NCBI GenBank assembly: GCA_048939465.1
Contig: JBHLPL010000001.1
Span: 1-32,000, forward strand
Source of the DNA: Promethearchaeota archaeon
Lineage (GTDB): Archaea > Asgardarchaeota > Odinarchaeia > Odinarchaeales > JBHLKK01
Length of the DNA stretch: 32,000 nucleotides
Direction: 5' to 3'
In this document: piece by piece, positions 1 to 32,000 of the stretch
How the letters are laid out: every line of letters starts with the position of its first letter
Position numbering within the stretch: the stretch's first letter is position 1
Notes under the pieces: generated by a model
Databases searched by the model: none
Told to the model about the DNA's origin: nothing
Seen by the model: the letters and a program-made list of their open reading frames with translations, nothing else
Made by a program: the position numbers and the translations under genes

Positions 1-405
1 ACTAAGGGAATAGAACTGGCGAAAAGGAACGGCCTTATCAACGTTTGCTGTGCTCCTGACGGCCAGACAGCAGCAGAGATTGCTAAATTCGGGCCAGATT
101 TTATTGCATTTGAAGTTCCTGAACTCATTGGTACAGGGAGAGCTATATCTAAAGAGAGGCCAGACTCTGTAAGGGAGTTTGTCAAGATTCTTTCGACTTC
201 CAATCCGAAAACGATGCCGCTGTGCGGGGCAGGCATTTCTACGAGCGAGGATGTGGAAACCGCATTTGAACTCGGGACTAAGGGAGTATTGGTAGCATCA
301 GCTATTGTGAAAGCGTCGAATCCGAGGCTGATTCTAGAAGAAATGGTGAGTGCTGCTGACCTGTGGGCCTCCCATGGTAAGGCCAGAATATTTCGGCAGG
401 ACTAA
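1..405 (+). CDS. tpiA: Triosephosphate isomerase, archaeal type (5'-truncated by window edge)
   Basis: Frame 1 is open from base 1 (TKGIELAKRNGLINVCCAP...IAFEVPELIGTG...LCGAGIS...GVLVASAIVKA). The ExPELIGTG loop-6 and GVLVAS motifs are typical of archaeal TIM. Confidence 0.93.
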   Translation, partial: TKGIELAKRNGLINVCCAPDGQTAAEIAKFGPDFIAFEVPELIGTGRAISKERPDSVREFVKILSTSNPKTMPLCGAGISTSEDVETAFELGTKGVLVASAIVKASNPRLILEEMVSAADLWASHGKARIFRQD

Positions 406-466
406 TCGCCGGGTGCAGAAGGTCGGAAGCTCAATCTCCTCTCTTTGACAAGGTGGATGATTTCAC

Positions 467-600
467 GTAAACTACTCCTAGCTATAGCAAGGAGCTTTCC
501 ATCAGAGGTTGAGTATGGTAAACTGCATCACTCAGAATCCCATCATTTGGACGAAAGAGCCTGTTTACTGAGACTCTAGCTCCAGTAAAGCGGGAAAAGA
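467..600 (-). mobile_element. Element D: IS200/IS605-type right end with upstream structured sequence (5' boundary uncertain)
   Basis: The minus strand ends GAAAGCTCCTTGC-TATA-GCTAGGAGTAGTTTAC, matching the terminal hairpin and end of the copies at 15050, 22502 and 27277. No left end was recognised. Confidence 0.6.
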
Positions 601-680
601 AGTAGAAACCTTGAAGTTCCCACACCATCGCCGAATCAATAGTGGTAGCAATCATCCTTCTCGATGCCGATCAAATGTCT

Positions 681-1880
681 CTATTTCTTGATAATTTCGG
701 GAACAGTCTTTTTCACCTTACGTGCCCGATGGAAATCAATTATCAGAGCAGCCAGAGGGAAGCATAGTGCGATAGGTAAGAGTATTATTATAACGATTTC
801 AGGAGTGACCAATTCCAAACTCTCGAGAATTGGCTGCGGGGCTCCAAAGGCGGATAGAATCGCGACTGGATTGAGACTGATAAAAGCTAGGACTATCACT
901 GCAACAAGACGCAAGATGATGTTGGGTATGGAAGATCTGATTATCCCTGCAGCAGATGGAACGGCGGCTTCTGCTGTAAGAGTGCTTTCAGCTTCAGGAT
1001 CCTCACGCATAAGTTCGTTTAGATAGATATCTAATCGCCTGATGTCTTGAATTGATTCGAGTTCAATTACCGACTCCTTCGGATAAAGTCTTTTCTCCAA
1101 GTGCTCTCTGAAATATTGAACAGCTTCCGGACTGAACTTTCTTTTAATGGACATAGTAGTTGGCTTTTCTGCCTCTTTTTGCTTCACTTCTCGTTTTGCC
1201 TCCTCTTTTACTGCACTGATTTGCTTTCTCAGACTCTCCTTCCGAATCAATGCAGGTTGACTAACTTCATGAGCATAAGAAGCGTGGTATGAAATCTCTA
1301 GAAAGATGTATGTGAATATAACTACCTGAAATATCGGACTTACCAAAAAACCGATGATATCTGCTGGAGGAAAGGTATTTCCTATTGTAACGTTTTGGAG
1401 GACTGCCCCCAAAACTATCATTCCTTGTATTGAAAGAAATGAGGCTGAAGCGAGTCGAGCTTTGCACCGAACTAGAAAGAAGATACCAGTAATGATGGCC
1501 ACTGAGAGAAGCACTTGAAAACCAAAGCAGTATGCCGGCCATACTATGTCCGCTATCGGCGGAAACTCAGAGACTGCTGGACCAAACCAGGTTTTTTCGA
1601 TGAATCCAGATACTGCCTGCTGTAAAGCTTCCTGAATATGAGGAGAGGGAAATACTGATGTAAACAAGACGCCAAAAGAGAAGATTACTACTTCTAAAGC
1701 AAACGTAAAAGCGTAGCTGATTACCGCCCATAATATATTAATTAGATCTGGCAATGCAGTCCATACCCACACCGAAGGTGATAGAATCTGCAGTACAAGG
1801 TACACTGAATAACCAAAAGCCATAATTGAAATTATCCGCAAGGCGGTTACAAGATTACTCGTCATGATTCTTGTCCTCAT
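681..1880 (-). CDS. Multi-pass membrane protein of unknown function, last gene of the MoxR operon
   Basis: About 400 aa with several hydrophobic segments and a charged central soluble region. ATG at 1880 lies 4 nt after the DUF58 stop and is preferred over the ORF-track start at 1901. Confidence 0.75.
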   Translation of the reverse strand: MRTRIMTSNLVTALRIISIMAFGYSVYLVLQILSPSVWVWTALPDLINILWAVISYAFTFALEVVIFSFGVLFTSVFPSPHIQEALQQAVSGFIEKTWFGPAVSEFPPIADIVWPAYCFGFQVLLSVAIITGIFFLVRCKARLASASFLSIQGMIVLGAVLQNVTIGNTFPPADIIGFLVSPIFQVVIFTYIFLEISYHASYAHEVSQPALIRKESLRKQISAVKEEAKREVKQKEAEKPTTMSIKRKFSPEAVQYFREHLEKRLYPKESVIELESIQDIRRLDIYLNELMREDPEAESTLTAEAAVPSAAGIIRSSIPNIILRLVAVIVLAFISLNPVAILSAFGAPQPILESLELVTPEIVIIILLPIALCFPLAALIIDFHRARKVKKTVPEIIKK

Positions 1881-1884
1881 CCGA

Positions 1885-3210
1885 TTAATATACAGCAACA
1901 CCTCGTTTTTTAGCCTTAAGATATTGTGAGACTACCGCAGGTAGATAGTCATCAGGACCGACATCTATGACCGATACATCCATCTTTCTGAGTTCTCGGG
2001 CGACTTTCTCTCTTTTTGAGAGAAACTCTTCGGCAATTGCCTCGGCCAAGGCTTTCTCAACTGGGGCTAATTCCTCCGTCTTTATTTCAAACCACGGCCC
2101 TACAGGGGAGATGACAAGTGTTTCGCATTTGCTTGATCTGGCAATCTTTACGGCATTAACGAAGTTAGTTGTCGTTTCCAAATCTGTCAATATGATAAAA
2201 AGTGCGGTCTTTTTCAAATGTGTGAGCACGTGCTTCACAGCCCTCATGGGTTCTGATCTTCCCATTGACTGAACACGAGCCAAAACATCTAGAATCTTAT
2301 AGAATTGTGTTTTCCCAGATTTCGGCTCAATATAGTTCCAAACCCTGTTAGAAAAGGTCAGCAAACCTACTTCATCTCTTCTTTCTAATCCAAGATGGGC
2401 CAGCAAGACAGCTGCTCTCACCGAATATTCTAACTTGCTGTTTTCGGGTTCTCCAGCGCCCATGGATCCTGAGGTATCCAAGAAGACTACTATCTTTATG
2501 TTCCGTTCGGTTTCGAACTCTCGACTCATGAATTTTCCCGTTTTTGCCGTTGCTTTCCAGTCGATCCATCTAATCTCATCTGTAGGCGTGTATCTTCTTA
2601 TACCCACAAAATCCGTTCCAACACCTTTGTCTTTTGCCCTGTGAATGCCGAACATGATGCCTAATGCTCTTCTTCTTGCCACGGCACCCATCCTTCTAAC
2701 ATCCTGGTATGACGGATAGACAAGAAGCTCTGTATATTCTCCAACGGTTTTTTCGTCGTAGTTGAATCTAAGTCTATCATGGATCACAAGTTTTGTGGGA
2801 CCTATGTCATACTGCCCCCTAAGACGCGGTTGTAGAACGTATGAGAATTTCACATCGGTCTGTGGGTCTAAACGTGTGGCTATCTTATTCTTACCTATCG
2901 CCAGAACAAAGGTTTCTGGAAAAACATCATAGACTTCTAAAAAATCAATTCTTTTGTTACCTTTATTCTTCACCAAAATCTTAACGTGAAAAAAATCCCG
3001 GGCAAAGACCTTAGTTCGATCGACTTTGCGTTCAACCTCAAGGTTCTCAATGAATGTTGATATCTTGAAAAAAGGAAGTCCGATGATCGATATCAGTATC
3101 AAGAATATTCCCAGAAGAACCAAGTAATAGTTAATAAAAGCGAAACCACTGGTCAGAAAGAAAACACCACTCAGAACAATTAGCTGACCTCGTCTTGAGA
3201 ACATATTCAT
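1885..3210 (-). CDS. DUF58 / vWA-domain protein (MoxR partner)
   Basis: N-terminal TM segment, the GTDFVGIRRYTPTDEIRWIDWKATAK DUF58 signature, and MIDAS-like FLDTSGSM. Directly downstream of moxR. Confidence 0.92.
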   Translation of the reverse strand: MNMFSRRGQLIVLSGVFFLTSGFAFINYYLVLLGIFLILISIIGLPFFKISTFIENLEVERKVDRTKVFARDFFHVKILVKNKGNKRIDFLEVYDVFPETFVLAIGKNKIATRLDPQTDVKFSYVLQPRLRGQYDIGPTKLVIHDRLRFNYDEKTVGEYTELLVYPSYQDVRRMGAVARRRALGIMFGIHRAKDKGVGTDFVGIRRYTPTDEIRWIDWKATAKTGKFMSREFETERNIKIVVFLDTSGSMGAGEPENSKLEYSVRAAVLLAHLGLERRDEVGLLTFSNRVWNYIEPKSGKTQFYKILDVLARVQSMGRSEPMRAVKHVLTHLKKTALFIILTDLETTTNFVNAVKIARSSKCETLVISPVGPWFEIKTEELAPVEKALAEAIAEEFLSKREKVARELRKMDVSVIDVGPDDYLPAVVSQYLKAKKRGVAVY

Positions 3211-3233
3211 CCCTTTCTAGCAAGCGCCTCCTT

Positions 3234-4217
3234 CTATACGGGGACTTCAGTTTCCTCTAGTATTTTGGATATGACGCGTTCTTCAGTAAGCCCTTCCAAT
3301 TCCACTTCTGGCTTCAATATTAATCTGTGGTTCAGTGCTTGGAATGCTAGCGCCTTAATATCATCTGGTATGACATAGTCCCTGCCGAGGATGGCCGCTC
3401 TGGCCTTAGCCCCTTTTAATAAAACGATGGAAGCTCTGGGACTTCCGCCGAGTAAGATCTGCGGATCATTCCTGGTCTTAATCACTATATCACGAATGTA
3501 GCTCATTATGTCCTGATTTACATAAACCTCATCAACTGCCCGTTGCATGGAGGCGATACTGGCTGGGCTTGTTACTCTCTTGACTCTGGCGCTTTTTGCA
3601 GCATGTTTCTTGGCCAGGATTTCAACTTCCTCTGATTCGTTAGGATAGCCAACGATTAACCTGAATAGGAACCTGTCGATTTGTGCCTCGGGAAGCGGAT
3701 ATGTTCCTTCCTGCTCCAAGGGATTCTGGGTTGCCATAACCATGAACGGTCTTTCCAGTTGATGAGTCTTTCCCTCAATGGTTACTTGTACCTCTTGCAT
3801 TGATTCAAGCAAAGCCGCCTGCGTTTTAGGAGGAGCCCTGTTAATCTCATCTGCAAGGAGAATATTTGTGAAGATTGGCCCCTTCCTAACATAGAAGTTG
3901 CCTTTTTGCTGGTCAAATACAACTGTCCCCAGGATATCCGATGGGAGTAAATCTGGGGTGAACTGAATTCTTTTGAAGTCACATCCCAGTATTTTAGAGA
4001 ACGCCTTCGCGAGTTCGGTCTTGGCAACACCAGGTACCCCCTCCAACAGAACATGTCCACTGCATAGAAGGGCTATTAAGACGTTCCTGAGAAGTTCTCT
4101 TTTCCCCACTATGACTTTTCCCACTTCGTTCAATACAGCACGAGTTGTTCTTCTTATATCTTCTACACCATATTGGGATTTAGTCTTCTCTTCCACTTTT
4201 TCTTCGGCTTTACTCAT
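3234..4217 (-). CDS. moxR: MoxR-family AAA+ ATPase
   Basis: Walker [22 protein letters not shown], Walker [20 protein letters not shown], and [22 protein letters not shown]. Confidence 0.97.
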
Positions 4218-5506
4218 TTGACTTTCACCGCCTCACTCAAGCGTGACATTTCAAAGAATACCTTAAGGAATTCATCCCTGTCAGTAATTCTCTTTTTACC
4301 TTCATTTATCTCATCAAGCAATCTGAATGTCTTTCTAATATCTTTTTCATCAAGAGTTGGCATAAGTCTACCTATCCTCGAAACAGCGCTATCCACATCA
4401 AATGCTCTGAGTCTAAGTTGCTCAATCAAATTCTTTTTTAGTTTCTTATAGAGTACTCTCACGGCTTGATTATATGCTTGATGAACTTCATACCACTGTA
4501 ATTTTGAGGAGAAGAATGTTCTCCCCACCCTTCTGAAGACCTCTGAAGGTTTCAATTCTTCAGGTTTCCTTGCCTTGGGTAACCAAGCCCTAATCAGATA
4601 AATTGCCATAAGCGGGTAAAGTGGAGCAAGCAGCCAATGACTTGACATATAATTTATTCTACTCAAGATAGTACCAAAGAAGAGAATAGGTGAATCTAGA
4701 GGCCAAGAGAGGTGCCCCTCATCAAAAACTATTAAGATACTCGTATTGCCTCCTGTGAGCCAGCTAATTATGTTTTCCGCAAACCGAGAATTGTCTTGAC
4801 GATTGATCATATCGTTATTGAAGATACTTGGATCGCTCACCAGAACCACTGAACCGTTTCCTTGTTGGACAACTCCTACCACGGCGAACGGGCCTGTGTA
4901 CTCGCCACTGTCATACTCATAATCCCTGTCTGCGTCCAGCCAGGAAGAGGTGGTAGTCATAGCAAGCGGTGTAAATCCACCACCCCCAATTGCTGTGGGG
5001 AAATTCAATTCAATGGCCGATACTCCCTGGGTTATCGGGTGCGAACCAAAGTCTCTGATAACCGGCAGAGCACAGTTTTTGTCAAAAGATCCTGTGTCCA
5101 GCATCATCTGACCACTGAAGCTAGGACCGACTACTCCAGAGAATGTCAAGAGGAAACTGCCGCTTCCAAAATCGTCAGCTACCAGCAGACCTCCTCCGGA
5201 GCTTAAGAAATCTATCATGGCGGTTGAGGCAATAGGGTCGTAGAATAACCTAGGACCAATCGATAGGAGTATGGCCTGTTCGTTAATCCTATTTATGCTG
5301 CTCACCGAAGATAGGAGGGGCTTTACGCGATAGCCCATGCTCTCGATGTTATCTCGAAATGTAGAAAGACCATTCCAGCCTTGGTTATAAATTGAATAAT
5401 CGTTGTTAGATATTGCCCCCACTCCGATTAGGGGAAGGAATAAGGGTAACCAGCTTACTCCGAAGATTACCAAGAATATACCTAAACGAAGCTTATACCC
5501 CAGCAA
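4214..5506 (-). CDS. DUF4350-like membrane-anchored protein of MoxR operons
   Basis: N-terminal hydrophobic segment, [23 protein letters not shown] and [15 protein letters not shown]. Overlaps both neighbours, suggesting translational coupling. Confidence 0.8.
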
Positions 5507-8500
5507 TCTGCAGCTGCCCTCCAGTTACCTGATTGTACAATGTTGCGAATAGTTGAATCCCTGTCTCGAACTCTTCATTAGAAACCGCATGTTTGCTGAA
5601 TCTCGCTTTTTCATATATTTTGGTGAATTCGTAAAATGCCTGGGAGCTAAGGCTCGTCTGAGAGATGACGTTTTCTGCAAATTCTCGCGAGGTTTGACTT
5701 AGGGGCCGGGAAATATGATAATTGGCAGACACTACTCTTACCAGTGCATCGTAAGCATTGATTATCGCTTCACGTTTTTTGCCTGCGTTTATCAAGGCGC
5801 GGAGTTTCGCTAGTCTGTTGCCAACGGTCACTCTGGGTCCCATTCTTGTCGGGACTGTCACTCTTTTCTTGTAGAATCTCCAACCAAAATAAGCTGCGAC
5901 CCCAATCACAACAATCACAGCAATGTAAATTATCAAATCCAGAGATATTTGCATACCAACTCTCTCCGTAATAGTTATTGTGTCGGCTATATATTGAGAT
6001 TGCGCTTCAGGTATCAAAAGCCCATAGATATAAACGGATCCCTCCACTGCATTACTAGGAACATCATAATTGAGTTCAAAGCTATCGCCTGTAATCACAG
6101 TAGTCCCAATGAGAGAGCCATTCCAGTATAAGGCAACTGTTCTATTTTGTATAAGTCTGCCTAAATTGTCTGTGGCATTTCCGCTGATAGTGACGGTATC
6201 GCCAGGATGGACATTTCGCGGATTTGCCGAAACTGCAACAGTTGACCTTGTGAATATCATAAGGTCTTCATTGCTGGCAGATCCAACATAGTAACCTCCC
6301 GAGGTGTGTGACGCCGTAATGACGACAGTTCCTGCAGGAAGACCGTAAGGAACTTGATAGAAAGACATGTTGAATTGACCGGTTGGCGAGGTTGATAAGG
6401 TGCCGATTGGTGATCCATCAAAATAAATTGTCACGTTTCGTCCTGATATAGAATTTCCCTGATCATCTGTAAGGGTTCCAGATATGCTGATATTCTCGCC
6501 TGGAATTGCGAAGTAAGGCGCAGCATAAAATGTGATGCTTGTTGCGGAGTTCACGTTTATTAACTCTTCCTCACTCACTACGAGGCCTGGCAAAGCAGTC
6601 GTTACATTTATTTTGTATTCTCCCACCGAGAATGCGGAGGGAACTTGGTAGGTAGTAGTGAACTGTCCCGTAGAATTAGTTGTAGTGGAGAGTGTTCCCG
6701 ATAGTATCTCTCCCGGCATCATAAAGAATTGGATGGTGACTTGCTGGCTGGCTATTGGCTGGTCATTACTGTCTAATAACAGACCACTAACTGCGATAAT
6801 GTTTCCTCTGCTAGCATTAGTTGGACTAACAACAAGATTCACGATTTTTGTTTGACCAATGTAGATGGTGGGATCTGTATATGAATCGAGAACAAACGGA
6901 TCTGGTGACCGAAAATACGAGTATATTTTGACTTCTCCGGAAGAACCTATTGGAACAGTATAGATATATTCGTAGTATCCGCTCCCGTTGGTTGTTGCAT
7001 TGTTGATTAGATAGTCTGAGTCATTTCTCCACCAGATCTCCACAACCTGACCTGCTAATGGTGTCATGTTATCAAGTCCAAGATATCCAGAAATTAAGAT
7101 GTCGTCGCCCGGCACCACAACTGTTGTATTGACTTCCGTGGTCACCCAAGAGGCTGCTACTATTGTTACATTTTCAGTGCTGCTGGTGTTAGATGTCCCT
7201 GAGACGGTGTAAAGCAGAGGAATGCCACCTATTTGAACCAAGAATTCGCCGCCAAAGGTTACATAGACCGATGTATTGGCGTTGGGATTCCCAATGGGAA
7301 CTAGGTAGTATATAGAATATTGTCCAGATTGATCCGTCAATCCACGGGTAACATTAACTCCGTCCCAGAAGACATCAATATACTGGCTGGATATCCCACT
7401 CCCGTTAACGGGATCTGATAGTGTTCCTGAAATTACTACTGTTTCTGCCCCTCGAGTAACGTTTGGGGGCGAGAATGGATTTGCGCTCATGGTAAGAGAC
7501 GTGCTGCCCTCAAGACGGAAAATCGTAATGTTTTGGGCTGTAAAGTAGTTTAAGGCATATGCCAGTATGCGATGGGGACCGACAATGGAGCTAGAATCAT
7601 ATTCAATAGTCAGGTTTGCCCACCCTTCTGAATCAGTTTGCAGTTGCCCAAGGAATCTATTGTCAGTCTGATCAATAAACGCAATATCCACATTATTCAT
7701 GGGCTGAGAATTGTTCATTATTCTTGCCTCAAACTCCACAAATCCTCCCCGTCCTATACTCACAGGGCTAATCAAGCTCGTTCCATTGGCAAATAGAAAG
7801 AGGTTGTATTGAACACTTGCCACTTCATCATCACCACCAACTATGTCCGTTATATCTGATGGCAAAGGAGTAGGATCAAACTGGACCCAATTCCCACCAC
7901 TTGTGCCATTTGGGACCCAGACTTCGCTCCAAAAATGAACATTCCATCCACGCACAATACGCGTGTTCCCGGCGAGCTCTCCCGGTAGGAATCCGTAAAC
8001 AAATCTGGCAGAGATATTCAGACATCTTAATAGAACGGAGTACGCCGTGGCAAAATCTTGGCTCGTTCCATTACCGTTCTCCAAAAACCAGTCAACTTGA
8101 TCTCTTCCAGATGGTGGACGAGGTGCAAGGGGATCAAAAACATAGTTACTTGTAAGATACCCGAGAACTTGCATTGCGGTTTCAAACACATTGTGAGTCT
8201 GAGCGTAGCTTTCGAACATGCTAACTGTTCCTGCAACATAGGAATTCGAACTCAGATATGCCGTTCTTCCTCCCGGCAGTTGACAAAAGAGAGTCTGTAT
8301 CCACGAAGGAGTATCAGATGACATCCCTGCATTCACTTCAACATCAGTCAGATTTAGCGGCTGATACGTGACATTATACATAATTGTTGAGTTACCCTGA
8401 CTTGTGAAGGATATTGTCAATAACGCGCTACCATAAGCGTCTGTATCAATGGTAGAATTAAACAGGTTACTAGATGGAATCAGACCAAATGTTCCATAGA

Positions 8501-9047
8501 CCAGCATAGGATCTGGAGACAGTATCGGCAAAAGGAGACTGCCTCCTAAACCATGAGATATATTCATATATATTGTGAATACTGCAGCGTTTGGGGGTAT
8601 CTCAGCCGTACTGATGAACGCCAGATTGGATTGGGTTCCGTTAGTTTTCTCCCACTGTACGCTGTCATAGTAATCGTAAGATGTCATCTTCCAGTATTTG
8701 GGTGGTGTTCCAGGGGTAACATTGAAAATTGTAAGATTAAGAAGAGCTCCATATTGCCCCGTCAGATTAGGATCCAGTGGCGGAATGAATGGTATATCTG
8801 TGCTAGGCATTTGATCATAAAACTCAGAGCTCATATTTTCAAAGAAGTCCCCAAGGTCCCCCCAACTATCAAAATCAAAATCTTGTTGCCCCGAGATTAT
8901 TATTGCATCCTCCTGCTCTTGGACGGTATTATATTCGAGTTGTGAAGTGGGAGGAAAGAAGAGCTGAGGCATACTTATGAATAAGTAGGCAAAAGAAGTA
9001 ACTAACAGAACGATAACTGTGGCCGCGAGCACCTTTCCTTTTGCCAA
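5493..9047 (-). CDS. Large cell-surface transglutaminase-like protein with Ig-like beta repeats and a C-terminal DUF4129-like domain
   Basis: N-terminal TM segment. TGase-like core GTSQDFATA...ARFVYGF...HFWSEVW...WVQFDPTP. Repeated SGxLxDxxxxPIxxxxVxI...TxxxGxFxxxYxVP units and many NxS/T sequons. C-terminal TM plus PLSQTSREFA...YEKARFS. Confidence 0.88.
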   Translation of the reverse strand: MAKGKVLAATVIVLLVTSFAYLFISMPQLFFPPTSQLEYNTVQEQEDAIIISGQQDFDFDSWGDLGDFFENMSSEFYDQMPSTDIPFIPPLDPNLTGQYGALLNLTIFNVTPGTPPKYWKMTSYDYYDSVQWEKTNGTQSNLAFISTAEIPPNAAVFTIYMNISHGLGGSLLLPILSPDPMLVYGTFGLIPSSNLFNSTIDTDAYGSALLTISFTSQGNSTIMYNVTYQPLNLTDVEVNAGMSSDTPSWIQTLFCQLPGGRTAYLSSNSYVAGTVSMFESYAQTHNVFETAMQVLGYLTSNYVFDPLAPRPPSGRDQVDWFLENGNGTSQDFATAYSVLLRCLNISARFVYGFLPGELAGNTRIVRGWNVHFWSEVWVPNGTSGGNWVQFDPTPLPSDITDIVGGDDEVASVQYNLFLFANGTSLISPVSIGRGGFVEFEARIMNNSQPMNNVDIAFIDQTDNRFLGQLQTDSEGWANLTIEYDSSSIVGPHRILAYALNYFTAQNITIFRLEGSTSLTMSANPFSPPNVTRGAETVVISGTLSDPVNGSGISSQYIDVFWDGVNVTRGLTDQSGQYSIYYLVPIGNPNANTSVYVTFGGEFLVQIGGIPLLYTVSGTSNTSSTENVTIVAASWVTTEVNTTVVVPGDDILISGYLGLDNMTPLAGQVVEIWWRNDSDYLINNATTNGSGYYEYIYTVPIGSSGEVKIYSYFRSPDPFVLDSYTDPTIYIGQTKIVNLVVSPTNASRGNIIAVSGLLLDSNDQPIASQQVTIQFFMMPGEILSGTLSTTTNSTGQFTTTYQVPSAFSVGEYKINVTTALPGLVVSEEELINVNSATSITFYAAPYFAIPGENISISGTLTDDQGNSISGRNVTIYFDGSPIGTLSTSPTGQFNMSFYQVPYGLPAGTVVITASHTSGGYYVGSASNEDLMIFTRSTVAVSANPRNVHPGDTVTISGNATDNLGRLIQNRTVALYWNGSLIGTTVITGDSFELNYDVPSNAVEGSVYIYGLLIPEAQSQYIADTITITERVGMQISLDLIIYIAVIVVIGVAAYFGWRFYKKRVTVPTRMGPRVTVGNRLAKLRALINAGKKREAIINAYDALVRVVSANYHISRPLSQTSREFAENVISQTSLSSQAFYEFTKIYEKARFSKHAVSNEEFETGIQLFATLYNQVTGGQLQIAGV

Positions 9048-9142
9048 AGTAAACTCTCCGAAAAGTTCCTTATTTTACTATTCCCTAAGTCTCCTTAAAA
9101 TATCTTCTTATGGGATTGGTGACAGAATCATCCAAGACAGAC

Positions 9143-9682
9143 TTATGCTCTCACATACTGGTTTATCATCATCTGGGCAATTGAGTTAAACGCTTCACTG
9201 ACATTAAGTCCTGATTTGGCTGAGGTCTCTATGAATTTAATGCCCAGTTTGTCGGCTAATTCTTCACCGTCTCTGGAAGCAATAACTCTCTTGCTCTCCA
9301 TATCGGCTTTATTACCAACCAGTATGCATGGAACCCGTCCACAATGCCTGAAAACATCATTAAACCATCGATCAATATGGTCAAAAGAGTTCTTATTCGT
9401 TATATCATAAACCAATATGGAGCCTCGTGACCCCTCAAGATAGTGCTTACGCAAAACTCGATATTTGTGTTGCCCTCCCAAATCCCAGATTACCAGATTA
9501 ATATTGTAGTCTCCAAGAATCATCAATTTCGCGCTAAAATCAATTCCAATTGTGGGAATGTAGCGCCCAATAAAGCGGTTCTCGGAATACCGATAGATTA
9601 TCGAGGTCTTCCCTACTTCTGCATCTCCTAATACTGTTAACTTGAAGATGTATTTCTTTAGGTTCTTGTCTCCTTTTGGCAT
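9143..9682 (-). CDS. Rab-like small GTPase
   Basis: G1 GDAEVGKT, G2 YIPTIGIDF, G3 WDLGGQ, LVYDIT, G4 NKAD, G5 ETSAK. Confidence 0.95.
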   Translation of the reverse strand: MPKGDKNLKKYIFKLTVLGDAEVGKTSIIYRYSENRFIGRYIPTIGIDFSAKLMILGDYNINLVIWDLGGQHKYRVLRKHYLEGSRGSILVYDITNKNSFDHIDRWFNDVFRHCGRVPCILVGNKADMESKRVIASRDGEELADKLGIKFIETSAKSGLNVSEAFNSIAQMMINQYVRA

Positions 9683-9688
9683 AATAGG

Positions 9689-10504
9689 TTACCTCAAATC
9701 CTCTATTCTTTCTTCAGCGGGAATATTGAGAGTGAGTAACTTCTCAGTGAGATATTCAAACGATTTGACATAAATCGGATTCTTGATCCACAGAGCTAGG
9801 TCATAGATCGGTGTCGGAGCCCACCTTCCTATGAAAGTAACCAGGCACTCTTTTCCGTCTATGGTATAAACTCCTACCGGTGTTTCACCGAGAGACCAGT
9901 GATAGACTGTAGCGGTCTTCATCAATTGCAATGCCACGTCTAGATCCTTTTTGGTAATCTTCCAACCAATTACCAACTCTACACCTTTAGAGACTTTTTC
10001 TTTCAACAGTCCGAATATTTGCTCTCTCAAAGCGTCGTTGAACATCAATTCGGGTGTAGCAAGAACAACGATTTGGCTCTCCGCTTGCTCGATGAGTTTC
10101 ATGGTCAGATCCCGTATTTCCTTTTCTCCATTGACTAACCACATTGTTTCAGAAGCACTTGAAATTTCGGTTGGCTTTAGAGTTCTGATCAGTTTCTTGA
10201 GATCATCCACCAACGACTTTTGCTCTTTGAGCTTCTTCTCCAACTTGGTTATGACTTTCCGAGGTGGAACAGCAATGTAACGTGCTCCTCTCTTTACTGC
10301 CTCCTTTCTAACTAGCCCCTCATTCTCCAGTCTTTCTATAACTCTGTATACGTTGGGTCTTGGCACGTTTGAAAGATCTGCAATTTCTGTTGGATTTAGA
10401 GCTCCCCCTGTTGCTAACACGATATACACCTTAGATTCGTAATCTGTAAAGCCCAGTTGCTTTAGGTGCTCAACTATCTCCTCCGCTTTTCCTTGTATTG
10501 GCAT
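9689..10504 (-). CDS. TrmB-family transcriptional regulator
   Basis: N-terminal wHTH LKQLGFTDYESKVY...SNVPRPNVYRVIERLENEGLV, followed by an effector-binding domain. Confidence 0.92.
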   Translation of the reverse strand: MPIQGKAEEIVEHLKQLGFTDYESKVYIVLATGGALNPTEIADLSNVPRPNVYRVIERLENEGLVRKEAVKRGARYIAVPPRKVITKLEKKLKEQKSLVDDLKKLIRTLKPTEISSASETMWLVNGEKEIRDLTMKLIEQAESQIVVLATPELMFNDALREQIFGLLKEKVSKGVELVIGWKITKKDLDVALQLMKTATVYHWSLGETPVGVYTIDGKECLVTFIGRWAPTPIYDLALWIKNPIYVKSFEYLTEKLLTLNIPAEERIEDLR

Positions 10505-10758
10505 TTTTCTAGAACCTTTTCTCAGTTTATTTTATGCTTCTGCGATTGCAACTTCCAAATAGAAGTCCTCAGCCACCATCTGCTATAGCAAACCGATTGA
10601 CTACTCGATTCAGCCATTACATTCAATTTGTATCTATATTCCCCGCGTAATAAAAAGGTTTTCCGAAAAATGTAGCTGAGCTATAGAAAACCTTATATAT
10701 CGTCGATGGATAATATAATTCTGTAGCTTAACTACACAATATCGGAGGAAGGTCTCAA

Positions 10759-11070
10759 GTGCCTTCTAATCAGTTACTAAAGATATTGGATGAACTCCGT
10801 CAACATAAGCCCACCCTCATCAACCTAGAAGAGAGTACTGTCATGTTCTCAAGATTCTGGGAGACCCTGGACGAAAACAAAGCGGAGCTTGCGAAGATTA
10901 GCTGGGCTCTTTCGAGAAGATTGATGGAGGCAATAACACAACTCATTGTTGCAATCGATGCGTATAAATTCGGGGCAATAGGCAAGAAAAAGTTACAAGA
11001 TCTATTACAAAAAACCGATATAGAAGGTATAATCATGCTGATCTTTCCTGGGCTAAAGAACCCGGTTTAG
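10759..11070 (+). CDS. Small helical hypothetical protein (103 aa)
   Basis: GTG start preceded by GGAGGAAGG and an upstream GAAAACCTTATATAT BRE/TATA-like element (about 10686-10700). No family recognised. Confidence 0.7.
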   Translation: MPSNQLLKILDELRQHKPTLINLEESTVMFSRFWETLDENKAELAKISWALSRRLMEAITQLIVAIDAYKFGAIGKKKLQDLLQKTDIEGIIMLIFPGLKNPV

Positions 11071-11127
11071 TCATCGTCGCTCTTCTCAATCTCCTCCCCC
11101 CTCAAACCTTTCCAACCCCGCCTTTTT

Positions 11128-11151
11128 GCCCTCCCGAAAGGTCGGGAGGGC
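11128..11151. terminator. 10-bp GC-rich hairpin between convergent genes (possible terminator or structural element)
   Basis: GCCCTCCCGA-AAGG-TCGGGAGGGC, preceded by TTTTT on the + strand. Lies between the 3' ends of the 10759 ORF and rpoP. Confidence 0.35.
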
Positions 11152-11272
11152 CCCCTTCCTTAATCATGAAGGCATAGCATTAGCAGGAAACTGATTAAAA
11201 TACTCAGCTATCCTCTAATCGAAAAGCGTTCTATAACGTCTCAAAATCATTTGAACCAGAAAAACAACTATT

Positions 11273-11416
11273 CTAGATTGCCTTTACCTTCTTCACTATG
11301 GGCGGGCGGGACTTATAGAGGATCCTGTGTCCACAGTGGGGGCATTTAACACCAGGCAGAGATTTCAACCCTTCAACCGTTATTTCACGCCTGCAATTTC
11401 CGCAAATATATGGCAT
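11273..11416 (-). CDS. rpoP: DNA-directed RNA polymerase subunit P (Rpo12), 47 aa, missed by the ORF track
   Basis: Hand translation gives MPYICGNCRREITVEGLKSLPGVKCPHCGHRILYKSRPPIVKKVKAI*, with a Zn ribbon CxxC...CPHCG and the RILYKxRP signature. GGAG upstream. Confidence 0.93.
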   Translation of the reverse strand: MPYICGNCRREITVEGLKSLPGVKCPHCGHRILYKSRPPIVKKVKAI

Positions 11417-11618
11417 TTCCGAGCACTCCGTTCAATCAAGAGATGGTGGTCTATTAAGCTTTTTGGTTACTCTTTCTGATGAATCCATCGCGCTCAAAAC
11501 CCTTTTGGTCCGCTCATCGATTCCCACGGTTTTTGCCATTTCGGAGTAAACTTTATATTTGTGCACAAAAACTTCTTGTTGAAGAAAAAGTAAAATGAAG
11601 ATAAAAGGGAAAGATTGT

Positions 11619-11930
11619 ATGGCAGAGGATATTTGTCCAAAATGCGGGCTACCAAAGGATCTTTGCGTCTGTGAGGAGATAGGCAAAGAGGAGCAGAGAA
11701 TAAGAATTAGAATAGAAAAAAGGAAGTGGGGTCGGGAGGTAACAATCATCGAAGGGCTTGATGATAAGGAATTAAATCTAAGTGACTTAACCTCAAGACT
11801 CAAGGCCAAGTGTGCATGCGGTGGCACTTTCAGGAAGAATCACATAGAGCTCCAGGGCGACCACAGACACAAGGCAAAGGAGCTTTTGACTGGATGGGGT
11901 TTTACAAAACAAAACATTGATGTCCAATGA
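11619..11930 (+). CDS. sui1: Translation initiation factor SUI1 (aIF1)
   Basis: ICPKCGLPKDLCVCEE...GREVTIIEG...LKAKCACGGT...IELQGDHR. The second ATG (11619) is the likely start. Confidence 0.96.
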   Translation: MAEDICPKCGLPKDLCVCEEIGKEEQRIRIRIEKRKWGREVTIIEGLDDKELNLSDLTSRLKAKCACGGTFRKNHIELQGDHRHKAKELLTGWGFTKQNIDVQ

Positions 11931-11948
11931 TTTTTTGAGTAGCGACTA

Positions 11949-12260
11949 TTGATGATTATGAAAAGAACAGATTCTTATCCGTTCAAGCGCCGAAGAGGTG
12001 AGCCAGGGAAGGTGCTGATCAATCTCTGCCCTAGGTGCAGAAGCACTAACATAAAATTACTCGATTTTACGAGTGGCTGGCTCACGCCTGTACAATATGT
12101 ATGTCACGATTGTGGCTTCCGGGGCCCTCTGGTTATTGAGGCCCAAGTCACAGAGGAAGAAGCCAAGAGATTGTCGAAAGGTGAACCTATAGAAAAAATA
12201 GAATCACTTAGGGAATTCCTTAATCTGGAGGAGGACGAAAAAGAAAATGGAAAGGATTAG
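11949..12260 (+). CDS. Small zinc-ribbon protein of unknown function
   Basis: CPRCRSTNI...GWLTPVQYVCHDCGFRGPLVIE with an acidic C-terminal tail. Follows sui1 closely. Confidence 0.8.
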   Translation: MMIMKRTDSYPFKRRRGEPGKVLINLCPRCRSTNIKLLDFTSGWLTPVQYVCHDCGFRGPLVIEAQVTEEEAKRLSKGEPIEKIESLREFLNLEEDEKENGKD

Positions 12261-12262
12261 GT

Positions 12263-13270
12263 CTAGGAAGACTCTATTGGTTCTGAATCCACGCTTAATT
12301 CGAGTTCTGACACTATCTCCTTGTATCTGTTTCTGACAGTTACTTCTGTTACTCTGGCTGCCTCGGCGATCTCTCGCTGAGTCTTTCTCTCTCCTTCCAT
12401 CATGCTGGCAATGTAGATTGCCGCGGCCGCCAAACCAGTTGGATCTTTGCCAGCCGTTATTCCCTGATCCCTTGCGCGTTTTACAATATCTACGGCCTTT
12501 CTAAGGGTCTCTCCCGATAGATTGAGTTTTGTTCCGAGCTTGGGAATAAAGTCTGTGGGACTAGCTATAGGGATATGTATTCTCAGTTCGCGTAGGAGGA
12601 GCCTATAACATCGTCCTAGTTCCTTCTTATTAATGCGTGATTGTTGAGCTATGTCGTCCAATGTGCGTGGAACTCTGCGTAATCGACAAGCTGCATAGAC
12701 CGATGCAGCTATCATGGCCTCGATTGATCTGCCTCTTATCAGTTTCTTTTCAATGGCTTTTCTGTAGAGGATGGCTGAAGCTTCTTTTACTCCTTTTGGC
12801 AGATTTATTTGACTCGACAATCGGTCAAGCTCCGACATGGCATATGCGAGGTTTCTATCGATTGAGCTGTGCACTCTTGTCCGTATTTGCCATTTTCTCA
12901 GACGGTAAACCTGTGCCTTTCGTCTGGGTGAGAGTTTCTTTCCGTATGCGTCTCTGTCTCGCCAGTCAATAACAGTGCTTAATCCCTTATCATGCACAGT
13001 ATAAGTCATAGGAGAGCCAACTCTGCTTCTCTTGGTCCTCTCTTCGGAAGAGAAAGCTCGCCACTCTGGCCCATGGTCAATTAGCTTGTCGCTTAGAACG
13101 ATACCGCATGAGCTGCAAATCAATTCGCCCCGAGTCACATCATTAATAAAATCAGAATTCTCACATTCAGGGCATGTTGGTTTTGCTGCGGGCATTGCTC
13201 CCTTTTTTTTGGTTCTGCTAGGGGTTGTCACACCAAGATTCCTCCAAGTGCGATTCCCCGCCTTCGACAC
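12263..13270 (-). CDS. tfb: Transcription initiation factor IIB (TFB)
   Basis: Zn ribbon CPEC...CSSCG, B-reader GPEWRAF, and two cyclin repeats ending AARVTEVTVRNRYKE. Confidence 0.98.
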   Translation of the reverse strand: MSKAGNRTWRNLGVTTPSRTKKKGAMPAAKPTCPECENSDFINDVTRGELICSSCGIVLSDKLIDHGPEWRAFSSEERTKRSRVGSPMTYTVHDKGLSTVIDWRDRDAYGKKLSPRRKAQVYRLRKWQIRTRVHSSIDRNLAYAMSELDRLSSQINLPKGVKEASAILYRKAIEKKLIRGRSIEAMIAASVYAACRLRRVPRTLDDIAQQSRINKKELGRCYRLLLRELRIHIPIASPTDFIPKLGTKLNLSGETLRKAVDIVKRARDQGITAGKDPTGLAAAAIYIASMMEGERKTQREIAEAARVTEVTVRNRYKEIVSELELSVDSEPIESS

Positions 13271-13479
13271 ACCGCGAATGGGTGCAGATCCTGTGTGCAG
13301 GCTCGCCGGTCCTAAATACCCTCAAACATCCTTCTGTTTCTACAGAATGCTCGGTAGTTCTATATAAGATTTGCGATATTCTAAAGATATATCTCATTTT
13401 TGGCGCCCAATCACAAAAAAAGCGTCTCAGGTTCGTGATATTCTGAAAAAAATGCTCAAAGGGATAAACGATCACAAAG

Positions 13480-14412
13480 CTAAATAGTTGTGATTTCTAT
13501 TCCATCTTCTGTCACAATTACGGTATGCTCTGATTGGGCCACTTTGCTACCTCTAATATCTGACAAAACGTAATACTTCCGCAGCAGTCCTTTGGAATTT
13601 AACTCCTTAAATCCCATTTTCAGACTTAAGGGTGGGATTCTTCTTGTGAGCCAACGCTCTGCGAATGGAAGTGTCTTGTATTCTTTTATTGCTATGCTGA
13701 TTACTTTCCTTGAACCTTCAAATCTTACTGGACTCCTTATCGGAAGAAGGCTGTAAATGTAGCAATAGTTGGTCTCATGCGCCGCACCTTTTCCTGTTGT
13801 GGCAAAGGTCTCAATGCCGTATACTTCTCCCTCCTCTATCTTGTACCCATACGGAACACTAATATTCGGCACAACTTTTCCTCCGTGAACTATGTATTGA
13901 TCAACTGTGTGTCCTGACAGATCTTTTATGGGTCTGTAACCGTATTCTTTTATTGTTTTCTCGATGATTTTTCCAATTTCGTTGGTTTTTACTCCCGGTT
14001 TGAATGCATCCAAGGCTCTTTCGAGGGATTTCTCTGTAGATTCAACGAGCGAGTCATATTCTGGATCAAAAGATACGGTGAATGCACCATCTGCAATATA
14101 TCCATCAATATGGACGCCAAAGTCCACCTTGACGACGTCCTTTTCTCCTATCCTCAATTCATCGTTATGCGGAGATGTGTAGTGGGCGGCCACATGGTTT
14201 ATCGAAACATTTGTCGGAAAAGCCGGTTTGCCTCCTTTTTCCGTGATTAGCGTTTCTATTTTCTCACACAATTCAATTACTGGCATTCCCGCCTTCACGG
14301 AGGGCTTAATTTGTTTGCGCACTTCTTTGTGTATCTCACCCGATTTTCGATATTTGTCGTATTTCTCGCTTTCCTCTTCTTCCTTCTCCGTTTCATCTTT
14401 CTCTTGGCTCAT
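13480..14412 (-). CDS. map: Methionine aminopeptidase type II
   Basis: PAFPTNVSINHVAAHYT, DFGVHIDGYIADGAFT, LSGHTVDQY, GIETFATTG and AQSEHTVIV. Confidence 0.97.
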   Translation of the reverse strand: MSQEKDETEKEEEESEKYDKYRKSGEIHKEVRKQIKPSVKAGMPVIELCEKIETLITEKGGKPAFPTNVSINHVAAHYTSPHNDELRIGEKDVVKVDFGVHIDGYIADGAFTVSFDPEYDSLVESTEKSLERALDAFKPGVKTNEIGKIIEKTIKEYGYRPIKDLSGHTVDQYIVHGGKVVPNISVPYGYKIEEGEVYGIETFATTGKGAAHETNYCYIYSLLPIRSPVRFEGSRKVISIAIKEYKTLPFAERWLTRRIPPLSLKMGFKELNSKGLLRKYYVLSDIRGSKVAQSEHTVIVTEDGIEITTI

Positions 14413-14561
14413 GCCTTTGACCAGCCTCTGTTCCTATTCCCCCAAACCGGTTTGAATACGACCTATAAGTCAATTTAGACTTATATAAGAGAATTGCTCA
14501 GAGAAACAAAAATAAAGTTTTATATTCTTAAATATTGTTCTAAATTAAATGTAAATGAGGG

Positions 14562-14942
14562 ATGAAAGTGGCTAATAGCAAGTTTGGCCAGATTGAGGAT
14601 GTTCTACGGGAAATAGAGGTAACAACGAGGCATATTGAGGCCAGCGTAGTTGTGAGCTCTCAAGGACTGCCTATCTGCTCTGCCATGCCGCGTGGCGTAG
14701 ATGATGGTACTGTTGCAGCCATGACGGCCGCAATACTCAGTATGGGCGAGCGTGCGACGGTTGAGCTGGCCAGAGGTAGACTCAACAGGATCTTAGTTGA
14801 AGGAGAGCAAGGATATTTCATTCTTACGGGGGCCGGAAAAAATGCTATTCTAGCCGTATTAACGAAACGTGAAGCAAATCTTGGAATGGTTTTTCTTGTA
14901 ATGCAACGTGCTTCTGACAAAATCAAGGGTTTGCTGGATTAA
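14562..14942 (+). CDS. Roadblock/LC7-domain protein
   Basis: IEASVVVSSQGLPI...VAAMTAAILSMGERATVELARGRLNRILVEGEQGYFILTGAG...LAVLT is typical of the roadblock/MglB family. Confidence 0.94.
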   Translation: MKVANSKFGQIEDVLREIEVTTRHIEASVVVSSQGLPICSAMPRGVDDGTVAAMTAAILSMGERATVELARGRLNRILVEGEQGYFILTGAGKNAILAVLTKREANLGMVFLVMQRASDKIKGLLD

Positions 14943-15049
14943 TTTTAGGGAGGTATTTGCTGGCTCAGATCCCCCATCGCATGATCATCCATTTTACTGT
15001 CAATGCTATGAAATCTTCACCGCCGATAGATCTATTCATGCTTGCATAA

Positions 15050-15313
15050 GTGAAATGCCCCCCGCTTTCGCAAGGTGCTTCCCCCCTCTGCCTTATGCAG
15101 CTGAGAGCACTTCGGCTTCCTAGAGGGGAAGTTTCTGTTTTCCAGAGTTGACGGGTACACAGGAAAGCTTTCTCCTTCGGGCTGGTTCACTCCGTGCTGT
15201 GCCACAGACACAAGGCAGCCCTGTCAAGCAGGATATACCCACAAGACCTGCACCCCTAGACCGAGTCTCACACCTACGCCGTTGTCAACCTTCCTCTTAC
15301 GAGTATCTTACCC
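15050..15313 (-). ncRNA. Putative ~265-nt structured RNA (omega/reRNA-like scaffold) inside element A
   Basis: Internal TTTAAAT TATA box at 15336-15342. Helices covary with the copy in element B. The transcription start is inferred. Confidence 0.55.
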
Positions 15314-15396
15314 AAACCTTAATTACCAGAAAGTCATTTAAACGTACCGCGATTCATCTCCACCCTCTCGGATGGACTCTTCCTGTGGAGAAAAGG
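15050..15396 (-). mobile_element. Element A: non-autonomous IS200/IS605-derived (PATE/MITE-like) element, 347 bp, no coding capacity
   Basis: Minus strand: TTTAT target (15397-15401), left-end hairpin CCATCC-GAGA-GGGTGG-AGATGAATCGC, and right-end GAAGCACCTTGC-GAAA-GCGGGGGGCATTTCAC. Collinear with 22502-22852. Confidence 0.82.
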
Positions 15397-15446
15397 ATAA
15401 ATCTTGCTTCAATAAAGCAGTTTCATGGGCTATGAGACGGAGTCGA

Positions 15447-16076
15447 ATGGTAATGTCTTACTTAATTAGTTTTGAAGGCATCGATGGTTCAGGCACAGAA
15501 ACATGGTCTAAATATACACGCAGTCTTTTGCAGAAATCGGGATACGAAGTAAGTCTTTTCAGATATCCTGACTATGACAGTCTATGGGGTAAAATAATTA
15601 GATTATTCCTTGATAAAGAAGTGGACCTCTCAACTGAGGTTCAGTTCCTAACTTTCGCAACCGATATAATCAAAGACGTATCAAGGATTAGAGAAGAACT
15701 CCAAGCAGGCCATTTTGTTGTTACAGATCGATACATAATCTCTACGGTAGCGTACCAATGTGCGAAGGGTTTTCCAATGGAAATCGCACAAAGGTTTGTT
15801 GAGTTATTCGATGTTCCAGAACCTGACCTGACAATTCTTCTTGTAATATCCGGAGAAGAAAGCACAAAAAGGAAGAAGTCTGAGAGAGGGCTGTTAGATC
15901 GACACGAAGAGAACACAGAGTATCTTAATGCAGTAAATCGATATTATCAAAATCTCTATGATCAAAATTACCTTTCGAAGAAATGGGTCATCATTGATTC
16001 ATCGGGTTCAAAGGAAAAAACAAGAAAGGACGTACAACAAACATTAATAAACGCGTTTGACTTACCATTTAAATAA
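15447..16076 (+). CDS. tmk: Thymidylate kinase-family protein with an atypical P-loop
   Basis: LISFEGIDGSGTET, VVTDRYIISTVAYQ and VPEPDLTILL. ATG at 15447 follows GGAG; the longer ORF-track start runs into element A. Confidence 0.88.
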   Translation: MVMSYLISFEGIDGSGTETWSKYTRSLLQKSGYEVSLFRYPDYDSLWGKIIRLFLDKEVDLSTEVQFLTFATDIIKDVSRIREELQAGHFVVTDRYIISTVAYQCAKGFPMEIAQRFVELFDVPEPDLTILLVISGEESTKRKKSERGLLDRHEENTEYLNAVNRYYQNLYDQNYLSKKWVIIDSSGSKEKTRKDVQQTLINAFDLPFK

Positions 16077-16094
16077 GTCGGGGGATCGGAACTG

Positions 16095-16886
16095 ATGGGT
16101 ATTTCAAGTGAAAATGGCTTTTACGTCTCGGAGAAAAGGAAGCTTGATCTCGGCAGCTTGGTTGATCCTATTTGCATCCAAGGGATGCCGGGTATAGCTC
16201 TAGTTGGAAAAGTTGCGGTAGAGCATATCATAGAGGAGCTGAATGCTGTAAAGGTCCTAGAAATATTTTTTTATGATTTGCCCCCTCAGGTATTAATCGT
16301 TGACGGTACAATGAATCTGTCAAAGACTGAACTGTACTTTTGGAAGGATGAGAATCAAAAGCACGACCTGTTCTTACTAACCGGAGATGCGCAACCCACC
16401 TCACACACGGGTGCGAACCTATTATCCGATCTAACCGGAAAGTACTTGGCCAATCATAACATAGGTTTCCTAATGGCACTGGCGGCCTCGGCCGTTCAGA
16501 TTCCCGTTAATGAACCTAACATATATGTATCCGCCTCGTCTTCCGAAGTACTGCATAATCTGAAGAATCTACCTCGGATTCATCCATTCAAGGGCGGTAT
16601 AATTACAGGTATGAATGGAATGCTGCCTGCCTATATGAAGAGGCTGTTCGGAATAGAAAGCTGTGTCCTCCTAGTTGAAGCTTGTCGGTACCTCGAAAGA
16701 GACCTGAACGCATCCAAGTTTCTAGTCGAAACCGTGAATAGTTATTTTGATATTGATATCAGCGTAGCGCATCTTGAGGAAAGAATAAACAAGGAAAAGA
16801 AAGGGCTGAAGCCTGACTATGGGATAGAAAGAATTCCTAGAAAATCCCCAGAGGAAAGGCCTGACTATCCAAGTTATATCGGCTAA
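16095..16886 (+). CDS. PAC2-family protein (proteasome assembly chaperone-like)
   Basis: GMPGIALVGKVAVEHII, LFLLTGDAQP, ITGMNGMLP and CVLLVE. Confidence 0.9.
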   Translation: MGISSENGFYVSEKRKLDLGSLVDPICIQGMPGIALVGKVAVEHIIEELNAVKVLEIFFYDLPPQVLIVDGTMNLSKTELYFWKDENQKHDLFLLTGDAQPTSHTGANLLSDLTGKYLANHNIGFLMALAASAVQIPVNEPNIYVSASSSEVLHNLKNLPRIHPFKGGIITGMNGMLPAYMKRLFGIESCVLLVEACRYLERDLNASKFLVETVNSYFDIDISVAHLEERINKEKKGLKPDYGIERIPRKSPEERPDYPSYIG

Positions 16887-16929
16887 TATTCTTTCAGATC
16901 TCGGTTTTTGGAGTATTTTGACCATAATG

Positions 16930-16957
16930 TTTATAAGTAGGTATTCTACTAAGTAGA
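16930..16957 (+). promoter_or_regulatory. TATA box plus palindromic candidate operator of the padR-hsp20 operon
   Basis: TTTATAA at 16930-16936, followed by TCTACT-A-AGTAGA at 16945-16957. Confidence 0.45.
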
Positions 16958-16995
16958 GTGATAATACGTAGAATGAAATAATATATCGTTGATAT

Positions 16996-17601
16996 GTGAT
17001 GAAAATGTTTTGGCACGGACGTGGACTTGGAAGAGGCATCTGGCATAAGAAAAGAATATCTCCAGTGGAATTTCTGATGCTGGTAATGTTGAAAGAAAAA
17101 CCCAGATACGGCTACGAGATTATTCAAGAACTGGATGATAAGTTCAAAGGTCAATGGACTCCAAAGACAGGAACGGTGTATCCTGCCCTTCAAAGGCTAG
17201 AAAAACGTGATCTGATTAGCGGAGCGCTTGAAGAAAGCGAATCAGGACCGTCTAGGAAGATATATAGTTTAACCTCTGAAGGTGAGGGGATATTGAGCAC
17301 AATTGCAGATAATTTTGACCGAGAGATAAAATTCCTGAACACGTATGTGGGAATAGTCGATCCCTTTCTCTCTTCATGGAGTGCAGACTACGCCATACGC
17401 CGTCTCAAAGGAGCTATTAAAGCAAATACCAATAGGGTGATCAGACTGTCGAAGTCTTTCCTTAAGATACCTTTTGAAGATTTGGAAAAGCACCTTACAG
17501 AGTACCGGAACTTCCTGCAGTCTCAGATTGAAAAAGTAGAAGATGAGCTACAGAAAATCGAGAAAAAAAGACGGAAATACGTAAAAATTGATGTCGAATA
17601 G
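16996..17601 (+). CDS. PadR-family transcriptional regulator with a long helical C-terminal region
   Basis: LVMLKEKPRYGYEIIQEL...WTPKTGTVYPALQRLEKRDLI...RKIYSLTSEGE. Confidence 0.94.
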   Translation: MMKMFWHGRGLGRGIWHKKRISPVEFLMLVMLKEKPRYGYEIIQELDDKFKGQWTPKTGTVYPALQRLEKRDLISGALEESESGPSRKIYSLTSEGEGILSTIADNFDREIKFLNTYVGIVDPFLSSWSADYAIRRLKGAIKANTNRVIRLSKSFLKIPFEDLEKHLTEYRNFLQSQIEKVEDELQKIEKKRRKYVKIDVE

Positions 17602-17609
17602 GAGGTGTT

Positions 17610-17981
17610 ATGATGAATCACGGAATAGGATCGTTCCTACACAAGATGATGAAATCCAGACATCACTGGAAGCGTCTCTTACCTTTTAGGCCGATAGGGT
17701 TGCTCAATGAAGCAGATCAGATAACAGTCCAAATAGATATTCCCGGGTTTAACAAGGAAGATATAGACATTAGAGCTGGGGAAGATGAGCTAGTGATTGA
17801 GGCCGAAGCCAAAATTGAGATAGAAAAACCAATCATGGAGAAGAGTAAGAGAAGGTTCTATGATGTAATTCAGCTTCCAGCTTTCGTCAAAACTGAGGAG
17901 GCGAAAGCCAGGTACGAAAAAGGTGTTTTAACCATAACTCTTCCAAAAAGAGAACCTCAGAAAAAGATAGATGTGGAATAA
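17610..17981 (+). CDS. hsp20: Small heat shock protein (Hsp20 / alpha-crystallin domain)
   Basis: VQIDIPGFNKEDIDI...AKARYEKGVLTITLPK with a C-terminal IXI/V motif (KIDVE). GGAGGTG RBS. Confidence 0.93.
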   Translation: MMNHGIGSFLHKMMKSRHHWKRLLPFRPIGLLNEADQITVQIDIPGFNKEDIDIRAGEDELVIEAEAKIEIEKPIMEKSKRRFYDVIQLPAFVKTEEAKARYEKGVLTITLPKREPQKKIDVE

Positions 17982-17995
17982 TATTTTGACAGTCT

Positions 17996-18763
17996 TCACT
18001 TCTCCCCTTTTTTTGCCTGTTTTATGCCTCGAATTATCTCGTTAAGGGTTCCCCCTTTGTCTTTTAATACAGTGTTCTCTACGAAAGTCCCCTGAACTAT
18101 CATGCTGGCACCGGCCTTGGCAGCGGAAACCGCTTCTGACATTGTATTGATTCCCCCGCCTACGATTATCTGAATATCTATGGTCTTTGAAACGGCTGAA
18201 ATCATATCCGGCGGCACCATAGCCTCAACTCCCGAGCCACCTTCCAAGTATACAAGTTTAAACCCCATGTATTGGGCCGCCAAAGCGTAGCCCGCTGCAA
18301 TAAGTGGTTTATTGCGGGGTATAAGGCGTGCTCCACTAACATAACCCGCAGTACCTCCTGGCTCAACTATAAGATATGCCATCGGTATGGCTTCTATACC
18401 AAGCTTCTTCACTATGGGCGCAGCTAAAGCTTGGGCCCCCACTACCCAATAGGGATGGCTTGCATTAAAGACACTCATGAAGAATACTGCATCTGCATGT
18501 TTACTAATTCCTGTAATATTTCCCGGGAAGAGGATTACTGGAACCTCGGTTTGGTCTTTTATGGCAGCTACTGTCTCATCGACCTCCAGACTCGTTGAAC
18601 CGCCTACCATGATCGCATCGCTTCCGGCTTTAACAGCCAAACGAGCCAGCTGCCCCGCCTGCGCAGGTGTTTGATGGGCAGGATCAGGATCTATCAATGT
18701 GAGGTGGACAACTCCTTCCTCATTGACAATCTTGCTTAAATAGTCCCATACTCTATTACCCAC
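17996..18763 (-). CDS. Geranylgeranylglyceryl phosphate synthase (archaeal lipid backbone)
   Basis: HLTLIDPD, DAIMVGGS, PVILFPG, VYLEGGSG and IIVGGGI. Confidence 0.96.
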   Translation of the reverse strand: MGNRVWDYLSKIVNEEGVVHLTLIDPDPAHQTPAQAGQLARLAVKAGSDAIMVGGSTSLEVDETVAAIKDQTEVPVILFPGNITGISKHADAVFFMSVFNASHPYWVVGAQALAAPIVKKLGIEAIPMAYLIVEPGGTAGYVSGARLIPRNKPLIAAGYALAAQYMGFKLVYLEGGSGVEAMVPPDMISAVSKTIDIQIIVGGGINTMSEAVSAAKAGASMIVQGTFVENTVLKDKGGTLNEIIRGIKQAKKGEK

Positions 18764-18986
18764 ATCTTGTCCCCTCGTTTCTAATGAGAAATCGTCCCCA
18801 CCTTGACTGTTCTATTTCAGAAGACTGATTTTGTTATTCTCCTTTCTGTGCTTTTTGGATTTAACTCTATTGGCTAGAAACCCCCCTCCTATATTATTGA
18901 GACACAAAAAGACTACATAGAAGCAGAACTCCTATGCAAGCAGATTTTGAGTTCACACAATCTATTGCCGGTCTACTGTCACGTTG

Positions 18987-19136
18987 TCATATTGGAAATT
19001 CGTATCCGCACTTTGGACATTTGCAGTATTTGCAACTCCCCATAGCAATATTAGGGCATGCGCCACAGGCTAAAGCCCTTGAATAGGAGATTGAGAACCT
19101 AAAATTGCATTTGGGGCATATCAGAATCCGGACCAT
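18987..19136 (-). CDS. 49-aa cysteine-rich microprotein (four CxxC pairs), missed by the ORF track
   Basis: Hand translation gives MVRILICPKCNFRFSISYSRALACGACPNIAMGSCKYCKCPKCGYEFPI*. A purine-rich GAAGGG precedes the ATG. Confidence 0.8.
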   Translation of the reverse strand: MVRILICPKCNFRFSISYSRALACGACPNIAMGSCKYCKCPKCGYEFPI

Positions 19137-19226
19137 CCCTTCTCCTCACGCTCGGCCTCTAATAAGATGTTGTATGATAAGCTTTTTAATGTTTTTCTCT
19201 CAAATTCCTTTATCTGGGGTAATTCC

Positions 19227-19766
19227 ATGAGTAAGAGAAACAAGAAAGCAACGAAGCAGATTGCTCTGGGCGCGATGTTAATCGCCACAGGAATAGCTTT
19301 GGCTACTCTTATATGGTTTCCCTTCTTAGGGGCGAAAGCTTTTCCGGTACAGCACATGATTAATGCAATCGGAGGTGTCTTCCTAGGCCCCATCTGGGCA
19401 GCGTTCATTGCGACTGCTATAGGATCGATAAGGAATATATTGGGTACGGGAACAATCTATGCCTTTCCAGGTGGTATACCCGGCGGGATGATTGTGGGTC
19501 TATTCTATCTGCTGATTGTTAAAGCAGCAAGAAAGAAACATGGGAACCTGGCAGCACTAACGGAGCCTATCGGGACAGTTTTCATCGGAGCTACTCTATC
19601 GGTTTACGTTTTTGCTCCTTTGTTCGGGGATCTTCAATCAGTTGGGGCTTTAATTCCATTCTGGATCTCTTTCGCGACCAGTAGCATTCCTGGATCTATT
19701 ATAGGATTCATTGTTCTTCAGGTGCTGGAAGTTGGGGGAATCGATGGAGAGTATTTCCGTCAGTGA
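19227..19766 (+). CDS. thiW: ECF transporter S component, ThiW family
   Basis: KAFPVQHMINAIGGVFLGP...IRNILGTGTIYAFPGGIPG...EPIGTVFIGA. ATG at 19227 is the likely start. Confidence 0.92.
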   Translation: MSKRNKKATKQIALGAMLIATGIALATLIWFPFLGAKAFPVQHMINAIGGVFLGPIWAAFIATAIGSIRNILGTGTIYAFPGGIPGGMIVGLFYLLIVKAARKKHGNLAALTEPIGTVFIGATLSVYVFAPLFGDLQSVGALIPFWISFATSSIPGSIIGFIVLQVLEVGGIDGEYFRQ

Positions 19767-20307
19767 GTTCTTGGGCAAGAGTACTCTAATCATTGGAGAT
19801 GTGGGCGTAGGCAAGACTAAGTTGACAGCACTAGTAGTTGAAGAGCTATTAAAGAAAGGGTATGGAAATGATATCACGATAATCGATTTGGCTCCTATGC
19901 CTGTTACTTACCGAGGCATGCAAGTAGGCGGTCGAGTCTCCAATTATGTCGGTATTGATCCAGTGAGATATCTGACTTCTGAATCTATCACAGCACCCAG
20001 ACTGACTGCAAAAAGCAGGGATGAATTGGTTGACATCATAGAGAGAAACAGGCAATTAGCTGAGTCATGCCTTGAGAAATACTTGGTCTCCCCCACAAAG
20101 ATACTAACCATTAATGATTTGACCATATATCTGCACGCCGGTAGACTGGATATTGTTACAGGATGCATTTCTAAATCTGAGACTTTCATCGGAAACGCAT
20201 ACTACGGGGATTCCCTGAAGAATGATCTGGGGACAGGAATCTCCACAAGAGAAAAGCAATCGATAGACAGGTTTTGTAAAATAGTGGATAGAGTAATCAG
20301 CCTTTAA
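19744..20307 (+). CDS. Uncharacterised P-loop NTPase
   Basis: STLIIGDVGVGKTKLT Walker A and ILTINDLTIY Walker B-like. The start overlaps the thiW 3' end. Confidence 0.8.
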   Translation: MESISVSEFLGKSTLIIGDVGVGKTKLTALVVEELLKKGYGNDITIIDLAPMPVTYRGMQVGGRVSNYVGIDPVRYLTSESITAPRLTAKSRDELVDIIERNRQLAESCLEKYLVSPTKILTINDLTIYLHAGRLDIVTGCISKSETFIGNAYYGDSLKNDLGTGISTREKQSIDRFCKIVDRVISL

Positions 20308-20420
20308 CAAAAGAATAGGGAATTTTTCCAACCTAGATTGCTCAATTTGAATGTTTTTCCATCAAGAAATAGAAGTAAATCATATATACTTTCCTTCAAT
20401 AGAAATCACCGGGGTAGCCG

Positions 20421-20996
20421 ATGTCGCACTATTCAGAAGATATAAAAAGAGCCGTCTTTAAGTCCTGTCTAAGCTGCGTTCAGACCACGCTTAAGGATGG
20501 AACGAGGATAAACGTAAGACCCTTGAAACCTAGTGATAAGCGTTATCTTATAGAGATGTACAGCACGATATCACCTTATACGCAAAATCTCCGTTTTGGT
20601 TGCGTTAAATCGATTGATGGTTGGAGGGCAGTAAACATAGGGAGATCTGTTATTTACATTGATGGAACAGACGTGGACTATGATACGAGCATGTCTCTCG
20701 TAGCTGTTAAGGAAATTCATAATGGGATCAAGATAGTAGGAGACGCTCGCTATGTTCTGAATAAAGAAAAGAATGAAGCTGAGTGTACTCTCTTGGTACA
20801 TGACGACTATCATAACTTGGGCTTAGGAACTCAACTTATGGGATGTCTCATAGATGTGGCTAGAAAAAGAAACATAAGCAAAATCTATGCATGCATTGCA
20901 GCTAAAAACAAGAAGATGCTGCATGTAGCTCGAAAAACAGGTTTTGAAGTCATTCACAAAGACTCTGATGAATATATTATGAAGATTGACCTCTAG
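20421..20996 (+). CDS. GNAT acetyltransferase resembling the stand-alone GNAT domain of Pat/PatZ lysine acetyltransferases
   Basis: TLKDGTRINVRPLKPSD...LRF...IVGDARYV...AECTLLVHDDYHNLGLGTQLM...NKKMLHVARKTGF. Confidence 0.88.
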   Translation: MSHYSEDIKRAVFKSCLSCVQTTLKDGTRINVRPLKPSDKRYLIEMYSTISPYTQNLRFGCVKSIDGWRAVNIGRSVIYIDGTDVDYDTSMSLVAVKEIHNGIKIVGDARYVLNKEKNEAECTLLVHDDYHNLGLGTQLMGCLIDVARKRNISKIYACIAAKNKKMLHVARKTGFEVIHKDSDEYIMKIDL

Positions 20997-21009
20997 AGAA
21001 CCTTAGGAT

Positions 21010-22461
21010 TTATGTTATCTGTGTGGTAGGTTTCCCTGAAAATGATCCTACGAGCTGATCGTAGAGCCTTCTTCCGACTCTGATATTAGTACTTACCAGC
21101 TTCATACGATAACCGCTTCTAATTGTTCTAATGAGTTCTCGAGCTGCCCAGCCTGGCCTTTTAATGAACCTCTGATAACCTTCGGCTATTATTTCGGCTA
21201 TTCTTTTTTCGGGGACGCAATTCGGATGCACCTCGGGCACATCCACGGCATCTTCCCAACCAGTCTCTTGGTTGATGTAGCCGGATTTAACCAACTCTTC
21301 GTGGATCTTTGCCCCTGGAATTGCCGACAGGATATTAAACTGAGGAAAATCGAGGTCAAGTTTCATTGCGAAGTTTATCGTATTATAAATCTCCGAGACT
21401 GTTTCCGTTGGCGCACCAACAATGAAGGTTCCAGTTATGATATCTGTACCTGCCTTTCTGGCATTGTTTACGGCAGCTACGGCCTGATTCACCTTCGTCC
21501 CTTTGTTATAGTAATCCAAAACTCTCTGATTGGCACTCTCGATACCAATATATAAGATCTTAAAACCAGCCGAAACCATCGATTGAAACATCTCTCTCGA
21601 GGCGGAATCTACTCTTCCTTCGGCGATCCAATTGAACTCAAGGTTCCTTTTTCTAATGAGATTGCAGATCTTAATTACTCTCTTCTTGTTTATTGTAAAA
21701 TTGTCGTCAATAAAGAGCACATTCTCGTACCCCTCAGAAATAACCTGCTCTATCTCATCGACAACATTCTCCACGCCTCTAGGTCTCCATCTTCTATGTG
21801 CAAATGCTGCGCAACAACAGTAAGTACAGGCAAAGGGACAACCCCTGGATGAGAGAATGGAGGTAAATTTCGGCATCTTAGCGCCTGATATGTAACCATA
21901 GTCATTTCCTTTAACAAATTTCCGGCGCGGAATGGGCAAATCATCTAGATCCAGAATCATCTCTTCTTTCTTTCCATATTTTACTCTCTTATTTTCTCTG
22001 TAAACAAGACCCCCAACACTCTTCAAGTTCCCACCGCTTTCCATTGCTTGAGCCAGGCTGAGCATCGAATACTCCCCCTCACCTTTAATGATGTAATCCA
22101 CTTGCGGATATTTCTGTAGTATCCTTTCAGCATTCATGGTAGCGTAGTAGCCACCAAAAACGATGGGAAGATTTGGATTCCACTTCTTGAGGTAGTGCGC
22201 TTGCTTTGCAGCCCTAATACCTGTAGAGACCAATGTAGAGAATCCTACGATGTCTGGATCTATTCTCTTTATCTTCTTGATAAGAGCTTCATCTGAAATC
22301 TTCTCTCCAGGTTGATCCACTACATTAACGCCTATGCCATTGTTCTCGAGTACAGTTGCCATATACAGGATTCCCATCGGTTGACTTCCGGCTCTTGAGT
22401 CGTAGGCTTTTTCGAACGACAAGAGTAGAGGATTCACAAATGTGACCTTCATTTTGATCAT
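21010..22461 (-). CDS. Cobalamin-binding radical SAM protein (class B methyltransferase-like)
   Basis: N-terminal B12-binding domain (PMGILYMA...DIVGFS...IVFGGYYAT), SRGCPFACTYC as CxxxCxxC, and IGIESANQRVL. Confidence 0.93.
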   Translation of the reverse strand: MIKMKVTFVNPLLLSFEKAYDSRAGSQPMGILYMATVLENNGIGVNVVDQPGEKISDEALIKKIKRIDPDIVGFSTLVSTGIRAAKQAHYLKKWNPNLPIVFGGYYATMNAERILQKYPQVDYIIKGEGEYSMLSLAQAMESGGNLKSVGGLVYRENKRVKYGKKEEMILDLDDLPIPRRKFVKGNDYGYISGAKMPKFTSILSSRGCPFACTYCCCAAFAHRRWRPRGVENVVDEIEQVISEGYENVLFIDDNFTINKKRVIKICNLIRKRNLEFNWIAEGRVDSASREMFQSMVSAGFKILYIGIESANQRVLDYYNKGTKVNQAVAAVNNARKAGTDIITGTFIVGAPTETVSEIYNTINFAMKLDLDFPQFNILSAIPGAKIHEELVKSGYINQETGWEDAVDVPEVHPNCVPEKRIAEIIAEGYQRFIKRPGWAARELIRTIRSGYRMKLVSTNIRVGRRLYDQLVGSFSGKPTTQIT

Positions 22462-22501
22462 CTTGGTGCATTTTACGATAGGAAATAGGCCTGAACGCCT
22501 T

Positions 22502-22769
22502 GTGGACTACTCCTCGCTTTCGCAAGGAGTCTCCTCACTCTCTCTGCATTAAGCGTCTGAGGACACTTTGGCCTCGCAGAGTGAAGGTTTCTGTGCTCCG
22601 AATTCAGGACTGCACAGGAAAGCTTTCGCCTTCGGGCTCGTTTGCTCCATACTACTCCGCAGCCACTCAGGAGCCCTATCAAGCAGGATACACCCACAAA
22701 GCATGCATCCCCCAGACCGGGTTTTGCACTCGTAACGTAGGGCAACCTTCCTCTTGCGAGCATCTTACC
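22502..22769 (-). ncRNA. Putative ~268-nt structured RNA (omega/reRNA-like scaffold) inside element B
   Basis: Internal TTTTAAATA TATA box at 22791-22799, GNRA-capped hairpins, and helices covarying with element A. Confidence 0.55.
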
Positions 22770-22852
22770 AAGACTTAGTTATCGAAAAGCTATTTAAAAG
22801 CAATGCAGTTCATATCCATCCTCTCAGATGGGGTCCTCTTGCCGAAAAAAAA
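22502..22852 (-). mobile_element. Element B: non-autonomous IS200/IS605-derived (PATE/MITE-like) element, 351 bp
   Basis: Minus strand: TTTAT target (22853-22857), left-end GGCAAGAGGACC-CCATCT-GAGA-GGATGG-ATATGAACTGC, and right-end GAGACTCCTTGC-GAAA-GCGAGGAGTAGTCCAC. Collinear with element A. Confidence 0.85.
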
Positions 22853-22925
22853 GATAAAGGGTTGAGCATTTGAAGTCTTCCGATGAAGAATGGTCCGATA
22901 TAATTAAGATAGATAAATCATATTA

Positions 22926-23633
22926 TTGTGTGTGGGAACAGATTTGAAAATAAATAGTGTGTTCGACGTTATTGGACCGGTTATGGTGGGTCCTTCTAGC
23001 TCTCACACGGCCGGTGCTGTTAGAATAGGCTTAGTTGTCCATCAATTGCTGGGGAAAATCCCTAAAGAAGTTACAATACTCCTTCATGGTTCTTTTGCTG
23101 ACACCTATCGAGGACATGGGACTGACCGAGCTATTGTAGCGGGGCTGCTTGGTTTCAACACAGATGACGAGCGAATAACAGATGCTTTGGATATAGCAAA
23201 AGAAAACGACATGAAAGTTGAACTCAAATTAGTAGACCTGGGCGATGAATATCACGCTAATACTGCTAAGATCGTGGCGAAAGGACTGGACATTCCCGAA
23301 ATCGAAGTAATCGGCAGCTCTATTGGCGGTGGGAACATATTAATAGTTGAGATTAACGGGTTTAAAACAGAGTTGACGGGAGATTACGATACGATAATAA
23401 CCTTACACCGAGATAAGTCAGGTGTTATCTCTCAGGTAACGAGCATTTTGAGCAAACATCATGTAAATGTAGCATTTATGCGGGTTTCTCGAAAAGCAAA
23501 AGGCAAAGAAGCTTCTATGGCAATCGAGGTAGATTATCAGGTTCCCTCAGGAGTTCTGGATGAGATTGCCTCTCTCAGAGAAGTTAGACTGGTACGACTA
23601 ATAAAGGCAATTTCGCCAGCTGGGGGGATTTAG
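22926..23633 (+). CDS. sdaAB: L-serine dehydratase, iron-sulfur-dependent, beta subunit with ACT domain
   Basis: SVFDVIGPVMVGPSSSHTAGA, SFADTYRGHGTDRAIVAGLLG, and a C-terminal ACT domain. Exact start uncertain. Confidence 0.95.
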   Translation: MCVGTDLKINSVFDVIGPVMVGPSSSHTAGAVRIGLVVHQLLGKIPKEVTILLHGSFADTYRGHGTDRAIVAGLLGFNTDDERITDALDIAKENDMKVELKLVDLGDEYHANTAKIVAKGLDIPEIEVIGSSIGGGNILIVEINGFKTELTGDYDTIITLHRDKSGVISQVTSILSKHHVNVAFMRVSRKAKGKEASMAIEVDYQVPSGVLDEIASLREVRLVRLIKAISPAGGI

Positions 23634-23669
23634 ATGTCAGGGATGACGAGGCAATCGCCGGACCGAGCA

Positions 23670-23678
23670 TATATAAAA
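23670..23678 (+). promoter_or_regulatory. TATA-like box upstream of sdaAA
   Basis: TATATAAAA about 22-30 nt before ATG 23700, with a GAGGTG RBS in between. Confidence 0.45.
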
Positions 23679-23699
23679 TGAGTAATTGAGGTGGATCTG

Positions 23700-24572
23700 A
23701 TGCCAGAATTCAAAACAATACAGGATTTGATTCAGCTAGCTGAGAACAAGAATACGTCGATGGGACAAATAGTCCTAGAATGGGAAGCTGAATCTGCAGA
23801 AAAACCCGTCGAGGAAATACGGACCAGAATGAGAAACTACTGGCAAGTAATGAAGCAGTCTATTGAACAAGGTCTCACTCAAAAAATAAGGTCTGTAACG
23901 GGTTTGACGGGCGGAGACGCAAAAAGAATGATGGACTCGAAGGCAAGGATTATTTGTGAAAACATGAAAGGGGCCATAGCTAGAGGTTTAGCTGTTGCAG
24001 AAGTCAATGCGGCAATGAAAAAGATCGTAGCTGCTCCTACAGCTGGCTCCAGTGGAATAATCCCGGCAACTCTTTCGGTGACAGCTGAAAAGCTAGGAGT
24101 ATCTGAAAAGCAAGTTATCCAAGCCTTATTCACCGCCTCTGGTGTGGGGGTAGTCATTGCAAATAATGCGACGATTTCTGGAGCTGAGGGAGGATGTCAA
24201 GCCGAATGCGGAGTAGCCTCGGCCATGGCCGCTGCCGCCGTCACAGAATTGGCTGGGGGAACTCCAAAGCAGGCTGGGCATGCAATCGCTATCGCTTTGA
24301 CGAATACGCTGGGTTTGGTTTGCGATCCTGTGGCAGGACTGGTAGAAATCCCGTGCATTATGCGAAATGTCATTGGTGTTGTTAACGCTCTGATTTCCGC
24401 TGAGATGGCGTTGGCAGGAATAAGGAGTGTCATTCCAGTAGACGAGGTCATTCTTGCTCTGGATGATGTAAGCAAACGTTTGCCGGAAGAACTGAAAGAA
24501 ACCGCTTGTGGCGGTCTTGCTATAACCCCCACCGGGCTAAGAATAAAAGAGGAATTTCTGGGGAAAGAATAG
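23700..24572 (+). CDS. sdaAA: L-serine dehydratase, iron-sulfur-dependent, alpha subunit
   Basis: IVAAPTAGSSGIIP, ISGAEGGCQAECG and LGLVCDPVAGLVEIPC contain the three Fe-S cysteines; ETACGGLA follows. Confidence 0.96.
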   Translation: MPEFKTIQDLIQLAENKNTSMGQIVLEWEAESAEKPVEEIRTRMRNYWQVMKQSIEQGLTQKIRSVTGLTGGDAKRMMDSKARIICENMKGAIARGLAVAEVNAAMKKIVAAPTAGSSGIIPATLSVTAEKLGVSEKQVIQALFTASGVGVVIANNATISGAEGGCQAECGVASAMAAAAVTELAGGTPKQAGHAIAIALTNTLGLVCDPVAGLVEIPCIMRNVIGVVNALISAEMALAGIRSVIPVDEVILALDDVSKRLPEELKETACGGLAITPTGLRIKEEFLGKE

Positions 24573-24584
24573 CTGTGTGGTCAT

Positions 24585-25460
24585 TCAAATAACCTTCTCA
24601 AAAACTAAAAGGTTGTACTCATCGGAAGGTTCAAAACCCATTTCTCTCAATTTGCTCGGTATGGGTTCAAAATTGCAAGCAAAAGCATGTATCTTCTCTA
24701 GCTTCCGTTTTAGGGCATAGTTAAGCAGAAACCCCATCATATCGCCAACTGATTCGGGGTCTCCACCAATATAGCATGTTTGTATGGCCTTTATGTTCCA
24801 CGCTTGCTCAATTCTATCGTCGAGAAGAATCACACCTTTAATCTTACCTTCCTTCTCTGAGATTATCACTCTCTTGTTTCTCGCGAACGTCTTTGTATCT
24901 TCTTCTTCCAATGAATACCAAACAAAGAGTATGGTGTAGAGCCCTGAAGACTTGTCGTAGACTGCTGAGTTCTTCAAGAACTCGTTTATTTTTTCGACAT
25001 CCTCCTTTTTACCCCATCGAGCATCCCCAACATCCTCGAAGTAGTATGGTTCGCACTCCAAATGCACGAATTCTGTAATAGGTCTGAATCCCAACTTTCG
25101 GGCAAAACCCTGGGCTATCTTGTTAATAGATATTATGCAGGACCGGCCTATCTTGGCTCCTACTTGTTTGGCGAAAGAAAAACATTCGCGGTTAAGCAAA
25201 GTGGCGATACCTTGTTCCCTGTATTGAGGATCCACCCTTAATCCTTGGAACCAAACTTCGCCGGGCTTAGTAAGCAAAACGTGACAAATCCCGACCGGCC
25301 TTTCGTTTATTAGTCCTACGAATAACCTTCCCCTATTATCCTGAATCCAAAGGTCCCATACTTCGGAAATGTAGTCCCCCCATTCCCATGTGTTCTGACA
25401 GAATTCTAAAACAGTCTCCTTGTCCGAGTTCTTTGCTTTGCGAATCTTGACTTCCCGCAT
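24585..25460 (-). CDS. GNAT acetyltransferase with a second degenerate GNAT-like domain
   Basis: WEWGDYI...EVWFQGLRVDPQYREQGIATLL...ARKLGF. Downstream of the peptidase on the same strand. Confidence 0.87.
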   Translation of the reverse strand: MREVKIRKAKNSDKETVLEFCQNTWEWGDYISEVWDLWIQDNRGRLFVGLINERPVGICHVLLTKPGEVWFQGLRVDPQYREQGIATLLNRECFSFAKQVGAKIGRSCIISINKIAQGFARKLGFRPITEFVHLECEPYYFEDVGDARWGKKEDVEKINEFLKNSAVYDKSSGLYTILFVWYSLEEEDTKTFARNKRVIISEKEGKIKGVILLDDRIEQAWNIKAIQTCYIGGDPESVGDMMGFLLNYALKRKLEKIHAFACNFEPIPSKLREMGFEPSDEYNLLVFEKVI

Positions 25461-25485
25461 TTTGATGCATACCTTATCAGATTTG

Positions 25486-27042
25486 CTAATAACTTAGCTC
25501 TGTGTGTCTTTGGAGATAGGGATGGGGATCCAAGCTAGACCAAGACAAGTCAATATCGCTACGCTGAGACATCAACTCCTCAAGTAATCTCCCTGCTTTC
25601 TTTGTTTTCCACCAATAGTCACCGTAGTCATGCTCTAGCAATTGTTCGAGTTCAGCAACTCTTACTGACGCAATAACATAGCTTGGACTATAAAGGTTAT
25701 AACTCGGCATAACATGATGTAATAGCCAATAGTCACCTGGCAGTCTGTGGAAGAACCTCGCAGTTAGTTCTTCATAACGCTCGGACGCTCCTTCTATGCT
25801 AAGATTATTCCGCCAATATTCAAGTTTCAAAATGCTGTTTGCTGCATAGAAGACCAGAAACCAAAGATTCATGAAATGCCTTCTATTAATAATATCATTG
25901 GCTACTTCTTCATTGAATTTGAATACTTCGTTTAGAACGAGAGGATTTTCGACGATGTGTTCAAAGAGAATAGAAAATGTCTCATCAACTCCGATTGGCG
26001 TGAAATACCGGTTCCATATTGGTTTATCCGAACGTGCAGATACACCATGTATTGCATGTCCCATTTCGTGAAAAACGCTGCTTGTATCTTCAAAAGGATC
26101 ACTTTGTCTAAAAAGAATACGAACATCATTTGGAATCTGAACGTAGAAGGTTACTGGACTTGGCGTTTTTCCTGGACGATCTGCATCGTCTACATTGACC
26201 CGAGATAGATCAAGACCCATTTCTTCAAAAACATCTTTAACAATTTCTATGGGATTTTTCAATTTGGCAAAACGTCTTTTGAGGGGATGATAGACCCTAC
26301 TCCTAAAAACATACATATCATCATAATAATCAAAGGGCTTTCCAAAGAGCTCCTCAGAGTATCTCTCAGCACCTTTCATGAATGGTGATTTAGCTCGATC
26401 ACCTAACATTTCAAGTAGTCTGTGAAGATCCTCGTATCGAACATCTTCCCACTCCAGATATTTCTCAAGCGCGGTGGTATTGTACTTTGCATACGTTTGT
26501 CTGGAGATTTCAAAGAATTCCTCTATTAATGATTTGATTAAGGAAGCTTTCTGGATAAATTCATCAAAAACCGCCTTTCTTTTACTGGGCTCGGCTTCAG
26601 AATTGAATTGACGCCAATTTCCCCAGTTGACATTTTCTCCTCTGAATCTTTCCTTGCTGGAGATAACTCTATTGCGTTCTTCGTGTAATTTGTGTGTAAC
26701 AGGAGTTTGCTCAGAGACAACAATGGACTCAACAAGTCCCTGCTTCAGCCTAAGATTTTCCGGTTGATGCCGTTGGAGGAACTCCCTTGATATTCGAATC
26801 ATATCCTTGGCTGCTTTTTCCATCCTGTCCTTATTTACGTCCAAACCAGCGTATTGATTGTACAACTCTTCGGCCTCTATGCTGTACAGCATTTCCCATT
26901 CTTTGTAGAATTTTGAAGGTTCCACGTTGATCCCCTCAATTGCCCTTCTGCTTTTTGAGAGATAATCCTTACGATTATTTATGTTTTTCTTCCACAAGGA
27001 GACTCCATCCGCGGGGGTGGACGTGAATCGAGTTGTGTTCAA
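25486..27042 (-). CDS. Zinc metallopeptidase, M3/oligopeptidase-like (gluzincin)
   Basis: VFHEMGHAIH HExxH motif with a downstream DETFSILFE third-ligand Glu. TTG start after GAGGGG. Confidence 0.85.
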   Translation of the reverse strand: MNTTRFTSTPADGVSLWKKNINNRKDYLSKSRRAIEGINVEPSKFYKEWEMLYSIEAEELYNQYAGLDVNKDRMEKAAKDMIRISREFLQRHQPENLRLKQGLVESIVVSEQTPVTHKLHEERNRVISSKERFRGENVNWGNWRQFNSEAEPSKRKAVFDEFIQKASLIKSLIEEFFEISRQTYAKYNTTALEKYLEWEDVRYEDLHRLLEMLGDRAKSPFMKGAERYSEELFGKPFDYYDDMYVFRSRVYHPLKRRFAKLKNPIEIVKDVFEEMGLDLSRVNVDDADRPGKTPSPVTFYVQIPNDVRILFRQSDPFEDTSSVFHEMGHAIHGVSARSDKPIWNRYFTPIGVDETFSILFEHIVENPLVLNEVFKFNEEVANDIINRRHFMNLWFLVFYAANSILKLEYWRNNLSIEGASERYEELTARFFHRLPGDYWLLHHVMPSYNLYSPSYVIASVRVAELEQLLEHDYGDYWWKTKKAGRLLEELMSQRSDIDLSWSSLDPHPYLQRHTELSY

Positions 27043-27062
27043 AACCCCTCTTGAGTGTTTAT

Positions 27063-27277
27063 GGCAAGGGTCTGTGACCCTGAAAGGAGAGTTGACATAG
27101 GTAACAGGCTCTTAGGCTATATGCTTAAAGAAGGGCTATCCCGCAGTCTGTGGCTGCTTGTGACGGGAATTTAACCGGCCCCAAACCTCCCCCAATGTTC
27201 GTTACTCTGAAAAGAGACTTGTTAGCGTTTCAAAGTCCGAGGGAGAAAACCCCTTGCGAAAGCTGGAGGTAGTTCAC
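27063..27277 (+). mobile_element. Element C: shorter, divergent relative of A/B (215 bp)
   Basis: Directly preceded by TTTAT (27058-27062) and ends GAAAACCCCTTGC-GAAA-GCTGGAGGTAGTTCAC. Internal patches resemble A (GGCTATATGCTT..AGGGCT..GTCTGTGGC) and D (AACAGGCTCTT). Confidence 0.65.
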
Positions 27278-27303
27278 TCAGAGAAGAAGGATTTGTAAAA
27301 CTT

Positions 27304-28569
27304 CTAGTAATTAGGCCTCGTTTCTTTTCTCAGATGTTTATTTGGTGGAACATCTTTCCAAACCGTCAGATTGGGGTCAATTGTGCTGCTAGGACCGATC
27401 TTCAAACCAGGCATAATCATAACCCCTATCCCAGTTTTTACATCATCCCCCATAATCGCCCCCAGTTTACGACGTCCACTATCAACACGAATTCCCTTTA
27501 GAGTAACTGGGATGCTCCTTTCATCTAGACGAAGATTCGCAGTAATTGTACCTGCTCCAAAATTGACGTTTTCTCCTATAATGCTATCTCCGGCATAAGA
27601 AAGATGTGCGATATGGCTCCCGTCCAGAATCACGCAATTCTTTATCTCACAGCCATTACCAATTCGACATTCTTTTCCAATGTAGGTGTTTGGACGAATA
27701 TAGCAATTAGGACCGATATCGGCCCCTTCATCTATTAGTGAAGGCCCTTCAATATAGGAGCCCGAACGGATAACAGCCCCTGTTTTCACCCCCACAGACC
27801 CAACTAGGACTGCTCCGGATTCAATCTTGCCTTCGACCTTCAATTCTTCTTTATTAAGAAGAATCTTGTTTGCCTCCAGTAGATCCCAAGGACGACCTAT
27901 ATCAATCCAAAAATCTGACAAAACGCAACCATAGACTGTTTTATTCTCCCTGATCATGATTTGAATGGAATCGGTTATTTCGTACTCATTCCTTCTTGAT
28001 CGAGGAGTTTTCTTAATAGCATCGAAAATGTCCGTAGATAAAACCATAATGCCAGAACTTGCCAAGTTACCTGTCATTTCATCTGGCTTTGGCTTTTCGG
28101 CAATATCAGTTATTCTCTGTTCAGTGCCAAGTTTAACTACGCCATACAGTGAGGGATCCGATACTTCTGCCAGTCCAATCGTGGCCTCGCATTCTTTCTT
28201 TTCGTGATGCTCAATAAGCCTCGGATAATTTCTTGAGTCAGTTAAAACATCACCGTTAGTAACAATAAAGCTCTCCTGACCAACAAACTCTTCGGCCAGA
28301 GCTATAGCGTTTGCAGTACCCAGCACATCTCGTTGAACAGCATATTCAAGCTCTAACCCGAGATCATCACCGTCTCCGAATAACTCGATAATCTTCTCCT
28401 TGAAGTGCCCAACAATAAGCAAGGCCTTTCTTATCCCGGCTTGCTTAAATCCATTCAAGATTATCTCCAAAAGCGGATGCCCCGCAACGGGAAGAATTTG
28501 CTTGGGACGTGTCAAAGTCAAAGGGTTAAGTCTTCTTCCTTCTCCAGCTGCGAGAACTACGCCTTTCAT
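27304..28569 (-). CDS. glmU: Bifunctional sugar-1-phosphate nucleotidylyltransferase / acetyltransferase (archaeal GlmU-like)
   Basis: VVLAAGEGRRLNPLTLTRPKQILP, SRRNEYEITD and WIDIGRPWDLL, then a left-handed beta-helix with HLSYAGDSIIG and NFGAGTITANLR. Confidence 0.93.
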   Translation of the reverse strand: MKGVVLAAGEGRRLNPLTLTRPKQILPVAGHPLLEIILNGFKQAGIRKALLIVGHFKEKIIELFGDGDDLGLELEYAVQRDVLGTANAIALAEEFVGQESFIVTNGDVLTDSRNYPRLIEHHEKKECEATIGLAEVSDPSLYGVVKLGTEQRITDIAEKPKPDEMTGNLASSGIMVLSTDIFDAIKKTPRSRRNEYEITDSIQIMIRENKTVYGCVLSDFWIDIGRPWDLLEANKILLNKEELKVEGKIESGAVLVGSVGVKTGAVIRSGSYIEGPSLIDEGADIGPNCYIRPNTYIGKECRIGNGCEIKNCVILDGSHIAHLSYAGDSIIGENVNFGAGTITANLRLDERSIPVTLKGIRVDSGRRKLGAIMGDDVKTGIGVMIMPGLKIGPSSTIDPNLTVWKDVPPNKHLRKETRPNY

Positions 28570-28650
28570 TTAATCACCAGATAAGAGGTAAGTCAATGAA
28601 TTTAAATAAACAACGGTAGTTCTGGAATTATCCAACAAAAACTCAGGACT

Positions 28651-29316
28651 CTACCAAATCTCTTCGTCTTCTTTCTTATCATCGTATGTTTTGAAGTGCC
28701 TATCTCTGTCTGTTGTATCGAAGCTGGAACGATCCGCTGCGGTGTAGCGCCTGACACCTTCGGTTCTACGTTCAAGTTTCACGGCCTTTTCTATTGAATT
28801 GTGAACCATTTTTGTTGTCAGTGCATCAAATGCTTCTTCTACATGTTCCCCCGTCTTGGCACTTGTTTCGATGTATTCACTTCCGATTTCGTTGGCAAAC
28901 CATTCTGCATCTTCTTGTCTGACCTCTCTCAGGTGAGGCAGGTCCACCTTATTGCCAATTAAGACAACTGGAGCGTTGGGAGCTCCGTACTTGTATAGTT
29001 CCTCCAACCAACCCACTAGGTTTCTGAAGGTTACAATCCTCGTTAAATCAAAAACCAGCAAAGCTCCAGCGGTTCCTCCGTAGAATGCACTTCTAACCGC
29101 CTTAAACCTCTCTTGACCTGCTAGGTCCCATACAGACAGCTTTACCGTTCCTTCATCTGAATTTACAGTCTTGGAGAATATGTCAACGCCTATGGTCATT
29201 TTGTAGTCTTTTTTGATAAATCCCTTGGTGAATTGAGAAATAAGGCTAGTCTTGCCGACAGCACCATCCCCCAGAAGCAATGTCTTGAATACGTAGATTG
29301 ACTCTTTTTGGTTCAT
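28651..29316 (-). CDS. Rab-like small GTPase with a ~45-aa charged C-terminal extension
   Basis: GDGAVGKT, YKMTIGVDI, WDLAGQERF, LVFDLT, NKVD, ETSAK. Confidence 0.95.
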   Translation of the reverse strand: MNQKESIYVFKTLLLGDGAVGKTSLISQFTKGFIKKDYKMTIGVDIFSKTVNSDEGTVKLSVWDLAGQERFKAVRSAFYGGTAGALLVFDLTRIVTFRNLVGWLEELYKYGAPNAPVVLIGNKVDLPHLREVRQEDAEWFANEIGSEYIETSAKTGEHVEEAFDALTTKMVHNSIEKAVKLERRTEGVRRYTAADRSSFDTTDRDRHFKTYDDKKEDEEIW

Positions 29317-29391
29317 GTATCTTCACTCTCATGCCTACGACTACCCGCTTGTAGAGACCCTAAAGATATCTTATCTTTCATGTAAATAAAC

Positions 29392-29910
29392 TTAAGTCTT
29401 TTTCCTATATTCGAGCATCCTCCTAGTTATCGCCTTAAATGCTCCATTAACGTTCTTCCCTGTCTTGGCACTAGTTTCCGTGTATCCGTTACCAGTTGTC
29501 TTTGCATTCTGCCTCGCTTTTCGCGTAGATACCTTTCTCCGGTTTGTAAGATCTGTCTTGTTTCCTATGGTAACCACTGGCACTTTTCCTGCATACTCCT
29601 GCATTTCCTGCATCCATTCAGAAAGCGTCTCAAAAGTCGTTGGCCGAGTTACATCATAGACAAGTAATGCTCCAGAGGCCCCCTCATAAAAGCCCTTTCT
29701 TATTATCTTAAAACGCTCTTGACCGGCAATGTCCCAGATTGTTAATTTGGTCTCGCAATCTCCTAGACGGATCTGTTTGGTGAAAAGATCCACACCTAGG
29801 GTCGGCTTATATTTGTGCCTAAAGCGATTTTCAACGTATTTCAGTGTCAACGTAGTTTTGCCAACAGAACCATCGCCGATTAGCAGCAGTTTTAAGTTGT
29901 ACTTCTCCAT
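29392..29910 (-). CDS. Rab-like small GTPase (basic, tail-less)
   Basis: GDGSVGKT, YKPTLGVDL, WDIAGQERF, LVYDVT, NKTD, ETSAK. Confidence 0.95.
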   Translation of the reverse strand: MEKYNLKLLLIGDGSVGKTTLTLKYVENRFRHKYKPTLGVDLFTKQIRLGDCETKLTIWDIAGQERFKIIRKGFYEGASGALLVYDVTRPTTFETLSEWMQEMQEYAGKVPVVTIGNKTDLTNRRKVSTRKARQNAKTTGNGYTETSAKTGKNVNGAFKAITRRMLEYRKKT

Positions 29911-30039
29911 TTTTGAGGACCTCTCAATTTTTCCCTTCTTAAGTAATTCTTGGAAGCAGATTACTTAAATATTTTGCAATTCTGACACTGATTATTTCCG
30001 ATATGCTCAGAACCATTCCTAATGGCTTTTGTTTCATAA

Positions 30040-30516
30040 TTAAAGACTTCTGAGCTTCCTTACAGCTTCTGTAACTGCTTTATCTGGCGTTGGGGCCCTC
30101 GAAGCATTATGTATCATTCTTTGATATGATTCAAACCGTTCTTCCGTAATACCGAATTTGCCGCAGATCTCGCTGACCAAGTCCCCTCGTTTTGTTGCTG
30201 AGCTTTTGTTTATAGCAAGCGTGATATCCAGAATTGTAGGAAGAAGCTTTGTTTCAGATTTGGGATCCCCAAAGCACGATTTCACGGCGTCATACAATTC
30301 TGGGCTGGTAACCGTTGCGGTGGTTAAAAAGGAGCTTCGCGTCTCTGTTAATGTCGGTATTACCGTCAAAACCAGAGATTTGGAGGAATTACTTATTCTA
30401 ATACCGCCACCTTCCTCCAATTTTCTAATAGTAATGTCGACTTTACTCTTAAGACAATCCAGGCTTTTTCTCACTACTTCATCCGAACTTATCTCATATT
30501 CCAGTCTTCTTTTCAT
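30040..30516 (-). CDS. Hypothetical protein (158 aa)
   Basis: ATG at 30516 is preceded by GGGGTGA. This start removes the implausible overlap of the 241-aa ORF-track call with the PLD gene. Confidence 0.7.
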   Translation of the reverse strand: MKRRLEYEISSDEVVRKSLDCLKSKVDITIRKLEEGGGIRISNSSKSLVLTVIPTLTETRSSFLTTATVTSPELYDAVKSCFGDPKSETKLLPTILDITLAINKSSATKRGDLVSEICGKFGITEERFESYQRMIHNASRAPTPDKAVTEAVRKLRSL

Positions 30517-30633
30517 TAGATTCACCCCAAGAGGCACTTTCGGCAACAGGTTCCTATTTGATAGATACCTATTTAAGAGAATTCTCTTAACATAGCTAAA
30601 AACATACGGTGATATTAATGAAAAGAAGATTGG
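30502..30633. repeat. 26-bp imperfect inverted repeat (22/26) flanking a divergent promoter region
   Basis: Minus-strand GGTGAATCTAATGAAAAGAAGACTGG (30502-30527) versus plus-strand GGTGATATTAATGAAAAGAAGATTGG (30608-30633). Confidence 0.7.
30573..30590. promoter_or_regulatory. Perfect 18-bp palindrome in a divergent promoter (candidate operator or bidirectional TATA)
   Basis: TTAAGAGAATTCTCTTAA is its own reverse complement. Confidence 0.5.
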
Positions 30634-31958
30634 TTGTATTAGCGTTGATTGCGGCGTTATGTCTTTCGATGTACACCTTTGCATTCTCACAAGAAGGTTA
30701 TGTAGATAATCAAAGACTCTTGGCGGCACCCGCGTTTGCACCAGAGATTTCAAGCTTTCCATCAACTAAATTCACTGGAACAATGAATGTTACAGCTTAC
30801 ACATCGCCCGATTCAAGTTATGATCTGACCCTAGAATACCTACGGAGTGCCGAATTCGAGATCGACATCGAGATTTATTCAATAAGTAACGGTTTCCTTG
30901 TAAAAGAACTAAATGATGCGCTGGCCAGAAACCATACTATGGAGATGAACGTCATAATCTCTGAGGGACACGCTTCGGGAGCCGAGACTCACTGGAGCCG
31001 AGCGACCATGTACAACCTGTCCCAAGCCAAAATAAGCATTCCAGCACCCAATCTCGATATTTTCGAATCAAATGGAACTGAATTCACCTTTACTCACGCC
31101 AAGTTCATAATCATAGATCGCGAAGTTGTTTTAGTTCAAAGCTGCAACTGGGCCAAGACCGGCGTTCCGCCTGATCCAAGCAGCGGCCATAGAGAATGGG
31201 GTGTTGCCATAAAGGACCAAGATGTAGTTGATTATTTCCTTGATGTGTTTACTAACGATATGCTCATCGCAACACCGTATACACCTAACATAGCTCATCA
31301 AGACAATTTCGGTTCTTCAATTGATACTGGCCCGTATCCCCACCCATTCTCCTCTCAAACATTCGTAGAATCCATGAGTATTCAGCCAGTTGTATCCCCT
31401 GATAATTCGAACGCCACTATCGGACAACTCCTAAGATCCGCTAATTCTACCCTGTACGTTCAACAAATGTATATCAAACGTTATTGGGACAGTGGAGATG
31501 ACTACTTCCTTGAGGAATTAATAGCCGCAGCGGGAAGAGATGTAACTGTCAAGGTAATCATAGATGGTGAAAGCAGTGGAATGACTGAAGTTGCCAACTA
31601 TCTGATTGATAATGGCGTTGCAGTAGCTTTCGATAATGATACCTATTTCGATGAGCCGCTATGGACCCACAATAAGGGCGTAATCGTGGATGGAAAAGTC
31701 GTTCTCGTCTCAAGTATCAATTGGTCCCATGAGTCAGTTAATGAAAACAGAGAGACTGGTGTATTAATATACAGTCAGAACATTGCTAGCTACTTCACTC
31801 AGGTCTTCCAATGGGACTGGGATGCTGCTGAATACCTCGGCGGTGGAAACGGCGGCGATGGTAACGGGTTGCAGATCCCAATTGAGTATTTGGCAATCGG
31901 TGGTGTAGTTGGAGTAATCATAATAGCAGTGCTGGCACTTCTTACCAAGAAGAAATGA
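30618..31958 (+). CDS. Secreted, membrane-anchored phospholipase D-superfamily protein
   Basis: Signal peptide, two HKD motifs (HAKFIIID and HNKGVIVD), a Gly-rich linker, a C-terminal TM helix and KKK. ATG at 30618 follows GGTGA. Confidence 0.92.
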   Translation: MKRRLVVLALIAALCLSMYTFAFSQEGYVDNQRLLAAPAFAPEISSFPSTKFTGTMNVTAYTSPDSSYDLTLEYLRSAEFEIDIEIYSISNGFLVKELNDALARNHTMEMNVIISEGHASGAETHWSRATMYNLSQAKISIPAPNLDIFESNGTEFTFTHAKFIIIDREVVLVQSCNWAKTGVPPDPSSGHREWGVAIKDQDVVDYFLDVFTNDMLIATPYTPNIAHQDNFGSSIDTGPYPHPFSSQTFVESMSIQPVVSPDNSNATIGQLLRSANSTLYVQQMYIKRYWDSGDDYFLEELIAAAGRDVTVKVIIDGESSGMTEVANYLIDNGVAVAFDNDTYFDEPLWTHNKGVIVDGKVVLVSSINWSHESVNENRETGVLIYSQNIASYFTQVFQWDWDAAEYLGGGNGGDGNGLQIPIEYLAIGGVVGVIIIAVLALLTKKK

Positions 31959-32000
31959 AGAACTCACTATAAGACCTTTCACCTTTTTCTATTCTCAACA

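Follow-up and report, generated by a model that had tools for sequence, protein, structure and literature searches.

Probable protein-less derivatives of IS200/IS605-family insertion sequences in the genome of an Odinarchaeales archaeon

Elements between housekeeping genes

The window analyzed here is a 32,000-nucleotide stretch (positions 1 to 32,000 of contig JBHLPL010000001.1, assembly GCA_048939465.1) from an Asgard archaeon of the order Odinarchaeales. It carries four related loci, A to D, all of them intergenic as originally described, and their neighbors are housekeeping genes (TIM, Roadblock/LC7, thymidylate kinase, radical SAM, serine dehydratase, peptidase M3 and nucleotidyl transferase). 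The original prediction put four termini at 467(-), 15050(-), 22502(-) and 27277(+), with TTTAT before the other end of three of the four, and this is where we find them, TTTAT adjoining B, C and D. It also counted four ORF-less elements. B, C and D are indeed complete and ORF-less, but A is the truncated right-end half of an element of a different subfamily. The features are listed below.

467 to about 626, minus strand: element A, the right-end half of a sister-subfamily element, truncated at its 5' side and without a left end; right-end hairpin 474-495, terminal GTTTAC 467-472, complementary internal GTAAAC 563-568
15050 to 15396, minus strand: element B, complete, 347 nt, ORF-less, B/C class
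15358-15377: left-end hairpin of B; TATA-like TTTAAAT 15336-15342; internal GTGAAC 15185-15190
15058-15077: right-end hairpin of B; terminal TTTCAC 15050-15055
15397 to 15401, minus strand: TTTAT target and presumed TAM, adjoining the left end of B
22502 to 22853, minus strand: element C, complete, 352 nt, ORF-less, B/C class
22814-22833: left-end hairpin of C; TATA-like box 22792-22798; internal hexamer GCAAAC 22640-22645
22510-22529: right-end hairpin of C; terminal GTCCAC
22854 to 22858, minus strand: TTTAT target adjoining the left end of C
26983 to 27277, plus strand: element D, complete, 295 nt, ORF-less, shorter D class
27003-27022: left-end hairpin of D; degenerate TATA box TTCAAAA 27038-27044; internal hexamer TTTAAC 27170-27175
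27250-27269: right-end hairpin of D; terminal GTTCAC 27272-27277
26978 to 26982, plus strand: TTTAT adjoining the left end of D

The ends are asymmetric and have no terminal inverted repeats, while similar subterminal hairpins lie on the same strand at both ends; this is an arrangement typical of the IS200/IS605 family, and the HUH-type layout originally proposed is borne out. The left-end hairpin (CTCCATCC-GAGA-GGGTGGAG) starts 20 nt from the boundary and the right-end hairpin (CTCCTTGC-GAAA-GCTGGGAG) ends 8 nt from it. Right ends consist of GGAAG, an 8-bp stem enclosing a GNRA-type loop, and TAGTTCAC, with the variants TTTCAC (B), GTCCAC (C) and GTTTAC (A). In IS608, the cleavage-site and guide tetranucleotides 5' of the hairpin foot are TTAC/AAAG and TCAA/GAAT. 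By eye, the corresponding combinations are TTAT/AAGA at our left end, TCAC/GAAG at the right end of the B/C class and TTAC/AAAG at that of the A type. These would fit the TT-AA and TC-GA pattern of IS608; several copies, however, carry GAAA or GAGA, and the foot of the hairpin can be shifted by one base.

B and C are 73% identical over approximately 350 nt, and their similarity stops at TTTAT on one side and at ...CAC on the other. The features of B were placed by aligning it with 12 paralogues. D shares with B and C only the ends and a part of the core around the pseudoknot strand (see below). Element A matches the right-end profile with E = 0.008. Its homologues of approximately 160 nt on contigs C144, C10 and C139 (76-81% identical by blastn) are parts of elements of approximately 300 nt with a left-end hairpin of their own, which is the size of intact members of this subfamily. 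No open frame is conserved in the B/C body: stop codons occur in all three sense frames of 11 B/C copies, and neither three-frame translation nor the Pfam TnpB models reveal a coding relic in any B/C copy. These copies encode no protein and keep both near-terminal palindromes, as palindrome-associated transposable elements (PATEs) do, whereas A is a fragment without its left end.

The genome-wide family, its relatives and its empty sites

A count of further copies had been proposed. The family is no chance resemblance: across the 1.96 Mb of the genome, nhmmer profiles of the two ends match 58 times for the left end (E < 1e-3) and 41 times for the right end (E < 0.05). By eye, most of the 58 left ends are flanked by TTTAT, TTCAT or TTTAC. 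The copies fall into size classes of approximately 48, 228, 300 and 350 nt, in addition to a tnpB-bearing element of 1313 nt on contig C2. Full-length B/C-type copies number 13; we also see seven D-type copies and approximately 12 single-hairpin copies of about 48 nt. The highest identity among the copies compared is approximately 82%, and there is thus no sign of recent transposition. The family in this genome looks old and is possibly no longer mobile.

Neither TnpA nor TnpB is encoded within the window, in agreement with the original prediction, but the genome does contain both, in autonomous relatives with the same ends. On contig C105, the same left end is followed by tnpA (135 amino acids), tnpB (427 amino acids) and a right end terminating in GGAGTAGTTCAC (also given as TAGTTCAC). 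On C2, a left end is followed by tnpB only (383 amino acids; E = 1e-60 to the ISDra2 TnpB structures) and a right end terminating in GCAGTTCAC. A third tnpB-only element spans contigs C70 and C55. The left and right hairpins of the C2 and C105 elements are nearly identical, and the ends of the ORF-less loci are the same as those of the tnpA+tnpB and tnpB-only elements. The closest relatives of the TnpBs are found in Sifarchaeum, Borrarchaeum and Promethearchaeota metagenome-assembled genomes, which makes the Asgard-type host originally surmised plausible, and all three resident TnpBs keep D/E/D-like catalytic motifs by eye.

The C105 TnpA (PF01797, 126.7 bits) retains the catalytic tyrosine and glutamine (YIENQ), but it reads DYFHMIF, with tyrosine in place of the first metal-binding histidine of the HUH motif; orthologues that are 86% identical read DHFHMIF, and ISDra2 reads DHVHLLL. 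It is the sole TnpA found in the 91%-complete assembly, and a search with it finds none in the congeneric genomes G001 and G002 (78% and 82% complete). The suggestion of an old, possibly genome-wide family maintained in trans stands as to the number and divergence of the copies, while maintenance in trans at the present day is doubtful given this damaged motif. Roughly 50 or more ORF-less ends are accompanied by three tnpB genes and one impaired tnpA.

The comparison with related genomes supplies the empty TTTAT sites that had been proposed as a check. B is missing from its orthologous site in G001 and G002, C from that in G002, and D from that in both. Empty sites for B read ...GATTTAT|TTG..., and the filled site has B exactly between the two halves. 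The empty site for C in G002 has TTTAT and then a homologue of the 3' flank of C. At the D site the element is absent from both congeners, and the junction is too diverged for a base-exact boundary. Reciprocally, a copy on contig C22 of G002 is absent at a TTTAT site on contig C46 of this genome. The three base-exact filled/empty comparisons (B, C and the reciprocal case) place the left boundary at TTTAT| and the right boundary at ...CAC|, without duplication. Insertion occurs precisely 3' of TTTAT and duplicates no target sequence, the element ending at ...GTTCAC, and the occupancy of the elements differs between congeneric genomes. We also considered TTATC as the target; the empty sites rule it out, as they put the cut after TTTAT, with C as the first base of the element. 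All five loci tested differ in occupancy, which indicates that the family moved after the congener lineages split.

A candidate guide-RNA scaffold

The non-coding body looks like the guide-RNA (omega-RNA) scaffold of a lost TnpB gene, a resemblance missed in the original prediction. Of 11 aligned B/C copies, nine keep an internal TATA-like TTTAAAT (one has TTTAGAT), and the C2 element has TTTAAAT where its tnpB promoter is expected. A second hexamer, located 102-144 nt upstream within the element, pairs with the terminal one, and the pairs are compensatory between subfamilies (GTTCAC/GTGAAC, GTTTAC/GTAAAC, GTCTAC/GTAGGC, GTTCGC/GCGAAC). Across 21 elements, 110 of 126 positions in this pseudoknot are paired, with compensatory double changes at three helix positions; a permutation test gives a modest result (289/10000), and the rows are related. 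The omega-RNA pseudoknot of ISDra2 joins -6..-2 to -102..-106 (PMC10097598), and the predicted pairing of the terminal and internal hexamers matches this geometry. In B five of six positions pair, in C three and in D four; the pseudoknot has decayed in C and D, as has the TATA box in D.

Covariation across the whole structure is weak: 87.1% of cells are paired, compared with 86.1% after shuffling, and a structure of 91 pairs adjusted by hand does only marginally better than shuffles. Among the minority cells, G:T and A:C stand at 101:59 by cells and 52:41 by pairs, with 61 other non-pair cells. RNAalifold, applied to 11 copies, gives a weak covariation term (-2.05 kcal/mol) and misses the left-end hairpin. 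The window has no Rfam matches at gathering thresholds, the five element loci at E <= 1 give only two chance matches, and a tRNA scan yields none.

Do other elements retain traces of the gene from which such a scaffold would derive? In the 228-nt class and in derivatives of the C70 type, the coding sequence for the last 18-40 residues of resident TnpBs survives, and one D-type copy has a weak Zn-ribbon relic (E = 0.003). By construction, the candidate scaffold occupies the 3' part of the element up to the right boundary, and the B/C copies have neither a TnpB coding relic nor a parental tnpB that we could find. The B/C/D scaffold has no detectable homology beyond the ends to the three resident tnpB elements. 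A profile of the B/C body matches these elements and about 90 related loci at the ends only. In 400 genomes of the phylum, blastn with the B/C body finds body matches within the genus only, plus a few right-end-only matches elsewhere. No cognate tnpB for this scaffold is present in the assembly. It is tempting to hypothesize, although we consider it improbable, that the B/C/D scaffold is an orphan omega-RNA lineage that has outlived its own tnpB and remains under selection as an independent guide-RNA cassette with a promoter of its own. The TnpB serving it would then be a heterologous one resident in the genome, or the product of a tnpB in the 9% that is not assembled. If so, ORF-less cassettes, and not nuclease genes, would be the main propagating unit of the family in this Asgard lineage.

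Origin, alternatives and known systems

Taken together, the shared ends and the empty sites make it very probable that these loci are protein-less internal-deletion derivatives of IS200/IS605-family insertion sequences, of the PATE type. A Y1 (HUH) TnpA, supplied in trans, would bind the two similar top-strand hairpins, excise the element as single-stranded DNA at TTTAT| and ...TTCAC|, and reinsert it 3' of another TTTAT ("peel and paste"). The body would be a remnant of the 3' end of tnpB together with the right end, i.e., the omega-RNA scaffold, whose transcription may start at the TATA-like box kept in the left end and continue into the 3' flank, which would act as the guide. With TnpB in trans, this RNA could direct cleavage of the vacated TTTAT+flank site, and recombination would then restore the element.

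Elements of the same kind might instead be inert fossils, neither mobilized nor expressed, whose bodies resemble one another by descent from a master copy and not through RNA function. We regard this as a serious possibility, if somewhat the less probable outcome. The damaged HUH motif of the sole TnpA points in this direction, and so do the divergence of at least 18% between all copies compared, covariation barely above shuffles with many pair-breaking cells (59 A:C and 61 other non-pair), the broken pseudoknot in C and D, and a scaffold without a cognate tnpB. Against it, five of five loci differ in occupancy between congeners, the pseudoknot helix shows compensatory changes at three different positions, and an intact tnpA or tnpB could lie in the 9% of the genome that is not assembled.

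Every cassette comes with a promoter-like box and a pseudoknot scaffold, and ORF-less copies far outnumber tnpB genes, as might be expected of domesticated, stand-alone guide-RNA genes that the host or TnpB retains to direct TnpB or a nuclease-dead relative to other targets (TldR-like). Such a role is very unlikely: none of the 41 flanking guides (16 nt) has a second genomic match with one mismatch or fewer, the two-mismatch matches lack the TTTAT motif and do not exceed chance, the resident TnpBs keep D/E/D-like catalytic motifs as judged by eye, and cassette positions are not conserved between congeners. Hardly credible at all is an origin apart from DNA transposition, whether as a paralogous family of structured ncRNA genes, as ORF-less self-splicing elements or as ORF-less retro-elements: many GNRA-type loops and an upstream TATA-like box would suit it, but Rfam offers nothing beyond chance even at E <= 1, tnpA/tnpB elements have identical ends, the insertions follow TTTAT to the base and vary between congeners, and by eye we recognize neither the boundary features nor the domain V of a group II intron. 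A version in which TTTAT served as the TATA box of an ncRNA gene was dropped on account of the same ends around tnpA/tnpB and the empty sites.

Derivatives of IS200/IS605 elements explain conserved "intergenic" blocks that protein-based annotation and ORF-based surveys of insertion sequences miss, here in a host lineage of interest for the origin of eukaryotes. A 2026 survey reports IS200/IS605 elements in >65% of Asgardarchaeota genomes and mentions non-autonomous derivatives only in passing (PMC13343696). The present family yields a defined target/TAM (TTTAT), exact ends, and three TnpBs with candidate scaffolds as possible compact RNA-guided nucleases, and the excess of ORF-less ends offers a natural case for studying how guide-RNA cassettes persist after enzyme decay.

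Haloarchaea and bacteria have already yielded elements of this kind, and the find is solid but largely ordinary, with no new mechanism. PATEs were described in Haloquadratum walsbyi and related haloarchaea (Dyall-Smith et al. 2011, PMC3119063). Like the elements reported here, they are too short to encode a protein, lack terminal inverted repeats, carry IS605-type near-terminal palindromes, and insert without target duplication beside a 4-5-nt targeting sequence (PMC3119063). They likewise form heterogeneous, diverged subfamilies that arose by core deletion of tnpB elements, include terminal-only forms of approximately 50 bp, and show strain-specific insertions though intact tnpA is scarce (PMC3119063). 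They differ in host (Halobacteria), in end sequences and in target, which here is TTTAT; unlike the haloarchaeal PATEs, the copies examined here carry no inserted SMR-type elements. That description predates omega-RNA and includes no scaffold (PMC3119063). The PATE-like elements of the ISGst family in Geobacillus stearothermophilus are gene-less and are reported to encode, in many cases, omega-RNAs that depend on TnpB supplied in trans (Meers et al. 2023, bioRxiv 10.1101/2023.03.14.532601). They share with our family IS200/IS605 left and right ends and many non-autonomous copies per one tnpA in trans. The Geobacillus elements, however, have a bacterial host and were tested experimentally, whereas ours are described from sequence, with an impaired-looking TnpA and one scaffold lineage that no resident tnpB accompanies.

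The nearest solved homologues belong to ISDra2 of Deinococcus radiodurans (TnpA, E = 8e-23, 2XM3; TnpB, E = 1e-60, 8EXA/8H1J). ISDra2 is autonomous, in contrast to the ORF-less elements, and its TAM differs. The B/C scaffold (approximately 265 nt) is about twice as long as that of ISDra2 (116 nt). Both have a T-rich pentanucleotide target on the left, TTTAT here and TTGAT in ISDra2, and in both the omega-RNA pseudoknot, which in our family is a predicted one, links the nucleotides immediately 5' of the guide with a segment approximately 100 nt upstream.

Gene-less elements and their insertion sites

Four ORF-less elements with IS200/IS605-type ends lie in the window, all intergenic as originally noted, between ordinary genes:

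467 to ~626, minus strand: element A, 5'-truncated, no flanking TTTAT
15050-15396, minus strand: element B, flanking TTTAT at 15397-15401
22502-22853, minus strand: element C, flanking TTTAT at 22854-22858
26983-27277, plus strand: element D, flanking TTTAT at 26978-26982

Their neighbours encode triosephosphate isomerase, a Roadblock/LC7 protein, thymidylate kinase, a B12-binding radical SAM enzyme, serine dehydratase beta/ACT, an M3 peptidase and a nucleotidyl transferase; the Roadblock/LC7-domain gene (14562-14942, plus strand; PF03259, E = 6.5e-17) adjoins element B. No Rfam family or tRNA matched the window. As read from the sequence, the four elements share a 3' module in which GGAAG is followed by an 8-bp stem, a four-base loop, the returning stem and TAGTTCAC, with the terminus varying to TTTCAC in B, GTCCAC in C and GTTTAC in A. 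B and C align with 73% identity across approximately 350 nt. D matches them over approximately 70 nt of its 5' end and approximately 45 nt of its 3' end, and A shares only the 3' hairpin with the other three. The left end and first approximately 120 nt of A are missing; it belongs to a further subfamily, in which complete copies measure approximately 300 nt and end in GTTTAC. The expectation that TTTAT, the presumed TAM, precedes three of the four copies thus holds for B, C and D, and A is a truncated copy without it.

Two side observations concern A and D. In the congeneric genome G002, the triosephosphate isomerase gene is likewise followed closely by an A-type right-end fragment (L160, C120:1351-1477), but this fragment is oriented opposite to A, which could reflect independent insertion or local inversion. 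The right end of D with its flank (27270-27281, GTTCACTCAG) contains GTTCACTCA, a nonamer reported as a conserved motif at the border of a hypervariable region, which in Asgard archaea lies downstream of tnpB genes associated with aCas1 (Altae-Tran et al., PMC10691335). The match may be a coincidence, or the right ends at those loci may be related to that of D.

In the two congeneric genomes, G001 and G002, the flanks of B, C and D are present and the elements are absent. At the empty B site, GCAAGATTTAT runs directly into the homologue of B's 3' flank; in the window, the 347-nt element sits precisely between these two flanks, with unambiguous junctions and no duplication. The empty C site in G002 gave the same outcome, and at D the junction sequences have diverged too far to place the boundary to the base. 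There is also a reciprocal case: a B/C-type copy on contig C22 of G002 ends in ...GCAGTTCAC followed by its flank, and in our genome (G000:C46) the homologue of this flank comes immediately after AATTTAT, with the element absent. Our genome also lacks a counterpart of another G002 copy (C18) at the orthologous locus. The original prediction of insertion 3' of TTTAT without target duplication is thereby borne out by base-exact empty sites for B and C, and the empty TTTAT sites it proposed to look for in relatives exist for B (G001 and G002), C (G002) and G000:C46. Since TnpA excision is seamless, absence means either that an element was never inserted or that it was excised; either way, the elements moved after the three lineages split.

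A genome-wide family with tnpA- and tnpB-bearing relatives

We searched the whole genome (1.96 Mb, 152 contigs, with the window on contig C138; GC 43%, 91% complete) for further copies. Thirteen full-length copies match B (blastn, 68-78% identical), together with many partial matches, and profiles of the ends (nhmmer) detect 58 left (E < 1e-3) and 41 right ends (E < 0.05). The suspected genome-wide spread is therefore real. The flanks of the 58 left ends are mostly TTTAT, with TTCAT, TTTAC and similar variants. Paired ends define size classes of approximately 228 nt (seven copies), 300 nt (D type, approximately seven) and 350 nt (B/C type, 13), in addition to a 1313-nt tnpB-bearing element on contig C2. 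About a dozen of the left-end matches are micro-elements of approximately 48 nt, in which the left-end leader and a single hairpin are followed by TAGTTCAC (e.g., C73:16327, C23:2050, C68:5972, C5:3121 and C77:45641, all outside the window).

The original prediction saw no transposase or TnpB nearby; this does not extend to the genome, which holds one tnpA and three tnpB genes in elements with the same ends, the autonomous relatives it had proposed to seek. A Pfam-model search of the whole genome found one Y1 transposase gene (PF01797, 126.7 bits) and, above cut-off, four TnpB matches for PF07282 and three for PF01385; tblastn confirmed three intact tnpB genes and one tnpA. The elements are as follows:

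C105: family left end, tnpA (135 aa), tnpB (427 aa), right end ...GGGTGGAGTAGTTCAC
C2: left end 83 nt upstream of intact tnpB (383 aa), right end ...GGGCGGGGCAGTTCAC 37 nt past the stop
C70 and C55: third tnpB element, split across the ends of these contigs

The C2 TnpB matches ISDra2 TnpB structures over its full length (E = 1e-60), and the TnpA matches ISDra2 TnpA (E = 8e-23). The closest TnpB relatives come from MAGs labelled Candidatus Hodarchaeota (83%), Sifarchaeum, Borrarchaeum and Promethearchaeota. Profile matches at the Hodarchaeota locus (L060) are identical to those at L053 of the congeneric genome G001; with the TnpB relatives and the Roadblock/LC7 gene beside B, they make the Asgard affiliation suggested originally plausible. 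Short C-terminal TnpB relics were found by tblastn inside the 228-nt class and in derivatives of the C70 type, which marks both as internal-deletion derivatives that retain the two element ends and, between them, the final stretch of tnpB. The left end of the C105 element bears TAGTTTAC directly after its hairpin. At C139:2539-4057 (minus strand), 1.5 kb separates a left end from an A-type right end, and no intact TnpB was detected there; the locus may hold either the decayed remains of a tnpB element or an element with different cargo.

The sole TnpA (L039:1150-1554, on C105) reads DKDYFHMIF, with tyrosine at the first histidine of the HUH motif. Two orthologues, 86% identical, from another Asgard family (G315 and G316) read DKDHFHMIF, and ISDra2 reads DHVHLLL. 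The substitution is a one-base change, and the catalytic YIENQ is intact. In the TnpA proteins of IS608 and ISDra2, both HUH histidines coordinate the metal ion and are required for cleavage. With this TnpA as query, none was found in G001 (78% complete) or G002 (82% complete). No compared pair of copies exceeds approximately 82% identity, in keeping with the predicted divergence. These observations are consistent with a family of some age that may be left with an impaired transposase, but 9% of the genome is missing from the assembly.

The non-coding body

Stop codons interrupt all sense frames of the B/C body, and no frame is conserved. Outside the first approximately 90 nt and the last approximately 37 nt, no resemblance of this body to the three tnpB elements of the genome could be detected, and among 400 genomes of the phylum blastn found it only within its own genus. 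The B/C and D-type bodies are related through a common stretch around ...GGGCTGTC...CTGTGGC...GGA(A/G)GTGAACCAGCCC, and one D-type copy keeps a weak relic of the TnpB zinc ribbon.

A TATA-like TTTAAAT lies approximately 60 nt inside the element in nine of 11 aligned copies (TTTAGAT in one more), and the C2 element has TTTAAAT at the position expected for a tnpB promoter. The terminal six bases can pair with a hexamer located 102-144 nt upstream, and changes in one are matched by changes in the other:

B/C and D types: GTTCAC/GTGAAC
A type: GTTTAC/GTAAAC
C139: GTCTAC/GTAGGC
C106: GTTCGC/GCGAAC

Over 21 elements, 110 of 126 positions pair, a value reached in 289 of 10000 trials when termini are shuffled among elements; one row is out of register, which makes the test conservative, and the rows are related, so this fraction is not a true probability. 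Of the six pseudoknot pairs, five remain in B, three in C and four in D; the TATA box is retained in B and degenerate in D. The geometry is that of the ISDra2 TnpB-omegaRNA structure, where bases -6..-2, immediately 5' of the guide, form a pseudoknot with -102..-106 (PMC10097598). The TATA-like box and the terminal pairing point to the body as a putative scaffold of the TnpB guide RNA (omega-RNA).

Across the fold as a whole, covariation is weak. RNAalifold on 11 copies gave a small covariation term. In a hand-adjusted 91-pair structure, 87.1% of cells are paired versus 86.1% in column shuffles (reached in 3/500), and sixteen pairs show double changes versus 12 expected (reached in 51/500). 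Minority G:T cells outnumber A:C cells by 101 to 59; counted by pairs, the ratio is 52 to 41 and not significant.

Might the elements have been recruited for regulation? For the 41 sixteen-nt flanking guides, no second genomic target was found beyond two-mismatch chance matches, all of them without TTTAT, and recruitment by the host for regulation is accordingly disfavoured. An independent ncRNA gene family and an intron-like element are both excluded by the empty sites and by the ends common to the tnpA/tnpB elements.

Comparison with known elements

IS200/IS605 elements are widespread in Asgardarchaeota, as reported in an ORF-based survey without a catalogue of gene-less derivatives (PMC13343696). 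That the elements described here are IS200/IS605 derivatives of the already known, protein-less PATE kind is well supported, and modest added interest comes from the orphan B/C/D body as a putative scaffold and from the possibly impaired transposase. By definition, the PATEs of Haloquadratum lack inverted repeats, carry IS605-like palindromes near their termini, insert without duplication at a targeting sequence of 4-5 nt, fall into heterogeneous subfamilies and arise by deletion of the core, with terminal-only forms of approximately 50 bp (PMC3119063). The family of A-D agrees on every one of these points, as the original suggestion of PATE-like derivatives anticipated, and its micro-elements of approximately 48 nt resemble the 52-bp terminal-only forms of that genus. 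The elements likewise match the PATE-like elements of Geobacillus, which carry omega-RNAs served in trans.

What the first reader, a model, noticed from the sequence alone, without database searches (positions are those of the whole stretch)
15050..15342. Self-promoted ~265-nt structured RNA with compensatory base changes: candidate trans-acting omega-RNA guide cassette
A and B are collinear (roughly 70% identical by eye, not computed), have no conserved ORF, and both keep a TATA box just inside the left end about 30 nt before a shared GGTAAGAT start. Differences preserve pairing. Helix UUCCCCUCU/AGAGGGGGG (A, 15122-30/15081-89) versus CUUCACUCU/AGAGUGAGG (B, 22578-86/22533-41) has two C-G to A-U/U-A swaps. 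CUGU-GGC-ACAG becomes CUGC-GGA-GUAG, CUC-GUAA-GAG becomes CUC-GCAA-GAG (both GNRA loops), UCCUG-CUUGA-CAGGG becomes UCCUG-CUUGA-UAGGG, and the right-end stem base changes G-C to A-U. In TnpB systems the right end forms the RNA scaffold and the flanking host sequence is the guide. These cassettes would give guides starting UUAUGCAAGCAUGAAU (A), AAGGCGUUCAGGCCUA (B) and UCAGAGAAGAAGGAUU (C), each matching its own TTTAT-adjacent empty site. This suggests a dispersed guide-RNA array for a TnpB-like protein encoded elsewhere, used for element retention or domesticated for regulation.
Basis: partly seen in the sequence, partly recalled or inferred. Interest (0 to 1): 0.85.

Follow-up and report, generated by a model that had tools for sequence, protein, structure and literature searches.

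The report
Gene-less IS200/IS605 transposon keeping guide-RNA scaffold
The "structured RNA" is the inside of a 347-base, gene-less miniature of an IS200/IS605 jumping gene that kept the promoter and the guide-RNA part of its lost TnpB nuclease gene; this kind of element is already described, here well documented in an archaeon that earlier notes of this scan call Asgard.

Summary
The repeat is real. Copy A runs further than reported, over window 15050-15396 on the minus strand.

**What it is.** It is a non-autonomous IS200/IS605 mini-element (PATE type). It sits exactly 3' of TTTAT with no target duplication. It has a left-end hairpin, a TATA box, a ~264-nt scaffold and a right-end hairpin ending TTCAC.

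**Copies.** The 1.96-Mb genome holds 13 copies of this family (69-78% identical). It also holds a sister family (copy C) and a third family derived from a resident tnpB element.

**Mobility.** A, B and C are all missing at the matching sites of two species of the same genus.

**Origin.** In those species and in another family of the phylum, the sister scaffold lies inside the last ~190 nt of a tnpB gene. That is where omega-RNAs are encoded.

**Structure.** The core of the scaffold covaries strongly (80% paired against 32-41% in slid controls). Two of its hairpins are not the conserved fold.

**Limits.** Guides match only their own flanks. No matching tnpB was found in this 91%-complete assembly.

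**Verdict.** This is a known kind (Meers 2023; Dyall-Smith 2011), and this scan has already noted it on other DNA of this genome.

The parts
15397..15401 (-). Target/TAM pentanucleotide TTTAT immediately 5' of the left end of copy A
   Evidence: Sequence. The empty sites in G001 and G002 end with the same TTTAT. TTTAT or TTCAT precedes most copies.
15050..15396 (-). Copy A: whole 347-nt non-autonomous IS200/IS605 mini-element (family F1)
   Evidence: The boundaries come from the 14-copy alignment and from the precise empty sites in congeners. nhmmer scores the whole element at E=6.5e-102.
15359..15376 (-). Left-end subterminal hairpin TCCATCC-GAGA-GGGTGGA
   Evidence: It is conserved in about 75 left-end-like sites of the genome. 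The same hairpin begins the tnpB element on C2 and the tnpA-tnpB element on C105.
15336..15342 (-). TATA box TTTAAAT; in the full-length elements this is the tnpB promoter
   Evidence: It is kept in 21 of 28 copies and is one of the best conserved blocks of the 5' third. The same motif sits upstream of tnpB in C2 and in the G001 parent.
15050..15313 (-). ~264-nt omega-RNA-like scaffold, from the predicted start GGGUAAGAU to the right-end boundary ...UUUCAC
   Evidence: The start lies 26 nt downstream of the TATA centre; this is inferred, not measured. The stretch is homologous to F3 scaffolds, which lie inside tnpB 3' ends.
15177..15252 (-). Conserved core domain: hairpin with UAUAU loop, helix GGGCUG/CAGCCC, inner hairpin
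   Evidence: Alignment A2 has 30 copies. It is 80% paired against 32-41% in slid controls, with 78 double-change cells against 4-43, and 0 of 500 shuffles reach it. The signal is also seen within each family.
15185..15190 (-). Internal GUGAAC, complementary to the last six bases (15050-15055, UUUCAC): candidate pseudoknot next to the guide
   Evidence: Mean 5.2 of 6 bases paired against 3.6 or fewer in slid controls. C106 and C137b carry a compensatory U-A to C-G change. A permutation test is not significant. The ISDra2 omega-RNA has such a pseudoknot (PMC10097598).
15058..15077 (-). Right-end subterminal hairpin CACCUUGC-GAAA-GCGGGGGG, followed by CAUUUCAC (the element end)
   Evidence: The family alignment breaks sharply after TTCAC. 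The same hairpin with AGTTCAC closes tnpB genes in 31 metagenome contigs.
15034..15049 (-). Inferred guide UUAUGCAAGCAUGAAU (host flank 3' of the right end)
   Evidence: This follows from the position alone. It corresponds to the sequence after TTTAT in the empty sites of G001 and G002. It has no other exact match in the genome.
22502..22853 (-). Copy B (family F1), with TTTAT at 22854-22858
   Evidence: G002 has an empty site here.
26983..27277 (+). Copy C (sister family F3, 295 nt), with TTTAT at 26978-26982
   Evidence: Translated, 27091-27266 matches the C-terminus of the G007-type TnpB. The element is absent at the matching site in G001 and G002.

Best explanation
Window 15050-15396 (minus strand) is a non-autonomous IS200/IS605-family mini-transposon of the PATE type.

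**Origin.** An internal deletion of about 1 kb removed nearly all of a tnpB gene. It fused the left end, which carries the archaeal-type tnpB promoter, to the last part of the gene plus the right end. That last part encodes the TnpB guide RNA (omega-RNA).

**Shown here**
- The element ends, and insertion exactly 3' of TTTAT without target duplication.
- Presence or absence of copies between species of one genus.
- Homology of the scaffold family to tnpB 3' ends.
- Covariation in the scaffold core.

**Inferred**
- The TATA box at 15336-15342 starts a transcript near 15313. That transcript runs through the scaffold and across the right-end boundary. Its 3' tail, UUAUGCAAGCAUGAAU, would be the guide.
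- A TnpB made elsewhere binds the RNA and cuts the vacated site (TTTAT plus the guide match). Repair by recombination then restores the element, which is the homing and retention mechanism of Meers et al. 2023.
- The single Y1 transposase TnpA of the genome (contig C105) moves the copies in trans.

Many individual copies may already be decaying.
For: **Copies and ends.** The genome has 13 full copies at 69-78% identity, with sharp boundaries. It has about 75 left-end-like and about 40 right-end-like sites. The same left end, including the TATA box, precedes tnpB on C2. The same hairpins flank tnpA-tnpB on C105.

**Mobility.** Congeners carry precise empty sites for A, B and C, after TTTAT and with no duplication.

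**Right end.** In 31 metagenome contigs the same right-end hairpin plus AGTTCAC lies directly behind tnpB, often with tnpA nearby.

**Parent elements.**
- A covariance model of the core finds the scaffold in G001, G002, G007 and G018.
- There it lies inside the 3' end of tnpB ORFs (PF07282, E=8e-18 to 3e-19). The best PDB matches include ISDra2 TnpB.
- F3 minis equal parent nt 1-129 plus nt 1130-1318. The retained part starts right after the RuvC-III motif.
- F1 is homologous to F3 over its full length.

**Structure.** The core covaries. The TATA box is conserved.

**Parallel case.** A third family (F2, about 15 copies) shows the same promoter-plus-tnpB-3'-end fusion, derived from the resident C2 element.

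**Literature.** PATEs are described as elements that 'often encode omega-RNAs' acted on in trans (Meers et al., doi 10.1101/2023.03.14.532601).
Against: - The start, the 3' end and even transcription itself are therefore inferred.
- No cognate (G001/G007-type) tnpB is found in this assembly, only fragments. The assembly is 91% complete. The resident TnpBs (C2, C105, C70, C55) belong to other types.
- F1 itself shows no protein-level trace of tnpB. Its link to tnpB rests on DNA homology to F3.
- Within F1 the 3' domain shows no covariation above shuffles, and about 20% of its pair cells are broken. This fits neutral decay of inserted copies.
- The pseudoknot is compatible with the sequences but not proven.
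- Rfam has no match.
Confidence: 0.8

Rival explanations
1. The copies are inert relics. They are real PATE mini-transposons, but in this genome they no longer make a used guide RNA. The conserved fold is inherited from once-active master elements, and each inserted copy now decays neutrally.
For: - No cognate tnpB is found in the assembly.
- Copies differ by 22-31%.
- Within F1 the 3' domain has about 20% broken pair cells and no covariation above shuffles.
- Several copies have a damaged TATA box, pseudoknot or right end (C10, C24, C134).
- F1 insertion sites are not shared with G002.
Against: - The core domain still shows within-family covariation: F1 has 9 double changes against 3.4 expected (1 of 500 shuffles), and F3 has 24 against 10 (0 of 500).
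- The TATA box is among the best conserved blocks.
- Three families independently keep promoter plus scaffold rather than the ends alone.
- The assembly is incomplete, so a tnpB may have been missed.
Confidence: 0.3
2. This is a domesticated guide-RNA array. The cassettes have been exapted by a nuclease-dead or host-serving TnpB relative, as with TldR, to regulate host genes next to or matching their guides.
For: - Each cassette has its own promoter.
- There are many dispersed copies.
- The parent-type and C105 TnpBs carry GD instead of the usual RuvC-II glutamate.
Against: - All 21 guides tested match only their own flank. None has a second TTTAT-adjacent target.
- A, B and C are absent at the matching loci of sister species, so they are mobile insertions and not fixed regulators.
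- The elements keep intact transposon ends.
- The RuvC-I and RuvC-III aspartates are present in the TnpBs.
Confidence: 0.04
3. The conserved pairing serves single-stranded DNA and not RNA. The helices would be DNA structures used by TnpA during peel-and-paste transposition.
For: - IS200/IS605 elements move as single-stranded DNA, and TnpA recognises subterminal DNA hairpins. This is established knowledge, cited.
- Covariation cannot by itself tell DNA from RNA.
Against: - This role is known only for the two subterminal hairpins.
- The covarying core lies 100-200 nt inside the element.
- The core is rich in G-U pairs (for example 14:24 is GU in 25 of 30 copies). These are C-A mismatches on the other strand and are weak in DNA.
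- The core coincides with the region that forms omega-RNA in characterised TnpB systems.
Confidence: 0.06

Closest known systems
PATE-like gene-less IS200/IS605 elements carrying omega-RNAs in Geobacillus stearothermophilus (Meers et al. 2023, doi 10.1101/2023.03.14.532601)
   Same: - Same left and right ends as tnpB-bearing elements of the genome, with no protein gene.
- Keeps the omega-RNA region.
- Must rely on TnpA and TnpB made elsewhere.
- The guide is the right flank, so it targets the vacated TAM-adjacent site.
   Different: - The host is an archaeon, Asgard according to earlier notes of this scan.
- The RNA would be driven by a TATA-type promoter in the left end.
- The scaffold is long (~264 nt).
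- The copies are old and divergent (69-78%).
- The cognate tnpB is not found in this assembly, although sister species have it.
PATEs of Haloquadratum walsbyi (Dyall-Smith et al. 2011, PMC3119063)
   Same: - No terminal inverted repeats.
- Near-terminal palindromes.
- No target duplication.
- Too short to encode a transposase.
- Derived from IS605/IS1341-type elements by core deletion.
- Divergent copies, many per genome, with strain- or species-specific insertions.
   Different: - Many Haloquadratum PATEs are terminal-only forms of 52 bp. Here all three families keep the promoter plus the whole guide-RNA scaffold.
- The RNA aspect was unknown in 2011.
TnpB omega-RNA (reRNA) of ISDra2 (Nakagawa et al. 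2023, PMC10097598)
   Same: - Encoded by the tnpB 3' end plus the right end.
- The scaffold ends at the transposon boundary, with the guide beyond it.
- Multi-stem fold.
- The bases just 5' of the guide can pair with an upstream loop (pseudoknot).
   Different: - No sequence similarity and no Rfam match.
- The scaffold is about twice as long (116 nt in ISDra2).
- The pseudoknot is only compatible here and is not proven.
- Here the RNA stands alone without the gene.

Membership tests
PATE / non-autonomous IS200/IS605 element | No terminal inverted repeats, and a subterminal palindrome near each end on the same strand | tested here: met
   The left-end hairpin is at 15359-15376 and the right-end hairpin at 15058-15077, both on the minus strand.
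PATE / non-autonomous IS200/IS605 element | Insertion 3' of a short specific target without target-site duplication | tested here: met
   The empty sites in G001 and G002 read ...TTTAT|flank. The occupied site reads ...TTTAT|element|flank. TTTAT or TTCAT precedes most copies.
PATE / non-autonomous IS200/IS605 element | Too short to encode a transposase, with no conserved ORF | tested here: met
   The element is 347 nt. tblastn of TnpA and TnpB against F1 finds nothing.
PATE / non-autonomous IS200/IS605 element | Ends related to those of tnpA- or tnpB-bearing elements | tested here: met
   This holds for the C2 tnpB element, the C105 tnpA-tnpB element, the parents in G001, G007 and G018, and 31 metagenome contigs.
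PATE / non-autonomous IS200/IS605 element | A Y1 transposase (TnpA) available in trans | tested here: met
   The genome has one PF01797 gene, at C105:1108-1557, E=6.5e-37. Its activity on these ends was not tested.
TnpB omega-RNA | The scaffold derives from, or overlaps, the 3' end of a tnpB gene and ends at the right-end boundary | tested here: met
   F3 is collinear with parent nt 1130-1318, inside the tnpB ORF. F1 is homologous to F3 over its whole length. For F1 the link is indirect.
TnpB omega-RNA | Conserved secondary structure supported by covariation | tested here: met
   The core is 80% paired against 32-41% in slid controls, and 0 of 500 shuffles reach it. The 3' domain within F1 is not significant.
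TnpB omega-RNA | Pseudoknot between the bases next to the guide and an upstream loop | tested here: inconclusive
   GUGAAC pairs with GUUCAC at a mean of 5.2 of 6 bases, against 3.6 or fewer in slid controls. Two copies carry a compensatory change. In the permutation test 473 of 2000 shuffles reach the observed value.
TnpB omega-RNA | Cognate TnpB encoded in the same genome | tested here: not met
   Only C-terminal and N-terminal fragments of the parent type occur in G000, which is 91% complete. Full-length copies occur in G001 and G002, the G002 copy disrupted. Other TnpB types are present.
TnpB omega-RNA | Transcribed, with the 3' end in the flank, bound by TnpB, and guiding TAM-dependent DNA cleavage | not testable with these tools
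No tool models RNA-protein binding.
TldR-type domesticated TnpB guide RNA | A fixed locus whose guide targets a host promoter elsewhere | tested here: not met
   The guides match only their own flanks. The copies are insertion-polymorphic between species.
Any Rfam family | Match at the family's gathering score | tested here: not met
   The window gives 0 matches at gathering score. On the element itself there are only chance matches, at E=0.87 or worse.

The most novel reading that the evidence does not exclude
The two related families F1 and F3 (22 or more cassettes) are orphan guide-RNA units kept in a genome that has lost their own TnpB. Either a different resident TnpB (the C2 or C105 type, which share the right-end hairpin and the AGUUCAC tail) serves them across types, or their RNAs have taken on a role that needs no TnpB. 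Three independent families keep exactly promoter plus scaffold. That would then reflect selection for guide expression in gene-less transposons.
Probability: 0.15. Interest if true: 0.55.

Novelty: new member of a known kind. Interest (0 to 1): 0.3.

Why it matters
This is a clean archaeal example of how TnpB guide RNAs can outlive and outnumber their nuclease genes. Three families in one 2-Mb genome each fuse the transposon's own promoter to the guide-RNA scaffold.

It offers natural, compact promoter-plus-scaffold units with a predicted TTTAT TAM. A matching intact TnpB in a sister species could be tested with them.

It adds nothing new in principle to the homing and retention model of Meers et al. 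2023. Its main practical use is to prevent these repeats from being annotated as a novel RNA class.

Tried and rejected
- **Rfam** at gathering score and at E-value thresholds found nothing real.
- **RNAalifold** on the 15-copy full scaffold gave a poor consensus. The default model structure captured only 7 pairs. I therefore defined the helices from per-family folds and tested them.
- **A conserved 21-mer scanned against genome contigs** gave only one chance hit, in a Muribaculaceae contig.
- **tblastn of resident TnpA and TnpB against F1 and F3 minis** found no coding remnant. The link appeared only with the G007/G001-type TnpB.
- **The F1 scaffold profile** does not match the 3' ends of the resident C2 or C105 tnpB beyond the right-end hairpin.
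- **A search for second targets of 21 guides** found none.
- **The orthologous F3 copy shared by G001 and G002** is 90.8% identical. Its aligned left flank looks similarly conserved by eye and its right flank does not align, so no selection signal could be read from it.
- **Pseudoknot covariation** is not significant.
- **mafft-qinsi** was unavailable.
- The protein-structure and complex tools were not used, because they do not bear on an RNA and transposon question.

Full report
**Observation**

The window holds three related repeats: A at about 15050-15400, B at about 22502-22855 (both on the minus strand) and a more distant C at about 26980-27277 on the plus strand. A and B are 72-74% identical.

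The window is part of contig C138 of a 1.96-Mb, 152-contig assembly that is 91% complete. In that genome blastn and nhmmer find 13 full-length copies of A's family (here F1) at 69-78% identity. They also find about 75 left-end-like and about 40 right-end-like sites.

In a 14-copy alignment similarity stops sharply after ...AGTTCAC on one side. On the other side it starts just after a TTTAT-like pentamer. The finding's interval (15050-15342) is therefore only part of the unit. The element is 15050-15396, with TTTAT at 15397-15401.

**Transposon anatomy**

Read on the minus strand, A consists of these parts in order:
- TTTAT, the target.
- A left-end hairpin at 15359-15376.
- TTTAAAT at 15336-15342.
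- GGGTAAGAT, starting 26 nt after the TATA centre, at 15313.
- A 264-nt interior.
- A right-end hairpin at 15058-15077.
- CATTTCAC, the element end, followed by host flank.

The same left end, including the TATA box, precedes a 384-aa tnpB on contig C2. Related hairpins and the ...AGTTCAC end bracket a tnpA-tnpB pair on C105. Pfam confirms HTH_OrfB, OrfB_IS605 and TNB domains in the TnpBs and Y1_Tnp in TnpA. Only one Y1 transposase gene was found.

**Mobility**

The two other species of the genus, G001 and G002, have contiguous sequence where A, B and C sit.

For A the junction is exact:
- G001 reads ...AAGATTTAT|TTGCACAAACATGAAT...
- This genome reads ...AAGATTTAT|[347 nt]|TTATGCAAGCATGAAT....

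Insertion 3' of a pentanucleotide without duplication is the hallmark of IS200/IS605 transposition. Conversely, G001 and G002 share a copy that is absent from the matching intergenic region here.

**What the interior is**

F1 has no protein-level trace of tnpB. Its profile does not match the 3' ends of the resident tnpB genes beyond the right-end hairpin.

Copy C belongs to a sister family, F3 (about 300-325 nt, at least 8 copies here and many in G001 and G002). F3 is homologous to F1 over its whole length, with nhmmer E-values of 1e-17 to 1e-31.

A covariance model of the shared core (R1) finds the scaffold only in the genus and in a second family of the phylum, G007 and G018. It gives one weak hit elsewhere among 151 genomes. 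In those genomes the scaffold plus right end lies inside the 3' end of a divergent tnpB ORF:
- The ORF carries PF07282 at E=8e-18 to 3e-19.
- Among its best PDB matches is ISDra2 TnpB, at E=4.5e-6.
- Its last ~60 residues match translated F3 copies of this genome, including window 27091-27266.
- G001 has a full-length copy with a 417-codon open frame. G002 has a disrupted one.
- F3 minis equal parent nt 1-129 plus nt 1130-1318. The retained 3' part begins right after the RuvC-III motif NRDLNGAINIGN.

That region is where TnpB omega-RNAs are encoded (PMC10097598).

A third family, F2 (about 15 copies of 225-245 nt), shows the same design. It was made from the resident C2 element, and its last 95 nt are 86-94% identical to the C2 end.

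In 31 metagenome contigs the same right-end hairpin directly follows tnpB, often with tnpA.

**Structure**

On 30 copies of the core (alignment A2) I tested three helices: a hairpin with a UAUAU loop, GGGCUG/CAGCCC, and an inner hairpin.
- They are 80% paired, against 32-41% when partners are slid.
- They have 78 double-change cells against 4-43.
- The covariation score is 0.372, against 0.144 or less.
- No shuffle out of 500 reaches these values.

The signal persists within each family. F1 has 9 double changes against 3.4 expected (1 of 500 shuffles). F3 has 24 against 10 (0 of 500). Related sequences can inflate such tests, as the tool warns.

Across 15 F1 copies, however, the 3' domain does not covary above shuffles, and one of the two 'swapped' pairs is unpaired in 12 of the 15 copies. 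The supported fold uses those bases differently.

An earlier first-reader note (e1-5417279) proposed that an internal GUGAAC pairs with the terminal GUUCAC. I tested this. The complementarity is clear: 5.2 of 6 bases pair, against 3.6 or fewer in slid controls. Two copies show a compensatory U-A to C-G change. Both motifs are nearly invariant, though, and the permutation test is not significant. The pseudoknot is a defining trait of TnpB and Cas12 guide RNAs. Here it is compatible, not proven.

**Promoter**

[TC]TTAAAT is kept in 21 of 28 copies and is among the best conserved blocks of the 5' third. In the full-length elements it lies upstream of tnpB, whose likely start codon is within about 35 nt. 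The 'self-promoted' reading is therefore reasonable, but it is inferred.

**Function and rivals**

The best reading is a PATE that keeps an omega-RNA cassette and depends on TnpA and TnpB in trans. Meers et al. state this explicitly for bacterial PATEs. Dyall-Smith et al. define the element class.

Some points argue against current activity:
- No cognate tnpB is found in this assembly.
- The copies are old.
- The F1 3' domain looks as if it is decaying.

I give a relic scenario 0.3. It overlaps with the main reading on what the element is.

Regulatory domestication is disfavoured. All 21 guides tested match only their own flank, and the copies are insertion-polymorphic.

A purely DNA-level role for the core helices is unlikely. 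They lie deep inside the element and are rich in G-U pairs.

**Novelty**

This is a known kind. Earlier follow-ups of this scan reached the same classification for other copies in this genome (e1-5417504, e1-5417036, e1-5417086, e1-5417212). I reached it independently, and I added the parent tnpB elements in sister species and the tests of the fold. The statement that the host is an Asgard archaeon comes from those notes and was not verified here. The Roadblock/LC7 gene next to A and the TATA-type promoter are consistent with an archaeon.

Noticed in passing
G000 contigs, e.g. C39:12662-12903, C137:2621-2863, C141:1208-1453, C89:1418-1657: A third mini-element family (F2) has about 15 copies of 225-245 nt. 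It consists of left end, TATA box, about 65 nt of unknown origin, and the last 95 nt of the resident C2 tnpB element (86-94% identical).
   Followed up: partly
window 467-506: A solitary right-end-like hairpin on the minus strand (CTCCTTGC-TATA-GCTAGGAG, then TAGTTTAC). No recognisable left end lies nearby. It is probably the remnant of another mini-element.
   Followed up: no
G000 C141:6185-6271 (minus strand): A strong left end with TATA box (E=5e-20) is not followed by a scaffold or a right end. About 100 nt downstream starts an ORF rich in cysteines (MKSTKEVIFQPEGKRVE...CGGKGKCGKCKV), not scanned against any family library. This may be a case of a transposon promoter left in front of a host gene.
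   Followed up: no
L169:1504-2757 (G001 parent TnpB), G000 C105:1539-2840, G007 L146: The parent-type TnpB and the C105 TnpB have GD (VFGDLK, IVGDLE) where the C2 and C70 TnpBs and ISDra2 have the RuvC-II glutamate. The RuvC-I and RuvC-III aspartates are present. Whether these proteins are active nucleases is open.
   Followed up: partly
G001:C3:7316-7641 and G002:C1:12785-13110 (loci L116, L113): An F3 copy sits at the same site in both sister species, with identical flank TTTTGTACCTCTA and 90.8% identity. It is absent from the matching intergenic region here (window ~14405-14512). In G002 a C2-type right end lies head-to-head next to it.
   Followed up: partly
G000 C48:18818-19221: This F1 copy carries a 47-nt insertion inside one scaffold hairpin. 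The insert itself looks like a small GNRA-type hairpin (...CTTCGCCCTTTCGGAAGAAG...).
   Followed up: no
G000 C151:201-644 and C69:36774-37029: These are partial deletion derivatives of the parent-type element. C151 still encodes the first ~43 residues of the G007/G001-type TnpB, and C69 the last ~70. They are intermediate stages between a full element and a mini.
   Followed up: partly

Follow-up and report, generated by a model that had tools for sequence, protein, structure and literature searches.

A PadR-family regulator co-encoded with Hsp20 in Asgard archaea ends in a conserved small heat-shock protein-type motif: a candidate chaperone-titrated feedback pair

The window, a stretch of 32,000 nucleotides of Promethearchaeota archaeon DNA, carries on its plus strand a compact two-gene unit made up of padR and hsp20 (16930-17981). 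The unit starts with an archaeal TATA box, TTTATAA, read from the sequence at 16930-16936, which is followed by three phased, GTAG-headed repeats of about 16 nt (16937-16982, plus strand; starts at 16937, 16953 and 16968) that form a candidate PadR operator. The first gene (17005-17601, plus strand) encodes a PadR-family regulator of 198 amino acids when read from the ATG at 17005 (MFW...; Pfam PF03551, E 3.7e-23). A GTG at 16996 is an alternative upstream start that would yield 201 amino acids, and the ATG was preferred because the orthologues begin with MFW. The second gene (17610-17981, plus strand) encodes a Hsp20/alpha-crystallin small heat-shock protein (sHSP) of 123 amino acids (Pfam PF00011, E 1.5e-17). 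Its Shine-Dalgarno sequence, GGAGGTG (17601-17607, plus strand), is located in the 8-nt gap between the two genes, suggesting translational coupling, and this arrangement is also present at the Frey/Jord and Baldr loci. The operon is surrounded by genes for a thymidylate kinase, a PAC2-like protein, a convergent GGGP synthase (PcrB) and ThiW, a set of neighbours that marks the gene context as archaeal. The DNA comes from an Asgard archaeon; the closest named relative is a metagenome-assembled genome (MAG) labelled Candidatus Hodarchaeota, whose PadR is 82% identical.

The winged helix-turn-helix domain of PadR corresponds to Pfam PF03551 over residues 28-97, and all PDB matches obtained with phmmer/hmmsearch, down to 2.4e-14, are PadR proteins. 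In the AF2 model, calculated from a 37-sequence alignment with a mean pLDDT of 83, the winged helix-turn-helix spans residues 20-89 and is followed by three helices (91-125, 127-152 and 157-193). After helix 157-193, the chain ends in a five-residue coil of low pLDDT that is not packed on the body of the protein. This agrees with an earlier note on this DNA that had placed the tail at the end of a long helical arm. The top Foldseek matches are of the PadR/LmrR type, with TM-scores of 0.75-0.81 normalised on the target; among the ~35 best of 500 matches, the N-terminal half retrieves PadR/LmrR types and nothing was found for the helical arm. At its other end, PadR begins with an arm of 19 residues (MFWxGRGxGRGxW...ISP, 17005-17061, plus strand), defined from alignments, in which W3, G5, R6, G7 and R10 are invariant among the orthologues. 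The arm is disordered in AF2, with low pLDDT, and might serve as a DNA minor-groove arm or as an aromatic/Arg-rich segment resembling the N-terminal regions of sHSPs. The AF2 model of Hsp20 shows a canonical alpha-crystallin domain (ACD), a 7-strand beta-sandwich over residues 28-113 with pLDDT values of 83-92, preceded by 27 disordered residues.

Both proteins of the operon end in the same five residues. PadR closes with AAA ATT GAT GTC GAA TAG (17584-17601) and Hsp20 with AAG ATA GAT GTG GAA TAA (17964-17981), both of which read K-I-D-V-E-stop. The sHSP-type IXI/V anchoring motif accordingly lies at 17584-17598 in padR, where it is supported by conservation and by the AF2 coil, and at 17964-17978 in hsp20, where it was read from the sequence of a protein ending KKIDVE (both plus strand). 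The observation of the earlier note that the two ends match through different codons is borne out, with 4 of the 5 codons differing synonymously and GAT in common. Conservation applies to the motif class, [KR]-[IV]-x-[IV]-E, and not to KIDVE as such. That the two pentapeptides agree in every residue is partly coincidental, since two sister genomes pair a PadR ending KIDVE with a Hsp20 ending KIDIE, and since in other lineages the middle residue of the tail is not equal between PadR and its Hsp20. The occurrence of the motif class at both C-termini is not luck.

The background frequency of such ends was assessed in the ~1,879 ORFs of 90 or more amino acids that served as a proxy proteome for this 1.96-Mb genome. 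A C-terminal [IV]x[IV][ED] is found in eight of them: four Hsp20-family proteins, the PadR of the operon, and three unrelated enzymes (a desulfoferrodoxin-like protein, Fae-Hps and a BsuPI-like protein). With half of the cases belonging to the Hsp20 family, about 0.2% of the non-sHSP proteins carry an end of this kind, and shuffled tails give ~5 such ends per proteome. Seven PadR-family ORFs are encoded in the genome, and only the Hsp20-linked one has the tail. ORFs with the alpha-crystallin fold likewise number seven, including the Hsp20 of the operon. The six others are located in genome G000 at C121:10018-10467, C150:190-744, C64:4520-4837, C69:44691-45266, C1:6296-6835 and C88:3715-4065. 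Three of these six end in IXI-E like the Hsp20 of the operon, and none has a PadR neighbour. The regulator is thus paired with just one sHSP paralogue in the genome.

In a profile search of 5.8 billion proteins, all 43 top homologues (E <= 1.5e-41) end in [IV]x[IV][EDQK], 40 of them with a final E, while only one of the 77 next-ranked PadR matches has the tail, by chance. When 1.84 billion representatives were searched exhaustively with HMMER, nine full-length top matches (E <= 7.6e-36) were obtained, and all nine carry the tail. In the 37-sequence alignment, both hydrophobic positions are I or V in 36 sequences, the final residue is E in 33, and a K or R precedes the motif in 33. The middle position is open to different residues (E, K, N, D or S), and the linker before the motif varies in length and sequence. 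Judged from its alignment columns, this pattern is the signature of a short linear motif, typical of IXI. The tail thereby combines the features of an IXI/V motif, namely a flexible C-terminal segment, conserved hydrophobic residues and a free middle residue. There is no residue-level covariation between PadR tails and cognate Hsp20 tails, which speaks against the docking proposed below.

The codons of the orthologous tails vary synonymously, the stop codons are TAG, TGA or TAA, and the spacer between padR and the next gene measures 8 nt in some lineages and ~100 nt in others. Due to this variation, the constraint is taken to act on the protein and not on the ribosome-binding site. Ribosome-binding-site constraint as the cause of the conservation was dismissed, as the tail is kept together with a ~100-nt spacer and a different stop codon.

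To place the operon in its wider context, 400 Asgard genomes were surveyed. At a cut-off of E < 1e-68, the full-length orthogroup occurs in 17 of them, from five families whose MAG labels are Hod-, Atabey-, Frey-/Jord-, Borr-/Sif- and Baldr-archaeia. The tail is present in 16 of the 17 orthologues. Hsp20 is encoded directly downstream at 12 of the 17 loci, and these Hsp20s end in [IV]x[IV][EDN]. At the other five loci (Borr- and Sifarchaeum), the gene directly downstream encodes an ArsA-type ATPase with a C-terminal HSP20-like domain (PF02374 + PF17886; PF17886 E 1e-15 to 1e-19). ArsA/Get3-like ATPase genes 3' of a PadR orthologue are located at L038:3722-4885, L039:3721-4884, L040:729-1904 and L043:1387-2550. 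The second-tier PadR loci of the same survey have neither the tail (0 of 13) nor a Hsp20 neighbour (0 of 13). Unlinked PadR paralogues thus lack the tail, and tail-bearing PadRs always adjoin a gene for Hsp20 or for a protein with a HSP20 domain.

The Borrarchaeum PadRs keep the tail (EISVE, EINVE) though their partner is not a classical sHSP. In the ArsA-HSP20 ATPase itself, the domain is not followed by an sHSP-type tail at the C-terminus, nor does a small IXI-tailed ORF come after the gene. The PadR tail may be the ligand of the HSP20-like domain of the ATPase in Borr- and Sifarchaeum.

The single orthologue without the tail is that of Sifarchaeum L043, despite its ArsA-HSP20 neighbour, and this counts against the docking reading. 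The protein ends ...SGQLPHP, and its stop codon lies inside the perfect palindrome CCCTTAAGGG (region L043:1190-1230). No alternative frame offers a frameshift that would restore an IXI end. The 3' end of this gene, which is known from one short contig, could have undergone a rearrangement or insertion.

Two further peculiarities were observed at Atabey-type loci. In Atabeyarchaeum deiterrae, the open frame of PadR extends N-terminally by ~110 residues (L042:2680-3006; also L009 and P0008). The extra segment has a HNH-like look (CxxC...HH...CxxCH), the usual promoter repeats are missing there, and it reflects either a wrongly assigned start or a HNH gene that was fused or inserted. The ~100-nt padR-hsp20 spacers of this type (L037:3628-3724, L041:3622-3721 and L042:3625-3724) each contain a different short GC-rich hairpin, such as TTGCGCgGCGCAA and GAGCACaGTGCTC, ~40 nt before the Shine-Dalgarno sequence. 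At the RNA level, such a hairpin may tune how strongly padR and hsp20 are expressed relative to each other.

A second, more distant PadR subfamily was found in the same genomic setting. PadRs of this Loki-type, which begin with MFFGKRFSGH where the orthologues have the MFWxGRGxGRGxW arm, are encoded directly upstream of one Hsp20 paralogue in all five Lokiarchaeia-type genomes. The family is homologous to the operon PadR family over 165 columns, well past the PadR domain (hhalign 99.6%, E 7e-24), and its homologues come from sources labelled Loki-, Thor-, Heimdall-, Hermod- and Odinarchaeota. The Loki-type tail reads ...[KR]x-I-[PE]-I-x-DDD(E/D)(F/Y)ENF, so that the motif lies within a longer, acidic tail. 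All 120 best Loki-type homologues have [IV]x[IV] within their last 16 residues (IPI in 55, IEI in 43), compared to 10.9% of the other 16-residue windows of the same proteins. Still more divergent are PadRs labelled Helarchaeota, which end FHAIEID and FVNIPIE and are encoded directly upstream of Hsp20s ending RTVAID and RTVDIE. A metagenome scan with the Helarchaeota-type PadRs gave only six unrelated PadR loci, with no tails and no Hsp20 neighbours.

On this evidence, the PadR-Hsp20 module is Asgard-wide and probably ancestral. In the sequences compared, IXI is the sole C-terminal element kept through the divergence of the PadR subfamilies. Because the three subfamilies probably share one ancestral operon, the evidence is one of deep purifying selection and not of independent convergence. 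A conservation check proposed in the earlier note has thus come out in favour of the motif, with the tail kept in essentially all orthologues and in two divergent PadR subfamilies. A chance resemblance without function could draw on the shortness of the motif and on the number of such ends that shuffling produces. However, the motif is kept in >160 homologues from three subfamilies at <40% overall identity and through synonymous codon turnover, and this conservation effectively refutes chance, to which we assign next to no weight.

The position of the motif within the tail bears on another explanation, namely that the tail is a recognition tag for some other machine, for example a C-terminal degron for a protease or unfoldase, which would make PadR a short-lived repressor with faster turnover under stress. 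The strictly C-terminal position in the operon-type orthologues and the conserved carboxylate-proximal Glu would suit such a tag, as would the drop in abundance of the archaeal heat-shock regulator Phr on heat shock (PMC9133787). Against this, the motif is common to stable, abundant sHSPs of the same genome, and in the Loki-type proteins it is followed by further acidic residues and so is no terminal tag. We also know of no archaeal degron of the IXI-E form, which counts further against this explanation, and we consider it very unlikely.

The promoters of the orthologous operons share a second conserved feature. In the Hod, Frey/Jord and Baldr promoters, two to three copies of GTAGAG(A/T)TAACAAT stand right after TTTATA(A/T), the TATA element that lies immediately 5' of the repeats in the orthologous promoters as it does in the window. 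The Borr, Sif and Atabey promoters have single or weaker copies, at other positions or in opposite orientation. Fourteen 110-nt regions together contain 25 [GA]TAGAG hexamers, whereas base composition would predict an estimated ~1.6. The copies in the window are degenerate but retain their GTAG heads and a phase of 15-16 nt, and the strict triple GTAG[AG] pattern has one occurrence in the 1.96-Mb genome, in the padR promoter. The repeats are direct, in contrast to the inverted repeats that are usual for PadR operators, and they are placed 3' of the TATA box and 5' of the start codon, over the site where transcription is expected to begin. Based on their conservation and position after the TATA box, the repeats suggest a candidate operator for local PadR autorepression.

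A scan of the 1.96-Mb genome with a PWM derived from the repeats found no convincing second operator site, and its top matches were intragenic. The repeats are absent upstream of the other Hsp20 genes of the genome, and no operator copies were found in the ~100-nt padR-hsp20/arsA spacers of the Atabey and Borr lineages. Since the copies are degenerate and no second operator site was found in the genome, a wider heat-shock regulon is not supported. A global heat-shock regulon was dropped as a candidate on account of the PWM scan and the repeat-free upstream regions of the other hsp20 genes. Separately, another motif, tttgccgATAGAGTTAAAAG, recurs in near-identical form at G000:C138:32035-32056 (just past the end of the window), C76:367-388 and C69:17384-17405. 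It lies upstream of a tRNA-like sequence, a gene for an eL24-like ribosomal protein and a 466-aa ORF, and is probably a strong-promoter consensus of the genome.

The tandem arrangement of the repeats is also relevant for the function of the tail. Two to three tandem repeats with a 16-nt period suggest cooperative binding of multiple dimers, and interactions through short [IV]x[IV] strands are common. The tail could accordingly be unrelated to Hsp20 and act as a beta-strand in PadR self-assembly, for example as a bridge between dimers that occupy the three tandem repeats cooperatively, or in intramolecular autoinhibition, with its likeness to sHSPs a product of convergence. However, AF2 leaves the tail unpacked on the protein, the likeness to cognate Hsp20 tails includes the flanking K/R and the terminal acidic residue, and the Loki-type motif is a canonical IPI. 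Furthermore, the tail is seen only in PadRs linked to genes of the ACD fold, including the ArsA-HSP20 fusion that lacks a tail itself. We regard self-assembly or autoinhibition as an unlikely function of the tail.

The reading that we favour, with a probability of about 0.5, is that PadR represses its own operon and docks with its tail in the Hsp20 beta4/beta8 groove, which would yield a chaperone-titrated feedback; binding at the repeats, binding of the tail to the groove and the direction of the regulatory effect are what we infer. More specifically, repression would come about through binding of PadR to the phased repeats, which follow the TATA box and span the site where transcription is expected to begin. 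Its tail would mimic the anchoring motif of sHSPs and insert into the groove of the ACD of the co-encoded Hsp20; in Borrarchaeum, the groove would instead be provided by the co-encoded ArsA ATPase, through its HSP20-like domain. As long as it is free, Hsp20 would serve as a co-repressor or keep PadR competent for repression. When unfolded proteins draw off Hsp20 and grooves or oligomers rearrange, PadR would lose its partner and the operon would be derepressed. The net outcome would be a homeostatic feedback, in which the level of free Hsp20 sets the repression by PadR. The chaperone-sensing interpretation that the earlier note gave to the shared tail is thus partly supported: the motif, its deep conservation, its restriction to Hsp20-linked regulators, the synteny, the promoter repeats and the predicted free tail stand behind it, and the docking and the sensing circuit are proposed on this basis.

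Published work on sHSPs bears on the proposed contact in both directions. The beta4/beta8 groove is a conserved socket for IXI motifs, to which the non-sHSP protein BAG3 binds via IPV motifs, and its availability changes with the oligomer state (PMC6212398). For one archaeal sHSP, oligomer assembly depends on the IXI motif (PMC3638399). Isolated IXI peptides bind ACDs weakly, in the range of tens of micromolar for human Hsp27 (PMC6212398). The grooves in intact oligomers may be occupied as well, and both points count against docking.

Docking could also take place without any sensing. In this case, the tail would attach PadR to Hsp20 merely for its solubility or storage in stress, as a privileged client or pseudo-subunit, and induction would arise from intrinsic thermolability of PadR or from another signal. 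The same conservation and synteny fit this explanation, and a PadR dimer would have two tails, as an sHSP dimer does, which could allow co-assembly. The fall of Phr levels on heat shock is a precedent for stability control of archaeal heat-shock repressors (PMC9133787). On the other hand, a plain client needs no dedicated anchoring motif kept across a phylum, and a co-operonic 1:1 coupling to the target gene is typical of feedback pairs. Storage without sensing therefore seems improbable to us. Returning to the titrated autorepressor, we tentatively propose, with somewhat less confidence than in the feedback itself, that Asgard archaea sense proteotoxic stress by means of an sHSP, with PadR mimicking the assembly tag of its chaperone and being switched when that chaperone is consumed.

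To our knowledge, nothing is known about heat-shock regulators in Asgard archaea. According to a 2022 review, Phr and HSR1 are the only archaeal heat-shock regulators known, and their mode of heat sensing is not known (PMC9133787). Both Phr of Pyrococcus furiosus and HSR1 of Archaeoglobus fulgidus are, like PadR, winged-helix proteins with a helical C-terminal part, and both are autoregulated and control hsp20. HSR1 is moreover co-operonic with hsp20. The operator of Phr overlaps the transcription start 3' of the TATA box, and Phr bound there blocks the recruitment of RNA polymerase (PMC9133787); the position of this operator matches that of the candidate PadR operator, past the TATA box and over the transcription start. 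The lineage of Phr and HSR1 is Euryarchaeota, whereas the PadR-Hsp20 pair is found in Asgard archaea. A chaperone-docking tail is not known from the published descriptions of Phr or HSR1. Phr (PDB 2P4W) is absent from the best 60 of 89 PDB profile matches of PadR (E<=10) and from the ~35 best of 500 Foldseek matches, and the matches listed are of the PadR, MarR or Pex types. Homology of PadR to Phr was not detected among these PDB profile and Foldseek matches.

In the bacterial HspR-DnaK, HrcA-GroEL and sigma32-DnaK/GroEL systems, the regulator depends on free chaperone and controls the chaperone gene, and unfolded proteins titrate the chaperone. By analogy, the logic proposed for PadR-Hsp20 would be the same. 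In contrast to these systems, the chaperone of PadR would be an ATP-independent sHSP, and the regulator family and the domain of life differ. The proposed contact differs as well, being a linear mimic of the assembly tag of the chaperone and not a client-like interaction.

Partial parallels exist for the sHSP side of the proposed circuit. BAG3 is likewise a non-sHSP protein whose IXI/V motifs compete for the ACD groove, a regulatory hot spot (PMC6212398), but it is a eukaryotic co-chaperone scaffold that does not bind DNA and has no transcriptional output. IbpA of gamma-proteobacteria such as E. coli is an sHSP that adjusts its own expression to how much of it is free; unlike PadR-Hsp20, it binds its own mRNA directly, with no transcription factor and no IXI mimic (PMC10474464). 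Get3/ArsA-like ATPases with a C-terminal ACD (PMC6593721, PMC10248533) resemble the product of the downstream gene in Borr- and Sifarchaeum. No transcription-factor partner has been described for these ATPases, whereas the partner in the window is a plain Hsp20. A full-text literature search found no paper on a PadR-sHSP link or on a transcription factor with an IXI tail.

If the proposed circuit holds true, PadR would provide the first known case of a transcription factor coupled directly to an sHSP. The archaeal lineage closest to eukaryotes would gain its first heat-shock regulator, and archaea a third type besides Phr and HSR1. Chaperone titration, which so far comprises Hsp70 and Hsp60 systems, would extend to ATP-independent sHSPs, and the beta4/beta8 groove of the ACD would be a signalling socket in prokaryotes, as it is for BAG3 in humans. 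The same tail may in addition address the ArsA/Get3-ACD ATPases. A repressor that carries the assembly tag of an sHSP offers a concrete mechanism that can be tested with peptides. The Loki-type PadR-Hsp20 pair should presumably occur in cultured Asgard strains, and if these strains carry it, heat induction and tail-dependent control would be testable now.
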